A stretch of DNA of 64,000 nt, taken from the NCBI GenBank assembly GCA_947630015.1, contig CANRFY010000003.1, forward strand, positions 61,413-125,412, in the 5' to 3' direction. The position numbers were made by a program, and so were the translations under genes. Each line of letters starts with the position of its first letter. The stretch's first letter is position 1. Below the pieces are notes generated by a model. The model did not search any database and had not been told where the DNA came from. It saw nothing but the letters and a program-made list of their open reading frames with translations. The DNA is from an uncultured Clostridia bacterium. Its GTDB lineage: Bacteria > Bacillota > Clostridia > Oscillospirales > CAG-272. Positions 1 through 64,000 of this stretch are shown one piece after another.

Positions 1-612
1 GAAACGACAGTCGACGGCAAAAATGTGATCTTCGGCAGCATCGACGCGCTCGAGGGGATCGGGATACGCATCCCGAAGCCGCTGCTCGCCCACAGAAACG
101 ACGAATTCGGCGATTCCGTCTCGGTGATGTACATGGTACAGGACGGCAGATTCGTCTCGCGTATGCTGATACAGTATCTCGTCGACGCCGACTTTGAATT
201 CATTCTCCGTCAGCTCGACCGCGGCGGTATGTTCGTCGGGATAAAGACGTTCGATCCTAACGTGACCGAACAGTTCCTCGGCAAGCAGATAAAGCTCAAG
301 CATTATCCCGTTCGTGTGATCAGATGCAAATCGCTCGACGACAGGACCGTCATTGCCGACACGACAGTCAGCGGACTGATCTCAAAGGATTCGCCGAAGT
401 CGCTGCTCCAGACGGTGACGCTCTGCGAAAAGGTGCTTCACGCGCGCAGCATAAATACGATGCTCGTCATAATCTCGGCTTTGATAAGCGTGTTCGTATC
501 GATACTCGCGATACTGTTCGAGGCGCTCCCGCTGACGCCGCTGTTCATAGCGCTGTATCAGCTGTTCTGGATCGTGCCGATGTTCGTCGCGTCAAAAATG
601 ATAGTCTCATAA
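1..612 (+). CDS. 5'-truncated membrane protein resembling the C-terminal half of a P1B-type ATPase, with degenerate catalytic motifs
   Basis: Frame is open from base 1 (ETTVDGKNVIFGS...). VMYMVQDGRF...QLDRGGMFVGIKTFDPNV resembles the N/P-domain junction of P-type ATPases and is followed by two hydrophobic helices. No GDGxND motif. Confidence 0.5.
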   Translation, partial: ETTVDGKNVIFGSIDALEGIGIRIPKPLLAHRNDEFGDSVSVMYMVQDGRFVSRMLIQYLVDADFEFILRQLDRGGMFVGIKTFDPNVTEQFLGKQIKLKHYPVRVIRCKSLDDRTVIADTTVSGLISKDSPKSLLQTVTLCEKVLHARSINTMLVIISALISVFVSILAILFEALPLTPLFIALYQLFWIVPMFVASKMIVS

Positions 613-676
613 GGATACACGATAAAGGGGAGCTTATGACGGCTCCCCTTTACGACTTTAAATTTATCGGTGAAAT

Positions 677-2539
677 ATGGATTACAAAAAATACGGAAGC
701 ATACTTAAAAGCGTATCGAAGCCGGCGAGATATACGGGCGGCGAGCGCGGTCAGATCATAAAGGATAAAAACGACGTCAAGTGCAGATTCGCGTTCTGCT
801 TTCCCGATACATATGAGATCGGGATGTCGAATCTCGGCGTCCGCATTTTGTACGGCGCGTTGAACAGCGAGCCGCACGTCTGGTGCGAGCGCGTGTACGC
901 GCCGTGGGTCGATATGCAGGAGCGCATGAGGGAATATAATATACCGCTTTGGGCGCACGAGAGCGGCGATCCGATCAGGGAATTCGACGTCGTCGCGTTC
1001 ACGCTCCAATATGAAATGTGCTATACGAACGTGCTTATGATGCTCGAGCTTGCGGGGATCCCGATCTTGGCAAAGGACAGGGGAGAGGCCGATCCGATCG
1101 TGATCGGCGGCGGCCCGTGCGCGTACAACGCGGAGCCGATGGCGGATTTCTTCGATATTTTCTCGATCGGAGAGGGCGAGGAAGCGCTGCCGGAGCTGAC
1201 GCGGCTCTATATAAGAATGAAGGAGACGGGCGATTACTCGCGCGAAAAATTCCTCTATGCGGCGGCGACTGAGCTTGAGGGGTTCTATGTCCCGTCGCTG
1301 TACCGCGTCGAATACGGCGCGGACGGCAAAATATCGGCGTTCGAGCCTGTCGACGGGCGCGTCCCGCGCCGCGTCAAAAAGCGCATAGTCGAAGATTTCG
1401 ATCACAGCTATTTTCCGACGAATCCCGTGATGCCGTATACGGAGGTTGTTCACGACCGCATAATGCTCGAGGTGTTCCGCGGCTGCATACGAGGCTGCCG
1501 CTTCTGTCAGGCCGGCATGACGTATCGTCCCGTGCGCGACAGATCGGTCGAGACGCTGTGCCGTCAGGCGGAGGAAATGTACAAAAACACGGGCTACGAC
1601 GAGATATCGCTGACGTCGCTCGCGATCGACGATTATACGTGCGTCGACAGACTGACCGATGAGCTGATAAAATGGACGAACGACAACAAAATATCGCTGT
1701 CGCTGCCGTCGCTGCGCGCCGACAGCTTTACGCGCGAGCTGATGGCGAAGATAAGCGGAGTTCGTTCGTCGGGGCTGACGTTCGCGCCGGAGGCGGGAAC
1801 GCAGAGACTGCGCGACGCGATAAACAAAAACGTCCGCGAAGAGGATATAATGAACGCGGTCCACATCGCGTTCGAGGCCGGAAAATCGCAGGTAAAGCTG
1901 TATTTCATGATCGGTCTGCCGACCGAGACAGACGAGGATGTGATCGGGATCGCGCAGCTCGCGGAGCGCGTGATCGTAGAATACTACAAAACGGAGGGCC
2001 GCAATAAGAAGCGCCCGCCGCAGGTGACGATCTCGACGGCGTGCTTCATCCCAAAGCCGAAAACGCCGTTTCAGTGGGCGCCGCAGATCACGCCGGATGA
2101 ATTCGTGCGCCGCCAGCGCCTGATCGCGGACAACATCCACGACAGACGGATCAAATACAATTTCCACGATTCCGAAGTGTCGTTCGTCGAGGCCGTGCTT
2201 GCGCGAGGCGACAGGCGTCTGTCGCGCGTGATGCTCGAAATGCACGCGCGAGGCGCGTGCTTCGACGCGTGGGACGAGCATTTCTCATACGAAAAATGGC
2301 GCGAGGCGTTCGACACCGCCGGCGTCGATCCCGATTTCTACGCGCGCCGCGAGCGCACGCCGGATGAGATATTGCCGTGGGACGTCATAGACGTCGGCGT
2401 GACGGATAAATTTTTGCTGCGCGAATGGGAGGCGGCGAAGAGATCGGAGCCGTCGTTGAACTGCCGCGAGCATTGTTCGGGCTGCGGCGCATATGTATAC
2501 GGAGGTGATACGCTGTGTCGGAAAATGAGAGAGAAGTAA
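677..2539 (+). CDS. TIGR03960-type B12-binding-domain radical SAM protein
   Basis: N-terminal KPARYTGGE and FPDTYEIGMSNLG; CxxxCxxC motif (CIRGCRFC); C-terminal Cys cluster CREHCSGCG; adjacent to a TIGR03936-type gene. Confidence 0.88.
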   Translation: MDYKKYGSILKSVSKPARYTGGERGQIIKDKNDVKCRFAFCFPDTYEIGMSNLGVRILYGALNSEPHVWCERVYAPWVDMQERMREYNIPLWAHESGDPIREFDVVAFTLQYEMCYTNVLMMLELAGIPILAKDRGEADPIVIGGGPCAYNAEPMADFFDIFSIGEGEEALPELTRLYIRMKETGDYSREKFLYAAATELEGFYVPSLYRVEYGADGKISAFEPVDGRVPRRVKKRIVEDFDHSYFPTNPVMPYTEVVHDRIMLEVFRGCIRGCRFCQAGMTYRPVRDRSVETLCRQAEEMYKNTGYDEISLTSLAIDDYTCVDRLTDELIKWTNDNKISLSLPSLRADSFTRELMAKISGVRSSGLTFAPEAGTQRLRDAINKNVREEDIMNAVHIAFEAGKSQVKLYFMIGLPTETDEDVIGIAQLAERVIVEYYKTEGRNKKRPPQVTISTACFIPKPKTPFQWAPQITPDEFVRRQRLIADNIHDRRIKYNFHDSEVSFVEAVLARGDRRLSRVMLEMHARGACFDAWDEHFSYEKWREAFDTAGVDPDFYARRERTPDEILPWDVIDVGVTDKFLLREWEAAKRSEPSLNCREHCSGCGAYVYGGDTLCRKMREK

Positions 2540-2541
2540 AA

Positions 2542-3237
2542 ATGTCGGCGACAGCGGCAACGTCGCCTGTGCGCGTCGCGTTCACGAAAACAGGCGCGCT
2601 GTCGTTCATTTCGCATCTCGATCTGATGCGGACCGTAACGCGTATGCTGATCCGCGCCGACATCGGGATATATTATACGGAGGGGTTCAATCCGCATCCG
2701 AAGCTCGTGTTCGCACTGCCGCTTTCGGTCGGCGTCGAGAGCAATTACGAGCTGTTCGACGTAAAGGTGGCGGGCGAGGGCGCGGACTGCGCGCTGATTG
2801 CGGAGCGTCTGCGCTGCGAGTCGCCCGACGACATAAAAATTTCAGACGTCTACGCGCCGACGAGAAAATTCCGCGATATCGCATATTCGGATTACGAGAT
2901 CGTAATTTGCGGCGGAAATTGCTGCGCCGATCCGATCGCGGCGGTCGAGCGGATGATGTCGGGGCCTGTGATCGAGAAAAAGCGCACGAAATCGGGCGAG
3001 ATCGAATGCGATATCCGCCCGTTCATAAAATCGCTCGAATGCGAGGGCGGGGGACGCGAGCTGCGCATAAAAACGCGGCTCGACGCCGCGTCGGAGTCGT
3101 ATCTGAATCCCGAATACGTCGTAAAAGCGGTGACGAACGCGACGGGGATCACGCTTGACGATATATCGCCGGACGGCGACTCGTATTCGATCACGCGCAC
3201 GGGCATCTTCGACGCCAACGGCGCCTTGTTTAGGTAG
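2542..3237 (+). CDS. TIGR03936/DUF2344-type radical SAM-linked protein
   Basis: FISHLDLMR...EGFNPHPKLVFALPLSVG signature; ATG 2 nt after the upstream stop. Confidence 0.85.
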   Translation: MSATAATSPVRVAFTKTGALSFISHLDLMRTVTRMLIRADIGIYYTEGFNPHPKLVFALPLSVGVESNYELFDVKVAGEGADCALIAERLRCESPDDIKISDVYAPTRKFRDIAYSDYEIVICGGNCCADPIAAVERMMSGPVIEKKRTKSGEIECDIRPFIKSLECEGGGRELRIKTRLDAASESYLNPEYVVKAVTNATGITLDDISPDGDSYSITRTGIFDANGALFR

Positions 3238-3241
3238 GATT

Positions 3242-3410
3242 ATGGTTTTTGGGGCAGCGCCCCAAACCCCACTTAAGGAAACTTTTTGAAAAAAGTTCCC
3301 TTAAGAATCCTTCAAAAACTTTTATTACAGGGTATAAAGGGCAAGAGTGTTAGATTCTGCATCTGACATTCGTGCGTCGACGAAGTAGTCGCGCGAGCGC
3401 GAACACCGAT
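3242..3410 (+). repeat. Structured dispersed repeat, copy A (about 170 bp)
   Basis: ATGGTTTTTGGGGC-AGC-GCCCC, CTTAAGG...CCTTAAG hairpin, ACTTTTATTACA, and 3' GCGAACACCGAT; aligns by eye with 3584-3751 (-) and 12761-12940 (+). Confidence 0.9.
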
Positions 3411-3455
3411 GGTTTAGAGCAAATGCGCTTATCTCTGCGCCGCGCGTTCATATTG

Positions 3456-3491
3456 CCAAAACAAAAAGGGGTGTCGCCCCTTTTTGTTTGG
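3456..3491. terminator. Bidirectional intrinsic terminator
   Basis: CCAAAACAAAAAGGGG-TGTCG-CCCCTTTTTGTTTGG between convergent genes. Confidence 0.8.
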
Positions 3492-3503
3492 TAGAGAATG
3501 TAT

Positions 3504-3583
3504 TGTAATAAAAGCTTTGAAGGGATTGTTAAGGAATTTCTTAAAAGTTCCCCCGAAGCTGGGTACGGGGCTTTGCCCCAAAA
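3504..3583 (-). repeat. Structured dispersed repeat, copy B (5' half only, in tandem after copy C)
   Basis: Reverse complement reads TTTTGGGGC-AAA-GCCCC...CCTTAACAATCCCTTCAAAGCTTTTATTACA. Confidence 0.85.
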
Positions 3584-3751
3584 ATCGGTGTTCGCGCTTG
3601 CGCGACTACTTCGTAGGCGCATAAACGCGCATCGCAAAGGCGAACACACTCGCACAATAATCCATGTAATAAAAGTTTTGCGGGGATTCTTAAGGGGGCT
3701 TTTTTAAAAGCCCCCCTTAAGCGGGGGTTGGGGCAGCGCCCCAAAAACCAT
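3584..3751 (-). repeat. Structured dispersed repeat, copy C (full)
   Basis: Reverse complement reads ATGGTTTTTGGGGC-GCT-GCCCC...CTTAAGGGGGGCTTTTAAAAAAGCCCCCTTAAG...ACTTTTATTACA...GTGTTCGC...GCGAACACCGAT. Confidence 0.9.
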
Positions 3752-3754
3752 CCA

Positions 3755-4126
3755 TCAAAGGATGTTGCTGAGCGAGGGACGCGACAGATCCTTTATATGG
3801 CGCAGTTCGCTTTTCAGAAGTCTGCACGCGCCGTAATATTCCGCGTCCGTAGCGCCTTTTTGTGACAGAACGTCGAGCGAGTCGATGAGCGTTTCGGTGC
3901 GCGTCACCTCTTTTCGGTGAACGGATATGCACACCGTGAATTTTGCCTCATCCCAGACGCGCCTGATCTGCTCCACGGCATACGCGCGTCCGTCCGGATC
4001 GGCCGCGTCCGCCTCCGCGGCGAGCGCGATCAGCCTGTCGGCGTATTCGTCCGTGTAAACGGACGCGACGATCGTGATCGACAAAAGCGCCGCGATCAGA
4101 ACGATCGCGAAAACAAACGATTTCAT
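3755..4126 (-). CDS. DUF4363-type membrane-anchored protein
   Basis: N-terminal hydrophobic helix, W...ISVHRKEV motif, about 120 aa, directly downstream of a DUF421 gene as commonly seen in Clostridia. Confidence 0.7.
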   Translation of the reverse strand: MKSFVFAIVLIAALLSITIVASVYTDEYADRLIALAAEADAADPDGRAYAVEQIRRVWDEAKFTVCISVHRKEVTRTETLIDSLDVLSQKGATDAEYYGACRLLKSELRHIKDLSRPSLSNIL

Positions 4127-4148
4127 TTCAAATTACCACAGGCGCGGC

Positions 4149-4838
4149 TCAGCCGCGCTCCTTTTTTATAAGTGTGACCTCGTCGCTGTCGTTGCAGAGC
4201 AGAAGCAGAACGTCGCGCCTTTCGCATTTCGCCATGCGCAACTGATGCTCGACGAACGCGCGCGTCTTCCGCGCCGCCTTTATGTTCTGCTCGATCAGGT
4301 CGCCGTCGATGATGAGCGCGTGCGCGACGCCGCTGTCAGGCACAGTCTGTCCCGACATAACGTCGGCGATCTCGCCGATATTGGGCGGACGTTTGTCGGC
4401 GCGCGGGAAAACGGACAGCTTGCCGTCGTCCTCGACGATGGCATAGTACACATCGGAGATGTCGCCGTAACCGTTCTGACGAAGCTGACCGAGCAGCTCG
4501 CTCGTGCTGATGCGGAGCCGCCGCAGCTCGCGCTGATCGAGGACGCCGCGGCAGATCAAAATGCTCGGACGCCCCGAAAAAACGCGGCGCACAGCGCCGC
4601 TTTTGACCGACAAAAACGACGTTATCACCTCGAGCGATACGATCAGCGCGACGGGCGCGGCCATATAGTAGAGCGGGATGTCGGGATCGGAGATCGGCAA
4701 GGCGGCAAGCTCGGACAATAAAAGCGTCGTGACAAGCTCCGACAGCTCGAACTCGCCGAGCTGCCGCTTTCCCATCAGCTTCATCGAAAGCTCGAGTATG
4801 CAGTATATGATCAACGTCCGTATGAGAACGGTCGGCAT
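4149..4838 (-). CDS. DUF421 (YetF/YcaP-like) membrane protein
   Basis: MGKRQLGEFELSELV...; YYAIVEDDGKLSV; GGAGGTG RBS before the ATG at 4838. Confidence 0.88.
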   Translation of the reverse strand: MPTVLIRTLIIYCILELSMKLMGKRQLGEFELSELVTTLLLSELAALPISDPDIPLYYMAAPVALIVSLEVITSFLSVKSGAVRRVFSGRPSILICRGVLDQRELRRLRISTSELLGQLRQNGYGDISDVYYAIVEDDGKLSVFPRADKRPPNIGEIADVMSGQTVPDSGVAHALIIDGDLIEQNIKAARKTRAFVEHQLRMAKCERRDVLLLLCNDSDEVTLIKKERG

Positions 4839-4933
4839 ATGAACACCTCCGACGGCAGTTATCACGATTATGATGCGCATAAAAAGCGAAAATTATGCGC
4901 GGCGAGGCGACCGCGAATATTTTTCAAAAGCTA

Positions 4934-4962
4934 TTGCCATAATCAAATATTTGAGATATAAT
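4934..4962 (+). promoter_or_regulatory. SigA-type promoter for the COG2426 gene and metK
   Basis: TTGCCA-17 nt-TATAAT. Confidence 0.7.
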
Positions 4963-5000
4963 ATAATCTGGCCTTGTGCCGAATTTATCCGGAGTTATTT

Positions 5001-5462
5001 ATGCTTGATCTGTTGTACGTATTTTTCATATCGATGGTACCGTTTATCGAGATACGCGGCTCCGTGCCGGCAGGCGCGCTGCTCGGGATTCATCCCGCGC
5101 TCTGCTATGCGGTGTCCGTACTCGGCAATATGCTGCCCGTACCGTTTATTTTGCTTTTCATTAAAAAGATACTCGCATGGATGAAAAAGATCCCGAAGCT
5201 CGAAAAGATCGCCTTGTGGATCGAGGCGCACGGAGCTAAACGGTCGGACAAGGTGACGAGATACGCGACGCTCGGTCTCGCGCTTTTCGTCGGGATACCG
5301 CTGCCCGGGACGGGCGCGTGGACGGGATCGCTGATCGCTGCGCTGCTCGATATGAAATTCGGCTACGCGATCTTGTCGGTATTCTGCGGGGTGCTGTTCG
5401 CCGGACTTATAATGAGCGGCATTTCATACGGATTTCTCGGATTTCTCAGCTTTTTATCGTGA
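5001..5462 (+). CDS. COG2426 / small multidrug export family membrane protein
   Basis: SMVPFIEIRGSVP, GNMLPVPFIL and FVGIPLPGTGAWTG motifs; GGAG before the ATG at 5001. Confidence 0.85.
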   Translation: MLDLLYVFFISMVPFIEIRGSVPAGALLGIHPALCYAVSVLGNMLPVPFILLFIKKILAWMKKIPKLEKIALWIEAHGAKRSDKVTRYATLGLALFVGIPLPGTGAWTGSLIAALLDMKFGYAILSVFCGVLFAGLIMSGISYGFLGFLSFLS

Positions 5463-5483
5463 TATTCACGGGAGGGATACAGA

Positions 5484-6674
5484 ATGGCTAAAAAAAGACT
5501 TTTCACATCCGAATCTGTGACGGAGGGACATCCCGATAAGATATCGGATCAGATATCGGACGCAATACTCGACGAGCTTTTAGCTCGCGATCCGATGAGC
5601 CGCGCTGCGGTCGAGACGTTCTGCACGACGGGCTTCGTCATGGTAATGGGCGAGGTCACGACGTCCGCATACGTCGACATTCAGTCGACGGTTCGCGACG
5701 TCGTCCGCTCGATCGGATACGATCGCGCAAAATACGGATTTGACTGCGATACGTGCGCCGTCGTCAGCTCGATACATGAGCAAAGCCCCGACATCGCGCT
5801 CGGCGTGGACAAGTCCGCAGAGGCGAAGGCGGGCGAGATCACGGATAAATACGACACCGGCGCGGGAGATCAGGGCATGATGTTCGGATACGCGTGCGAC
5901 GAGACGCCGGAGCTTATGCCGCTGCCGATCTCGCTTTCGCATAAGCTGTGCCGGAGGCTTGCGGCTCTGCGCAAGAGCAGCGAGCTTGATTATCTGCGTC
6001 CCGACGGAAAATCGCAGGTCACGGTCGAATACGACGAAAACGACCGCCCCGTGCGCATCGATACGATCGTCGTATCGACGCAGCATTCGCCCGAGGCAAG
6101 CCTTGAAACGATACGCCGCGACGTGATCGAACGCGTCATAAAGCCGACGATCGACGCCGATATGATGGACGAGAACACGAAGATATACGTCAACCCTACG
6201 GGCAGATTCGTGATCGGCGGCCCCGCCGGCGACAGCGGCCTTACGGGACGTAAGATCATCGTCGACACATACGGCGGCTACGCGCGTCACGGCGGCGGAT
6301 CGTTCTCCGGCAAGGACCCGACAAAGGTCGACAGAACGGCGACATACGCGGCGCGTTACATCGCTAAAAACATAGTCGCTGCGGGACTCGCGCGCAAATG
6401 CGAGATTCAGATCGCATACGCGATCGGCGTGGCGAAGCCCGTTTCCGTGATGATCGAGACGTTCGGCACCGCGAACGTAGACGAGGACGAGCTTGGACGC
6501 TACATCATGGAACACGTCGATCTGCGTCCCGCGTATTTGATCGAGAAATTCGATCTGCGCCGTCCGATATACAGACAGCTTGCGGCATACGGCCATATGG
6601 GACGCGAGGATCTCGGCGTTCTCTGGGAGAAGACCGATCTTGCCGACGAGCTGAGAGCGGCGTTTAACAAATAA
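5484..6674 (+). CDS. metK: S-adenosylmethionine synthetase
   Basis: [34 protein letters not shown]. Confidence 0.98.
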
Positions 6675-6726
6675 TAACTCTCACCGGCAAGTCAAAGCAC
6701 AAATCGATAAAATTGACGGAGGAAGC

Positions 6727-6764
6727 GCGGGGGAGACGCTTTGCGCGCAAAGCGTCTCCCCCGC
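6727..6764. repeat. Perfect 38-bp zero-spacer palindrome
   Basis: GCGGGGGAGACGCTTTGCG|CGCAAAGCGTCTCCCCCGC; no U-tract follows. Confidence 0.9.
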
Positions 6765-6779
6765 TGAAAACAGCGGGAT

Positions 6780-9017
6780 ATGGACGAGCCTGTAACGATC
6801 AGCGGCGTCGTTGAAAATATAATATATCGCAGCGACGATACGGGATATACCGTATGCGACGTGGAATCGGACGCGGGCGAATTCGTCACCGCCGTCGGCG
6901 TAATGCCGCACGTATCCGAGGGCGAATCCGTCAAGCTCTACGGGAATTGGACGCTGCACGCGAGCTTCGGACGCCAGTTCCGCGTCGAGAGCGCGGAGGC
7001 GTGCCTCCCCGTCGAGGCGACGGAGATAATGCGATATTTAGCCTCCGGCAGCGTGAAGGGCGTAGGCCCCGTTACGGCGAAGCGAATTGTGCAGATGTAC
7101 GGCGCCGACACGTTCGACGTGATCGAGAATCACCCCGACTGGCTTGCCGAGGTGAACGGCATATCGAAAAAACGCGCCGCCGAGATACACGACAGCTTTA
7201 TCGAGCATACGGGATCGCGCTCCGTCATGATGTTCTGCCGCGAATATTTCGGACCGGCGACGTCGATGAAAATATACAAGGAATGGGGCGCGGCCGCCGT
7301 CGATATAATCAGGAAAAATCCGTACAGACTTTGCGGCGAGATAAGCGGGATAGGCTTTACGAAGGCGGACGAGATCGCGCTGGCGCTCGGCGTCCCCGCC
7401 GACAGCTCGGAGCGTATCGAGGGCGCGATCGTATATTATCTCGTGCAGAACGCGAACGTGAACGGCCATGTATGTATGCCGGAGGACGAGGTCGCGGACG
7501 GAACGGCGGCGCTTCTACATATCGACAGGGAAAAGGTGCGGTCGTCAATATCGAGCATGACGGGACGCAGAAAGCTCGTGATCGACGACGGGATGTGCTA
7601 TCTCGATACGTATTATGCGGCGGAAACGTCGATAGCGAAGCGCCTATGCACGCTTGACAGGATGTGTCCGGCAGTCAATTCCGACGACGCGGAGCGGTTC
7701 ATCCGCATACTCGAGCTAAAATACGATATCGAATACGCGCCGCTCCAGCGGCAGGCAATAACGGACGCTCTTCGCGGCGGCGTCATGGTGCTGACGGGCA
7801 GCCCGGGAACGGGAAAGACGACAGTCGTGAAAGCGCTGATAGAGATTTTCCGCAGGATGGGACTCGAGAATATCGAGCTGGCGGCGCCGACGGGACGCGC
7901 CGCGAAGCGGATGAGCGAGGCCACCGGATCAGACGCGAGAACGATCCACAGACTGCTCGAAATGGAGTACAACGACGGATCGTATCCGCGGTTCACGCGC
8001 GACGAGCATAATCAGCTCGAGGCTGACGCGGTGATCGTCGACGAATCGTCAATGATAGACGTGATGCTGATGAACGCGCTGCTCGCCGCGATACGCCCGG
8101 GCGCGCGGCTGATCCTGATCGGCGACTCGAATCAATTGCCGTCGGTCGGCGCGGGAAACGTGCTGCACGATATAATCGCGTCGGGCGCGATCCATACGGT
8201 TTGCCTGTCTGAGATATTCCGTCAGGCAAAATCGAGCCGCATCATAACGAACGCGTCGATGATAAACGAAGGCCGGTATCCGGTGCTGACAGACAAGAGC
8301 GGCGACTTTTTCTTTCTTTACCGCAGAAGCGACGATTCTATCGCATCTACCGTCGTCGATCTGTGCGCGTCGCGGCTTCCGGCCGCATACGGCGACGAGA
8401 TCGCGGACGGGATACAGGTCATAACTCCGTCGCGGCGCGGAGCCGCCGGCACGGACGCACTCAACGCGGCGCTTCAGGAGCGCTTGAATCCGCCGTCGCC
8501 GAATAAGCGCGAGCATAAATCGCGCGAGATCGTGTTCCGCGAGGGCGACCGCGTGATGCAGACGAAAAACAATTATAAGCTCGAATGGTACCGCGACGGC
8601 GGCGTCAGCGCGATCGGGGACGAACCCGACGGCATCGGCGTATTCAACGGCGATATCGGCAGGATAGAGCGCATCGAGCCGGAGAACGACCGCATGGTGA
8701 TCATCTTCGACGACAGGCGCGTCTACTACGATTTCGCGCTCGACGGCGAGCTTGAACACGCATTCGCGATCACGGTGCATAAAAGCCAGGGAAGCGAATA
8801 TCCGGTCGTAATAATCCCCGTATACGGATGTCCGCCGCAGCTGATGACGCGCCGTTTGCTCTATACGGCGATCACGCGCGCGTCCAAGATGGCGATACTC
8901 GTCGGCAGAGACGATATCGTTATGCGGATGGTGGACGGAGTGACGGACGATATGAAGCACACCGGCCTCGAAAAACGGATACGCGAGCAGTTCTCACGCG
9001 CCGGAGGCGCGTTATGA
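6780..9017 (+). CDS. recD2: ATP-dependent RecD2-like DNA helicase
   Basis: N-terminal OB and HhH region (GIGFTKADEIA); Walker A GSPGTGKTT; VDESSMID; AITVHKSQGSEY; LYTAITRA. Confidence 0.95.
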   Translation: MDEPVTISGVVENIIYRSDDTGYTVCDVESDAGEFVTAVGVMPHVSEGESVKLYGNWTLHASFGRQFRVESAEACLPVEATEIMRYLASGSVKGVGPVTAKRIVQMYGADTFDVIENHPDWLAEVNGISKKRAAEIHDSFIEHTGSRSVMMFCREYFGPATSMKIYKEWGAAAVDIIRKNPYRLCGEISGIGFTKADEIALALGVPADSSERIEGAIVYYLVQNANVNGHVCMPEDEVADGTAALLHIDREKVRSSISSMTGRRKLVIDDGMCYLDTYYAAETSIAKRLCTLDRMCPAVNSDDAERFIRILELKYDIEYAPLQRQAITDALRGGVMVLTGSPGTGKTTVVKALIEIFRRMGLENIELAAPTGRAAKRMSEATGSDARTIHRLLEMEYNDGSYPRFTRDEHNQLEADAVIVDESSMIDVMLMNALLAAIRPGARLILIGDSNQLPSVGAGNVLHDIIASGAIHTVCLSEIFRQAKSSRIITNASMINEGRYPVLTDKSGDFFFLYRRSDDSIASTVVDLCASRLPAAYGDEIADGIQVITPSRRGAAGTDALNAALQERLNPPSPNKREHKSREIVFREGDRVMQTKNNYKLEWYRDGGVSAIGDEPDGIGVFNGDIGRIERIEPENDRMVIIFDDRRVYYDFALDGELEHAFAITVHKSQGSEYPVVIIPVYGCPPQLMTRRLLYTAITRASKMAILVGRDDIVMRMVDGVTDDMKHTGLEKRIREQFSRAGGAL

Positions 9018-9835
9018 GCGCCGAAAACGGACGCGGTATTGTTGGCGCCGTCCGCTGGGCATGGCGCGCGGCGTCGGAATTTCTGTATCCGCCGCGATGC
9101 GTATGCTGCCGCGGCGAGGCTCCTGTCGGCGCGGACGCCGGCAGATACGCGATGCTGGCCGATCCCGATTCAGTGTCGAGGGGATGCCTGTGCGCGCGGT
9201 GCCTGTCTGATCTGGAGACGTCGAAAAACGAACTGTGCAGCATCTGCGGGCGGCCGTATTGCGAATGCGAATGCGCGCCGGAGGCGCTCGTCTCGATCGG
9301 GATCGACGCTTGCGGCTGCTGCTTTTCATACGACAAGGGACGGCGCGGATGCGCGTCGTCAAGGCTCATTTATTCGATAAAAAGCACGGAGAACAGGGAC
9401 AGCATCAGCTTTGCGGCGAGCCTTTTGGCCGAGCGGATCAGACGCGGCGGCGATTCTGCGATATCGAACGCGGTTTTGACATTTGCACCGAGGCGGAGCC
9501 GGTCCGTGCGCGAGCATGGCGGCGACCACATGATGATGACGGCGAAGCAGCTGTCGCGGCTGCTCGGATGCGAGATGATATGCGCGTTCAAGAATACGGC
9601 GCGGGACGCGCAGAAGACGAAATCGGCGGCGGAGCGCGCCGAATCGGCGTCGGAATCTGTCAGGCTGAGACGCGGGATAAGCGAAAAAATATCACAAAGG
9701 CGCGTCATTTTGATCGACGATATAATAACGACAGGCTCGACGCTGTCCGCGTGCGCGTCGCTTTTATACGACGCCGGCGCGGATTCCGTGTCGGTATATG
9801 CGCTTGCAAAGACGAAACGGTCGAAAAAGGAATAA
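9014..9835 (+). CDS. comF: ComF family protein (zinc ribbon plus phosphoribosyltransferase-like domain)
   Basis: LYPPRCVCC...CARC...CSICG; PRT motif ILIDDIITTGSTL; GGAGG RBS with an ATGA overlap with recD2. Confidence 0.85.
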   Translation: MSAENGRGIVGAVRWAWRAASEFLYPPRCVCCRGEAPVGADAGRYAMLADPDSVSRGCLCARCLSDLETSKNELCSICGRPYCECECAPEALVSIGIDACGCCFSYDKGRRGCASSRLIYSIKSTENRDSISFAASLLAERIRRGGDSAISNAVLTFAPRRSRSVREHGGDHMMMTAKQLSRLLGCEMICAFKNTARDAQKTKSAAERAESASESVRLRRGISEKISQRRVILIDDIITTGSTLSACASLLYDAGADSVSVYALAKTKRSKKE

Positions 9836-9875
9836 AAAGGCAGCAACACGTCGGAATTATGCGCCCTTTGCATAC

Positions 9876-9904
9876 TTGAAAATCGCGCGTGCATCATATA
9901 TAAT
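9876..9904 (+). promoter_or_regulatory. SigA-type promoter upstream of the mreB-like gene
   Basis: TTGAAA-17 nt-TATAAT. Confidence 0.7.
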
Positions 9905-9961
9905 TAAAGGGAATATCCATGCGCCGCGAACGCGGCTCGATTATATAAAAGGCAGAAAATA

Positions 9962-10990
9962 ATGTTTCAGAGGGATATAGGTATCGACCTCGGCACGGCA
10001 ACGGTCCTTGTCTACGTAAAGGGCAAGGGGATCGTGCTTAAGGAGCCGTCGGTCGTGGCGATAGATAAAAATACGGACAGAATACTGAAGGTCGGCAGGG
10101 AAGCGCAGCAGATGCTGGGACGCACGCCGGGCAATATAGTGGCGATCCGACCGCTCCGCGACGGCGTCATAAGCCAATACGAGATCACCCTTCGCATGAT
10201 ACAGCATTTCATACGTCAGGCGAACGGCCCGATCGTGTTCAAGCCGCGCGTCATGATATGCGTACCGAGCGGGATCACGGAGGTCGAGGAGCGCGCCGTC
10301 GTCGACGCGGCGACGCAGGCCGGCGCGAAAAAGACGTATCTGATCGAGGAGCCGGTCGCAGCCGCGATCGGCGCGGGACTCGATATATCGCTGCCGAACG
10401 GCAACATGGTGATCGACATCGGCGGCGGCACGACTGATATCGCAGTCATATCGCTGGGCGGCGTCGTCGTGTCGGAATCGATCAAGATCGCGGGCGATAA
10501 ATTCGACGAGGCCATAATCAGATACGTGCGCAGAAAGTACAACGTCCTGATCGGCGAGCGCACCGCCGAGGCGATCAAGATCGCGATCGGATCGGTGTGG
10601 AACCGCGAGGAGCGCAAATACATCGACGTCAAGGGGCGCTGTCTCATACAGGGACTGCCAAAGATGATACGCGTCTGGTCGGACGAGATGATCGAGGCGC
10701 TCGAGGAGCCTATAACCTCGATTGTGGAGGCCGTATGCGCCGTTATCGAACGGACGCCGCCGGAGCTGATCGGCGACGTCGTCGCAAACGGCATCGTCAT
10801 GACGGGCGGCGGCAGTCTGCTCTACGGTCTTGACAATCTCATCGCAAACGCGACGGGGATACCGACGCGCGTCGCCGACAAGGCGATATCGTGCGTCGCG
10901 CTCGGAACGGGCAAATCGCTCGACAATATTTCGATGATCCCCGAAGGCGCAATCAATATTTCGCGTTCGCGCACGGAGCAGTTCGGCTGA
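9962..10990 (+). CDS. mreB: MreB-family rod-shape protein (Mbl-like; no mreC/mreD adjacent)
   Basis: IGIDLGTA, EPSVVA, RPLRDGVI, DIGGGTTD, GGGSLL. Confidence 0.93.
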   Translation: MFQRDIGIDLGTATVLVYVKGKGIVLKEPSVVAIDKNTDRILKVGREAQQMLGRTPGNIVAIRPLRDGVISQYEITLRMIQHFIRQANGPIVFKPRVMICVPSGITEVEERAVVDAATQAGAKKTYLIEEPVAAAIGAGLDISLPNGNMVIDIGGGTTDIAVISLGGVVVSESIKIAGDKFDEAIIRYVRRKYNVLIGERTAEAIKIAIGSVWNREERKYIDVKGRCLIQGLPKMIRVWSDEMIEALEEPITSIVEAVCAVIERTPPELIGDVVANGIVMTGGGSLLYGLDNLIANATGIPTRVADKAISCVALGTGKSLDNISMIPEGAINISRSRTEQFG

Positions 10991-11061
10991 GGCGCGAACT
11001 CGGGCGGGAATATTTGCTGCTTCCCGCATCGACCGGCACGGCCGGTCATGGAAATGAATAT

Positions 11062-11108
11062 AAAACCGTTCGCATTTCACCGGCAGACCGGCGCGCGAAC
11101 GGTTTTTT
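11062..11108 (+). terminator. Branched intrinsic terminator-like hairpin after mreB
   Basis: AAAACCGTTCGC...GCGAACGGTTTTTT with an inner CCGG/CCGG hairpin. Confidence 0.6.
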
Positions 11109-11206
11109 GCTGTATTTGCCGGCGGCAAATCACTTGCCGCGTCGAGCAGTCGGCTCTTTACCGCCGGCGATTTTGCCGCGCCGCCGCGTTCGATCGAAAA
11201 TAAATG

Positions 11207-11235
11207 TAGACGCCGCGCGATTTATGTGGTAAAAT
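11207..11235 (+). promoter_or_regulatory. SigA-type promoter with extended -10, upstream of the fucosidase
   Basis: TAGACG-17 nt-TAAAAT, with TG at the extended -10 position. Confidence 0.55.
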
Positions 11236-11267
11236 TATAAAAAAGCACGCGATCAAAGGAGCATGAT

Positions 11268-12758
11268 ATGAACGCTATGCAGAAAAGCTTCCGCGAGGAT
11301 TACCTGCGGCGTATCGACGAGGTGATCGGGCGCGGCCGGTATAAGCCCGATTGGAATTCGCTGTCGCAGTATGAGACGCCGCGCTGGTTCCGCGACGCGA
11401 AATTTGGCATATTCATCCACTGGGGCGTTTACAGCGTACCGGCGTTTGCAAACGAATGGTACTCGCGTTCAATGTACATCGAGGGGACGCGCGAGTTCGA
11501 GCATCACGTAAAGACATACGGACCGCAAAAGGATTTCGGCTACAAGGATTTCATCCCGATGTTCAAGGCGGAAAAATTCAGCGCCGACGAATGGGCGGAG
11601 CTGTTCTCCGAGGCGGGCGCGAAATACGTCGTCCCCGTCGCGGAGCATCACGACGGGTTCCAGATGTACAAAAGCGAGCTGTCGGAGTGGAACGCGTACA
11701 ACATGGGGCCGTGCCGCGACACTCTCGGCGAGCTGAAATCCGCGTGCGAGCGCCGCGGGATGAATATCTGCGCGTCGTCGCACAGAGTCGAGCATTGGTT
11801 CTTCATGGGACACGGCAGGGATTTCGACTCCGACATCAAAGAGCCGATGGAGTGCGGCGATTTCTACTGGCCGGCGATGCCGGAGCCGAATCATCAGGAT
11901 TTATTCAGCACGCCGACGCCGTCGGACGAATATCTGACTGACTGGCTGCTTCGCTGCTGCGAGATCGTGGACAGATACGCGCCGCGCCTCATCTATTTCG
12001 ACTGGTGGATACAGCACAGCGCCGTCAAGCCGTATCTTATGAAATTTGCCGCGTACTACTATGACAGAGCGGCCGAGATGGGATACGAGCCGGTCATATG
12101 CTACAAGCACGACGCGTTCGCGTTCGGATGCGCGACGGTCGACGTCGAGCGCGGTCAGTTTGCGGACTGCAAGCCGTATCCGTGGCAGACGGACACGGCG
12201 TGCGCGTACAATTCATGGTGCTACACGGAGAACAATCACTTCAAGGACCCGATCTCGATAATCCGCGATTTTGTCGATATCGTATCGAAGAACGGGAATC
12301 TGCTCTTAAACGTCGGTCCGCGCGCGGACGGCACGATCACGGCGGAGGACGCGAACATTCTTTACACGATCGGAAAATGGCTCAAAGCGAACGGCGAGGC
12401 GATCTACGGCACGCGCCCGTGGCGCGTATCGGCGGAGGGGCCGACGGCGATACCGGAGGGGCAGTTCACGGACGGCGCGAAGAAGGATTTCACATCCGAC
12501 GACGTGAGATATACGTGCCGCGGCGACTCGATTTACGCGTTCGTGATGAAGTATCCCGAATCGGGCGAGGTGAAATTCCCCGCGCTCGGGGAGAGGGACG
12601 CGTCGTCGAAGCCGAATTTCCACGGCATCGTCAAGAACGTCGCCGTCCTCGGCTCGGACGAAACTCCCGAATGGGAAAGACGCGAGGACGCGCTGCACGT
12701 TAAGACGAAATCAGTAAAAAGCGACGCCCCCGTCGCGTTCCGCATCACGGTCAGATGA
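11268..12758 (+). CDS. Alpha-L-fucosidase, GH29 (cytoplasmic, no signal peptide)
   Basis: WFRDAKFGIFIHWGVYSVPA, AEHHDGF, YFDWW, SKNGNLLLNVGPRADG. Confidence 0.9.
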   Translation: MNAMQKSFREDYLRRIDEVIGRGRYKPDWNSLSQYETPRWFRDAKFGIFIHWGVYSVPAFANEWYSRSMYIEGTREFEHHVKTYGPQKDFGYKDFIPMFKAEKFSADEWAELFSEAGAKYVVPVAEHHDGFQMYKSELSEWNAYNMGPCRDTLGELKSACERRGMNICASSHRVEHWFFMGHGRDFDSDIKEPMECGDFYWPAMPEPNHQDLFSTPTPSDEYLTDWLLRCCEIVDRYAPRLIYFDWWIQHSAVKPYLMKFAAYYYDRAAEMGYEPVICYKHDAFAFGCATVDVERGQFADCKPYPWQTDTACAYNSWCYTENNHFKDPISIIRDFVDIVSKNGNLLLNVGPRADGTITAEDANILYTIGKWLKANGEAIYGTRPWRVSAEGPTAIPEGQFTDGAKKDFTSDDVRYTCRGDSIYAFVMKYPESGEVKFPALGERDASSKPNFHGIVKNVAVLGSDETPEWERREDALHVKTKSVKSDAPVAFRITVR

Positions 12759-12760
12759 GG

Positions 12761-12940
12761 ATGGTTTTTTGGGGCTTTGCCCCGCACCCCGCTTAAGGGG
12801 AACTTTTGAATGAAAGTCGAACTTTCCGCAAGCGGAAAGTTTCCTTAACAATCCCTTCAAAACTTTTATTACAAGGGGTATTTGGCAAGTGTGTTCGCCT
12901 TTGCGTCGCACGTTCGTGCGACGGCGAAGCGAACGCCGAT
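12761..12940 (+). repeat. Structured dispersed repeat, copy D (full, with an extra internal hairpin)
   Basis: ATGGTTTTTTGGGGC-TTT-GCCCC...CTTAAGG...CCTTAACAATCCCTTCAAAACTTTTATTACA...GTGTTCGC...GCGAACGCCGAT; starts 2 nt after the fucosidase stop. Confidence 0.9.
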
Positions 12941-12959
12941 TTGATCACATTCACGACAG

Positions 12960-12992
12960 AAAAAAACGAGGCGCGGGGCGCCTCGTTTTTTT
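12960..12992. terminator. Bidirectional intrinsic terminator
   Basis: AAAAAAACGAGGCGC-GGG-GCGCCTCGTTTTTTT, a perfect 15-bp stem between convergent genes. Confidence 0.88.
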
Positions 12993-13000
12993 ATAGCGGA

Positions 13001-14410
13001 TCAGAATTTGAAATAATTTTTCGCGTTATTGTATGAGATATCGGCGACGATCTTATCGGCGTCGGCGTCGGCGGGGTAAAGGCCGTCCTCGACCCAATGA
13101 CCGACTATATCGCAGAGGATACGGCGGAAATATTCGTGGCGCGGGTACGAGGTGAAGCTGCGCGAATCTGTCAGCATACCGAGGAACGATCCGAACACCG
13201 ACAGCGACGCGAGCGTCGTCATCTGCGTGCGCATACCGTCGAGCGTATCGGCGAACCACCATGCGCTGCCCTGCATCATGCGCGGGAATCCGTCACCCGA
13301 CGTCTGGAAGCTGCCGCAGAGCGCCGCGACGGCGGCATTCTGTTGAGGCGCGATCGGGTACAATATCGTGCGCGGCAGCGCGTCGTTTGAATCGAGATAG
13401 CTGCAAAGGGCGGCGAGCGTTTTCATCGGCACCGTGTCGCCGATCGTATCGAAGCCCGTATCGGGGCCGAGACGCGCGAACATACGCGCGTTCGGATTGC
13501 GCAGCACGCCGAAATGTATCTGCATCGCCCAGCCGCGCTTGACGTATTCGGAGCCGAAGAAGCGCATCATCTCGGTTTTGTAAAGGCAGACGTCATGCTC
13601 GTCGGTGATATTGCCGTTATTCAAAAGCGCGTTTTTGAATATGAGATCGGCGTGATACGGATCGGGCTTTACGAACGTCGGATAGACGTCGAAGCCGTGA
13701 TCCGCGACGCGGCATCCGTGAGCGGCGAAGAAATCGATGCGGCGGCGGTACGCCTCAAACAGCGATTCGAGATCGACTATTTTGACGCCTGCGGCGTCGC
13801 CGAGCTTTTTTATGTAGTCGCCGAAGCCTGCGGCGTCGACGTTGACGCCCTTATCGGGACGCCATGCGGGATAAACTCTCGTTGCAAACGTATTATCGGC
13901 GGCGATCGCCTCGTGATATTCAAGCGTATCGGCGGGATCGTCCGTCGTGCAGATCACCTCGACGTTGGAGCGGCGGATGATATTGCGAACGCTGTATTCG
14001 TCCTTTGCAAGCGCGTCGGCGGTCAGCTTCCAGATCTCGTCGCACGTTTCGGGCGAGAGGATGAGATCGCAGTCGAAGTAGCGGCGCAGCTCGAGATGGG
14101 TCCAGTGATAGAGCGGATTGCCGATCAGACGCGGCATCACGGACGCGTAAGCGCGGAATTTTTCGTAATCGGACGCGTCGCCCGTTATGTAGCGCTCCGG
14201 CACGCCGGCGGAACGGACGGCGCGCCACTTGTAGTGGTCGCCGCCGAGCCACAGCTCGGTGATATTGGAGCATTTTCTGTCCTCGGCGATCTCGCGCGGC
14301 GGGACGTGGCAGTGATAATCGATGACGGGGAGTCCTGCGGCGACGTCGTGATAAAGATGACGCGCCGTATCGGTAGAGAGAAGGAAGTCGTTATCCATGA
14401 ACTGTTTCAT
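13001..14410 (-). CDS. uxaC: Uronate (glucuronate) isomerase
   Basis: PVIDYHCH, LWLGGDHYKWR, GNPLYHWTHLEL, GSAWWFAD, GMLTDSRSFTSYPRHEYFRRILC. Confidence 0.96.
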   Translation of the reverse strand: MKQFMDNDFLLSTDTARHLYHDVAAGLPVIDYHCHVPPREIAEDRKCSNITELWLGGDHYKWRAVRSAGVPERYITGDASDYEKFRAYASVMPRLIGNPLYHWTHLELRRYFDCDLILSPETCDEIWKLTADALAKDEYSVRNIIRRSNVEVICTTDDPADTLEYHEAIAADNTFATRVYPAWRPDKGVNVDAAGFGDYIKKLGDAAGVKIVDLESLFEAYRRRIDFFAAHGCRVADHGFDVYPTFVKPDPYHADLIFKNALLNNGNITDEHDVCLYKTEMMRFFGSEYVKRGWAMQIHFGVLRNPNARMFARLGPDTGFDTIGDTVPMKTLAALCSYLDSNDALPRTILYPIAPQQNAAVAALCGSFQTSGDGFPRMMQGSAWWFADTLDGMRTQMTTLASLSVFGSFLGMLTDSRSFTSYPRHEYFRRILCDIVGHWVEDGLYPADADADKIVADISYNNAKNYFKF

Positions 14411-15540
14411 TGCGATTCTCCTTTTGCAAAAAAGCTTTTGAATTTTTCAAACGGCGTCGGCGTCCGGCGCGCGGGGACGGACTCGGACGCGTAAAGCCGC
14501 ACGCTGCCGAGGCATTCGCCGTCCGCGCCGTACCAGCTGACGCGGCCGAGCGTTTCGCCGCTCATAACGGGCGCGAACATGAACCGATAAAGCTCGACGA
14601 CGCGGCGCGGCTCCGGTGTGTCCGCCGGCACGCATATCGACAGCGCCTCGTCATTTTTCGCTATGACGAAATCGGCGTCCGCGCCGCAGACGGGGACGGG
14701 AAACGAAAGTGAGCCGGATTCGGCAAGTACGAGCGATTTATACGAGCGAAGGCCGTATTCGAGCATCGCGGCGTGATCGCGCCAATCGTCCGGATCGGAC
14801 AGCGTGACGGCGATCACGGTCACGCCGCCGCGTTCGGCGGCGGTGACAAGGCATCGCCCGCACCGCTTTGTGAAGCCTGTCTTGACTCCGATCACGTCGT
14901 CCATCGCGCGCAGCAGCTTATTGTGATTGACGAGCATACGCACACCGCCGTCGGCGGCCGGTATCGTATGCTTATACGTGGACGCGATCTTGCGGAAGGT
15001 CTCGTTTTTGAGCGCCTCCGCCGTAATCACGGCCAGATCGCGCGCGCTTGTGTAGTGATCCTCGTCGTCAAGCCCGTGCGGATTTGTGAAATGCGTATTA
15101 TTGAGGCCGAGCGAACGCGCGCGTTCGTTCATCAGCTCCGCGAACGCGTCGACGGAGCCTGACACGGCGACGGCGAGCGCCGTCGCGGCGTCGTTTGCGC
15201 TCGCGAGCATCACGGCGTAAAGCAAATCCTCGACGGTGAGCGTCTCGCCCTCGCGAAGATAAACGGACGAACCCTCGACGCTGGCGGCGTCGGCGGTGAC
15301 GGTGACCTTCATGTCGAGAGGGCATGACTCGATGACGCAGAGCGCCGTCATGATCTTCGTGGTGCTTGCCATGGGAAGACGCGCGTCCGCGTTCGATTCG
15401 TATATGACGTTTTGACCCGACGCCTCGATCAGGATCGCGGCGCGCGCCGACGTGCCGGAGAACGCGTTGACCGTCACGGCATGGCACGCCAAAAGCGGCG
15501 CGGCCAAAAGCGCCGCTGCGATCCGGCGGATAATTTTCAT
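14407..15540 (-). CDS. D-alanyl-D-alanine carboxypeptidase (S11, DacB/DacF-like)
   Basis: Signal peptide; SxxK (STTK), SxN (SAN), FTNPHGL and KTG motifs. Confidence 0.92.
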   Translation of the reverse strand: MKIIRRIAAALLAAPLLACHAVTVNAFSGTSARAAILIEASGQNVIYESNADARLPMASTTKIMTALCVIESCPLDMKVTVTADAASVEGSSVYLREGETLTVEDLLYAVMLASANDAATALAVAVSGSVDAFAELMNERARSLGLNNTHFTNPHGLDDEDHYTSARDLAVITAEALKNETFRKIASTYKHTIPAADGGVRMLVNHNKLLRAMDDVIGVKTGFTKRCGRCLVTAAERGGVTVIAVTLSDPDDWRDHAAMLEYGLRSYKSLVLAESGSLSFPVPVCGADADFVIAKNDEALSICVPADTPEPRRVVELYRFMFAPVMSGETLGRVSWYGADGECLGSVRLYASESVPARRTPTPFEKFKSFFAKGESQ

Positions 15541-15636
15541 AAATAAACTCCGAAACTGTATTATTCGAGTTTATTTTTCCGCGCGGCGCGCGGCGTCATA
15601 CGGGAAAACGCCGTGGAATTTTTTGAAAATAACGAT

Positions 15637-16179
15637 TTATTCTGCGGTATCTGCCGCCTCGTTTATCATCTCGTCGACGATCTCGTCGGAGATATCGTCC
15701 TCGTCGGACGGATCCTCGTCCGCCTCGGCGTCGGCGTCAGATTCAGCCTCGGCATCCTTTTTCTTCTTTTTGGGAAGCAGCGACTTGATCTTGTCGATGA
15801 GCGCCGGAGCCTTGTCCATTATGGCCGCCACGTCCGATTTCTGCGTCTGGACCGTCACGGGCAGAAGCTGGACGCCGCCGTCCGGCGAGATGATGAGAAA
15901 CGCCACGGGATCGACGGAAAGGCCGCTTCCGCCGCCGCCGCCGAAGTTGTTGCCATGCTCCTTATCCGACTTTGTCGCGTTTTTGCCGAGATAATCGAAT
16001 CCGCCGGAGGCGAATCCGACAGCGACCTTTGAAACGGGCAGGATCGTGATGCCCTGCGGCGTGTTGATCGGTTCGCCGATGATGGTGTTGGCGTCGACGA
16101 CGGTGCGGATGTTTTCGAGCGACGTTTTGATTATGTCGCTGATCTTGTTGCTTTCGCTGATCTTGTTGTTGCCGTTCAT
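15637..16179 (-). CDS. ytfJ: YtfJ/GerW family sporulation protein with an acidic tail
   Basis: VDANTIIGEPI...PVSKVAVGFASGG...FGGGGGSGLSVDPVAFL; ATG at 16179 with AAGGA upstream. Confidence 0.9.
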   Translation of the reverse strand: MNGNNKISESNKISDIIKTSLENIRTVVDANTIIGEPINTPQGITILPVSKVAVGFASGGFDYLGKNATKSDKEHGNNFGGGGGSGLSVDPVAFLIISPDGGVQLLPVTVQTQKSDVAAIMDKAPALIDKIKSLLPKKKKKDAEAESDADAEADEDPSDEDDISDEIVDEMINEAADTAE

Positions 16180-16202
16180 GGATTTGTCCTTTCTTGTTTG
16201 AT

Positions 16203-16931
16203 TTATGCCTGATCGCCGCGCGTCATTTTGACGCGCAGGAAATCGAAAACGAATCTGAATGCGAGACCGAAGACGGACCCGACGCGCACCGATACGCGCG
16301 CGCGAACGCGCGCCGTTATTTTGCCCGACAGGAAATTCGGTGTGATATATACGGCGTCGCCGCCGACTCTCAAGTCGGCATAGGACGAAAACAGCGTTAG
16401 CGCCGCGCCGACGGCCTGCGTCACGACGCCGTATGTGACGGCAGCCGCAGCGGCGTCGCCGCCGCCGACGTCGAGCCACAGACGCGATATCTCGACTCTG
16501 AGCTTTTTGGGCGCGCGCTTTAAAAGGGAAATGATGACGCCGCGTATCTCGTAAAGCAGCGAAACGACGCTCTGCTTCTTTTTCGTCCCGCGATCGCCGC
16601 GATCCTCGCGATCGCTGCCGTCCTCGCGATCGCAGCGTTTTTTGCCGTCGGTGCGGCCGCTTTGCTTTTTTTCAGCCTCGGCGCGTTTTTTTTCAGCCTC
16701 TTTTTCCGCTTCCTTTTTCGCCCTTGCGGCCTCTCTCTTTTTCGCGCGCTTATATGTGTAATCGCCGAGCTTCACGCGGCCGCCCTCGGACGGGACGAGC
16801 TTAATTTTCAAAAACAGATATCGGACCGTGAGCGTCAGGGAATCGTCGAGCGACAGCGACAGCGCTATTCTTGAATAAAGAAGAATAAACAGCAGCGCCG
16901 CGATCGCGGCAAGTATGATAAGCGCTGTCAT
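16203..16931 (-). CDS. DUF2953 (YtfI-like) protein
   Basis: N-terminal TM helix; GGGDAAAAAVTYG motif; directly upstream of ytfJ; GGAGG RBS before the ATG at 16931. Confidence 0.75.
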   Translation of the reverse strand: MTALIILAAIAALLFILLYSRIALSLSLDDSLTLTVRYLFLKIKLVPSEGGRVKLGDYTYKRAKKREAARAKKEAEKEAEKKRAEAEKKQSGRTDGKKRCDREDGSDREDRGDRGTKKKQSVVSLLYEIRGVIISLLKRAPKKLRVEISRLWLDVGGGDAAAAAVTYGVVTQAVGAALTLFSSYADLRVGGDAVYITPNFLSGKITARVRARVSVRVGSVFGLAFRFVFDFLRVKMTRGDQA

Positions 16932-16966
16932 TTGCGCCACCTCCGTTCGTTTTTGATGTGGAAGGG

Positions 16967-17596
16967 TCAGATGTCGATCTCGCCGGCGTCCGTCTCTTCG
17001 CCCGTGTCCTTCGCGCCCGATACGGCCGGCAGCTCGTCCACGGACGAGATGCCGAATACGCGCAGAAAATTCTCCGTTGTTCCGTAAAGGATCGGACGTC
17101 CCGGGACGTCGAGCCGTCCGCGCTGCTCGATGAGTCCCTTTTCGGTCAGGGACGAGACTATGTAGCCCGAATCGACTCCGCGAACGGTGTCGACATAAGA
17201 CCGCGTACACGGCTGATTGTATGCGATCACGGCGAGTACCTCGAGCGACGACGCGGACAAGTTGCCGCCGCGCCGTATGCCGAGCGCCTCCTTGATGAGC
17301 GGTGCGAACTGCTCCTTTGTGCAGAGCTGGCAGCTGTCGTCAAACGTCAGCATCATGATGCCGCGCGGCGAGCTGCCGCCGTCGTATTCGCGCGCCATCG
17401 AGCGCGCGAGCGCGCTCACGGCGTATTCGGGGATGCCGAGTACGGCGGAGAGCTTTTCATACGTGATCGGATGTCCGGCGGCGAAAAGTATTGCTTCGAG
17501 CGCGGCGGCGAGCGTTTTTTTGTCCGCGCCCTCGGGAAGAACAATGCCGTCGAGCGGATCGATGCTTTCTATCATAAGCGTGTCGTTGTCAATCAT
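16967..17596 (-). CDS. scpB: Segregation and condensation protein B
   Basis: ALEAILFAAG, LSASSLEVLAVIAYNQP, GRPILYGTTENFLRVFG. Confidence 0.95.
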   Translation of the reverse strand: MIDNDTLMIESIDPLDGIVLPEGADKKTLAAALEAILFAAGHPITYEKLSAVLGIPEYAVSALARSMAREYDGGSSPRGIMMLTFDDSCQLCTKEQFAPLIKEALGIRRGGNLSASSLEVLAVIAYNQPCTRSYVDTVRGVDSGYIVSSLTEKGLIEQRGRLDVPGRPILYGTTENFLRVFGISSVDELPAVSGAKDTGEETDAGEIDI

Positions 17597-18359
17597 ATTC
17601 GGGGATATTCTCCGTTTCTGTCGGATTTGCGGCAAGCTCGAACGTGAGCGATTCTGTCCTTAGCGTGCCGTCGTCTGCGGGATGAGCATCATCCTCGACG
17701 ATTCTGATCCTCTGGCTGCGCAAAAGCTCGAGTATGGCCAAAAATACGGCGATCATATCGCTTTTCGATTCCTCGCGCATAAGGAGCGTTTCTGCGTCGG
17801 CGCGTCCGTGTTCGTTCATGTAGCTCATGACAGATTCCGCCTTTTCGGCGGCGGTGGCGGCGCGCTTTTTGATCAGCGGCGTGACGCGCGCCGACGACGC
17901 CTCGACCGCGCGCGCCTCGGACAAAACGCGTCCGAGCGCCTTTGACAAAAGCGATATGTCGTGATCGTTTATCGTCGTGTCGGGTTTGATCTCGTCCGTG
18001 TCCTTTATCATCCGCCCGCCGTAAACGGAGTACATATCGTAAAGCGCGGACGCGGCCTCCTTCGCGCGCGCGTATTCCAGAATGGCGCGCGACAGATCGA
18101 GCGCGGGATCGTCCTCGCTCTTTTCCGGCTTAGGCAGGAGCATTCTGCTTTTGATGAGCATCAGCCGGCTCGCCATCACGATGAAATCGGACGACGCGTC
18201 GAGATCCCTGTCCTCGGCGGCGTTTATGTAGTCGAGATATTGATCGCATATGATGCTGATCGGTATGTCGGCGATATCGAATTTATTCTTTTGTATGAGC
18301 GATAAAAGCAGATCGAGCGGACCCTCGAACTGATCGAGCCTGTACGTGATCGTTTCCAT
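17589..18359 (-). CDS. scpA: Segregation and condensation protein A
   Basis: FEGPLDLLL...IPISIICDQYL...KSRMLLP; FLAILELLR. Confidence 0.95.
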   Translation of the reverse strand: METITYRLDQFEGPLDLLLSLIQKNKFDIADIPISIICDQYLDYINAAEDRDLDASSDFIVMASRLMLIKSRMLLPKPEKSEDDPALDLSRAILEYARAKEAASALYDMYSVYGGRMIKDTDEIKPDTTINDHDISLLSKALGRVLSEARAVEASSARVTPLIKKRAATAAEKAESVMSYMNEHGRADAETLLMREESKSDMIAVFLAILELLRSQRIRIVEDDAHPADDGTLRTESLTFELAANPTETENIPEYD

Positions 18360-18365
18360 GGCGCG

Positions 18366-19049
18366 TTATCCCAAAAACGGCAGAAGCGAAACCGCCGAGT
18401 GTATCGCGTTCGACAGCCAGATAACGGCGGCGGACAAAACGCCGTTCAAAACGCCCGTCCAGATCAGAGCGAACATGGCGAGCATGATATAGCGCTCGTA
18501 GCGCATGACGCCGAAGTAGTATTTCTCCGGCAGAAACGCGTAAAGCACGCGCGAGCCGTCGAGCGGCGGCACGGGGATCATGTTGAACACGGCGAGGGAG
18601 AGATTGAGCAGATAGAACGTCTGTATAAAATAAAAGATGAAATACGTGACGTAATAGGCGAACTCCGACATTTCCGCCGCGTTCGGCCAGACTGCGCCGA
18701 GGATCGCATATCCGATCGATTCGAGCAGTATCGCGATTATCGCAAGACACAAGTTCGAGATCGGCCCCGCGATGGCGGTCAGCGCCATGTCGCGCTTCGG
18801 ATGCTCGAAATATCGCGTATTTATCGGCACAGGCTTTGCGAAGCCGAAGCCGAGAAATATCATACAGATGCAGCCGAGCGGCGTCAGATGGCGGAGCGGA
18901 TTGAGCGACAGGCGTCCCATGTCGCGCGCCGTCGTGTCGCCGAGCTTATAGGCGACGAGTCCGTGACAGACCTCATGTACCGTCAGCGCGATCAGCACGG
19001 CCGGTATGCGGAAAAGATATGGCAGTATCCTAAAGATAAGATCAGACAT
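18366..19049 (-). CDS. Site-2 protease family (M50) zinc metalloprotease
   Basis: HEVCHG (HExxH), GRLSLNPLRH, AGPISN, FNMIPVPPLDG. Confidence 0.93.
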   Translation of the reverse strand: MSDLIFRILPYLFRIPAVLIALTVHEVCHGLVAYKLGDTTARDMGRLSLNPLRHLTPLGCICMIFLGFGFAKPVPINTRYFEHPKRDMALTAIAGPISNLCLAIIAILLESIGYAILGAVWPNAAEMSEFAYYVTYFIFYFIQTFYLLNLSLAVFNMIPVPPLDGSRVLYAFLPEKYYFGVMRYERYIMLAMFALIWTGVLNGVLSAAVIWLSNAIHSAVSLLPFLG

Positions 19050-19651
19050 TATTTAACTCCGGTGACGGATGAAACGAGGCTCCAAACCTCGCGTATTCCG
19101 ATGTTTTTTGTGGAAGAGAAGGGGATGATGGGCGCGTCGGCGGCGATATTCGGGTGAGTCTGCAATGCGCCGACGTTTGATTCAAGCTCCGATTTCGAGC
19201 ATTTGTCGCATTTCGTCGCGATCACGGCGTAGGGGATGCCGCTTTCGTTGAGCCAGCCGAGCATCGTGTTGTCGTCGGACGTCGGACCGATCCGCACGTC
19301 GACGAGCTGGAGGACGAGACGCAATAGATCGATATTCGGATTGCGCACGAGATAGCCGTCTGTCAGCGCCGACCATTTTGCCTGCTCCTCGCGCGTCCGT
19401 TTCGCGTAGCCGTAGCCGGGCAGATCGACGAGGAACAGCTTGCCGTCGACGCGGTAATAGTTGACGGTGATCGTCTTGCCGGGCGTGCTGCTGACGCGCG
19501 CGAGCGATTTTCGACCGAGAAGCGCGTTGACGAGCGAGCTTTTGCCGACATTGGAGCGCCCCGAAAGCGCCACCTGCGGCAGCGGCTCCTTTATGAATTG
19601 ATCGGGTCTGCCCGCCGATATCGCGAGCGTTACATTGTTTGTGTTGAGCAT
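19049..19651 (-). CDS. engB: Ribosome biogenesis GTPase EngB/YihA/YsxC
   Basis: G1 GRSNVGKSS, G3 DLPGYG, G4 TKCDK. Confidence 0.96.
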   Translation of the reverse strand: MLNTNNVTLAISAGRPDQFIKEPLPQVALSGRSNVGKSSLVNALLGRKSLARVSSTPGKTITVNYYRVDGKLFLVDLPGYGYAKRTREEQAKWSALTDGYLVRNPNIDLLRLVLQLVDVRIGPTSDDNTMLGWLNESGIPYAVIATKCDKCSKSELESNVGALQTHPNIAADAPIIPFSSTKNIGIREVWSLVSSVTGVK

Positions 19652-19698
19652 AGTTTTATTCTTTCCGAGGTGATGAATCGCGGCGGCTGACGCCGATT

Positions 19699-22113
19699 TC
19701 AGATCAGACGCAGCACGCAGTACGTGTCGCCGCGCCGCGCGATCGAGCAGCCTTCGCTGTCAAAGCGCGAGATGCGGTCGAACTCGAACGGGACGAGCAT
19801 ATTGCCGTCAATGTCGACGACGCCGAATCTGCCGTGATCGTCCTTGACGATCGCGTGTCCGCGCTCGGCGGATACGTCCGCATACACGGGAGGCATAACG
19901 ATGTTGCCGTCATAGTCGAGGATCGCGGTGCGATCGTCGTCGGTCTTTGCCCGTATATACCCGCTTCCCGGGTACGAGGAGCCTGCGTAGCACAGTCCGC
20001 GCAGCTCGTTTATGACGTTGCCAAACCTGTCTATGATGAACTCGCGCCCGTCGCGGAACGCGACGTATCTGCCGCTGTCGCTAAGATTATAGATCACATT
20101 GTACAGAAGCTGCAGGATGACGTTTCCCGATTTGTCTATCAGCCCCTTGCGTATGTTTTTACATCTGAGGTGGACGAGCCTGTCGCGGTCCGCGGCTGTT
20201 TTAGCGTTGCTCGAGTCCTGATGCTCGATCTCCCCGCGCGATATGAGCGCGACGCCGGCTCTGAAGTCGCCGACGAAATCGACGTCATGCAGGGGACCTA
20301 TCACGGTGTTGTTGTCTCTGTCGATGCAGCGCCAAAACCCGTCCTTTTTGACGCGCATAAGCCCCTCGCGAAAATATGTGTAGATGATGCAGTCCGGCAC
20401 GTCGTATTCAAACGGGATCACGGTTTTGCCGTGAACGTCGACGTAACCGACCCTGCCGCCCCTTACGACGGAGATAAGCTCGCCGTCGAATCCTAAGTAG
20501 TCCTTATATGCCTCGTCGCGTTCGATGTCGGAGAGACGGAATATCACATCTCCGCGTGTGTCGATATAGACATTCTCGCCTTCGAGGGCGGCAAGCGCGT
20601 GCTGTGTGATCTCGCCGTCTTCGCAGAACGCGTCCGCATAATCAAAGCGGAACGGTATCGCGCGCTCGCCGCGCGTGTCGATGTAGCCGTATTTGCCGTT
20701 TTCGTCGGCGACGCAGGCGAGGCCGGAGCGGAACCGCGTGTCGTTGTACGTGTAATATTCGTCTCCGTTTTGATCGACGATCTTTTGCCTCGGATCGCGG
20801 AACACGGCCGGTATTTTGAGCCTGCCCGTGCGGTCGATGTATCCGCACCGCCCGTCGCTGTACTGCACATACGCAAGCCCCTGCGAAAAGTCGTCGACAT
20901 AAACGAATCCGCCGTCGATCGGCGCGAGCGTGTACGTTTTGCCGATCCCGTATGACGCGCGGGCGCTCTGTCGAATTCCGCGCGGCGCGTTGTATTCGAT
21001 GATGCCGCTCCAGAACGGGATGCGGACGGATGCGCCGGCGACGCCGTCCTTTCCCGAAAATTCGCGCGACAGGAAATCGGCGAGATTCGAGCCGCAAACG
21101 ATTGTGCTGCCGCCGGAGGCGGAGATCACGGGCGGATCGTCGACGCCGTCGACGGCGCAGACGCAGCGGCGGCCGTATATCGGTATGAGCGCCGGCGCGC
21201 CGCGCATGATCTCACAAAACCGCGCCTCGAACGCGTCGTCACACTGCGGCCGTTCGCCCCATAAAGGCAGCCAAAAGCCGTCCTTGACGTCAGCCCATAG
21301 CGATTCCTTCGGCTCGCGGATGCGAGCATTTATCGCTTCGACGTTTTCATTTGACATATCGAGCCACGACGGAAAATATCCGTCCGCATCCGTCGGCACG
21401 CCGAGCATATAAAACTCCGCAAGCGTCTTCGGGAATTTTATGCCGTAAAGAGACTCGATCTTTTCTATCTGCGCCCTGTCCGCCTCCGTGAATGCGACGC
21501 CGCGCGCCTCAAGCTCACGCCTCAGCTTTTCGAGTCTGCCGCTCTTCGTTCTGCCGTTTGCCATCACATACCCTCTTTCGTTCAGATAACGCCGCAGCTT
21601 TTCGCGCAGCCGCGTCAGCCTCACCGAAACCGACTTCACGCTGATCCCGAGCGCGCGCGAGATTTCGTCATACGAATCGGAAAACATGAACCTGCGCGTG
21701 AACAGCAGCCTTTCGGCGGACGAAAGCGACCGCAGAAAATCGCTTATCACAAGGCGCAGCGCGTCCGCCTCAAGCTCGTCGAAAACGTCGACGCCGGAGG
21801 CGAGCGTTGATTCGTAATCGGAAAGATCGTATGTGACGCCGCAGCGCTTCTGCGCTTTTCTTGATCTTACGCGGTTATACGATATGTGCCGCGCCGTTTC
21901 CGAAAGATATGCGTAAAGCGGCGACGGCGCGCCCGATTTTGCCGAATTCCACACGGCGAGGAACGCGTCGTTGACGCATTCCTCCGCGTCGAGGCGGTCG
22001 CGCGTTATCGAGAACGAGAGCGCGCGCAGGCGGTCGCCGTACTTTTTCTCCATCTCGCATATCGCGCGCTCCGAGCGCGATATGAGCATCCGTATTATCG
22101 TCTCGTCGTTCAT
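19699..22113 (-). CDS. ECF sigma factor - SMI1/KNR4(SUKH)-like domain - WG-repeat fusion protein
   Basis: One uninterrupted frame (upstream alternative GTG at 22194). Sigma region 2 (DAEECVNDAFLAVW) and region 4 (SYDEISRALGISVKSVSVRLTRLREKL); then IEKIESLYGIKFPKTLAEFY...APALIPIYGRR...IPFWS; then repeats of type F-x-x-G-L...G-Y-I-D-x-x-G-x-x-x-I-P. Confidence 0.85.
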   Translation of the reverse strand: MNDETIIRMLISRSERAICEMEKKYGDRLRALSFSITRDRLDAEECVNDAFLAVWNSAKSGAPSPLYAYLSETARHISYNRVRSRKAQKRCGVTYDLSDYESTLASGVDVFDELEADALRLVISDFLRSLSSAERLLFTRRFMFSDSYDEISRALGISVKSVSVRLTRLREKLRRYLNERGYVMANGRTKSGRLEKLRRELEARGVAFTEADRAQIEKIESLYGIKFPKTLAEFYMLGVPTDADGYFPSWLDMSNENVEAINARIREPKESLWADVKDGFWLPLWGERPQCDDAFEARFCEIMRGAPALIPIYGRRCVCAVDGVDDPPVISASGGSTIVCGSNLADFLSREFSGKDGVAGASVRIPFWSGIIEYNAPRGIRQSARASYGIGKTYTLAPIDGGFVYVDDFSQGLAYVQYSDGRCGYIDRTGRLKIPAVFRDPRQKIVDQNGDEYYTYNDTRFRSGLACVADENGKYGYIDTRGERAIPFRFDYADAFCEDGEITQHALAALEGENVYIDTRGDVIFRLSDIERDEAYKDYLGFDGELISVVRGGRVGYVDVHGKTVIPFEYDVPDCIIYTYFREGLMRVKKDGFWRCIDRDNNTVIGPLHDVDFVGDFRAGVALISRGEIEHQDSSNAKTAADRDRLVHLRCKNIRKGLIDKSGNVILQLLYNVIYNLSDSGRYVAFRDGREFIIDRFGNVINELRGLCYAGSSYPGSGYIRAKTDDDRTAILDYDGNIVMPPVYADVSAERGHAIVKDDHGRFGVVDIDGNMLVPFEFDRISRFDSEGCSIARRGDTYCVLRLI

Positions 22114-22222
22114 ACGGCGGCGCCGTTCTTTGCGGCGTTGTCTTTCAGCGTATGTGAATCGTGATTTGAATATTTCGTTTTCATTCCGTGCCACACCCGA
22201 TTTTGTTTTTTCACGTTTTTAT

Positions 22223-22281
22223 GCGGGGCGGGGAAGCGCCGGCATCGCAGTCGTTCCGGTGCGATCCGCGCTCCGCCCCCG
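22223..22281. repeat. 59-nt imperfect hairpin between lon and the ECF fusion gene
   Basis: GCGGGGCGG...CCGCCCCGC outer stem and ATCGCA...TGCGAT inner stem. Confidence 0.7.
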
Positions 22282-22338
22282 CGTAATGTAATATACCCGT
22301 TTTTGTGAAAAAACTACGCGCTGGCGGCACGGGGAAGA

Positions 22339-24762
22339 TCACGTTATATTGTAGGTCGACGTGATCTTTGTCGGTATCGTCGGCAGCATCGTGTCGTATT
22401 CGCACTCGCATTCGGGCGCGCGCCTCGTGCATTCGCCGCGTCGCGGCTCGTCGGCGAATATGACGCCGAGCGCGTCGGACGCGCTCGAAATGAGCGTGAA
22501 TTCGACGTTTGCGCGCACGTTCGGGTCGATTTCTTCAAGATCAGCCTCGTTGTCGCGCGGGATCAGGATGCGGCGCACGCCTGCGGCGTATGCGGCCGAC
22601 GTCTTCTCGCGCAGCCCGCCGATCGCGAGGATGCGTCCCGTCAGCGTCAGCTCGCCTGTCATGGAAATGTCGGGACGTGCGGGACGCGCGGACAGCGCGC
22701 TCACCATCGCGCACAGCATCGTGACGCCGGCGGACGGGCCGTCCTTCGGCGTCGCGCCTTCGGGGATATGGATGTGGATGTCCTTCGTTTTATAAAAATC
22801 GGGCGCGACCCCAAGCTCGTCGGCGTGCGCGCGGATGTAGCTCACGCCGATGCCGGCCGATTCCTTCATCACGTCGCCGAGCGAGCCTGTCAGTTTGATC
22901 TGACCCGTGCCGTCCATGACGAGCGCCTCGATTTTCAACAAATCGCCTCCGACGGAGGTGTACGCCATCCCGTTGACGACGCCGATCTCGGGCGTATCAG
23001 ATATGCGCTCCGGCATGACGCGCCGCGCGCCGAGATACGATTTTATGTCCGCCGCCGTGATCGACGCCGTTTTGCATTCGCCCTCGACGAATTTGCGCGC
23101 CGCCTTGCGGCACAGCGCCGCGATATCGCGTTCGAGGCCGCGGACGCCTGCCTCGGCGGTGTAGTAGTCGATAAGCTCGAATATGGCGTCGTCGCGGATG
23201 CGGAAGCGGCGGCGGTCAAGGCCGTGGCGCTTGCACTGCTTCGGTATCAGATGATTTTTCGCGATCGACAGCTTTTCCGCGCGGGTATAGGATGAAAGCT
23301 CGATGACCTCCATTCTGTCGAGCAGCGGACGCGGCACGGTGTCGAGCGTGTTCGCCGTGCAGATGAACATACAGTCGGAGAGATCAAACGGCAGCTCGAC
23401 GAAATGATCGCGGAAGTTTTTGTTTTGTTCGGAGTCAAGCACCTCCAGCATCGCGGAGGCGGGATCGCCGTGGGCGTCGCGCGTCAGCTTGTCTATCTCG
23501 TCGAAGAGAATGAGCGGATTTTTGACGCCCGCGTCTGTGAGCGCGGCGATTATGCGGCCAGGCATCGCGCCTATGTACGTCTTGCGGTGGCCGCGGATGT
23601 CGGCCTCGTCGCGGACGCCGCCGAGCGATACGCGCACGTACTTGCGCTTCATCGCGCGCGCGATCGATTTCGCGATCGACGTCTTGCCCGTCCCGGGAGG
23701 GCCGTAGAGGCAGATTATCTGATGGCGCAGCTCCGGCGAGAGCTGCTTGACTGCGAGATATTCGAGAATGCGGTCCTTGACCTTGTCAAGGCCGTCGTGA
23801 TCCTCGTCAAGGATTTTTTTCGCGGCGGCGACGTCGACGCGGTCCTTCGTCGCCGAATTCCACGGCAGCGCAAGACACGTATCGAGATAATTGCGCACAA
23901 GCGCCGAATCGGGCGTCCCCTGCTGGAGCTGACCGAGACGCGACGCCTCCTTCAACAGTTTATCGCGTACCTCGTCCGGCAGCTTGGCGGCCTCGATCTT
24001 GTCTAAATAATCCTCGTCGTCGGAATAGCCGAGTTCGTCGTTTATGACGCGCAGCTGTTCGCGCAGGAAATGCTCCCTCTGCGCTTCGCCCATCGATTCG
24101 CGGACGTGATTCTGGATCTCGGCCTCAAGCTCGATAAGCTCCGCCTCGTCGCCGAGCAGGCGCAGCGTCACGGACATACGCCTGATCGGATCGAATTGTT
24201 CGAGTACGCGCTGGCGGTTCTCCCATTTGACGAGCGCGCCCGACGCGATAAAATCGCACAGAAGCCCGGGCGAATTGATCGCGCGCGCAGCCGCGAGCAG
24301 CTCGCGCGATATGTGGCGCTGGGAGACGCGCTCCTCAAGCTCGCCGCACAGAACGCGCATACCGGCGCGCGTGCGCGCGTCAGGCTCGCCGTCGAGGGTG
24401 ACGGTCTTCGTCATGACGTCGGCGGTGATGTAATCGCCGTTGTTGTGCCAGCCGTTGACGACGGCGCGGCACTGACCCTCGACAAGCACGCGCATCGCGT
24501 CCTCCGGCGTGCGCACCGACTGCTTGATGCGCGCGACGCATCCGACGCCGTAGACGTCGGAGCGCTTGGGGTCGTCGCAGGCTATGTCGCGCTGAGTCAC
24601 GAGCAGTATCATCATGTCGGACGACAGCGCTGCCTCGACTGCGGCGATCGAGATATCGCGCTCGCATTCAAAGCTGAGCGGCACCGACGGGAACGCGACG
24701 AGTCCGCGCAGCGCGACTGCGGGGAGCGTCATCGTATCGGCTTTTTCAGTGAATCTCGGCAT
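22339..24762 (-). CDS. lon: ATP-dependent Lon protease
   Basis: LON N domain; Walker A GPPGTGKTS; catalytic PKDGPSAG and IGGLREK. Confidence 0.97.
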   Translation of the reverse strand: MPRFTEKADTMTLPAVALRGLVAFPSVPLSFECERDISIAAVEAALSSDMMILLVTQRDIACDDPKRSDVYGVGCVARIKQSVRTPEDAMRVLVEGQCRAVVNGWHNNGDYITADVMTKTVTLDGEPDARTRAGMRVLCGELEERVSQRHISRELLAAARAINSPGLLCDFIASGALVKWENRQRVLEQFDPIRRMSVTLRLLGDEAELIELEAEIQNHVRESMGEAQREHFLREQLRVINDELGYSDDEDYLDKIEAAKLPDEVRDKLLKEASRLGQLQQGTPDSALVRNYLDTCLALPWNSATKDRVDVAAAKKILDEDHDGLDKVKDRILEYLAVKQLSPELRHQIICLYGPPGTGKTSIAKSIARAMKRKYVRVSLGGVRDEADIRGHRKTYIGAMPGRIIAALTDAGVKNPLILFDEIDKLTRDAHGDPASAMLEVLDSEQNKNFRDHFVELPFDLSDCMFICTANTLDTVPRPLLDRMEVIELSSYTRAEKLSIAKNHLIPKQCKRHGLDRRRFRIRDDAIFELIDYYTAEAGVRGLERDIAALCRKAARKFVEGECKTASITAADIKSYLGARRVMPERISDTPEIGVVNGMAYTSVGGDLLKIEALVMDGTGQIKLTGSLGDVMKESAGIGVSYIRAHADELGVAPDFYKTKDIHIHIPEGATPKDGPSAGVTMLCAMVSALSARPARPDISMTGELTLTGRILAIGGLREKTSAAYAAGVRRILIPRDNEADLEEIDPNVRANVEFTLISSASDALGVIFADEPRRGECTRRAPECECEYDTMLPTIPTKITSTYNIT

Positions 24763-24857
24763 ATATAAAAAGTTTCCTTTCAGACTATCGATTTGATTCG
24801 CGGACGAAGCGCGTCCGCGGCACGGTAAAATCGCGCATTATAATGACGATACAAAAC

Positions 24858-24910
24858 ATTATATCATATATCGGCGGGAAAATCCACACTTTATTTCAGA
24901 TTTCCCGCCG
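24858..24910 (-). promoter_or_regulatory. Extended -10 promoter for lon, overlapped by an inverted repeat
   Basis: Minus strand TGATATAAT at 24858-24866; weak -35 (TGGATT) lies within CGGCGGGAAAATC-N14-GATTTCCCGCCG (24872-24910). Confidence 0.55.
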
Positions 24911-25300
24911 TTTTGCCGGAATTGCGTGAGAAAACAAAACGCGCAGCCACCCTCCGGCATGAGTGATATCATGAGATTGATATATCTCCGGATGATGACT
25001 GCGGCGCTTGTCCCGCTTTTTGCGGGAGTTAGCCAATAATTTTTTTACGGCGCGTTTATTATACAATAAGCGCGCGATTTTTGTATATAGGCAAAATGAA
25101 CGAGAATAACAAAAAAATTTCATAATTATGACCACGATTTAGTTTTGTCAAGAGAAATTGTGAAATTTCACGGAAAATCGTACCTTTGGGGGCCGCATAC
25201 GCACCGAAACATCAAAAAACGCCCAAAAACGACGCGGTTTTTACCATTTTTATGTTCGGAAAAATTTTCGCGCAAAGGGTAAAAATCTTCCGCTTACCGC

Positions 25301-25329
25301 TTGACAGACGGCGAAATATGTGCTATACT
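25301..25329 (+). promoter_or_regulatory. Strong SigA promoter of infC-rpmI-rplT
   Basis: TTGACA-17 nt-TATACT with extended TG. Confidence 0.9.
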
Positions 25330-25339
25330 CTGCACGTAA

Positions 25340-25469
25340 AAAAGAAGCGGAACATTCGTATCCCACCGTGCGGCGTCAGTCGGTACGGTCAAAATGCAGC
25401 GGTCGCGGGGCAGTATTCGCGGCGCGTTGTTTTGCGGAGGAACGGATCGTTCCCCCGTGTTTTATTTTT
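25340..25469 (+). ncRNA. Probable L20 leader (infC leader) attenuator
   Basis: Sits between the promoter and infC-rpmI-rplT; AAGAAGC...CCCACC...TCAG elements; terminator CGGAGGAACG-GAT-CGTTCCCCCG-TGTTTTATTTTT (25435-25469). Confidence 0.6.
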
Positions 25470-25509
25470 CGGGCGGCGCCATGCCGCGGCTTATATCGGA
25501 CGGAGGTAT

Positions 25510-26112
25510 ATGGCAAACAACTCTAAGGATTATCAGATCAACGACGCGATCCGCATTTCCGGCGTCGTCCGCGTTGTGGACGGCGGCGAGCAGCTCGGGA
25601 TAATTTCCGTGGCGAAGGCTAAAGAGATAGCCTACGACAAGGGACTCGATCTTGTGCTGATGTCGCCGAATTCCGATCCTCCCGTGTGCAGGATCATGGA
25701 TTACGGCAAATTCTGCTATGAGCGCGAGAAAAAGGAAAAGGAAGCAAAGCGCAAGCAGCAGACGGTCGAGATCAAGGAAGTGCAGCTTTCCTGTCGGATC
25801 GATACGCACGACTTCGAGACGATGTCGAAGCGCGCGATCGGATTTTTGTCCGGCGGAAACAAGGTCAAGGTCGTTTTGCGCTTCAAGGGGCGCGAGATGG
25901 CGCATCAGCAGATAGGCCGCGACGTACTGGCGCGGTTCGAGGACTGCTGCCGCGAATACGGCTCGGTCGATAAACGGCCGACGCTCGAGGGACGGCAGAT
26001 GACGATGATGATAAATCCTATAAAGCAGAAGGCGGATAAGCCGGAAAAGCAGCCGAAAAAGCAGGCTGCCGACGACGCCGCCGAGACCCCCGTCGAGGGC
26101 GAGGCCGTCTGA
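25510..26112 (+). CDS. infC: Translation initiation factor IF-3
   Basis: INDAIR, PPVCRIMDYGKF, IKEVQL, KVKVVLRFKGRE. Confidence 0.96.
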   Translation: MANNSKDYQINDAIRISGVVRVVDGGEQLGIISVAKAKEIAYDKGLDLVLMSPNSDPPVCRIMDYGKFCYEREKKEKEAKRKQQTVEIKEVQLSCRIDTHDFETMSKRAIGFLSGGNKVKVVLRFKGREMAHQQIGRDVLARFEDCCREYGSVDKRPTLEGRQMTMMINPIKQKADKPEKQPKKQAADDAAETPVEGEAV

Positions 26113-26184
26113 CGGCCCGATCGATTTCACGGCGGACGTTATCGTCCGATAGGGAAAGTACATTTTATTTCAAGGAGTAAAGAA

Positions 26185-26379
26185 ATGGGTAAGATCAAGA
26201 CGCATAAGGCATCGGCAAAGAGATTCTCTCTTACCGGTACGGGCAAGGTTAAGATGAATCACAGCGATCATCGTCACAAGCTTGGCAAGAAGGACACAAA
26301 GCGCAAGCGCCATCTTCGTTCCGGCGCGATCATGGAAGAGGCGCAGGCAAGAAACGTGCGCCGCATGATAATCAAATAA
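26185..26379 (+). CDS. rpmI: 50S ribosomal protein L35
   Basis: KIKTHKASAKRFSLTGTGK...RHKLGKKDTKRKRHLR. Confidence 0.97.
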   Translation: MGKIKTHKASAKRFSLTGTGKVKMNHSDHRHKLGKKDTKRKRHLRSGAIMEEAQARNVRRMIIK

Positions 26380-26419
26380 GCGCCTATTAAAGAGAGAATT
26401 TTAACGGAGGAAACAGACA

Positions 26420-26773
26420 ATGGCAAGAGTTAAGGGCGCGATGATGACGCGCAAGAGAAGAAATAAAGTTTTAAAGAGCGCGAAGGGCTACTGGGGCGCG
26501 AAGAGCAAGCATTTCAAGATGGCAAAGCAGGCCGTCATGAAGAGCGGCAACTACGCGTTCGTCGGCAGAAAACAGAAGAAGCGCGATTTCCGCTCGCTCT
26601 GGATCACGCGCATATCCGCAGCCGCAAAGCAGAACGGAATGAATTATTCGACGTTCATGCACGGCCTCAAAACGGCGGGGATCGACCTCAACCGCAAGAT
26701 GCTCGCGGAACTCGCAGTATCCGACAAGGAGGCGTTCGCCTCTCTCGTCGAGCGCGCAAAAGCGGCGCTTTAA
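26420..26773 (+). CDS. rplT: 50S ribosomal protein L20
   Basis: MARVKG...AKGYWG...[16 protein letters not shown]...[10 protein letters not shown]. Confidence 0.98.
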
Positions 26774-26787
26774 TCGAAAAAATCGTC

Positions 26788-26813
26788 AAAAAACCGGTCG
26801 CAGCCGGTTTTTT
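26788..26813 (+). terminator. Intrinsic terminator after rplT
   Basis: AAAAAACCGG-TCGCAG-CCGGTTTTTT. Confidence 0.8.
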
Positions 26814-26849
26814 GTGCTATTTACGAACGCGTTGACCGAGGCGAAAATC

Positions 26850-27659
26850 ATGGAAAAAATCTACGTTTCGAGCCGTCAGAACAGGATCGTGAGCCTCGCC
26901 GCCGGCCTTTCCGACAAGAAAAACCGCGATCGCGAGGGACTGTTTCTGATCGATGGCGTCAAGCTCCTGCGCGAGGCTTCCGCCTCGCGTCTCCGCGTCG
27001 AATTCGTCATGTGTATCGAGCGCGCGCTCGATAAATTCGAGCTGACGATATCGTCGGCGGACGCGCCCGTATACGTATTGGCCGATCACGCGTTCGAGCG
27101 CGTGACGGACGAACGCGCGCCGGAGGGCGTCGTCGCCGCCGTCCGATGCAGCGACGAGGTGCGCCGCCCGTTCTCAGACGGGGACGATGCGTTTTGCGGC
27201 GTCAGGCTCGTGCTTGACGGGATACAGAATCCCGACAATCTCGGCGCGATCCTTCGTTCCGCGCTCGCGTTCGGACAGCGAAACGTCATAATCGGTGCGG
27301 GCAGCGCCGATATATACGGACGGCGCGTGATGCGCTCGTCGATGGGAGCCGCGCTCAAGGTCGGCGCGCTTTACGCCGCCGATACGGCGGCGGCGTGCCG
27401 CGCCGTATCGGCGCGAGGCGGACGCGTGATCGCCGCCACGGTTGATTCCGGCGCGCGTCCGATAAACGAATTCGAGTTTGCGGACGGCGACGCCGTCGTG
27501 ATCGGCAGCGAGGGGCGCGGCGTCAGCGACGCGGTCGCCGACGCGGCCGACGCGTCCGTCTTTATCCCGATGGAGCCGGAGATGGAATCGCTCAACGCGT
27601 CGTGCGCCGCCGCGGTCATTTTGTGGGAGATATACAGGCGGGGCCTCGCCGGAAAATAA
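26850..27659 (+). CDS. TrmH/SpoU family RNA methyltransferase
   Basis: LDGIQNPDNLGAILRS, RSSMGA, VIGSEGRG, ESLNAS. Confidence 0.93.
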   Translation: MEKIYVSSRQNRIVSLAAGLSDKKNRDREGLFLIDGVKLLREASASRLRVEFVMCIERALDKFELTISSADAPVYVLADHAFERVTDERAPEGVVAAVRCSDEVRRPFSDGDDAFCGVRLVLDGIQNPDNLGAILRSALAFGQRNVIIGAGSADIYGRRVMRSSMGAALKVGALYAADTAAACRAVSARGGRVIAATVDSGARPINEFEFADGDAVVIGSEGRGVSDAVADAADASVFIPMEPEMESLNASCAAAVILWEIYRRGLAGK

Positions 27660-27725
27660 AACGCATAATCGGCGCCTTGCCGCGTCCGAACTTACACTGA
27701 AAGAAAGGAACGGTGCATCACAATC

Positions 27726-29090
27726 ATGTCCGACAGACTAATATGGATCTGGCTGTCGCTTGCGTGCGGAGCCGGAAGCCGCGTTTACAACAGGCTGTTT
27801 GCGTCGTTTTCGACGCTGCGCGAGATATACGACGCCCCGCGCGAACGGTTCCTTTTAATCGACGGCGTCGACGATAAGACGGCGTCCGCGCTCGCCGACA
27901 AGGATATGACGCGCGCACGCGAGATTTTGTCGCTCTGCATGAGGAACAATTGGGGCGTTCTGACCTACGGCGACGCGAGCTATCCGAAACGGCTCAAATC
28001 GCTGATCGATCCGCCCGTCGTGCTTTACTGCAAGGGCAGATTCGTCGACGTCAACGACAACGTCTGCATCGCTGTCGTCGGCACGCGGCGAATGACCGAA
28101 TACGGCGAGCGCCAGGCGTACAGATTTTCATACGCGATGGCGTCAGGCGGAGCCGTCATTGTATCGGGAATGGCGCTCGGCTGCGACGCGATGGCAGCGA
28201 ACGGCGCGCTCGACGCCAATATGCCCACGATCGCGGTTCTCGGATGCGGCATCGACGTCGTCTATCCGAAGGAGCATAGGACGCTCGAGGAGCATATATG
28301 CAAAACGGGCATGGTGATAACGGAATATCCGCCCGGGTCAAAGCCGGAGGCGTCGCATTTTCCCGTGCGCAACCGCATAATAAGCGGACTGTCGCAGGGA
28401 ACGCTCGTCGTCGAAGCGCCAGAGATGAGCGGCTCGCTCATCACGGCGCGGACGGCGCTTTTGCAGGGACGCGATCTGTTCGCGGTCCCGGGCGAGGTCG
28501 GGAACGAGAACAGCTCCGGCGGCAACGCGCTCATAAAAGAGGGCGCAAGCGCCGTGACGTCCGCGTATGACATCCTCTGCGAATACGAATATCTTTATCC
28601 GCACAGGATAAGCTGCGAGGCCGCGAAGCACGCGGAGCATTCGCTGGCGCGTCTCGGCACGGCCTCGATCGGCAAGGATTCGGCGGCGAGACGCCATATA
28701 GCGTCGCGTCCGCAGAAAAAGGACGGCGCGGACGGAAAGCCGATAAAGATCGCGGCCGCCGACGACGGCGGACGCGGCGGCTCGTTCTCGTTCGAGCGCG
28801 ACAGGCAGATGATAGCCGAGGAGGCGCGCACGCAGGCCGAAAAGAAGGTCGAGCGCCGCGAGCGCAAGGCCGAAAAGCCTGCCGGCGGCGATGATAACGG
28901 CGGCGTCGGACTGCCGATCACAAAGACGGAGCAGGCCGTTCTCGACGCGATCGGCGGCAGGGCGGTGACGCCGGACGAACTGTGCGAACTCGGATTCACG
29001 GCGCCGGAGGTCATGAGCGCCCTGACGATACTCGAGATACTCGGCCGCGTCACGGCCGTCCCGGGCGGACGGTACGTCCGCTCGGAATGA
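27726..29090 (+). CDS. dprA: DNA-processing protein DprA
   Basis: IAVVGTR, SGMALGCD, HFPVRNRIISGLS, SGSLITA; C-terminal winged helix. Confidence 0.95.
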   Translation: MSDRLIWIWLSLACGAGSRVYNRLFASFSTLREIYDAPRERFLLIDGVDDKTASALADKDMTRAREILSLCMRNNWGVLTYGDASYPKRLKSLIDPPVVLYCKGRFVDVNDNVCIAVVGTRRMTEYGERQAYRFSYAMASGGAVIVSGMALGCDAMAANGALDANMPTIAVLGCGIDVVYPKEHRTLEEHICKTGMVITEYPPGSKPEASHFPVRNRIISGLSQGTLVVEAPEMSGSLITARTALLQGRDLFAVPGEVGNENSSGGNALIKEGASAVTSAYDILCEYEYLYPHRISCEAAKHAEHSLARLGTASIGKDSAARRHIASRPQKKDGADGKPIKIAAADDGGRGGSFSFERDRQMIAEEARTQAEKKVERRERKAEKPAGGDDNGGVGLPITKTEQAVLDAIGGRAVTPDELCELGFTAPEVMSALTILEILGRVTAVPGGRYVRSE

Positions 29091-29128
29091 TCCGAGCCGA
29101 AAACACCGACTACGAAAGGAAACGCAAA

Positions 29129-31393
29129 ATGTCAACACTGATAATCATGGAGTCGCCGACGAAGGCGACGACGGTAAAGGGCTATCTCGGCGGCGGATAC
29201 CGCGTGCTTGCCTCAAAGGGACACGTTCGCGATCTGCCAAAAAGCACGCTCGGCGTCGACATCGAAGATAATTTCAAGCCGAAATATATAAATATACGCG
29301 GAAAGGGCGATCTTATACGCGATCTGAAGCGGGAGGCGAAAAACGCCGACCGCGTGCTGCTCGCAACGGACCCCGACCGCGAGGGAGAGGCGATCGCATG
29401 GCACCTCTCCGTCGCGCTCGGGATTCCAGTCGACGGCAAGCAGCGCATCACGTTCAATGAGGTCACGAAATCGGCCGTCAAGGAGGCGATCAAGCATCCG
29501 CGCCCGATCGATATGGGACTCGTCAACGCGCAGCAGGCGCGCCGCATCCTCGACAGAATCGTGGGCTATAAGCTCAGTCCGTATTTGTGGAGTACGGTGC
29601 GCAGCGGACTGTCTGCAGGACGCGTGCAGTCCGTGGCGACGCGGATCATCGTCGAGCGCGAAAACGAGATACGCGCGTTCGAGCCGCAGGAATACTGGAC
29701 CGTCGACGCCGATCTTATAACGCCCGCGGGCGAATCCATGACGGCGCGCTTCTGGGGCGATTCAAGCGGCAAGATCACGCTGACGAACGAGCGCGACGCA
29801 AAACGCATATCCGAGGAATCGGCGCGCGCGGGATTCGTCGTCGACGAGGTCAAGCTGACGCAGAAGCAGCGCGCCCCGTCGCCGCCGTTCACGACGTCTA
29901 CGCTTCAGCAGGAGGCGTCGCGCAAGCTCAATTTCCAGTCGGGACGCACGATGAGAGCGGCGCAGGAGCTGTACGAGGGCGTCGATCTCGGTCCGGAATA
30001 CGGCGGGGTCCAGGGTCTTATCACATACATGAGAACGGATTCCGTCCGCGTCGCGTCCGAGGCGCAGACTGCGGCGGCCGAATATATAGGCGAAAAATTC
30101 GGCCAGAAATATCTGCCGCCGACGCCCCGCGTATATAAGGCGAAGGCGGGCGCGCAGGACGCGCACGAGGCGATCCGCCCCGTCAATATAGCGCTCGAGC
30201 CGTCGAAGATCAGACGGTCGCTCTCGGTCGATCAGTACAGGCTCTACCGCCTGATCTGGAACCGCTTCATCGCGAGCCAGATGGCGTCCGCCGACATCAG
30301 CGCCGTCACAGCGTCGATAAATTCAGGCAAATACGTGTACCGCGCGAGCGGCAGCACGGTGAGATTCCCGGGATTCCTCGCCGTCTACGAGGAATCGACC
30401 GACGACGAACGCGAATCGGAGCGCGACGGCAGTATGCTCCCGAAGATCGAAAAGGGCGATGCGCTGAAATCGGACGGCATCCGCCCCGAGCAGCACTACA
30501 CCGAGCCGCCGGCAAGATACACGGAGGCGTCGCTGATCAAATTCCTCGAGGAATTGGGGATAGGAAGACCGAGTACGTATCTTATGATAGTGCCGACGAT
30601 AACGCAGCGCGGATATGTGGAGCGGCAGGGAAAATCGCTTTTGCCGACGCCGCTCGGCGAGACGACGACGAAGCTTATGAAGGAGAGCTTCCCCGATATC
30701 GTCGACTATAAATTCACGGCCCAGATGGAGGACAGACTCGACGGGATCGAGGACGGACGCCAGTCGATGGAATCGGTGCTGTCCGATTTCTACGCCTCGT
30801 TCTCGCGCGAGCTTGACGAGGCGAACAAAAAAGCCGTTCGCACCGAAGTCCCCGCCGAGGAAACGGATATCATCTGCGAGAAATGCGGCGCGAGGATGAT
30901 AATCAAGAGCGGCAGATACGGCAAATTCGCCGCCTGCCCGAATTATCCCGAATGCAAAAACACAAAGCCGCTAAAGCCCGCTCCGTCGGGCGACGGGGAA
31001 AAGGAGCCGCAAAAGGCGCAGCAGGGCGATATCGCGACAGATATGAAATGCGAGAAATGCGGCGGCGATATGGTTCTGCGCCACGGCAGATACGGCAGCT
31101 TTTACGCCTGCACGAATTATCCGACGTGCAAATTCACGCGTCCTTACGGACAGAAGATCGATGTCAAATGCCCGAAGTGCGGCTCCGATATACTGACGAG
31201 ATGGGGACGCAGCAAATCGATGTTTTACAGCTGTATGCGGTATCCGGACTGCGATTTTTCGTCATGGGACCGCCCGACGGCCGAAAAATGTCCCAAATGC
31301 GGCGGGATGCTCTTCCGCAAAAAGGGAAAGGCGCTTCTGATCTGCAAGACGGAGGGCTGCGGATATAAGCGCGAGACGGAGGATGGAGAGTGA
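29129..31393 (+). CDS. topA: DNA topoisomerase I with C-terminal zinc ribbons
   Basis: ESPTKA, ATDPDREGEAI, SAGRVQS, ITYMRTDS, GIGRPST; repeated CxxC...C-x-x-YP-x-C. Confidence 0.97.
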   Translation: MSTLIIMESPTKATTVKGYLGGGYRVLASKGHVRDLPKSTLGVDIEDNFKPKYINIRGKGDLIRDLKREAKNADRVLLATDPDREGEAIAWHLSVALGIPVDGKQRITFNEVTKSAVKEAIKHPRPIDMGLVNAQQARRILDRIVGYKLSPYLWSTVRSGLSAGRVQSVATRIIVERENEIRAFEPQEYWTVDADLITPAGESMTARFWGDSSGKITLTNERDAKRISEESARAGFVVDEVKLTQKQRAPSPPFTTSTLQQEASRKLNFQSGRTMRAAQELYEGVDLGPEYGGVQGLITYMRTDSVRVASEAQTAAAEYIGEKFGQKYLPPTPRVYKAKAGAQDAHEAIRPVNIALEPSKIRRSLSVDQYRLYRLIWNRFIASQMASADISAVTASINSGKYVYRASGSTVRFPGFLAVYEESTDDERESERDGSMLPKIEKGDALKSDGIRPEQHYTEPPARYTEASLIKFLEELGIGRPSTYLMIVPTITQRGYVERQGKSLLPTPLGETTTKLMKESFPDIVDYKFTAQMEDRLDGIEDGRQSMESVLSDFYASFSRELDEANKKAVRTEVPAEETDIICEKCGARMIIKSGRYGKFAACPNYPECKNTKPLKPAPSGDGEKEPQKAQQGDIATDMKCEKCGGDMVLRHGRYGSFYACTNYPTCKFTRPYGQKIDVKCPKCGSDILTRWGRSKSMFYSCMRYPDCDFSSWDRPTAEKCPKCGGMLFRKKGKALLICKTEGCGYKRETEDGE

Positions 31394-32721
31394 AGCGCGT
31401 GCGCGTTATCGGCGCCGGACTTGCCGGCGCCGAGGCGGCATGGCAGGCGGCGAGGCTCGGGGTCGACGTCGAGCTGTGGGAGATGAAGCCCGATAAATTC
31501 ACGCCGGCGCACAAGTCGGCGGGGATGGCGGAGCTTGTCTGCTCGAATTCGCTGCGCTCCGACGATATAAACAACGCCGTCGGCCTTCTCAAGGCCGAGA
31601 TGAGAGCGCTCGATTCGCTCATAATGCGTGCGGCGGAGGCGACGCGCGTTCCCGCGGGATCGGCGCTCGCCGTCGACAGATACGCGTTTTCGGATTACGT
31701 TACGAACGCGGTGACGTCGCTTTCAAACGTCACGATCGTCAGACGCGAGGCCGACTGCGCGCCCCGCGACGGGGCCGTCACCGTTATCGCGACGGGACCG
31801 CTTACGAGCGAGCCGCTCGCGGAATGGATGCGCGGTGCGCTCGGGCTGTCGGGGCTTCATTTCTACGACGCCGCCGCCCCGATCGTCGACGGCGCGACAG
31901 TCGATCCCGAACGCGCCTATTTCGCGTCGAGATACGGAAAGGGCGACGCGTCCGATTATCTGAACTGTCCGCTCACAAAGGACGAATACGACGCGTTCTA
32001 TGACGCGCTCATAACGGCGAGGACGGCGGAGCTGCACGGCGAGGACGCGGAGCTGACGGTGTTCGAGGGCTGTATGCCGGTCGAGATCATGGCGTCGCGC
32101 GGGCGCGACACGCTGCGATTCGGCCCGATGAAGCCGGTCGGGCTGCCCGATCCCGCGACGGGACGCGAGCCTTACGCGGCGCTCCAGCTGCGCCGCGAGA
32201 ACGCGGCCGGCACGATGTACAATCTCGTCGGGTTCCAGACGCATCTTGCGTTCCCCGAGCAGAAGCGCGTATTTTCCATGATACCGGCGCTCGAACACGC
32301 GGAATTTCTGCGGTACGGCGTGATGCACAGGAACACATACATAGATTCGCCCGGGACGCTGACGCGCACGTATGCGCTCGCGTCCGATCCGGACATATAT
32401 TTCGCCGGTCAGATGACGGGCGTCGAGGGCTACGTCGAGAGCGCGGCGTCGGGAATGTACGCGGGGATAAACGCCGCGCGCCGCGCGCTCGGAATCGACG
32501 AGATCGTGTTCCCCGACACGACGATGACGGGCGCGATGGGACAGTACGTCGCCACTGGCGCGCTGTCGGCCGATTTTCAGCCGATGAACGCGAATTTCGG
32601 GATAATAGCGCCGCTCGAGCAGCGGGTCAAGGGCGGGAAACGCGCCCGCAACGAGCAGTATGCCCGCCGCGCGTTCGAGGCGATAGGAGAAATAAAGAAA
32701 AAGATAGGAGATTGCAGATGA
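31390..32721 (+). CDS. trmFO: Folate/FAD-dependent tRNA m5U54 methyltransferase
   Basis: IGAGLAGAEAA, ELVCSNSL, LVGFQTHL, FAGQMTGVEGY, FQPMNANFG. Confidence 0.96.
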   Translation: MKRVRVIGAGLAGAEAAWQAARLGVDVELWEMKPDKFTPAHKSAGMAELVCSNSLRSDDINNAVGLLKAEMRALDSLIMRAAEATRVPAGSALAVDRYAFSDYVTNAVTSLSNVTIVRREADCAPRDGAVTVIATGPLTSEPLAEWMRGALGLSGLHFYDAAAPIVDGATVDPERAYFASRYGKGDASDYLNCPLTKDEYDAFYDALITARTAELHGEDAELTVFEGCMPVEIMASRGRDTLRFGPMKPVGLPDPATGREPYAALQLRRENAAGTMYNLVGFQTHLAFPEQKRVFSMIPALEHAEFLRYGVMHRNTYIDSPGTLTRTYALASDPDIYFAGQMTGVEGYVESAASGMYAGINAARRALGIDEIVFPDTTMTGAMGQYVATGALSADFQPMNANFGIIAPLEQRVKGGKRARNEQYARRAFEAIGEIKKKIGDCR

Positions 32722-33767
32722 GGATACTGATCGATGCCATGGGCGGCGACAATGCCCCGGGATGCGTGATCGAGGGCGTATGCCGCGCAAGGGACGAATT
32801 CGGCAATAAAACCGCACTGACGCTCGTCGGCGACACGGAAAAGATCAAAGCCTGCGCGGCGGAGCGCTCGCTGTCGCTCGACGGGATCGACATCGTCCAC
32901 ACCGATTCCGTGATCGGCATGGAAGAAAATCCGATGGCGATTGCGAAGGGCAAAAAGGAATGCTCGATGGCGGTCGGCTTAAAAATGCTGACGCCGGCCG
33001 GCGTCGGCAGAAACAAATACGGCGTATCGGGCGACGCGTTCGTCTCGGCCGGAAGCACGGGCGCGCTCCATATGGGCAGCTCGCTCTTTGTGCCGCGTCT
33101 GCGCGGCGTGCGCAGATCGTGCATAGCAGTCGTGATGCCGTTTTCAAAGCCTGTGCTGCTGCTCGATTCGGGCGCGAATCCCGACGCGAGGGAGGATTAT
33201 CTTTATCAATGGGCGCTCGTCGGCTCCGTGTACATGGAGGCCGTCATGGGCGTCAAATCGCCGCGCGTGGGACTCCTCAACAACGGGACCGAGGAATCAA
33301 AGGGCAACGAGGTCAGCGTCGCCGCGCACAAGCTCCTCTCCGAGTCGCGCCTGAATTTCATAGGCAACATCGAGGCGCGCGAGATCCCGTTCGGCGCTGC
33401 CGACGTGATCGTATGCGACGGATTCACCGGCAACGTCGTATTGAAGCTTTCGGAGGGCATGGGGAAATATATGTTCTCGCTTCTGCGCGAGATGTTTTCC
33501 TCGAGCGTCAAGGGCAAGCTCGCGTATCTGCTCGTCAAGCCGGAGCTGCGCCGGCTGAAGCGCGGACTCGATTCGTCCGAGCAGGGCGGCGCGCCGCTGC
33601 TCGGACTTGAAAAGACTGTCATCAAGGCGCACGGCAGCTCTGACGGCAAGGCGATATACAACGCGATCCGTCAGGCGATAATATGCGTTGAAAACGATGT
33701 GATGCAGACGATGAAGGCGGCGCTCGGCGACGTCGGCGTCGGGGACGGCGGCGATGGCGATGGCTGA
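32718..33767 (+). CDS. plsX: Phosphate acyltransferase
   Basis: IDAMGGDNAP, SAGSTGA, LDSGAN, NGTEESKG, CDGFTGN, GGAPLLG. Confidence 0.95.
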   Translation: MRILIDAMGGDNAPGCVIEGVCRARDEFGNKTALTLVGDTEKIKACAAERSLSLDGIDIVHTDSVIGMEENPMAIAKGKKECSMAVGLKMLTPAGVGRNKYGVSGDAFVSAGSTGALHMGSSLFVPRLRGVRRSCIAVVMPFSKPVLLLDSGANPDAREDYLYQWALVGSVYMEAVMGVKSPRVGLLNNGTEESKGNEVSVAAHKLLSESRLNFIGNIEAREIPFGAADVIVCDGFTGNVVLKLSEGMGKYMFSLLREMFSSSVKGKLAYLLVKPELRRLKRGLDSSEQGGAPLLGLEKTVIKAHGSSDGKAIYNAIRQAIICVENDVMQTMKAALGDVGVGDGGDGDG

Positions 33768-34482
33768 TTATCCGCTTCCGTACTCGGAGCTTGAGGCGCG
33801 CATCGGATACGTATTCGCGGACAAGGAGCTGCTTTTGCGCGCGCTGACGCATTCGTCGTATTCAAACGAGAACCGCGAACGCGGTCTTTTGTGCAACGAG
33901 CGGCTCGAATTCTTCGGCGATTCCGTTCTGTCGCTCGTCGTCAGCGAGTATTTATTCTCGCACAACCGCGCGATGCGCGAGGGCGAGCTTACGCGCCTGC
34001 GCGCCTCGCTCGTATGCGAGGGCGCGCTCGCGTCATACGCGGAGGCGATCGGACTCGGCGATTTTCTATATCTCGGACGCGGCGAGGCGCGCGGAGACGG
34101 ACGCCACCGTAAATCGATAATCTCCGACGCATACGAGGCGCTTTTAGCCGCCGTCTACATCGACGACGAATCGCGCGGCGGCGACGGAAAGGGAGCCGTC
34201 GCCGAATTCATCCTCCCTTATGTCGAGCGCGAGCTTTGCAAGATCAACAGCTCGACAGATTATTTCGACTATAAAACGCTGCTCCAGCAGGTCATACAGC
34301 AGGCTGAGGGCGAGCTGCTCGAATACGTCGTCGTCGGCGAATCCGGCCCAGATCATTCAAAGACGTTCGCGGTCGAGGCGCGGCTGAACAGCAACGTGAT
34401 CGGTCACGGAGAGGGAAGATCGAAGCGCGCCGCAGAACAGGCTGCCGCCAAGGAAGCGCTGGCGCTGTTCGGGGTCGGCTGA
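33754..34482 (+). CDS. rnc: Ribonuclease III
   Basis: ALTHSS, NERLEFFGDSVL, SDAYEA, and a dsRBD (GPDH...GRSKRAAEQAAA); true start may be 33760. Confidence 0.96.
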   Translation: MAMADYPLPYSELEARIGYVFADKELLLRALTHSSYSNENRERGLLCNERLEFFGDSVLSLVVSEYLFSHNRAMREGELTRLRASLVCEGALASYAEAIGLGDFLYLGRGEARGDGRHRKSIISDAYEALLAAVYIDDESRGGDGKGAVAEFILPYVERELCKINSSTDYFDYKTLLQQVIQQAEGELLEYVVVGESGPDHSKTFAVEARLNSNVIGHGEGRSKRAAEQAAAKEALALFGVG

Positions 34483-34484
34483 TC

Positions 34485-35522
34485 ATGTCTCAGTCAAAAA
34501 CGGGCGGCGCGCGCCGCCATGTCAACGTGCCGGTGTTCATCCCGCACTTAGGATGCCCGCACACGTGCGTATTCTGCAATCAGCGGACGATATCGGGCGT
34601 GGGATCGTTCGATCCCGATTCGGTCAGACCGATAATCGACGAGGCATTGTCGACGGTCGACATCGGCGACGACTGCGAGATCGCGTTTTTCGGAGGCTCG
34701 TTCACAGGAATCGACCGCGGGCTTATGACGGAGCTGCTCGATATCGCCGAATCATACGTATCGGCGGGCCGCGTATCCCGCATAAGATGCTCGACGCGCC
34801 CCGACTATATCGACGACGGCGTGATAAGCACGCTTCAAAGATACACGATCGGAACTGTCGAGCTTGGAATACAGTCGATGTCACAGACGGTGCTGACCGC
34901 AAGCGAGCGCGGTCATACGCCCGACGATACGCGGCGCGCCGTATCTATGCTGAAAAGCGCCGGGATCGCGGTCGGCGGACAGATGATGATAGGACTGCCG
35001 CGATCGACGATGCGCGACGAGCGCGAATGCGCGGAATTTATCGCCGACGCCTGCTCGGAGGCGCGGATATATCCGACGATAGTGTTCGAGGGTACGGAGC
35101 TTTGCCGGATGATGCGCCGCGGCGAATACGAACCCTTGACGGAGGCGGACGCCGTAGAAAGAACGGCGGACGCGCTCGAGATATTGTCTTGCGGCGGCGT
35201 GCGCGTTTTGCGCGTCGGACTGTGCGACACGGAGAATCTGCACGGCAGCGAATATGCGGCGGGGCCGAATCATCCCGCGATCGGCGAGCTGGCGTCCTCA
35301 CGCATATTTTTAAAAAGGATCATGTCGGAATTCGCGGCGGCGGACGGCGTGCGCGGAGCCGAGGCGGACGTTTATGTGCCGGTCGGACGCATATCGGCGG
35401 CGGTCGGGCATCGCGGGGTCAACAAAAAAGCAATAATGAGCGAATTTTCGCCCGCGCGTCTTCGTTTTATTGAGGACGGGACGCTGTCGGGCTATACTGT
35501 AAAATTGACGGTAAAAGGTTAA
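34485..35522 (+). CDS. Radical SAM protein (Elp3/YhcC-like, function unknown)
   Basis: PVFIPHLGCPHTCVFCNQ, FFGGSFT, STRPD, ELGIQS; lies between rnc and smc. Confidence 0.85.
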   Translation: MSQSKTGGARRHVNVPVFIPHLGCPHTCVFCNQRTISGVGSFDPDSVRPIIDEALSTVDIGDDCEIAFFGGSFTGIDRGLMTELLDIAESYVSAGRVSRIRCSTRPDYIDDGVISTLQRYTIGTVELGIQSMSQTVLTASERGHTPDDTRRAVSMLKSAGIAVGGQMMIGLPRSTMRDERECAEFIADACSEARIYPTIVFEGTELCRMMRRGEYEPLTEADAVERTADALEILSCGGVRVLRVGLCDTENLHGSEYAAGPNHPAIGELASSRIFLKRIMSEFAAADGVRGAEADVYVPVGRISAAVGHRGVNKKAIMSEFSPARLRFIEDGTLSGYTVKLTVKG

Positions 35523-35535
35523 ATTTGGGTAGGTC

Positions 35536-38500
35536 GTGTACTTAAAATCACTTGAATTACAAGGCTTCAAATCGTTCCCCGACAAGACAAAGATCGAGTT
35601 CGATCACGGCTCGACCGTGATCGTGGGACCGAACGGAAGCGGAAAATCTAATATAACTGACGCGATGAGATGGGTGCTTGGCGAGATATCGAGCCGAAGC
35701 ATACGCGGCGCGAAGATGGAGGACGTAGTATTCGCCGGCGCCGACGGCAGAAATCCGATGGGCTACGCCGAGGTCTCGATCTCGTTTGAGAACACGGACG
35801 AAAACGGACGCATACCGGTGCCATACGACGAGGTGACGGTGACGCGCCGCTATTACCGCGCCGGCGACAGCGAATACTTCATCAACCGCAGACCCGTAAG
35901 GCTCCGCGACATAAACGAGCTGTTCATGAATACCGGCATCGGCCGCGAGGGCTATTCGATCGTCGGACAGGGCAAGATTGCGGAGATCATCTCGCAGAAG
36001 AGCGACGAGCGGCGCGGCGTGTTCGACGAGGCGGCGGGCATATCGAAGTTCCGCCACCGCAGAGCTGAGGCGGAACGTCAGCTCGAGGCGGCCGAGGACA
36101 ATATGCAGCGCGTCGGCGACATTCTGACGGAGGTAGACGGGCGGCGCGGACCGCTTGAACAGGAAGCGGAAAAGGCGCGCAGATATCTCGAGCTTTACGA
36201 GCGCCACCGCAGAGCGGATATAGCGCTCGCAGTTTACGATTCCGACCGTCTGCGCGCGGAGCAGAAGCGCGCCGAGGACGACTTTCTTTTGTCGTCGCAC
36301 GAGCTGGAGATGATATCGGATACGATCGACGGACTCGAGGCGCAGAGCGAGCGCATCGCGGAATCGTCGCAGAAGAGCAAGCTCGATTCCGAACGCGCGT
36401 ATGAGAGGATTCGCGCGCTGTCGACGTCGCTTCAAAAGCTTGACGGCGAATATCAGGCGATGAAGACGGACCGCACGAGAAGCGAGGCGCAGGCGCAGGA
36501 ATACAGGGAAAACGCCGCCGACGCGAGCCGCCGCATAGCCGAAGCCGAAAGGGAGGCAAAGACGCTCGAGGAGCGCCTTTGCGAGTCGGAACGTGCGCTC
36601 GACGCGGCGCAGTCGGCGCTCGACGCGAAAAAATCGGAGCTTGCGGATGCGGACGCGCGTCTTTGCGCGATCTCGGATCAGCTTGAATCGATGCTGGCGG
36701 AGCAGAAAAAGCGCGAGGAAGAGGTCGTCGACTACAAGGTCCGCATAAACGTGATGATCGGTTCGGCTAAAGCCGACGAGGAAAAAAACGCGTCGGTCGA
36801 GTCGGAGATCGAGAAATACGAGGCGCAGGCGGCCGAATTTAAATCTAAGGCGGACGCGGAATCGAAGACGGCGGACGAATTCTCGGCGGCGATCTCCGAA
36901 TCCGAAAAGAAAATCGACGCGCTTGAGGAAAAGCTTGCCTCGTGCGAGGAGAGACTGGCGGAGCTGACGGAGAGCCGCGCGTCGTCGGACGCGCGCGCGC
37001 AGGCGCTGTCGCACAGGATCGACGCGCTCGTCAGGCTCGAGGAAAATTTCGAGGGCTACGGCCGCTCCGTCAAATATGTGATGGACGGCAGGGACAATAT
37101 ACGCGGGAGGGTACACGGTCCCGTGTCAAGGCTGATCTCGACGCCGGACGAATACGTCACCGCGATCGAAACGGCGCTCGGCGGCAATTTGCAGAATATC
37201 GTCGTCGACGACGAGGAAACGGCAAAATCCGCGATCTCGTATCTGAAGCGCGGCGGCGCGGGACGCGCGACGTTTTATCCCATATCGGCCGTAAGAGGGC
37301 AGGAGCCGGGACGCGAGGTCAGGGACGCGGCGTCCGCCGCGGGCTATATTGGCATATGCTCGGAGCTTATCTCATACGACGCCGTCTACGACGGCATAAT
37401 GCGGTATCTTCTCGGCCGAACGTGCGTGTTCGACGATCTCGATCACGCGACGGCGGCGGCGAAGGCGAGCGGATATAAGCTGCGCGCCGTCACGCTCGAC
37501 GGACAGCAGATAAACGCGGGCGGCTCGTTCACGGGCGGCTCGCAGAGACGCGATTCGGGAATGCTGACGCGATCGGGCGAGATAAAATCGCTGCGCGCGG
37601 AGCTGTCGCTGTGCGAACGCGAAACGGCGGCGCTGACGGAGCAGGCAAAGGCCGTGTCGTCGGCGCGCGCCGACGTTCATTCGGAGCTTGACGGCGAGCG
37701 CTCGCGCCGCGATATGATGGACGCGATGATGCGCGCCGCGGAGTCGGCGCGCGACGCGGCGACGGCGCAGTACGACGCGGCGGTGACACTCGTCGGACAG
37801 CTGCGCGCCGATATGGAGCTGCGCGCGGAGCTGTCGGGACAGTACGAATCAGACAGAATTGAGCTGACGAAAAAATGCGCCGAGGCGGAGGCGGCCGTCT
37901 CCGAGGTGAGGGAGCGCCGCGAGCGGCTCGATATATCGCGGCACGAGGCCGAGGACGCGCGCGAGGCGGCGTCCGGGTCGGTGTCGGAGGCGATGATGGA
38001 GCTGACGCGCATCTCGGCGGGGATAGACGCCGTCCGCGAGCTGTGCGCCGAAAAGGCGCGCGGACGCGAGGAATACGTGCGCCAGCGCGATTCGTTCCTC
38101 GCCCACGCGGACGAGATGACGGAGCGCGCCGCCGACATCGAGCGTCGCGAGGCCGAAAACAGACGCGCATACGGGGACGCGGAATCCGAGATGAAAAACG
38201 TCGAGGACGAACGCGCAAAGCTCGAAACGGGCAATCTTGAATTTGAAATGCGCCAGGGCGAGATCAGGCGCAGGATACGCGAAAAGACCGACGAAAAGGA
38301 AACCGCGATGCGCGCGCACATGAAAAACGAGCAGCGCAAAAACGCGCTTTCGGGCGAGCTTGACAAGCTCGTCGCGCATCTGTGGGACGAATACGAGCTG
38401 ACGCCGTCGGCGGCAGCCGAGATCGATTATCCGCCCGTGACGGAGGAAAACCGCGCCGAGACGGCGCGCGAGGAGCGCGAATGCAAAAATAAGCTGCGCG

Positions 38501-39147
38501 CGCTCGGCCCCGTCAACGTGGGCGCCATCGACGAATACAGGGAAGTGTCCGAGCGATACGAATACATGAAGCGCCAGATGGACGATCTGACCGCCGCGAA
38601 AGACGAGCTGACAGGCATCATAGCCGAACTGAACGCCGATATGGAGAAAAATTTCAGGGATGCGTTCGGACGGATCAGCGAACGGTTCGGACAAGTGTTC
38701 CGCGAGCTGTTCGGCGGCGGCGAGGCGGAGCTTTATCTTGACGATCCCGACGACGTGCTGTCGAGCGGGATCGGGATAAAGGCGGCGCCCCCGGGCAAGG
38801 TGATAAAAAATCTGTCGCTTTTGTCGGGCGGCGAGCAGGCGTTCGTCGCGATCGCGCTTCTGTTCGCGATGATACACGTCAATCCGACGCCGTTCTGCAT
38901 ATTCGACGAGATAGAATCGGCGCTCGACGAGGTCAACGTCGAGAGATTCGCCGCATACATCAAGCGCTATTCGGATAAAATGCAGTTCGTCATCATCACG
39001 CACAGACGCGGCACGATGGAGACTGCGGATTCGCTCTACGGCATCACGATGCCGCGCCACGGCATATCGCGCGTTCTGACGCTCGACCCGGGCGACATGG
39101 AGGCGAAGGACAAGTATGCGTCCGAGCCGCAGACGGACGCGGATTGA
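35536..39147 (+). CDS. smc: Chromosome segregation protein SMC
   Basis: GPNGSGKSN, long coiled coils, hinge (GRATFYP...GGSFTGG), LSGGE, DEIESALD. Confidence 0.97.
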   Translation: MYLKSLELQGFKSFPDKTKIEFDHGSTVIVGPNGSGKSNITDAMRWVLGEISSRSIRGAKMEDVVFAGADGRNPMGYAEVSISFENTDENGRIPVPYDEVTVTRRYYRAGDSEYFINRRPVRLRDINELFMNTGIGREGYSIVGQGKIAEIISQKSDERRGVFDEAAGISKFRHRRAEAERQLEAAEDNMQRVGDILTEVDGRRGPLEQEAEKARRYLELYERHRRADIALAVYDSDRLRAEQKRAEDDFLLSSHELEMISDTIDGLEAQSERIAESSQKSKLDSERAYERIRALSTSLQKLDGEYQAMKTDRTRSEAQAQEYRENAADASRRIAEAEREAKTLEERLCESERALDAAQSALDAKKSELADADARLCAISDQLESMLAEQKKREEEVVDYKVRINVMIGSAKADEEKNASVESEIEKYEAQAAEFKSKADAESKTADEFSAAISESEKKIDALEEKLASCEERLAELTESRASSDARAQALSHRIDALVRLEENFEGYGRSVKYVMDGRDNIRGRVHGPVSRLISTPDEYVTAIETALGGNLQNIVVDDEETAKSAISYLKRGGAGRATFYPISAVRGQEPGREVRDAASAAGYIGICSELISYDAVYDGIMRYLLGRTCVFDDLDHATAAAKASGYKLRAVTLDGQQINAGGSFTGGSQRRDSGMLTRSGEIKSLRAELSLCERETAALTEQAKAVSSARADVHSELDGERSRRDMMDAMMRAAESARDAATAQYDAAVTLVGQLRADMELRAELSGQYESDRIELTKKCAEAEAAVSEVRERRERLDISRHEAEDAREAASGSVSEAMMELTRISAGIDAVRELCAEKARGREEYVRQRDSFLAHADEMTERAADIERREAENRRAYGDAESEMKNVEDERAKLETGNLEFEMRQGEIRRRIREKTDEKETAMRAHMKNEQRKNALSGELDKLVAHLWDEYELTPSAAAEIDYPPVTEENRAETAREERECKNKLRALGPVNVGAIDEYREVSERYEYMKRQMDDLTAAKDELTGIIAELNADMEKNFRDAFGRISERFGQVFRELFGGGEAELYLDDPDDVLSSGIGIKAAPPGKVIKNLSLLSGGEQAFVAIALLFAMIHVNPTPFCIFDEIESALDEVNVERFAAYIKRYSDKMQFVIITHRRGTMETADSLYGITMPRHGISRVLTLDPGDMEAKDKYASEPQTDAD

Positions 39148-39178
39148 TCCGAGGCAAAAATTATAACGGGAGATCGAA

Positions 39179-40087
39179 ATGGGATTTTACGAAAAGCTGA
39201 AGGCCGGCATCACAAAGACGAAAAACGCCATCATGGGCAATATCGACCGCGTGATGCAGAGCTTTGTGAAAATAGACGAGGATATGCTCGACGAGCTTGA
39301 GGAATCGCTTATAATGGCGGACGTCGGCGTCGAGACGACGGAGCGGATTCTTGACGCGCTCCGCGCGCGCATAAAGGAGCAGCGCCTGACGGACGCCGCC
39401 GACGCGAGGGCGGCGCTCTGCGACATCATCGCGGAGATGATAGGCGAGGGCGAGCCGCTCGATCTGTCGACGACGCCGTCGGTGATTCTCGTCATCGGCG
39501 TCAACGGCGTTGGAAAGACGACCTCGATTGGCAAGATCGCGGCGAGCCTCGTCAGAGATGGCAAGCGCGTTATCGTCGCGGCGGCGGATACGTTCCGCGC
39601 GGCGGCGATCGATCAGCTCGCTGTCTGGTGCGACCGCGCCGGCGCGACGCTGATACGCCAGAGCGAGGGCAGCGATCCGGCCGCCGTCGTCTTCGACGCG
39701 GCCGCGGCCGCGAAGAAGCGCGGCGCGGACGTTTTGATCGTCGATACGGCGGGCAGACTGCACAACAAGAAAAATCTCATGACCGAGCTGTCCAAGATCG
39801 ACCGCGTGCTGACGCGCGAGCTGCCGGACGCGTCCCGCGAAACGCTGCTCGTGCTTGACGCGACGACGGGACAGAACGCGGTCGTGCAGGCGAAGGAATT
39901 CAAAAACGCCGCCGATATCACCGGTTTGATTTTGACAAAGCTCGACGGCACCGCGAAGGGCGGCATCATAATCTCGATCAAGGGCGAACTCGGCATACCG
40001 GTCAAATACATCGGCGTCGGCGAGGGCATCGACGATATGGAGCCGTTCGACTGCCGTCAGTTCACGCAGGCGCTGTTCGAGGAATAA
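39179..40087 (+). CDS. ftsY: Signal recognition particle receptor
   Basis: GVNGVGKTT, DTFRAAA, DTAGR, TKLDGTAKGG. Confidence 0.97.
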   Translation: MGFYEKLKAGITKTKNAIMGNIDRVMQSFVKIDEDMLDELEESLIMADVGVETTERILDALRARIKEQRLTDAADARAALCDIIAEMIGEGEPLDLSTTPSVILVIGVNGVGKTTSIGKIAASLVRDGKRVIVAAADTFRAAAIDQLAVWCDRAGATLIRQSEGSDPAAVVFDAAAAAKKRGADVLIVDTAGRLHNKKNLMTELSKIDRVLTRELPDASRETLLVLDATTGQNAVVQAKEFKNAADITGLILTKLDGTAKGGIIISIKGELGIPVKYIGVGEGIDDMEPFDCRQFTQALFEE

Positions 40088-40125
40088 CGGACGGCAAAGA
40101 CGGCGTATTATAGAGGGTAGGCAAA

Positions 40126-40749
40126 ATGAAATTCGTGCTTGCGAGCAACAATAAGAAAAAGATCGCGGAGATGCGCCGCATCCTCTGCGAGCTTGAGCCG
40201 GAGGCGGAGATTCTGTCGCTTTCCGATATCGGTTTCGACGCGAATATCGCGGAGGACGGCGACAGCTTCGAGGCAAACGCGATAATAAAGGCGTCCGTTC
40301 CGGCGTCGCTCGGCTACATCGGCATCGCGGACGATTCGGGACTGTGCGTCGACGCGCTCGGAGGCGCGCCGGGAATATATTCGGCGCGGTATTCGGGAGA
40401 GGATCACACTCCCGACCGCGACGAGAAAAACAACGATAAGCTCCTCTACGAGCTGAGAGATGTGCCGGACGGGGAGCGCGGCGCGCACTATACGTGCGCT
40501 ATCGCGTGCGTATTCCCGAAAATGTACGAAATCGAGCCTGTCACAGCCGTCGGCGAATGTCATGGCACGATACTTCGCGAGCGTCACGGCGAGGGCGGTT
40601 TCGGATACGATCCGCTGTTTTACAGAGCTGCGGAGGGCTGCACGTTCGGCGAGCTTTCGCCGGAGCAGAAGGACGCCGTCAGCCACAGAGGGAAAGCGCT
40701 CCGTGAATTTGCGGAAAAGATAAAACCGATATTGGAGAGCATAAAATGA
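40126..40749 (+). CDS. rdgB: Non-canonical purine NTP pyrophosphatase
   Basis: ASNNKKK, ADDSGL, GFGYDPLF, SHRGKA. Confidence 0.94.
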   Translation: MKFVLASNNKKKIAEMRRILCELEPEAEILSLSDIGFDANIAEDGDSFEANAIIKASVPASLGYIGIADDSGLCVDALGGAPGIYSARYSGEDHTPDRDEKNNDKLLYELRDVPDGERGAHYTCAIACVFPKMYEIEPVTAVGECHGTILRERHGEGGFGYDPLFYRAAEGCTFGELSPEQKDAVSHRGKALREFAEKIKPILESIK

Positions 40750-41045
40750 AACTCGAGATAACGTCGAAGCAGCGCGCGCGCCTGCGCGCGATGGCGAACG
40801 ATTACGATACGATATTCCAGATCGGTAAGGACGGGATATCGCCGGAAACGGTGAAGCAGGTGGGCAACGCGCTCGAGGCGCGCGAGCTTATAAAGCTGCG
40901 CGCGCTCGATATGTGTCCGTACACGAGCCGCGAGGCGGCCGAGATCATAGCGGAGCGCACGGGCGCCGCCGTCGTGTCCGTCGTGGGATCGCGATTCGTG
41001 CTTTATCGCCCGTCCGAGAAGAAAAAGGAAAAGATCGAAATATAA
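40746..41045 (+). CDS. yhbY: YhbY RNA-binding (CRM) protein
   Basis: KQRARLRAMA, FQIGKDG, ELIKLR, VGSRFVLYR. Confidence 0.92.
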   Translation: MKLEITSKQRARLRAMANDYDTIFQIGKDGISPETVKQVGNALEARELIKLRALDMCPYTSREAAEIIAERTGAAVVSVVGSRFVLYRPSEKKKEKIEI

Positions 41046-41680
41046 TGAAGCTCGGACTTTACGGCGGCACGTTCTCGCCGCCGCATATGGGACACGTCCG
41101 CGCGGCGGAGACGTTTTTGCGCGAATACGCGCTCGACCGCCTCTACATCATGCCGGCGTCGATCCCGCCGCATAAGCAGATCGACGCGCTCGACGATCCG
41201 CGCCACCGATTCAATATGGCGAAGTTAGCGTTCGAGCCGCTTTGCCGCGGCGGGAAGTGCGAGGTCTCGGCGCTCGAACTCGAGCGGGCGGGGAAGAGCT
41301 ATACGTCGGACACACTGCGCGAGCTATACGCGATAAACGGCCTTTGCGGCCGGCAGGCCGTATATATGCTCTGCGGAACGGATATGTTTGAAACGATGCA
41401 TCAATGGCACGAGCCGGACGTGATCTTTTCGCTGGCTCATATCGTCGTGGCGCGGCGCGAACGCGACGACGCCGATATGATCGCCGAACAGAGATCGCGC
41501 GTTATGCGCGATTTCGGAGCCGCCGTCGACGTGCTGCATCTGACGCCGCTTGAAATATCGTCGACGGAGGTGCGCGATATGCTGTCGCGCGGCGGCGATC
41601 CCGATTCGATGATACTGCCGGAGGCGGTCGAGGACTACATCAGAAGGATGGGACTGTATGGGACTGCGGGAACCGAGTGA
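41045..41680 (+). CDS. nadD: Nicotinate-nucleotide adenylyltransferase
   Basis: GLYGGTFSPPHMGH, PPHK, YTSDTL, ISSTEVR. Confidence 0.93.
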   Translation: MKLGLYGGTFSPPHMGHVRAAETFLREYALDRLYIMPASIPPHKQIDALDDPRHRFNMAKLAFEPLCRGGKCEVSALELERAGKSYTSDTLRELYAINGLCGRQAVYMLCGTDMFETMHQWHEPDVIFSLAHIVVARRERDDADMIAEQRSRVMRDFGAAVDVLHLTPLEISSTEVRDMLSRGGDPDSMILPEAVEDYIRRMGLYGTAGTE

Positions 41681-42293
41681 ACGCGAAATCTGCGATCTAA
41701 GGCTCCGCGTCCGTCCGTATCTTTCGGACGGAAGATATGCGCACACACTGTCGGTCGAGGGCGAATGCGCGTATATGGCGGGGATACTGATGCCGGAGCA
41801 TGAGCGCAGCCTGCGCGCGGCGGCGCTGCTGCACGATATCGCAAAAAAACAAACTTATGAAAAGCAGTTGAATTATATCCGCAATTGTGATATAGTTAAT
41901 ATGACGGTAAAGGATGGGAAAGTGATAGAAGAGGTCGCGCACGCGCCGGCCGGCGCGGCGATGGTGATCTCGGATTTCCCCGAATTTGCCTCGCCGGACA
42001 TAGTCTCGGCCGTAAGATATCATACGACGGGACGCGCCGGAATGACGGTGTTCGAGGCGATCGTTTTTCTCGCCGATTATATCGAACCCACAAGGAAATA
42101 CGCGGAATGCCGCGCGCTGTTCTCCCGCGTTCATGAGACGCTGCCGGACGGCGGCATACGCGCTCTGCGCTCCGCGCTTATCGAATGCATAGAAAATACG
42201 CTGCGCCATATAAGCGGGACGCCGGACGGCGACACGCTCGAGGCGCTTTACAGTCTTAGACGCGGCGACGAAATGCCGCTCACGATCGAATAA
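41658..42293 (+). CDS. yqeK: HD-domain Ap4A hydrolase YqeK-like
   Basis: RYAHT, LLHDIAK, RYHTTG, FLADYIEP; follows nadD. Confidence 0.88.
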   Translation: MGLREPSEREICDLRLRVRPYLSDGRYAHTLSVEGECAYMAGILMPEHERSLRAAALLHDIAKKQTYEKQLNYIRNCDIVNMTVKDGKVIEEVAHAPAGAAMVISDFPEFASPDIVSAVRYHTTGRAGMTVFEAIVFLADYIEPTRKYAECRALFSRVHETLPDGGIRALRSALIECIENTLRHISGTPDGDTLEALYSLRRGDEMPLTIE

Positions 42294-42297
42294 AAGG

Positions 42298-43509
42298 TTG
42301 GTTTCACAATATAAGATGCACACCCGTTCCCTGAAAAAAAGGCACAGAAGCCTGCTTTTGATCTGCCTCGTATTCGCCGTTTTCATAATATGCGCCGTCG
42401 CTCTGCTTATGGGGATCATGGCGTTTTTCAAATACTACGAGCCTGATCCGAACAAGCACACGTATGAATCGTTCAACACGCCCGGGCAGAAGGAGGAGCC
42501 GAACGACGGATATCTGCCGACTGTCTCCGAGCCGTGGGGCGGCGGGGAAGACAAGATAACGCAGAATGAGGGCGTATATAATTTTCTCATCGTGGGACTC
42601 GATAAGGTGTCGAACAGCACCGATATAATGATGGTGGTCTCATACGACGTCAAAAACGGCGGCATCAACGTCGTGCAGATACCGCGCGACACTTATTTTC
42701 ACCTCGACGGGACGTCGGTGAAAAAGATCAATTCCTACTACGCCGTCTTCTACAACCGCGCGCGCAAGGACGGGGTCGAGGATCCGCAGGACCGCGCGAT
42801 GTCGAATCTCGCCTCGATGATCGAGACGAATTTCGGCATACGGCTCAATTACTGCGCCGTCGTCAGCGTCGAGGGCTTCGTCAAAATTATCGACGCCGTG
42901 GGCGGCGTATGGCTCGATATACCATACGATATGCATTACGAGGACCCGTATCAGGACCTCTATATCGATCTGCACGCCGGATATCAGCATCTTGACGGCG
43001 AACACGCGATGCAGTTCGTCCGTTTCCGCAAGGGATACGTCGAGCAGGATATAGGACGTCAGGACGCGCTGAAGAATTTCATGGCGGCGCTTATGGCGCA
43101 GCTCAAATCGAATCTGTCTGTCGGCGCCGTCGCCGATATCGTCGGCACCGTTATACAGCACATGAGAACGAATATAAGCCTCGCCGATTTCATCTACTTC
43201 GCGAAAAACGCGCTCTCGGTCGATCTTGCCAACGTAAAAATGACGACGCTGCCCGGGGAGCCTGCGATGGCGGGCGGCGCGTCCGTGTACGTGCTGTACC
43301 GCGACGACACCGTCGCGTTCCTAAATAAATACGTGAACGTGTTCGACCGTCAGATCACGCGCGAAACGTTCGATCCGAACGGGTGCATGGTGGACGACGA
43401 CGTCCGCGACATATATGAAATGCCGCTCGGAACGACGGTGAACGAGGAGTACAACGCCGGCGACGTGAACGACGATCCGATCGACATACCGCGCAGAAAG
43501 TCGGGCTGA
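42298..43509 (+). CDS. LCP (LytR-CpsA-Psr) family protein
   Basis: TM anchor; TDIMM, QIPRDTY, KINSYY, FVRFRK, DIGRQ. Start may be the ATG at 42316. Confidence 0.92.
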   Translation: MVSQYKMHTRSLKKRHRSLLLICLVFAVFIICAVALLMGIMAFFKYYEPDPNKHTYESFNTPGQKEEPNDGYLPTVSEPWGGGEDKITQNEGVYNFLIVGLDKVSNSTDIMMVVSYDVKNGGINVVQIPRDTYFHLDGTSVKKINSYYAVFYNRARKDGVEDPQDRAMSNLASMIETNFGIRLNYCAVVSVEGFVKIIDAVGGVWLDIPYDMHYEDPYQDLYIDLHAGYQHLDGEHAMQFVRFRKGYVEQDIGRQDALKNFMAALMAQLKSNLSVGAVADIVGTVIQHMRTNISLADFIYFAKNALSVDLANVKMTTLPGEPAMAGGASVYVLYRDDTVAFLNKYVNVFDRQITRETFDPNGCMVDDDVRDIYEMPLGTTVNEEYNAGDVNDDPIDIPRRKSG

Positions 43510-43539
43510 CGCCCGCAAAAATAAATTAAAAGAGAGGGT

Positions 43540-43938
43540 TTGAAAATGGATAACGGAAGTGTGAAAAGATATGACATCTCGACGCCGGAGGCGCTCGCGT
43601 CCGCTGTCGTGAAAATCCTTGACGAGAAGCTGGCGGGGGACATAAGACTGCTCCACGTCACCGAAAAGACGATAATCGCCGATTATTTCGTCATCTGCAC
43701 CGGCACAAGCTCGACGCAGATACGCGCGCTCGCGGGCGAGGTCGAATACGTTATCGGCGAATCGGGGCTGAAGCCCGGCCACATCGAGGGCTTGACGGAG
43801 GGCAACTGGGTCTGCATGGACTATCACTCCGTGATCGTCCACATTTTCAACGAGGAAAACAGGAAAAACTACCGTCTTGAAAAGCTGTGGGAGGATGCTG
43901 AGGAGGTCGACATCAAGGATACGCTCACGGAGAGATAA
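43540..43938 (+). CDS. rsfS: Ribosome silencing factor
   Basis: ADYFVICTGTSSTQIRAL, EG...WVCMDY...IVHIF...YRLEKLW. Confidence 0.94.
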   Translation: MKMDNGSVKRYDISTPEALASAVVKILDEKLAGDIRLLHVTEKTIIADYFVICTGTSSTQIRALAGEVEYVIGESGLKPGHIEGLTEGNWVCMDYHSVIVHIFNEENRKNYRLEKLWEDAEEVDIKDTLTER

Positions 43939-43947
43939 TCGGATTTT

Positions 43948-44791
43948 GTGACTATTTCCGATATCTTAGCGTGGCTTTCATGGCTGCTGCCGATCGCAGT
44001 GTTCACGGCGCTGTTCATCATATGCGCCGTGTGCTTCCGCCGCGCGTCAAAGGCGTGCAAAGAGGGCGGCGGCGCATTATCCCGTATATGCGTCCGTCGC
44101 CGCGTCCGTGTATCCGGACGGAAGCGTTATATTTGAAAACGGAGCGTTTACGGAAGAAAGCGCGATACAGTTCCGAAATACGCTTCGCGCGTACAGCGCC
44201 GTCGCTGACGGCGACGTTGACATAGCGTTCTGCGCCGCGCCGTCGAAGGATCAGCTCGACTATTTTGCGTCGGTCGGGGCGGAGATCGAGCTTATACCGA
44301 TAGGGCGCGAGGGGTTTGTATTTATCGTGAATGAGGACAACCCCGTAAACGGGCTGACGACGGAGCAGCTGCGCGGGATTTACATGGAAAAATACAAAAA
44401 TTGGAGCGAGCTTGGCGGTCCCGACAGAATGATAGATCCAAAAACGCGGTTGTCGGGCAGCGGCAGTCAGACCGTGATGGAGCGTTTCATGAACGGCGGG
44501 CCGATGCTCCGCGGCCGGATGTTCGGTTTTATGGGCGCGTCGATAGGATATTCGTTTCGATTCTATGTCGAGGCGGTGCCGAGGAAAATGTCGGTGAAGA
44601 TGCTCGCCGTCGACGGCGTTTTCCCGACAGCCGATAATATCAAAAGCGGCGGCTGCCCGCTCGTCACGGAGTTTTACGCCGTGTGTCGGACGGATAACGA
44701 CGATAAAAACGTCCGGATTCTTCTCGAATGGCTGCTCTCCGACGAGGGACAGGAGCTGATCGAGGACGTCGGATACGCACGAATAAAATGA
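43948..44791 (+). pseudogene. PstS-like (PBP2) substrate-binding protein, frameshifted near 44080
   Basis: Frame 1 gives a TM helix ending EGGGAL; frame 2 continues YPVYASVAASVYP...PIGREGFVFIVN..NPV..LT.EQL...SGSQ...IGYSFRFY. Restoring 2 nt (TTAT to TTATAT) gives GALYPVYA. Confidence 0.7.
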
Positions 44792-44821
44792 GTTTACTTT
44801 GAAAGGAAAAATGCAGGTTTT

Positions 44822-47224
44822 ATGAAATACGATTTTGCAGTCTGCGACAAAAAATGGCAGGACCGCTGGGAGGCGGCGCACGCGTTTGAGGCGAAGGACG
44901 ATCATACTCTACCGAAATTCTACGGGCTGATCGAATTCCCGTATCCGAGCGGAGCCGGACTCCATGTCGGACATATCAAGGCGTTCATCAGCATGGAGGT
45001 GCTGTCGCGCAAGCGCCGTATGCAGGGATATAACGTCCTGTTCCCGATAGGATTTGACGCGTTCGGACTGAACACGGAAAACTACGCTATCAAGACAAAG
45101 ACGCATCCGCGCATCGTCACCGACCGCAATATCGAGAATTTCACGCGTCAGCTCAAGTCCGTGGGCTATTCGTTCGACTGGTCGCGAGTCGTCGACACGA
45201 CCGACCCCGACTATTACAAGTGGACGCAGTGGATATTCCTCAAAATGTTCGAGCACGGTCTCGTGTTCCGCGACAAGACGCTCGTCAACTACTGCCCGTC
45301 GTGCAAGGTCGTCCTCTCAAACGAGGACTCGCAGGGCGGCAGGTGCGACATCTGCCACAGCGAAGTCGTGCAGAAGTCGAAGGAGGTCTGGTATCTCCGC
45401 ATCACGGAGTATGCGGACAAGCTCTTGTCGGGACTCGACCTCGTCGACTATCCTCAGAACATAAAGCAGCAGCAGATCAACTGGATAGGCAAGTCGACTG
45501 GTGCGTTCGTCAACTTCTCGCTTAAAGATATCGACGAAAAGCTCCGCATATATACGACGCGTCCCGACACGCTGTTCGGCGTGACGTTCATGGTCATAGC
45601 GCCCGAGCATCCCATCATCGATAAATACAAGGACCGCATCTCGAACATGGACGAGGTCCTCGCGTACCGCGAGGCCTGCGCGAAAAAGACGGAGTTCGAG
45701 CGCACTCAGCTCGTAAAGGAAAAGACAGGCGTCAGAATAGACGGCATCACGGCGATCAATCCGCTGTCGGGGAAGAAAATTCCCGTCTACATAGCGGATT
45801 ACGTCATGATGGGCTACGGCACCGGCGCGATCATGGCCGTTCCCGCGCACGACGAGCGCGACTACGATTTCGCCAAGAAATTCGGCATCGATATAATCGA
45901 GGTCATAAAGGGCGGAGACATCTCAAAGGAAGCTTATACGGGCGACGGCGAGATGGTGAACTCCGATTTCTTAAACGGATACGACAACAAAAAGGATTCG
46001 ATCGCGCGCGTGATCGAGGTCTTGACCGAGCGCGGCATCGGCGAGGGCGGCGTCACGTACAAGATGAAGGATTGGGCGTTCAACCGCCAGCGCTACTGGG
46101 GCGAGCCTATCCCGATCGTGCATTGCCCGCACTGCGGCATGGTTCCCGTGCCGTATGACGAGCTGCCGCTGCGTCTGCCCGACGTCGAGGACTACGAACC
46201 CGGGGAGGGCGGCGAATCGCCGCTTGCGAAGGTCGCCTCGTTCGTAAACTGCAAATGCCCGAAGTGCGGCGGCGACGCAAAGCGCGAAACGGACACGATG
46301 CCGCAGTGGGCTGGCAGCTCATGGTATTTCCTCCGCTACTGCGATCCGCACAATAAAAGCGCGTTCGCCGGCATGGAGGCGCTCAAATACTGGATGCCCG
46401 TCGACTGGTACAACGGCGGCATGGAACACGTCACGCGCCATATGATCTACTCGCGGTTCTGGTACCGCTTCCTCTACGATCTCGGCGAGGTGCCGTATGT
46501 GGAGCCGTATATGAAGCGCTCCGCCGTCGGCCTCGTGCTTGGCGCGGACGGACAGAAAATGTCCAAATCGCTCGGCAACGTCGTCGATCCGCTCGATATC
46601 GTAAGTATGTACGGCGCCGATACTCTGCGCACATATGTGTGCTTCATGGGCGATTACGGCGTAGCGTCGCCGTGGTCCGATACGGGCGTCAAGGGCGCGA
46701 AGCGCTTCCTTGACCGCGTGGCGGGACTGACCGATCTCGTCTCCGGCAAGGGTTCTACGCCGAGTCTCGAGTCGTCGTTTCATAAGACGATCAAAAAAGT
46801 GTCCGCCGATATCGAGGAGCTGAAATTCAACACCGCCATCGCGGCGCTGATGTCGCTTTTGAACGAGATATACGACAACGGTTCGCTGACGCGCGACGAG
46901 CTTATCACGTTCGTCAAGCTGCTCTGCCCGTTCGCACCGCATATTTCCGAGGAAATATACGAATCCGTCGGAGGGAAGGGACTGCTCTCGCTCTCCGAAT
47001 GGGCGGCATACGACGAGTCCAAGACGGTAGATAAGACGATAGAGATCGCGCTTCAGGTCAACGGCAAGCTGCGCGGCACGCTCGAGATAGACGCCGACGC
47101 CTCGAAGGAGGACGCGATCGCATCTGCTATGGCGGACGCGAGGATCGCGGCGGCAGTCGAGGGAAAGACTGTCGTTAAGGAAATCTATGTCCCGGGCAGG
47201 ATAGTAAATATAGTCGTGAAATGA
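44822..47224 (+). CDS. leuS: Leucine--tRNA ligase
   Basis: FPYPSGAGLHVGH (HIGH motif), editing domain (YTTRPDT, GTGAIMAVPAHD), KMSKS. Confidence 0.97.
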   Translation: MKYDFAVCDKKWQDRWEAAHAFEAKDDHTLPKFYGLIEFPYPSGAGLHVGHIKAFISMEVLSRKRRMQGYNVLFPIGFDAFGLNTENYAIKTKTHPRIVTDRNIENFTRQLKSVGYSFDWSRVVDTTDPDYYKWTQWIFLKMFEHGLVFRDKTLVNYCPSCKVVLSNEDSQGGRCDICHSEVVQKSKEVWYLRITEYADKLLSGLDLVDYPQNIKQQQINWIGKSTGAFVNFSLKDIDEKLRIYTTRPDTLFGVTFMVIAPEHPIIDKYKDRISNMDEVLAYREACAKKTEFERTQLVKEKTGVRIDGITAINPLSGKKIPVYIADYVMMGYGTGAIMAVPAHDERDYDFAKKFGIDIIEVIKGGDISKEAYTGDGEMVNSDFLNGYDNKKDSIARVIEVLTERGIGEGGVTYKMKDWAFNRQRYWGEPIPIVHCPHCGMVPVPYDELPLRLPDVEDYEPGEGGESPLAKVASFVNCKCPKCGGDAKRETDTMPQWAGSSWYFLRYCDPHNKSAFAGMEALKYWMPVDWYNGGMEHVTRHMIYSRFWYRFLYDLGEVPYVEPYMKRSAVGLVLGADGQKMSKSLGNVVDPLDIVSMYGADTLRTYVCFMGDYGVASPWSDTGVKGAKRFLDRVAGLTDLVSGKGSTPSLESSFHKTIKKVSADIEELKFNTAIAALMSLLNEIYDNGSLTRDELITFVKLLCPFAPHISEEIYESVGGKGLLSLSEWAAYDESKTVDKTIEIALQVNGKLRGTLEIDADASKEDAIASAMADARIAAAVEGKTVVKEIYVPGRIVNIVVK

Positions 47225-47228
47225 TAAA

Positions 47229-47264
47229 ATGCAAAAAGCGCGGCGCACGCCGCGCTTTTTGCAT
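47229..47264. terminator. Intrinsic terminator after leuS
   Basis: Perfect 17-bp inverted repeat ATGCAAAAAGCGCGGCG-CA-CGCCGCGCTTTTTGCAT. Confidence 0.88.
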
Positions 47265-47326
47265 AAACGGAAAAAACATGAAAAATGTCGGATAAAGTAA
47301 TTTTTAGACAAAACGCAAAGAAACTA

Positions 47327-47355
47327 TTGCTATTTTATCCGATTTATTGTATAAT
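47327..47355 (+). promoter_or_regulatory. SigA-type promoter of glgB
   Basis: TTGCTA-17 nt-TATAAT. Confidence 0.7.
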
Positions 47356-47430
47356 ACACTAAAGGTAAAGTGGGCGTATTCTGCGCTCCCGCCTCTAATA
47401 GACTGCCATACGGGAGGACTGTACACTGCA

Positions 47431-49329
47431 ATGACAAACAATGGCGATCTTTCATCCCACATTTATTACTTCCATCAGGGAACCGATTACCGCGCATACG
47501 AATTTCTCGGCGCGCACAAGACGAAGGACGGCTATGTGTTCCGCACATGGGCGCCGCGCGCCGACGAGATATACGTCGTCGGCGACTGGAACGGCTGGGA
47601 ACGAACCGATCCGATGAAAAGGATCAGCGAGGGCGGCGTCTGGGAGGCTTTGATTAAGGCGGATCACGATATCTCCTGTGAAAATTACAAATATCTCGTC
47701 GTCGGCGGGGACAGGGAAACATACAAGGCCGATCCCTACGCCGTCTATGACGAAACACTGATACATACGGCGTCGAAGGTATACGAGCTTCCCGCATACG
47801 AATGGCACGACGGCGAATGGATGACGGAACGCGGCCATACGGCATGGCGCGACGGCAAATTTTATCCATCGCCGATGAACGTATACGAGCTTCATCTCGG
47901 CTCATGGCGCACGCGCGACGGAAGATCGAACGTCGACGGCGACGCGTATCTCACGTACCGCGAGATCGCGGATCAGCTCGTCGAATATATGTGCGAGATG
48001 GGATACACGCACGTCGAGCTTCTCCCCGTCGCGGAGCATCCCTACGACGGCTCATGGGGATATCAGATCTGCGGATATTACGCGCCGACGTCGAGATACG
48101 GACGCCCCGAGGACTTCATGTACTTCGTCGATAAGCTGCATTCCTCCGGAATCGGCGTCATAATGGACTGGGTGCCGGCTCATTTTCCGAAGGACAGCCA
48201 CGGACTTTACGAATTCGACGGCCATCCCACATACGAATATCAGGGCAAGGACAGAATGGAGCATAAGGCGTGGGGGACGCGCTGCTTCGATCTCGGACGA
48301 AACGAGGTGCAGTGCTTCCTCATCTCGAACGCGCTTTACTGGCTGCGCCATTACCACATCGACGGACTGCGCGTCGACGCCGTGGCGTCGATGCTGTACC
48401 TCGACTACGACAGAGGACCGGGCGAATGGACGCCGAACGTGTACGGCGAGAATAAATCGCTCGAGGCGATGGCATTTCTGCGCAAGCTGAACGACACGAT
48501 CCATGCCGAATTCTCCGACGCGATGATGATCGCGGAGGAATCGACGGCATGGTACGGAGTTACAAAATCTCCCGAGATAGGCGGCCTCGGCTTCAACTTC
48601 AAATGGAACATGGGATGGGCGAACGATATGTTCGACTACGTCCAGTGCGATCCCGCGTTCCGCGGCGGATGCCACGGCAAGCTCACGTTCCCGATGATGT
48701 ACGCGTACTCGGAGAATTACATCCTGCCAGTATCGCACGACGAGGTCGTCCACGGCAAGAAATCGCTGCTCGATAAAATGTTCGGCTCATACGAGGAAAA
48801 ATTCGCCGGAATGCGCGCGTTCCTCGTCTATATGATGACGATGCCGGGCAAAAAGCTGATGTTCATGGGTCAGGAATTCGGCCAGTTCCGCGAATGGAAC
48901 TATGAAAATCAGCTCGAATGGTTCCTGCTCGATTACGGCACGCACCGTCATCTGTGCGATTTCACGGCGGCGATCAACCATCTGTATCTCGCGGTACCGG
49001 CGCTCTGGGAGGTCGACGACAGCTGGGACGGATTTGAATGGGTGCGCGTCGACGACGGCGATCACAACGTGATCGCATATAAGCGCCGCGATAAAAACGG
49101 CGGCGAGGTCTGGGTCGTCGTCAACTTCTCCGGCTCCGCGTGGGCGGATTACACGCTGCCCGTCAAGCGCTCCGGCACATACAGGATGCTGATCAACAGC
49201 GAGTGGCAGCGATTCGGCGGAACTGTCAGAAAGACGACGCTGACGGCGAGAAAGAACGCGATCTCGGGCGAATTCGAGGTCAAATTCGATCTGCCCGCAT
49301 TTTCAGGATTCATATTCGAGAAAAAATAA
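47431..49329 (+). CDS. glgB: 1,4-alpha-glucan branching enzyme
   Basis: FRTWAP, YELHLGSW, DWVPAHF, DGLRVDAVASM, AEEST, SHDEVVHGK. Confidence 0.96.
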   Translation: MTNNGDLSSHIYYFHQGTDYRAYEFLGAHKTKDGYVFRTWAPRADEIYVVGDWNGWERTDPMKRISEGGVWEALIKADHDISCENYKYLVVGGDRETYKADPYAVYDETLIHTASKVYELPAYEWHDGEWMTERGHTAWRDGKFYPSPMNVYELHLGSWRTRDGRSNVDGDAYLTYREIADQLVEYMCEMGYTHVELLPVAEHPYDGSWGYQICGYYAPTSRYGRPEDFMYFVDKLHSSGIGVIMDWVPAHFPKDSHGLYEFDGHPTYEYQGKDRMEHKAWGTRCFDLGRNEVQCFLISNALYWLRHYHIDGLRVDAVASMLYLDYDRGPGEWTPNVYGENKSLEAMAFLRKLNDTIHAEFSDAMMIAEESTAWYGVTKSPEIGGLGFNFKWNMGWANDMFDYVQCDPAFRGGCHGKLTFPMMYAYSENYILPVSHDEVVHGKKSLLDKMFGSYEEKFAGMRAFLVYMMTMPGKKLMFMGQEFGQFREWNYENQLEWFLLDYGTHRHLCDFTAAINHLYLAVPALWEVDDSWDGFEWVRVDDGDHNVIAYKRRDKNGGEVWVVVNFSGSAWADYTLPVKRSGTYRMLINSEWQRFGGTVRKTTLTARKNAISGEFEVKFDLPAFSGFIFEKK

Positions 49330-49419
49330 TATTCCCGCAAAGGGGCGGATAAACGAAAGCGGCGGAGGCGGCGCCTCTTGACGCATGACTCGGGAACGCT
49401 TTTGTAAACAGGAGGAAAT

Positions 49420-50613
<1,194 letters not shown>

Positions 50614-50677
50614 ACGCGAAATAAGCGTTCGGGCCTTCAATATTTCGGATTTATTTTGCGGCTGCCGCAAAGAAATG

Positions 50678-50706
50678 TTGACAACCGCATCAATATGCAG
50701 TATAAT
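50678..50706 (+). promoter_or_regulatory. Consensus SigA promoter between glgC and glgD
   Basis: TTGACA-17 nt-TATAAT, a perfect match. Confidence 0.85.
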
Positions 50707-50774
50707 TACACGTTAGTATGCTGCGGCTCGGACGCCACGACGTTTCAAAAACGAAATAAGGAGTGGAAGACGAT

Positions 50775-51908
50775 ATGTCAGCAACAGGAATCATATTTTC
50801 CAATATTCACGACGCGAATATACCGGACTTGACGCGTATGCGCACGCTTGCGTCCGTTCCGTTCGGATGCAGATACAGACTGATCGATTTCGCGCTCTCC
50901 AACATGGTCAACTCGGGGATAACGAACGTGAACGTGATCACGCATTACAATTATCACTCGCTGATGGATCATCTCGGAAGCGGCAAGGACTGGGATCTCG
51001 CCCGCGCGAGAGGCGGCATCAAGCTGCTGCCGCCGTTCGTCTCGGCGTTCGCGAACAACATGAACCAGCTCTACGAAACGCGTCTCGAGGCGCTCAAGAG
51101 CATACACCACGCGATACTGCATATCACGGACGATTACGTCGTGATGTCGGACTGCGACGTCATATGCAATATCGATTTAAACGACATCATAAACGATCAT
51201 ATCGCGCATAACGCCGATATAACGGTCGCGGTGAAGCACGTCAATCTGACGCAGGAGCAGGCGCGCATCTCGACGATATACACGTCGAACGCGGACGGCG
51301 AGATCACCGATTTGATGTCGTATCCGAGCGATTTCTCGGGCGAGGCGGACGTTTCGCTCAATATCCTCGTCATGAGCCGTCAGTATCTGACGACGATGGT
51401 ACTCGACGCGATTGCTCACAATTACGTCAGCATGAATCGCGACGTCATCCGCCGCAACATCGGTCACGCCAACTTCCGCGTTTACCGCTACGACGGATAT
51501 TTCGCCGTTATCTCCTCGCTTTCCGAATACTTCAAGCATTCGATGGAGCTGATCGCGCGCGACGACGTTCGCACAGAGCTGTTCGAGGAAAAGAACCGCC
51601 CGATCTATACGAAGATTCGCAATTCCGCGCCCGCGCAGTACATGGAGAACGCGAACGTCAAAAATTCGCTCGTCGCCGACGGCTGCGTGATCGAGGGCAG
51701 CGTGGAGAACAGCATACTGTTCCGCGGCGTCAAGATCGGGAAGAACACTGTCGTAAAGAATTCGATACTGTTCCAGGATACGTTCACGGGTCAGAACGTC
51801 TCGCTCAATTACGTGCTGACCGACAAGGACGTCGTCATCCGCGACGGCACGACGCTGTCCGGAGCCTCGACGATGCCGATCTACGTGGCAAAGGGAAAGA
51901 TGATATGA
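50775..51908 (+). CDS. glgD: Glucose-1-phosphate adenylyltransferase subunit GlgD
   Basis: LASVPFGCRYRLIDF, HLGSGKDWDL, NSLVADGC; follows glgC. Confidence 0.93.
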   Translation: MSATGIIFSNIHDANIPDLTRMRTLASVPFGCRYRLIDFALSNMVNSGITNVNVITHYNYHSLMDHLGSGKDWDLARARGGIKLLPPFVSAFANNMNQLYETRLEALKSIHHAILHITDDYVVMSDCDVICNIDLNDIINDHIAHNADITVAVKHVNLTQEQARISTIYTSNADGEITDLMSYPSDFSGEADVSLNILVMSRQYLTTMVLDAIAHNYVSMNRDVIRRNIGHANFRVYRYDGYFAVISSLSEYFKHSMELIARDDVRTELFEEKNRPIYTKIRNSAPAQYMENANVKNSLVADGCVIEGSVENSILFRGVKIGKNTVVKNSILFQDTFTGQNVSLNYVLTDKDVVIRDGTTLSGASTMPIYVAKGKMI

Positions 51909-51975
51909 TCCCGCGCCCGCGCGGCTGTAAAATGACAAATTATCTTTTTATAAATCACACACGGGAGGAAAAGCT

Positions 51976-53409
51976 ATGAAAGTTTTATATGCCGGTTCCG
52001 AAGCGGTGCCGTTCGCGGCTACCGGAGGACTTGGCGATGTTTTGGGATCGCTGCCGGCGGCGGTCAAAGCATCGTATCCCGATTCTGACATCAGAGTCGT
52101 TATACCGCTTTACGGCACTATGTCGCCGTCGCTCCGCTCCGAATTGCGGCTGATATACGAGACGCGCGTCAGACTTTCGTGGCGCGAGCAGTATTGCGGC
52201 ATTTTCGATTGTGTCAAAAACGACGTTACGTATTATCTTATAGACAACGAGTATTATTTCAAGCGTCAGTCGCTGTACGGCAGCTATGACGACGGCGAAC
52301 GCTTCGCGTTCTTCGGACGCGCAATACTCGATCTTATGTCGTGCCTCGACTTTTTCCCGGACGTTCTGCACTGCAACGATTGGCAGACGGCTGCCGCCGT
52401 CCTATATCTGCGCACGATGTATTCGGGCAGCGAGCGCTACCGCGCCGTGCGCACCGTATTCACGATACACAATATCGAATATCAGGGCGTGTTCGGCACG
52501 GAGATACTCGGCGACGTGTTCGGCCTTTCGCCGAACGTGCGCGGAGTCGTCGAATACGACGGCGACATCAACCTGACGAAGGGTGCGATCGTCTGCGCGG
52601 ACGCCGTAACGACTGTATCGCCGAAATATGCGCAGGAAATATGCGCCGAATTCTATTCGCACGGACTTTATCATGTCCTTCGCCTGTATCATGACAAGCT
52701 GTCGGGCATCATAAACGGCATCGACACCGATCTGTACGATCCGGATACCGATCCCGTTATCGCGAAGAATTACAACTGGCGCGCGTATTCGGGCAAGCGC
52801 GACTGCAAGGCCGCGCTCCAGGGCGAGCTTGGACTTCCCGTCGCCGCCGACGTCCCGATGATGGCGATGATAACGCGTCTTGTAAAGCACAAGGGACTCG
52901 ATCTCGTGCGCCGCGTTATCGAGGAATATCTGTACGACAACGTGCAGTTCGTGCTTCTCGGCACGGGAGATTCCGAATACGAGGATTATTTCGCGTATCT
53001 CGCGCGCAAATATCCCGATAAGGTCAAAACGCTGCTCCAGTTCAACAAGGATCTGTCCCGCCGCATCTATGCCGGCGCAGATATGTTCCTGATGCCGTCG
53101 CAGAGCGAGCCGTGCGGGCTGTCGCAGATGATAGCGTCCCGCTACGGAACTGTTCCGATAGTGCGCGAAACGGGCGGACTCTACGATACGATCAAACCGT
53201 ACAACGAGTACACGAACGAGGGCAACGGCTTCACATTCACGAATTATAATGCGCACGATATGCTGTATACGATGCGCTATGCCACGAGCATATATCGCGA
53301 CAAAAAGCGCTGGGTATCGCTGATGCGCCGCGCGATGAGATGCGATTTCTCGTGGGCGCGCTCGGCTGCGGAATATATGGCGCTTTATGAGAAAATAACA
53401 CAATACTGA
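51976..53409 (+). CDS. glgA: Glycogen synthase
   Basis: TGGLGDV, HCNDWQT, FTIHN, PSQSEPCGLSQM, TGGLYDT. Confidence 0.96.
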   Translation: MKVLYAGSEAVPFAATGGLGDVLGSLPAAVKASYPDSDIRVVIPLYGTMSPSLRSELRLIYETRVRLSWREQYCGIFDCVKNDVTYYLIDNEYYFKRQSLYGSYDDGERFAFFGRAILDLMSCLDFFPDVLHCNDWQTAAAVLYLRTMYSGSERYRAVRTVFTIHNIEYQGVFGTEILGDVFGLSPNVRGVVEYDGDINLTKGAIVCADAVTTVSPKYAQEICAEFYSHGLYHVLRLYHDKLSGIINGIDTDLYDPDTDPVIAKNYNWRAYSGKRDCKAALQGELGLPVAADVPMMAMITRLVKHKGLDLVRRVIEEYLYDNVQFVLLGTGDSEYEDYFAYLARKYPDKVKTLLQFNKDLSRRIYAGADMFLMPSQSEPCGLSQMIASRYGTVPIVRETGGLYDTIKPYNEYTNEGNGFTFTNYNAHDMLYTMRYATSIYRDKKRWVSLMRRAMRCDFSWARSAAEYMALYEKITQY

Positions 53410-53441
53410 AAAACGAATCCCCGAAAGGAAAAAACTCATTT

Positions 53442-55868
53442 ATGGCCACTCAGGTAAGTGAAAAAATGATCCGCGAGGAGCTTGAAAGGAAGCTGTCGCA
53501 GTATTTCAATACTACGACTGAAACGGCTACGAAGGATCAGATCTACAAGGCGACTGTCATGACCGTTAAGGACAGACTGACGTCGATGCGCGCCGAGTAC
53601 AAAAAGGATATCAAAAAGGTGCGCGGCAAACGAATCGTTTATCTCTGCATGGAATTTCTTCTCGGCCGTCAGCTGAAGAACAATCTGTGCAATCTCGGCC
53701 TCGACGGCGTCTACAAAAAGACGCTTGCCGGCCTCGGCGTAGACATCGAGGACCTCTACGAGCTTGAACCCGATCCGTCGCTCGGAAACGGCGGCCTCGG
53801 CAGACTCGCGGCCTGCTTCATGGATTCGCTGTCCTCGCTCGGCTACTGCGCGAACGGATACTCGCTCTGCTACGAGTACGGTCTGTTCAAGCAGAAAATC
53901 GTGGACGGCCAGCAGATCGAGCTGCCGGACGAATGGCTGCCGAACGGCGAATGCTGGCTCGTTCCGCGCACGGATAAGCACATCACAGTCAAATTTGACG
54001 GTCACGTCAACGAGACATGGCACGACGGCAAATGCGACACGATGCTTGAAAATTACACCGAGGTCCAGGCAGTCCCGTATGATCTCATGATCTCGGGCGC
54101 GGACAGCAAGGCGGTCAATACGCTCCGTCTGTGGCGCGCGCGCGGCATGAATCAGCAGTTCAACATGAACCTGTTCTCGCAGGGCGATTATATCCGCGCG
54201 ATGCAGCAGAACACGAACGCGGAGATAATCACGAAGGTGCTTTATCCGTCCGACGAGCATACGGAGGGCAAGCTTCTGCGCCTGACGCAGCAATATTTCC
54301 TCGTATCGGCGTCGCTGCAATCCGTGTTCCTCGATCATCTGTCGATGTACGGCACGCTCGGCAATTTCGCCGACAAGGTCGCGATCCACATCAACGACAC
54401 TCATCCGGCGCTCGTGGTGCCGGAGCTGATGCGCATACTCATGGATACGTACTCGTATTCGTGGGACGACGCATGGGATATCGTCACAAAGACGATCTCG
54501 TACACGAACCATACTGTTATGCCCGAAGCGCTCGAAACATGGAGCGAGGAGCTTTTCCGCATAAAGCTGCCGCGCATCCATTCGATCGTATGTGAGATCA
54601 ACCGCCGCTTCTGCGCCGATCTCTGGAACGCATACCCCGGCGACTGGGGACGCATTTCCCGCATGAGCATCGTCGGTTACGGTCAGGTCAGAATGGCGAA
54701 CCTCTCCGTCGTCGCGTCGCATAAGGTCAACGGCGTATCCGCGCTCCATTCGCAGATACTGAAGGACACCGTTTTCCACGACTATTATAAGTACACGCCC
54801 GATAAATTCACGAACGTCACAAACGGCATCGCGCACAGACGCTGGCTCTGCTATTCAAATCCCGGACTTGCGCGCCTGCTCGACGAGAAAATCGGCAAGG
54901 AGTACAGACACAATTCGATAGCGCTCAACGATTTTGCCGATCACGCCGAGGAGAGCGACACGCATATCCGCCTCGAAAAGATCAAGCAGGACAACAAAAA
55001 GCGCTTTGCGAAATATTATCGCAAGCTGACGGGCATTTCGCTCGATACGGACAGCATCTTCGATATTCAGGCAAAGCGCATACACGAATACAAGCGCCAG
55101 CTGTTGAATGTATTGAAGATCATCACATTCTATAACGAGCTGAAGGAGAATCCGAACTCCGATCTGCCGCCGCAGACGTTCATCTTCGGCGGAAAGGCCG
55201 CTCCCGGGTACTATATCGCGAAGAATTTCATCGATCTCATCTGGCACATCAGCGCCGATATCGAATCCGATCCGCGCCTGCGCGAGAGGATCAGAGTCGT
55301 ATTCCTCGAGGATTATAAGGTATCCGCGGCGGAGCTTTTGATGCCCGCGTCCGACATAAGCGAACAGATCTCGCTCGCCGGCAAGGAGGCGAGCGGCACG
55401 GGCTGCATGAAGTTCATGATCAACGGCGCGCTCACGGTCGGAACGCTCGATGGCGCAAACGTCGAGATGGCGGAGGCAGTCGGCGACGACAATATCTATA
55501 TCTTCGGTCTGCACACGGACGAGGTCGACGAGCTTTGGCGCAACGGCTATGAAGCGATAAAGTATTATCACTCGAACGACAGGCTCCGCTGCGCTGTCGA
55601 CAGACTGTCCGCCGGCTTCAACGGCAAATCGTTCTCTAATATCAGACAGTACCTGCTGCTTGGCCACGGCGTCGCCGATCCGTATATGTGTCTCGCCGAC
55701 TACGATTCGTATATGGCGACATACGAGCGCGCGCTCGCCGATTACGCCAACAAGGACGAATGGTACAAGAAATCCGCGTATAATATCGCCGGCGCGGGAT
55801 ATTTCTCCGCAGACCGCAGCATAAAGGAATATGCGGACAAAATTTGGAACATGAAGAGCATCTATTGA
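53442..55868 (+). CDS. glgP: Glycogen/starch phosphorylase
   Basis: GNGGLGRLAACF, HINDTHP, KRIHEYKRQ, EASGTGCMKF, DGANVE. Confidence 0.96.
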   Translation: MATQVSEKMIREELERKLSQYFNTTTETATKDQIYKATVMTVKDRLTSMRAEYKKDIKKVRGKRIVYLCMEFLLGRQLKNNLCNLGLDGVYKKTLAGLGVDIEDLYELEPDPSLGNGGLGRLAACFMDSLSSLGYCANGYSLCYEYGLFKQKIVDGQQIELPDEWLPNGECWLVPRTDKHITVKFDGHVNETWHDGKCDTMLENYTEVQAVPYDLMISGADSKAVNTLRLWRARGMNQQFNMNLFSQGDYIRAMQQNTNAEIITKVLYPSDEHTEGKLLRLTQQYFLVSASLQSVFLDHLSMYGTLGNFADKVAIHINDTHPALVVPELMRILMDTYSYSWDDAWDIVTKTISYTNHTVMPEALETWSEELFRIKLPRIHSIVCEINRRFCADLWNAYPGDWGRISRMSIVGYGQVRMANLSVVASHKVNGVSALHSQILKDTVFHDYYKYTPDKFTNVTNGIAHRRWLCYSNPGLARLLDEKIGKEYRHNSIALNDFADHAEESDTHIRLEKIKQDNKKRFAKYYRKLTGISLDTDSIFDIQAKRIHEYKRQLLNVLKIITFYNELKENPNSDLPPQTFIFGGKAAPGYYIAKNFIDLIWHISADIESDPRLRERIRVVFLEDYKVSAAELLMPASDISEQISLAGKEASGTGCMKFMINGALTVGTLDGANVEMAEAVGDDNIYIFGLHTDEVDELWRNGYEAIKYYHSNDRLRCAVDRLSAGFNGKSFSNIRQYLLLGHGVADPYMCLADYDSYMATYERALADYANKDEWYKKSAYNIAGAGYFSADRSIKEYADKIWNMKSIY

Positions 55869-55937
55869 TCCGCGTCGTCAAAAAACCGCATACAATAGAA
55901 AACGATTCAACTGACCAAGCTGACGAAACGAGGACCC

Positions 55938-55962
55938 GCGGGGGCGCATACCGCGCCCCCGC
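55938..55962. repeat. GC-rich intergenic hairpin
   Basis: GCGGGGGCGC-ATACC-GCGCCCCCGC, 9 nt before the GH13 ATG. Confidence 0.75.
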
Positions 55963-55971
55963 AATAACGAC

Positions 55972-57981
55972 ATGAGCGAATACATTGTAGTCCCGCCGTA
56001 TCACCGTCCCACGCTTGAACGGTATATAGTAGGCGACGACGGCGGGATGACATATACGGATCACGGCGCGTTCGACAGGAGTCTGACCGTGCGCTATGAG
56101 CTGCGCCTGCCGCGCGCAGTTATGCCTAAAAACGCGGTAATGTATATCTGGCATGAATCCGGCGGGGAAGCGAAAAGATTTGAAATGCCGCGAGTGCGCC
56201 TCGAGCGCGACGCGGACCTTTTTGCTGTCACGATTTCGATGGCGGAGCTGACGGACTCGTTCTCGATGAGGACGGGACTGTTCTATTATGCGTTTGATTT
56301 CGATTCCCGCGACGGACTGCGCTATATAAGACAGTCGAGGATCGGCCTGCCCGAGCTGCGCGGCGACGATTTCTCCGACGGCGCGTTCGCGCTCACGGTG
56401 TACGAGCGCAGATATCCCGCGCCCGAGTCGTGGTACGGCGGCATTATATATCACGTATTTGTCGACAGATTCAAGTCGTCGGGAAAATGCGCGCCCAAGC
56501 CGTATGCGAAGATGGAGCCGGACTGGTACGGGGGGATCAGGGAATTTCCCGAATACCCGGGAGCGCCGCTCTCGAACGAATCGTTTTTCGGCGGCGATCT
56601 ATACGGCATACGCGAAAAGTTAGACTATATCCAATCGCTGGGCGTGACGTGCATCTATCTGTCGCCGATATTTGACGCGCATTCAAATCACAAATACGAC
56701 ACCGGCAACTACGAACACGTCGACTCGATGTTCGGCGGCAAGCGCGCGCTCGACGCGCTGATAAAATCAGCCGCGAAGCGCGGGATGCGCGTCATCCTCG
56801 ACGGCGTTTTCAACCACACCGGCGACGACAGCAAATATTTCAACAGATACGGCAACTACACAGGCCCGGGCGCGTACAATTCCGATAAGTCGAAATACTA
56901 TAAGTGGTTCAACTTCTTCGATTATCCCGACGAATACGAGTCGTGGTGGGGGATAAAGATTCTCCCGCGCGTCAACAGCGCCGATCCGTCCTATATCGAC
57001 TACATTTCGGGCAAGGGCGGCATCATCGACAAATACACGTCCGCGGGGGTGTCGGGATGGCGTCTCGACGTCGTTGACGAGCTGTCGGACGAATTCGTCG
57101 ATAAGCTCGCGGCGCGGGCGCACGACGCGTCGGCGTCGGACGACCCGCTCATCATCGGCGAGGTATGGGAGGACGCGTCCTGCAAGATCGCATACGGCCG
57201 CCGCCGCCGCTATTTCCTCGGCGATCAGCTCGATTCGGTGATGAATTATCCGATGCGGTCGGCGATAATCACGTTCGTCGCGTACCGCGACGAAACGATA
57301 CTGATGCGGTCGCTTCTGAAAATGTGGGAGCATTATCCGCCGGAGGTGTGCCACGCGGTCATGAATCTGCTCGGCACGCACGACACGATCCGCATTATAA
57401 CGGCGCTGGCGGGCGATTCGCCGGACGGATACACGAACGCGGAGCTTGCCGTCAAGCGGATGACGCCGGAGCAGTATGCGCGCGGGGTGCGTCTTGTCGA
57501 GCTTGCGTACATGATAAACGCGACGATACCGGGCATCCCGTCGATATATTACGGCGACGAGGCCGGCGTCGAGGGCTATTCCGATCCGTTCAACAGACTT
57601 CCGTTCCCGTGGGGACGTGAGGACAAGGAACTGTTGTCGTTCTACCGCAGGATCGGCGCGCTCAGACGCGATTTCGGCGTATACAAAAACGGCGAGCTGT
57701 TCATATGCTGGTTCTATATCGTCGGCTTCATGATGTTCGGCCGCGGCGACGGCGAGCATACGCTTTATACGGCGGTCAACCGCAGCGACAGCGTCATAAT
57801 CGTCACGACGACGGACGTGGGCGGGGAAGTCCTCGTCGCCGCCGGCGACATCGATAAAAATGATGACGGCTTCATCATCCCGCCCATGTCGGGCGCAGTC
57901 ATAAAGCTGTCGGCAAATTCGGCCGTGAGCGCCGAATGCGTCGAGGAGGAAACGCCTGAATCAAAGGAACCGGAATTTTGA
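55972..57981 (+). CDS. GH13 glycoside hydrolase (neopullulanase/amylopullulanase-like)
   Basis: DGVFNH, GWRLDVVDEL, IGEVWEDA, NLLGTHDT; catalytic D/E/D intact. Confidence 0.9.
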   Translation: MSEYIVVPPYHRPTLERYIVGDDGGMTYTDHGAFDRSLTVRYELRLPRAVMPKNAVMYIWHESGGEAKRFEMPRVRLERDADLFAVTISMAELTDSFSMRTGLFYYAFDFDSRDGLRYIRQSRIGLPELRGDDFSDGAFALTVYERRYPAPESWYGGIIYHVFVDRFKSSGKCAPKPYAKMEPDWYGGIREFPEYPGAPLSNESFFGGDLYGIREKLDYIQSLGVTCIYLSPIFDAHSNHKYDTGNYEHVDSMFGGKRALDALIKSAAKRGMRVILDGVFNHTGDDSKYFNRYGNYTGPGAYNSDKSKYYKWFNFFDYPDEYESWWGIKILPRVNSADPSYIDYISGKGGIIDKYTSAGVSGWRLDVVDELSDEFVDKLAARAHDASASDDPLIIGEVWEDASCKIAYGRRRRYFLGDQLDSVMNYPMRSAIITFVAYRDETILMRSLLKMWEHYPPEVCHAVMNLLGTHDTIRIITALAGDSPDGYTNAELAVKRMTPEQYARGVRLVELAYMINATIPGIPSIYYGDEAGVEGYSDPFNRLPFPWGREDKELLSFYRRIGALRRDFGVYKNGELFICWFYIVGFMMFGRGDGEHTLYTAVNRSDSVIIVTTTDVGGEVLVAAGDIDKNDDGFIIPPMSGAVIKLSANSAVSAECVEEETPESKEPEF

Positions 57982-57983
57982 AT

Positions 57984-58020
57984 CAAAGCGGCGTCGGTGA
58001 GCTTCACCGACGCCGCTTTG
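57984..58020. terminator. Perfect 17-bp hairpin just after the GH13 stop
   Basis: CAAAGCGGCGTCGGTGA-GCT-TCACCGACGCCGCTTTG. Confidence 0.7.
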
Positions 58021-58095
58021 GCTTGCCTGCGAATTGTCATGGATCGCCCCGAGCCATGTCTTGCTGCCTCGCTTTTGCGACGCCGAGCCGGCAAT

Positions 58096-58134
58096 AAAAA
58101 TACACGGGAGAGCGCTTTGCTCTCCCGTGTTTTT
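58096..58134. terminator. Bidirectional intrinsic terminator
   Basis: AAAAATACACGGGAGAGC-GCTTT-GCTCTCCCGTGTTTTT between convergent genes. Confidence 0.8.
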
Positions 58135-58161
58135 GATGTTGATCAGTCGAGACCGCCGCGA

Positions 58162-59775
58162 TCACAGGCATTCGGTCGCGGCCTTTTCGACGGGAAGTCC
58201 CGCGCGGTAGCGCTCGATGAAGCGCGTGAAGCCCTCGACATCCTTCGGATTCGGTTCGAGCGTCGTGCCTTCCTCGCCGACGAACACCTTGTTCGCAAGA
58301 TAATCCTCGAGTGTTTCGCCCTCGTCTTTGTTGACGAGATATGACGCGAGCAGCGCCATGCCCCACGGGCCGCCCTCTCCCGCCGTCTTCATGACGGAAA
58401 CGGGCGAATTGATCGCCGCCGCGAGATAGCTCTGGCCGACGCGCTCCGTCTTGAACAGACCGCCGTGGCCGTACATCATATCGACCTTGACGCCCTCCTC
58501 CTCAAAGAGGATGTCAAGCCCGATCTTGAGCGCTCCGAGCGTCGAGAACAGCACTGTGCGCGTGAAGTTGGCGAGATTGAATCTGCTGTCGGGCGTGCGG
58601 ACGAAGAGCGGACGTCCCGTATCCATGCCGGTGACGTTTTCGCCCGAGATGTAGCCGTAGGACATGAGTCCGCCGCAGTCGGCGTCGCCCTCTTCCGATT
58701 TGAAGTAGAAGATGTCGTAGAGCTTCCACTTCGGGATATCGCATCCGGCCTCGTGCAGCACTTCGGCGAACATATCGACCCAGCCGTTGAGATCGGAGGT
58801 GCAGTTGTTGCAATGTACCATCGCGACGAGCTTGCCGGTCGGCGTCGTTACGATGTCGATCTCGGGATAATATCCCTTGAGCGGACGTTCAAGCACGATC
58901 ATGGCGAATACGGACGTTCCGGCGGAGGTATTGCCCGTGCGCGGAGCGACGCTGTTCGTCGCCGTCATGCCCGTTCCGGCGTCGCCCTCCGGCGGAGCCA
59001 GCGGTATACCGGCCTCGAGATTGCCGGACGGATCGAGCAGCTTCGCGCCCGTCGTCGTCAGCACGCCCGCATATTCGCCCGCCATGACCGCCTTCGGCAG
59101 TATGTCGGCGAGCTTCCACGGATAATGCTTATCCTCGATCATATCGTCGAATTTCTTTATCAGCCATTCGTCGTAATCGTTCGTCGCCTGATCGATGGGG
59201 AAGACGCCGGAGGCGTCGCCGATGCCGAGAACGCGTTCGCCCGTCAGCTTCCAATGGATGTAGCCCGCGAGCGTCGTCATGAAGCGTATGTCGCCGACGT
59301 GCGGCTCGCCGTTCAGGATCGCCTGATAAAGATGCGAGATGCTCCAGCGCTGCGGGATGTTGAAATGGAACTTTTCGGAGAGTATTTCGGACGCTTCGCC
59401 CGTGATCGAGTTGCGCCATGTGCGGAACGGCACGAGCATTTCGCCCGCCTCGTTGAATACGAGATAGCCGTGCATCATAGCGGAGAATCCGATAGCGCCG
59501 ACGCGCTTCAGCGTGACGCCGAATTTATCCTTGACGGCGGCCGCGAGCTTTGCATAGCTGTCGCGGACGCCTTCCCAGATCGCCTCTTCGCTGTAAGTCC
59601 ATATTCCGTTTTCGAGCTGGTTTTCCCAGTCGTGTGAGCCTGAAACGATCGGCGTGAAATCCTCGCCGATGAGAACGGATTTGATGCGCGTCGAGCCAAG
59701 CTCGATGCCGATCACGGTCTTGCCGCTCTCTATTGCCCTTTTGATTTCGTTATTTTCCACGTATGTATCCTCCAT
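58162..59775 (-). CDS. FGGY family carbohydrate kinase (AraK/AraB-like L-ribulokinase type)
   Basis: [62 protein letters not shown]. Confidence 0.85.
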
Positions 59776-59804
59776 ATCCCGCAAAACGCGGCTATTCTAT
59801 TATA

Positions 59805-59833
59805 ATCATACTATAAAAACTGCATGATTGCAA
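59805..59833 (-). promoter_or_regulatory. SigA-type promoter of the FGGY kinase
   Basis: Minus strand TTGCAA-17 nt-TATGAT. Confidence 0.65.
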
Positions 59834-59888
59834 GAGTAGCGCGGATATTATTTTGTAAAATCTGTACATTTTTTGCTCGGCAAAAAGA

Positions 59889-59916
59889 GCGGGGGAGCGG
59901 CGCGCCGCTCCCCCGC
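59889..59916. repeat. Perfect 28-bp zero-spacer palindrome
   Basis: GCGGGGGAGCGGCG|CGCCGCTCCCCCGC, just after the GH2 stop. Confidence 0.88.
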
Positions 59917-59922
59917 GGTTTG

Positions 59923-62217
59923 TTATTTGAATCTGACGTTTATGGCGGCGTCGCCTCCGCGAGAATGAAGCGCGACGGATGCGTCGGAGCCGCGCTCGCC
60001 GCGCACGTAGATTATCATACGTCCGCGATAGAAGCGGCGGTGAGATTCGCCGTAGCTCGTCGTATCTGCGATATCGCCGTTTTCGATGCCGAGCAGCTCG
60101 CCGCCGTCGACCTTGACCTTGACGTCGGCGCGCGACTCGAATCCGCCCTCGGCGACTCTGCCGTTTTCATCGAGCAGCGAAAGCTCTATCTGCGCGACGC
60201 TGTCGGCGACATTGTATGCGCCGTCGTCCTCAACCGCGCCCCATACGTTCACGCCGAGCGATACGGGCGCGCCGTATTTCGGCTCCAAAATCTCGACAGT
60301 CTCGCCGTCCGCGCCCGTCACGACGGCCTTGTATTCGGCGTTCAGCCTGCAATTCGATATATCCCAGCGGCACGCGTAATGCTCCGGCAAAGCGACGCCG
60401 AGCGATTCGCCGTCGGCGAACAGCTCCGCCGATTTGCCGTTCGTGAAGAGCATCGCGGACGGCGGGAAAGATTCGCCTCCGCGCCCTCTGTGTCCGTCTT
60501 TCGATACGCGCAGATAACCCTGCAGCACGTCGGGACGCCACATCGCGCGGCGCTGGCGGTAGCGATCAGTTTCAAATCCGGCAAGATCGAGCAGACCCGC
60601 GCCGAAGCAGCGGATCGGCCATCCCTGAGCCTCGCCGAGATAATCGACGCCCGTCCAGAGGAACTGGCCGCATATGTAATCGTTGTCGCGCACATATTCC
60701 CATTCGCGCGCGCCGTGGCCGTTTTCGCTGCCGTAAATGAACGCGTTCGGGAATTCGCGGTGGTGATCGGCGTAGAATTTTTCTTTATAGTTATATCCTG
60801 CGACGTCGAGCGCCTGCATATAGCCGATGCGGACCGACATCTCTGGATACGCGAGCGCCGCCGTGACGGGACGCGTCGTGTCGATCTCCTTGACCCAGCC
60901 GGAGAGCCGCTTCGCGATCTCGGCGAGACGCTTTGCCTGCGGACGGTTCGGATCGTATTTGCGCTCCTCCTCCGTCTTGCCCTCGTCGTTGTTGCCCGTC
61001 ATCATCTCAAATCCGTCGTAGACGTAGGGATCGTTCGGGTAATCGACCTCGTTTCCGACCGACCACATTATGATCGACGGATGATTGCGGTCGCGGAGGA
61101 CCATCGTCTTAAGATCGCATTCGCCCCATTCGATGAAATCCTCGTAGTAGCCGTTGAGCTTGGGCGGCTGCACGTTATGGCCGTGCCACCACTTGTTCTT
61201 CGGCGCTTCCCACTCGTCAAACGCCTCGTCCATGACGAAGAATCCCATCTCGTCGCACAGATCGAGCAGCGCCGGATCGGGCGGATTGTGCGAGGTGCGG
61301 ACGGCGTTGCAGCCGCATTCCTTCAGCTTGGAAAGGCGCCGCCGCCATACTTCCTTCGGGACTGCCGCGCCGAGCGTGCCGCCGTCATGATGCAGGCACA
61401 CGCCGCGCAGCTTTTTCGATTCGCCGTTGACGAAAAATCCGCGATCGGGATCGAATGTGAGCGAACGGATGCCGAAGCGCGTCTCGACGCTGTCGGTGAG
61501 TTCGCCGTCGACGCCGTAAACGTCGGTGCGGAGCGTGTAGAGCGACGGGGAATCGTCGCTCCAAAGCGCGGGCGCGAAAATTTCCATTTTGCCCGACGCG
61601 CCGAACGTCTCGGCGACAGATTCGCCGTCGGGACCGTATACGGTATGCTTGACGTCGCCGTCGCCGACGACGGCGGAGCTGACGCTGACGACGGCAGATT
61701 TATCCGTGATCTCGGGCGTCGTTACGCATATGCCGAAATCGTCGATATACGGTTCGCCCGTCACTATGACGTAGACGGGACGGACGATGCCGGAGCCGGT
61801 GAACCAGCGCGAATCAGCCGTTTCGGTGTGATTGACCTGCACGCTGATCTCGTTGTCGCCGTCCTCGGCGAGGAATTCGGTTATGTCATACGTGAACGTG
61901 CTGTAACCGAACGGACGCTTGCCGAGATAATTTGAATTGCACCAAACCTTCGAGTTGTTGTAGACGCCCTCGAATGTGACGCGGACGCGCTGTCCTTTCT
62001 GCGGCTTGCAGAAAAAGCGCGTGCGGTACCAGCCCTCGCCGCCGACGACGTAGCCCGTGCCGCTCGAATTCTGTGGCGCGAAGCCGCGCTTTATCGACCA
62101 GTCGTGAGGAACGCGGACGACCTCCCAGTCCGCGTCCTTGCCGCCGCGGTACCAGCCGTCGTCGACGTGACCGAGATGAAAGCGCCAATCCCGCAAAGAG
62201 ACGATATGTCTGCTCAT
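59923..62217 (-). CDS. GH2 glycoside hydrolase (beta-galactosidase-like)
   Basis: W..V.VPHDW, FEGVYNN, LRGVCLHHD.G.LGAA, RTSHNP, WSVGNE (acid/base), GSEN (nucleophile); ATG at 62217 with GGAG upstream. Confidence 0.9.
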   Translation of the reverse strand: MSRHIVSLRDWRFHLGHVDDGWYRGGKDADWEVVRVPHDWSIKRGFAPQNSSGTGYVVGGEGWYRTRFFCKPQKGQRVRVTFEGVYNNSKVWCNSNYLGKRPFGYSTFTYDITEFLAEDGDNEISVQVNHTETADSRWFTGSGIVRPVYVIVTGEPYIDDFGICVTTPEITDKSAVVSVSSAVVGDGDVKHTVYGPDGESVAETFGASGKMEIFAPALWSDDSPSLYTLRTDVYGVDGELTDSVETRFGIRSLTFDPDRGFFVNGESKKLRGVCLHHDGGTLGAAVPKEVWRRRLSKLKECGCNAVRTSHNPPDPALLDLCDEMGFFVMDEAFDEWEAPKNKWWHGHNVQPPKLNGYYEDFIEWGECDLKTMVLRDRNHPSIIMWSVGNEVDYPNDPYVYDGFEMMTGNNDEGKTEEERKYDPNRPQAKRLAEIAKRLSGWVKEIDTTRPVTAALAYPEMSVRIGYMQALDVAGYNYKEKFYADHHREFPNAFIYGSENGHGAREWEYVRDNDYICGQFLWTGVDYLGEAQGWPIRCFGAGLLDLAGFETDRYRQRRAMWRPDVLQGYLRVSKDGHRGRGGESFPPSAMLFTNGKSAELFADGESLGVALPEHYACRWDISNCRLNAEYKAVVTGADGETVEILEPKYGAPVSLGVNVWGAVEDDGAYNVADSVAQIELSLLDENGRVAEGGFESRADVKVKVDGGELLGIENGDIADTTSYGESHRRFYRGRMIIYVRGERGSDASVALHSRGGDAAINVRFK

Positions 62218-62279
62218 AAACGATACTCTCCTAAAAGCATAGCTGTTATGATATCGGATGCCCGTTGTCATCCAGTGTA

Positions 62280-62308
62280 ATCCTATCATACGCGTATGCA
62301 AAATGCAA
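62280..62308 (-). promoter_or_regulatory. SigA-type promoter of GH2 with a palindromic operator candidate in its spacer
   Basis: Minus strand TTGCAT-17 nt-TAGGAT with extended TG; CATACGCGTATG at 62287-62298. Confidence 0.6.
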
Positions 62309-62436
62309 GCGGAAAATCGACTGTTCGCACGCATTTTTTTCGGCAATCCTGAGTTTTTCCGCACCTATCGCTGAGGGAGCGGAGATCAATGCCTTCGCCG
62401 CCTTGCCGGCGGCCGCCCACAGACGTTTATTTCGGA

Positions 62437-62465
62437 TTGACAATCACGGAATTTAGTATTATAAT
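62437..62465 (+). promoter_or_regulatory. Consensus SigA promoter of the lipoprotein gene
   Basis: TTGACA-17 nt-TATAAT. Confidence 0.85.
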
Positions 62466-62530
62466 ATTACAGATTCATATACGTTCACGAATTATTTTAG
62501 CGATAATTTACTTTTCAAGGAGAAAATAAC

Positions 62531-64000
62531 GTGACAAAGAGTGTGAGCATAAGACTGATATCGTTATTCCTCGCCGTGCTGACGTTCTCGCTTCAGCTCG
62601 TCTCGTGCGGACGCAGGGGCGGCGCGGACGAAACGGCGGGCGCGGGCGGCGACGCCGGCGATCCTCCGCTCGTCGATACGGAGCCTGTCGTCGACGATGA
62701 CGCGGATAAACTGAGCGGCATCGTGATCCGCTCGGCGGAGGAGCTGGCAAAGGTCGGCTCCGGCGGCGATTATCCGCTCGACGGGGATTATTATCTCGTA
62801 GTCGATATCGATCTGTCCGGCGTAAACTGGACGCCGATCGGCGGCGCTGACGGCGTGAGCGGCGATTATACGGCCAAGGGGACGTTTACGGGTACGTTTG
62901 ACGGACGCGGCCACACGATTCGCGGCCTGACGATCGATCAGACGACGACGGTCGAAACGTACTGGGGACTGTTCGGTTCCGTCGGAAGCTCCAAGAACGA
63001 CGATCCCGCAGTCATAAGAAATATAGTTTTCGCAAACGTCGATATATCCGTCAGCACGTCGGGGAACTGGACGGGCGTCGGCACGCTCGCGGGGCAGGTC
63101 AACGGCTCCGCCGTCATAGAGTCGATCGCGATTTTGTCAGGCGCGGTTGTGAGCGTATCGCCCGACGCGATGAACATCGGCGTCGGCAGCCTCTACGGGC
63201 AGAGCCGCACGCAGGAGGGACTGCCGCTGACGAATCAATCGGTCAAGGTCAGGAATATATTCAGCGACGTTGACGTTTCGTCGATGAATTCCGGCATCGA
63301 TATGGGCGGCGGCGTCATAGGAAGAATCAGAGGCTCCTCGCTCGGAGAGCTGTCGAACGTCGTCTACACCGGCTCGGTCACATCCGAGGGCGGGGTGGGC
63401 GCGGCGATCGCCTCCGGCGATTCGGGCGCGGACGCCGGCGAGAACGTATATTTCATAATCGATAAAGGCGCCTCGCATAACGGCCTCGGAAAACCGCTCA
63501 CCGCCGACAGGATGGCGGGCGGAGCCGCCAAGCTTTCGGACGCGTGGACTGTAAGCTCCGATATGTATCCGCTGCCGACGTTCATGCTCTACAAGGGCTT
63601 CAACGTATTCGATATCGCGCCGGTCGTTTTCGCCGCCGGCGAAAACGAAAAATCGGTGAAATCGGATTTCACGCTGCCGGAGAGCGTATACGGCAAGACG
63701 ATCGCGTGGAGTTCAGACAATGAAGCCGTCGTCAAGATCACGGGCGCGAACGCGGATGTGACGCGTCCTGACGGCGGAGCCAAAAACGTCGTCATCACGG
63801 GAGACGTCGGTGTCGGGAAAACGACGCTGACCGTACACGTCGAGATGGCGGATCCCCCCGTGACGGAACCGACGCCGGAGAATCCGTCAGACACGAATAA
63901 GCCCGACACGCCGGCGCAGCCGACAGGCGAGCCTGATCCGTCCGGCAGCTTCCGCTTCATCACCGGATACGCAGAGGCCGGCAAGCCGATCGTACTCGGC
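62531..64000 (+). CDS. Large surface lipoprotein (GLUG-like/beta-helix region, Ig-like domain, Pro-rich linker); 3'-truncated and absent from the ORF track
   Basis: AAGGAG RBS and GTG start; MTKSVSIRLISLFLAVLTFSLQLVSC lipobox; WTPIGG...FTGTFDGRGHTIRGL...GLFG; TLPESVYGKTIAWSSDNEAVV; no stop before the window end. Confidence 0.8.
   Translation, partial: MTKSVSIRLISLFLAVLTFSLQLVSCGRRGGADETAGAGGDAGDPPLVDTEPVVDDDADKLSGIVIRSAEELAKVGSGGDYPLDGDYYLVVDIDLSGVNWTPIGGADGVSGDYTAKGTFTGTFDGRGHTIRGLTIDQTTTVETYWGLFGSVGSSKNDDPAVIRNIVFANVDISVSTSGNWTGVGTLAGQVNGSAVIESIAILSGAVVSVSPDAMNIGVGSLYGQSRTQEGLPLTNQSVKVRNIFSDVDVSSMNSGIDMGGGVIGRIRGSSLGELSNVVYTGSVTSEGGVGAAIASGDSGADAGENVYFIIDKGASHNGLGKPLTADRMAGGAAKLSDAWTVSSDMYPLPTFMLYKGFNVFDIAPVVFAAGENEKSVKSDFTLPESVYGKTIAWSSDNEAVVKITGANADVTRPDGGAKNVVITGDVGVGKTTLTVHVEMADPPVTEPTPENPSDTNKPDTPAQPTGEPDPSGSFRFITGYAEAGKPIVLG

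Follow-up and report, generated by a model that had tools for sequence, protein, structure and literature searches.

The repeats in this stretch of DNA belong to an abundant, unpublished non-coding family found in an uncultured species of gut Clostridia. We assign it to the REP/BIME/BOX kind as a new family, leaving its mode of spread and its role aside. A genome-wide nhmmer search returned 160 matches at 102 loci, with almost no overlap with open reading frames, and a census by module counted 133 L and 128 R modules (~260) at about 100 loci, which corresponds to 0.83% of the 2.39 Mb genome. The repeat unit joins an L module of ~90 nt, made of a hairpin (H1), a perfect palindrome of 14–18 bp (H2) and a tail, to an R module of ~82 nt, which is conserved at the sequence level only. 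Units are organized head to tail as LR, LRLR, LRRR or LRRRR arrays, whose ragged 3' ends carry partial 3' modules. R-to-R junctions of the form ..CACCGATGGTTTAGGGC.. recur throughout the genome, and some L copies lack precisely H2. The features that describe the REP/BIME class, i.e. high copy number, strictly extragenic location, hairpin-forming sequence and mosaic clusters, were all found. The initial annotation had called the family undescribed, which is borne out to the extent of its absence from Rfam: the 64,000-nt window (the whole stretch of DNA analyzed) gave no gathering-level match, and at E-value threshold the best scores for positions 3200–3800 were 12–19 bits, as compared with gathering scores of 34–290. 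Plasmid and phage matches to the family were looked for and none was found.

The four copies listed in the initial annotation were all recovered at their positions in the window and could be aligned with each other. Copy A lies on the plus strand behind the native TAG stop (3235–3237) of the DUF2344 gene (2515–3237; ORF list, Pfam PF10105). Its L module (3240–3329; nhmmer L model, E = 1.7e-18) contains, by sequence reading and folding, an extended H1, TTTGGGGC-AGC-GCCCCAAA (3248–3266), a C-run (3267–3270), the palindrome H2 (3272–3305) and a mirror tail (3306–3319), followed by CTTTTATTACA. The R module of this copy spans 3334–3413 (R model in nhmmer, E = 4e-20), and the putative stem that would close it is disrupted (GTGTTAGA). 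The region behind it, previously taken for a linker, is a truncated second R on the same strand (3412–3451; nhmmer, model positions 4–43, E = 1.9e-4). A bidirectional terminator-like palindrome common to both convergent genes, AAAAAGGGG-TGTCG-CCCCTTTTT, was identified at 3463–3485 by direct reading; it is missing from the terminator consensus scan because its T-run sits within the stem.

The opposite array lies on the minus strand, behind the TGA stop (3755–3757) of the DUF4363 gene (3755–4126; Pfam PF14276). It comprises copy C, with an L module 1 nt past the stop (3665–3753; nhmmer, E = 7.9e-20; H1 3728–3745, H2 3689–3721, tail 3675–3688) and an R module (3582–3662; nhmmer, E = 3.2e-21), and ends with copy B (3504–3590; nhmmer L positions 5–91, E = 3.2e-12, and alignment). 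Copy B had been described as partial; the nhmmer map spans L, therefore it is not half a unit but an entire L module whose H2 has decayed. Copy D follows, on the plus strand, the TGA stop (12756–12758) of an alpha-L-fucosidase gene (11268–12758; ORF list, Pfam). Its L module (12761–12873; nhmmer, E = 3.2e-16) contains a compound H2 (12792–12849) with the extra branch seen earlier, the hairpin GAACTTTCCGCAAGCGGAAAGTT, which is found again in other copies, and a tail at 12850–12863. Its R module (12876–12941; nhmmer, E = 2.8e-12, and alignment) carries an internal deletion. An intrinsic terminator-like site, A7-CGAGGCG-CGGGG-CGCCTCG-T7, lies at 12960–12992 on the plus strand, in the gap that separates the fucosidase gene from uxaC, which is convergent to it (scan match 12973–12986 plus T-run; direct reading). 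As first described, units in the window start about 2–4 nt past a stop codon, in the sense orientation and upstream of these two terminator-like palindromes.

In L, the core module of the family, H1 follows the pattern TTY-GGGGY-nnn-RCCCC-RAA and precedes a C-run by 3 nt, and its pair 8–22 alternates between C-G and U-A, in agreement with the stem with a variable loop proposed for the window copies. The compensatory changes reported in H2 also hold for L: 9 of 14 pairs were changed on both sides, with 100% pairing, and none of 500 shuffles scored as high. These changes are always two-sided and never one-sided. The initial annotation also held that structure is kept in the 3' domain, which is contradicted by the R modules. 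Their closure, GTGTTCGC/GCGAACAC with inner hairpins, can pair in 88% of cells, and their covariation is at shuffle level (0.164 vs 0.162; 211 of 500 shuffles), the closing stem of copy A being interrupted as described above. An argument had further been drawn from G-U pairs of copy A that work on the sense strand only. It does not generalize, since no G-U pair occurs in the covarying stems of L, where A.C mismatches outnumber G.T, and folding is as favorable for one strand of copy A as for the other (z = −4.8 and −4.6). The perfect palindromes of L, with neither wobble intermediates nor strand asymmetry, thus point to a strand-neutral or DNA-level maintenance. Part of the covariation represents subfamily inheritance rather than independent events, because arm and tail variants form linked cassettes. 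The suggestion of a structured RNA under selection is only partly borne out: the L hairpins are kept by two-sided changes, yet L shows neither wobble nor strand asymmetry, and the R modules lack covariation.

Behind both H1 and H2 lies a mirror copy of the respective 3' arm, which co-varies with the stem. The blocks of H1 read GGGG(C)-nnn-(G)CCCC-nnA-CCCC, while the C/T run of the H2 tail mirrors the G/A run of the 5' arm, the runs agreeing in length and in order. The mirror model gave z = 6.3 for this genome (0 of 2000 permutations), with run-length correlations (rho) of 0.71 and 0.63. In relatives, it gave z = 3.1 vs −0.2 for a direct-repeat model, and seven asymmetric H1 cores matched in parallel vs none as a direct copy. 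The mirror pattern is also found in other genera, for example as GAGG/CCTC/CTCC. The three blocks of a potential intrastrand triplex motif (Hoyne/Maher classes I–IV; ITxF), namely a purine-rich arm, its pyrimidine complement and a mirror block of the latter with short loops in between, are present, with H2 arms that are not homopurine throughout and a short linker. Judged from this hairpin-plus-mirror-tail design, each L module represents a double potential intrastrand triplex.

The association with stop codons and strand noticed in the window extends to the whole genome, where placement is far from random: in counts that all use home-made gene calls, 48 of 87 arrays begin no more than 15 nt from a co-oriented stop, as compared with 10.3 expected (0 of 20,000 simulations with as many). 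Where an array end lies no more than 30 nt from the 3' end of a gene, the orientation is sense in 39 cases and antisense in 2. Convergent gaps, which make up 12% of all gaps, harbor 41 of the 87 arrays, and a terminator-like site is found within 150 nt downstream of 51% of arrays vs 21% of gene ends. For 21 of 87 arrays, the upstream gene is on the opposite strand. The distance from stop to hairpin varies (2–22 nt in 47 of 57 arrays, median 14), and closeness to the stop may merely result from a location upstream of the terminator, since the natural stop-to-terminator distance is short (median ~21 nt). Work by Liang, Rudd and Deutscher in 2015 is said to have found many E. coli REPs within ~15 nt of stops, where they can stall terminating ribosomes. 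In the gap shared by the DUF2344 and DUF4363 genes, the plus array lies behind the plus gene and the minus array behind the minus gene, and two opposite arrays in one gap argue against replication direction as the cause. Orientation thus tracks the adjacent gene, not replication direction, which suggests a transcript-level or transcription-coupled constraint. Located between stop and terminator, the repeats would be transcribed within the 3' UTR, as the initial annotation had anticipated, and would furnish it with very stable hairpins; it is their position that predicts such transcription.

This bias raises the possibility of a functional 3'-UTR RNA, in which H1 and H2 of the sense strand would accommodate the pyrimidine runs in their major groove (C+.G-C and U.A-U) and form two triple helices behind the stop. 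The sense orientation of arrays and the median of 14 nt from stop to first hairpin are consistent with such an RNA, as is the covariation, in several genera, of the tail as a third strand parallel to the purine arm. The order purine arm, pyrimidine arm, pyrimidine tail (class III) occurs on the sense strand only; according to the literature, it is the motif that RNA can adopt, unlike the purine motif (PMC4666352). The absence of G-U pairs, the excess of A.C over G.T mismatches and the equal folding of both strands argue against an RNA role, as does the presence of the element outside 3' UTRs in other genera. Moreover, C+.G-C triple runs require an acidic pH. For the A-run half of the tail, purine-motif triples would be required, which RNA does not form, and the outer CTTAAG part leaves hardly any room for a linker. 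We consider this RNA distinctly unlikely.

Comparison with congeners suggests that the repeats are insertions and not ancestral sequence. The C-terminus (..FR*) and stop position of the DUF2344 gene are identical in 18 congeners devoid of the repeat, and the C-terminus of the DUF4363 gene (NIL*/NIM*) is kept in a congener whose entire gap is 15 nt; none of the comparisons resolved an empty site to the nucleotide. Some copies are orthologous with those of the genome G016, with which they share the preceding ..AYIGKQP* stop, and a further match concerns the C58 locus; these orthologous copies differ by swapped arm and tail cassettes. For 68 of 71 L modules and 75 of 95 R modules, the nearest relative was found elsewhere in the genome and not at the same locus, and 24 hairpin/tail copies are identical across different loci.

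These exchanges are compatible with a DNA-level repeat of the BoxC/PIT type, in which cruciform hairpins, or a purine-motif triplex of the antisense (template) strand, would make single-stranded or supercoiled DNA a hotspot of recombination or replication pausing, and copies would spread and be reshuffled by template switching and gene conversion. Perfect H2 palindromes changing on both sides are what strand-switch correction or gene conversion is expected to produce, and cassette swapping between orthologous copies, L modules precisely devoid of H2 and ragged array ends fit as well. There is also a published precedent in the G/C-rich intrastrand triplex repeats of E. coli, which form in vitro and mark unstable loci (PMC4666352). 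However, a purely DNA-level element is expected to be indifferent to the direction of neighboring genes, and BoxC/TMECO show neither orientation bias nor a fixed gene distance, whereas the present family is 95% sense. We regard this explanation as unlikely.

The initial annotation had also envisaged a non-autonomous MITE/REP-like element, possibly moved by an HUH (Y1) transposase or a RAYT acting in trans. The copies are dispersed, with a G/C-rich hairpin at one end and a conserved flank, and patchiness across families would suit horizontal spread. Terminal inverted repeats were not found, the unit starting with TTTTCGGGGC.. and ending with ..GCGCGAACACCGAT, which are not complementary; the inverted repeats detected in the window are whole copies on opposite strands. 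No target-site duplication was detected either, as the longest word shared by 5' and 3' flanks in 86 arrays followed the shuffled-pair distribution, a comparison limited by the ragged 3' ends. A MITE identity is not supported on these two grounds, and what stands of the proposal is a dispersed, non-coding and non-autonomous repeat of the REP/BIME kind. No intact Y1 transposase was found in the genome, whose assembly is 98% complete; its sole PF01797 match is a truncated IS200-type, 81-aa C-terminal fragment on C50, which adjoins a relaxase and another insertion sequence and has no copy of the repeat in its vicinity. Y1 genes are not associated with L (7 of 18 L-positive genomes vs 57 of 151 overall), and none is present in G062, G115 and G109, three genomes rich in L copies. 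As orientation also tracks transcription and not replication, mobilization by such an enzyme appears highly improbable.

A covariance model (R1) detected L in 18 of 151 genomes, which belong to 13 of the 97 genera sampled in the order. The R module was absent from all 18 L-positive genomes of this set, and the companion module differs in each. L is old and widespread in this Clostridia order, each lineage adding its own companion module, which in this genus is R, expanded in this species. In other genera, L is found after terminators or beside start codons of opposite-strand genes; the stop-codon habit is therefore genus-specific and not a property of L itself.

Among known systems, REP/BIME of Enterobacteria and Pseudomonas prefer convergent gaps and affect mRNA stability (review PMC3184786). 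Like them, the present family consists of G/C-rich extragenic hairpins joined with other motifs in mosaic clusters, in hundreds of copies restricted to intergenic regions. REPs are 35-nt palindromes in alternating orientation, whereas the units described here are direct repeats of 160–170 nt arranged head to tail, with a nearly absolute gene-relative orientation and with no GTAG-type tetranucleotide, RAYT gene or sequence similarity to REP. BoxC/PIT/TMECO (Hoyne and Maher 2000; Holder et al. 2015, PMC4666352) share with our family the intergenic location, the succession of two arms and a mirror block fitting an intrastrand triplex, conserved stems with variable loops, a patchy copy number among close relatives and the lack of an associated transposase. 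TMECO consists of one 9-nt G/C triplex belonging to class II (purine), lacks strand bias and lies 10–310 nt from ORFs (PMC4666352). In contrast, each module here has two predicted motifs, one of them a mixed-sequence palindrome of 14–18 bp, of class III on the sense strand and strictly gene-oriented within larger tandem units. BOX of Streptococcus pneumoniae (boxA-boxB(n)-boxC), which is transcribed with neighboring genes and can modulate their expression (PMC3184786), is likewise a modular non-coding Firmicute repeat, in which the number of internal modules varies. It has defined terminal modules and is thought to be mobilized by an insertion-sequence transposase, unlike our family with its ragged 3' ends, no evident mobilizer and location behind stop codons. 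Finally, bcr1 of the Bacillus cereus group (~155 bp) is transcribed, with a two-hairpin fold kept by compensatory changes and a genomic distribution that is not conserved between strains (PMC3184786). It resembles the present repeats in size and Firmicute host but has flanking 5-bp direct repeats, a mobile-element signature not found here, and neither tandem arrays nor mirror tails have been reported for it.

The family thus consists of lineage-expanded non-coding mosaic intergenic repeats, and we favor, as fairly probable, the explanation that they multiply and persist in 3' UTRs. Units would reach new loci by copy-and-paste or recombination, without target duplication or a dedicated transposase, and would grow locally as head-to-tail arrays. 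Copies would persist almost only between stop and terminator in the orientation of the gene, either because a sense copy does no harm or is of slight benefit, as a barrier to 3' decay, or because antisense copies are purged. Were the repeats to act as a functional 3'-UTR RNA, they would stabilize the 3' end of the mRNA or influence termination and ribosome release.

Searches of the window's genome (2.39 Mb, 69 contigs, 55.8% G+C) returned 160 nhmmer hits at 102 loci, and profile searches divided the repeat unit into two modules, L (~90 nt) and R (~82 nt). Modelled separately, these are present as 133 L and 128 R modules, together 0.83% of the genome, and are joined head to tail in arrays of the forms LR, LRLR, LRR and LRRRR whose 3' terminus is frequently a truncated module. 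The L module consists, in this order, of an AT-rich leader, a hairpin (H1), three bases, a C-run, a palindrome (H2) and a tail, 3' of which stands AAAACTTT(TA/CC)TTACA. H1 is either GGGGC-nnn-GCCCC or GGGGT-TTC-ACCCC, with a TTY/RAA pair extending the stem, and H2 is a perfect palindrome of 14-18 bp, mostly flanked by CTTAAG, which exists in more than 12 sequence variants. The R module reads GGGTTATnGGGCAAGTGTGTTCGCC....CGACGAAGTAGTCGCGCGAGCGCGAACACCGAT. By BLAST the full unit was found in this genome only and the L part in a few congeners. Comparison with Rfam gave nothing meaningful for the family at gathering or E-value thresholds, blastn in distant mode found no match to it in the plasmid and phage collections, and no description of it was found in the literature searched.

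Variants of the L module were recorded throughout the genome (G000, contigs numbered C1 onwards). The small perfect hairpins GAACTTTCCGCAAGCGGAAAGTT and GCAGATGCnnCGCATCTGC recur as inserts in H2 and bring the unit to 185-213 nt (window 12792-12849; C8:18181, C18:8184 and C2:87473, among others). In other L modules, outside the window, H2 is exactly missing (..CCCCGCT|AAGAATCC..) while H1 and the tail are retained (3' flank of C12:39661-39824; C2:82003-82321, C1:146080-146284, C6:35048); these would be either precise deletions of the palindrome between TAAG repeats or empty slots. Many arrays share the leader TTTATTATATTC (C8:11318, C15:24363 and C9:56066, among others); its opposite strand, GAATATAATAAA, contains a perfect -10 box that faces out of the element, towards the upstream gene. 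An outward promoter at this TATAAT was rejected, since a -35 partner is absent and the promoter scan reports none.

The four copies of the window (A to D) are located where the initial annotation had put them and can be aligned along their whole length. Three of them occupy the 517-bp gap between the DUF2344 gene (stop at 3235-3237) and the convergent DUF4363 gene (stop at 3755-3757, minus strand). Copy A, on the plus strand, comprises an L module (3240-3329) and an R module (3334-3413), and the stretch behind it, previously described as a linker, was recognized by the profile searches as a truncated R module (3412-3451, plus strand). A terminator-like palindrome (3463-3485) separates the two arrays. 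On the minus strand, copy C is made of an L module (3665-3753) and an R module (3582-3662), and copy B (3504-3590), which had been called a partial unit, proved in the same searches to be an entire L module whose palindrome has decayed. Copy D lies behind the fucosidase stop codon (12756-12758) and contains an L module with an extra hairpin within H2 (12761-12873) and an R module (12876-12941), followed by a terminator (12960-12992).

Placement was analyzed for the 87 arrays with an intact 5' end, using our own codon-usage gene calls. The upstream gene is co-oriented for 66 of the 87, and 48 of these 66 begin at most 15 nt from the stop codon, whereas 10.3 would be expected from uniform insertion within the same gaps, and 48 was reached in none of 20,000 simulations. 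Of the array ends that fall within 30 nt of a gene 3' end, 39 are in sense orientation and 2 in antisense. Convergent gaps, which represent 12% of all gaps, harbor 41 of the 87 arrays, and a terminator-like site follows within 150 nt of 51% of the arrays, compared with 21% of gene ends generally. A minority of arrays have this same H1 end next to the ribosome-binding site of a gene on the opposite strand. Between stop codon and H1 there are 2-22 nt in 47 of 57 arrays (median 14), a range that excludes a fixed offset, and genes of this genome naturally have only ~21 nt between stop codon and terminator. Given this variable spacing and this short natural distance, the safest reading is that the arrays lie within a short 3' UTR, always in sense, rather than being aimed at the stop codon. 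Replication direction cannot set their orientation, because the 517-bp gap of the window holds two arrays in opposite directions, each matching its own gene. TAG stops were mildly enriched before arrays (8/57 genes, against 113/1880, or 6%, genome-wide).

In 18 congeners the DUF2344 gene has the same ..FR* end and the same stop position, followed by a terminator or the next gene and no repeat; in one of them the entire gap is 15 nt. The stop codons are thus native and the 517 bp lineage-specific. Supply of the stop codon by the element was rejected for both the DUF2344 and DUF4363 genes, whose C-termini and stop positions equal those of repeat-free congeners. For strain-level empty sites, a look-up of exact proteins gave no match and one metagenome scan gave no relative above 55% identity. 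Some copies have orthologues in a sister species (G016, ~83% protein identity): one behind ..AYIGKQP*TGA (G000 C2:181001-181161 and G016 C59, locus L165) and an H2-less L followed by R (G000 C58:2300-2428 and G016 C16, locus L168). Both follow gene ends that are identical in the two species. R is therefore older than the species split and was expanded later. At the ..AYIGKQP* locus, R is present in G000 and absent in G016, and the two copies differ in concert at the H1 closing pair, in both H2 arms and in the tail, which looks like replacement of the whole cassette by gene conversion.

An L covariance model (R1), run over 151 genomes of the order from 97 genera, was positive in 18 genomes and 13 genera, with copy numbers reaching at least 29 in a genome. 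The R module is absent from these L-positive genomes, and both the companion sequence and the length of the unit (124-200 nt) are specific to each lineage. In three sister species (G016, G009 and G015) most L copies immediately follow a stop codon, in many cases inside an operon, between two of its genes. In two other genomes of the order (G109 and G073) L is placed after terminators. The presence of L across genera with differing companions and placement indicates that it is the conserved core of a superfamily, and that the stop-codon habit belongs to the window's genus. At six loci of three further genomes (L108, L109 and L111-L114 in G115, G166 and G123), a gene on the opposite strand has its start codon or ribosome-binding site 12-37 nt away from the H1 end, and L would there occupy the 5' region of that gene in antisense. 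In two congeners, L and a companion module of their own form tandem arrays of three units (L176, G015 C3, period ~200 nt; L177, G008 C5, period ~124 nt). In L176 the first unit begins 9 nt after a TGA stop codon.

The claim that structure is kept while sequence drifts was examined for each module. A gap-free alignment of 26 distinct 85-nt L modules was compared with 500 shuffles. All H2 cells (100%) are paired, 9 of its 14 pairs show two-sided change and none one-sided change, and the H1 pair 8-22 alternates between C-G (n = 15) and U-A (n = 9); none of the 500 shuffles reached the observed values. The claim holds for L, whose hairpins are strongly maintained, but is unsupported for the 3' domain, where the closing stem and inner hairpins of R are 88% pairable with covariation equal to the shuffled control, and this secondary structure of R was rejected on that ground. 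Slowly evolving RNA helices usually do show G-U intermediates. In the L alignment these are absent, decayed copies contain more A.C than G.T mismatches, and copy A folds as well on one strand as on the other (z = -4.8 and -4.6), all of which points away from such a helix. A sense-strand excess of wobble pairs in L was looked for and not found.

The tail behind H2 is the 3' arm read backwards, that is, the parallel complement of the 5' arm, as in the arm ..AAGGGGAA-C-TTTT with the tail ..TCCCTT-C-AAAA, GGAAC-TTCTT with CTTC-AAGAA, or GGGGAC-TCTT with CCCCT-GAGAA. Over 39 unique arm/tail combinations of the window's genome, this mirror model fitted best, above 2000 of 2000 permutations (z = 6.3), and the G and A counts of the arm predicted the C and T counts of the tail (rho = 0.71 and 0.63). 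Each arm variant is inherited together with its tail variant as one cassette, and the covariation counts include such inheritance. In other genera (29 combinations), significance was reached by the mirror model alone (z = 3.1; direct repeat, z = -0.2). A tail that is a direct or inverted copy of the H2 arm fitted worse in either case. H1 is built likewise, as GGGG(C)-loop-(G)CCCC with a CCCC block following after three bases, and in relatives with A in the H1 stem the third block follows in parallel (GAGG/CCTC/CTCC, GGGA/TCCC/CCCT, GGGGA/TCCCC/CCCCT). Asymmetric H1 cores gave 7 parallel matches, 0 direct copies and 9 that were neither. One subfamily of G115 violates the mirror rule, H2 is not homopurine throughout and the linker is very short. 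We know of no replication or repair process that produces mirror repeats, so that a structural or binding constraint is needed.

On sequence criteria, the L motifs match the definition of a potential intrastrand triplex, class III on the sense strand and class I on the complement. The best-studied bacterial example, the E. coli BoxC/PIT/TMECO repeat, forms in vitro and is associated with unstable loci, without orientation bias or a defined distance from genes (PMC4666352). A structure and recombination element of this BoxC type, acting at the DNA level, is conceivable for our family though improbable: the missing G-U pairs and equal folding of both strands are consistent with it, and the sense orientation of the arrays speaks for another behavior. 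The pyrimidine motif can form in RNA and the purine motif cannot (PMC4666352). Only on the sense strand is the purine arm followed by the pyrimidine arm and then by the mirror pyrimidine tail. That the family is an RNA element under selection, with triple helices that do form, is rather doubtful, the features that point away from an RNA helix standing beside the orientation and the mirror tails. In its most specific form, which we regard as more doubtful still, L would be an mRNA 3'-end element folding into two consecutive pyrimidine-motif triple helices, each a hairpin plus third strand, 2-22 nt behind the stop codon. If so, the sense-only order would explain survival almost only in the orientation of the gene, and the three-way covariation in several genera would have been left by selection acting on base triples. 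Triple-helix stability elements exist in eukaryotic and viral RNAs, of which L would then be a prokaryotic counterpart.

The nearest relative is found at a different locus for 68 of 71 L modules and 75 of 95 R modules, and a single H2/tail variant was found 24 times, identical, which indicates that units move or convert between loci besides tandem duplication. The initial annotation had proposed a MITE-like element, possibly moved by an HUH tyrosine transposase (Y1, PF01797). Such a transposase-driven MITE or REP would account for dispersal, and is highly improbable given a unit without terminal inverted repeats, target-site duplications above chance or an intact Y1 gene in the 98% complete assembly. 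The sole PF01797 match is truncated, with no repeat close by: an 81-aa C-terminal fragment of an IS200-type transposase on a small contig (L001, C50:5897-8650), which also carries a MobA-like relaxase N-terminus and an rve-family insertion-sequence transposase of 323 aa, and which looks like a mobile-element remnant unconnected to the repeats. Across the order, Y1 genes are no commoner in L-positive genomes (7/18, against 57/151 overall) and are absent from the L-rich genomes G062, G115 and G109. A Y1 or RAYT mobiliser was rejected on these grounds.

The main points of the initial annotation stand, with three exceptions: mobilisation by an HUH transposase, the designation as a MITE and a 3' domain of conserved structure. 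We favor, as the probable reading, a new family of mosaic extragenic repeats of the REP/BIME/BOX kind, built on an old core module with two hairpin-plus-mirror-tail motifs, that persists in the sense-oriented 3' UTR in the window's genus, where it is presumably transcribed and may affect the mRNA. The element makes up about 1% of the genome and many gene ends, and in the annotation of such MAGs it will turn up as contig breaks, as false small-RNA calls and as 3' UTR sequence that has no explanation. The question whether intrastrand triplexes have a biological role in bacteria dates back to the E. coli PIT/BoxC work. What goes beyond a routine REP-like family is the near-absolute sense orientation behind stop codons together with the cross-genus covariation of arm, arm and mirror tail, and the two features together offer a concrete and cheap test of such a role. 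Should this fold arise in RNA, it would represent a novel way to build the 3' ends of bacterial mRNAs; should it be confined to DNA, the family would provide a natural system for the study of structure-driven repeat spread without a transposase.
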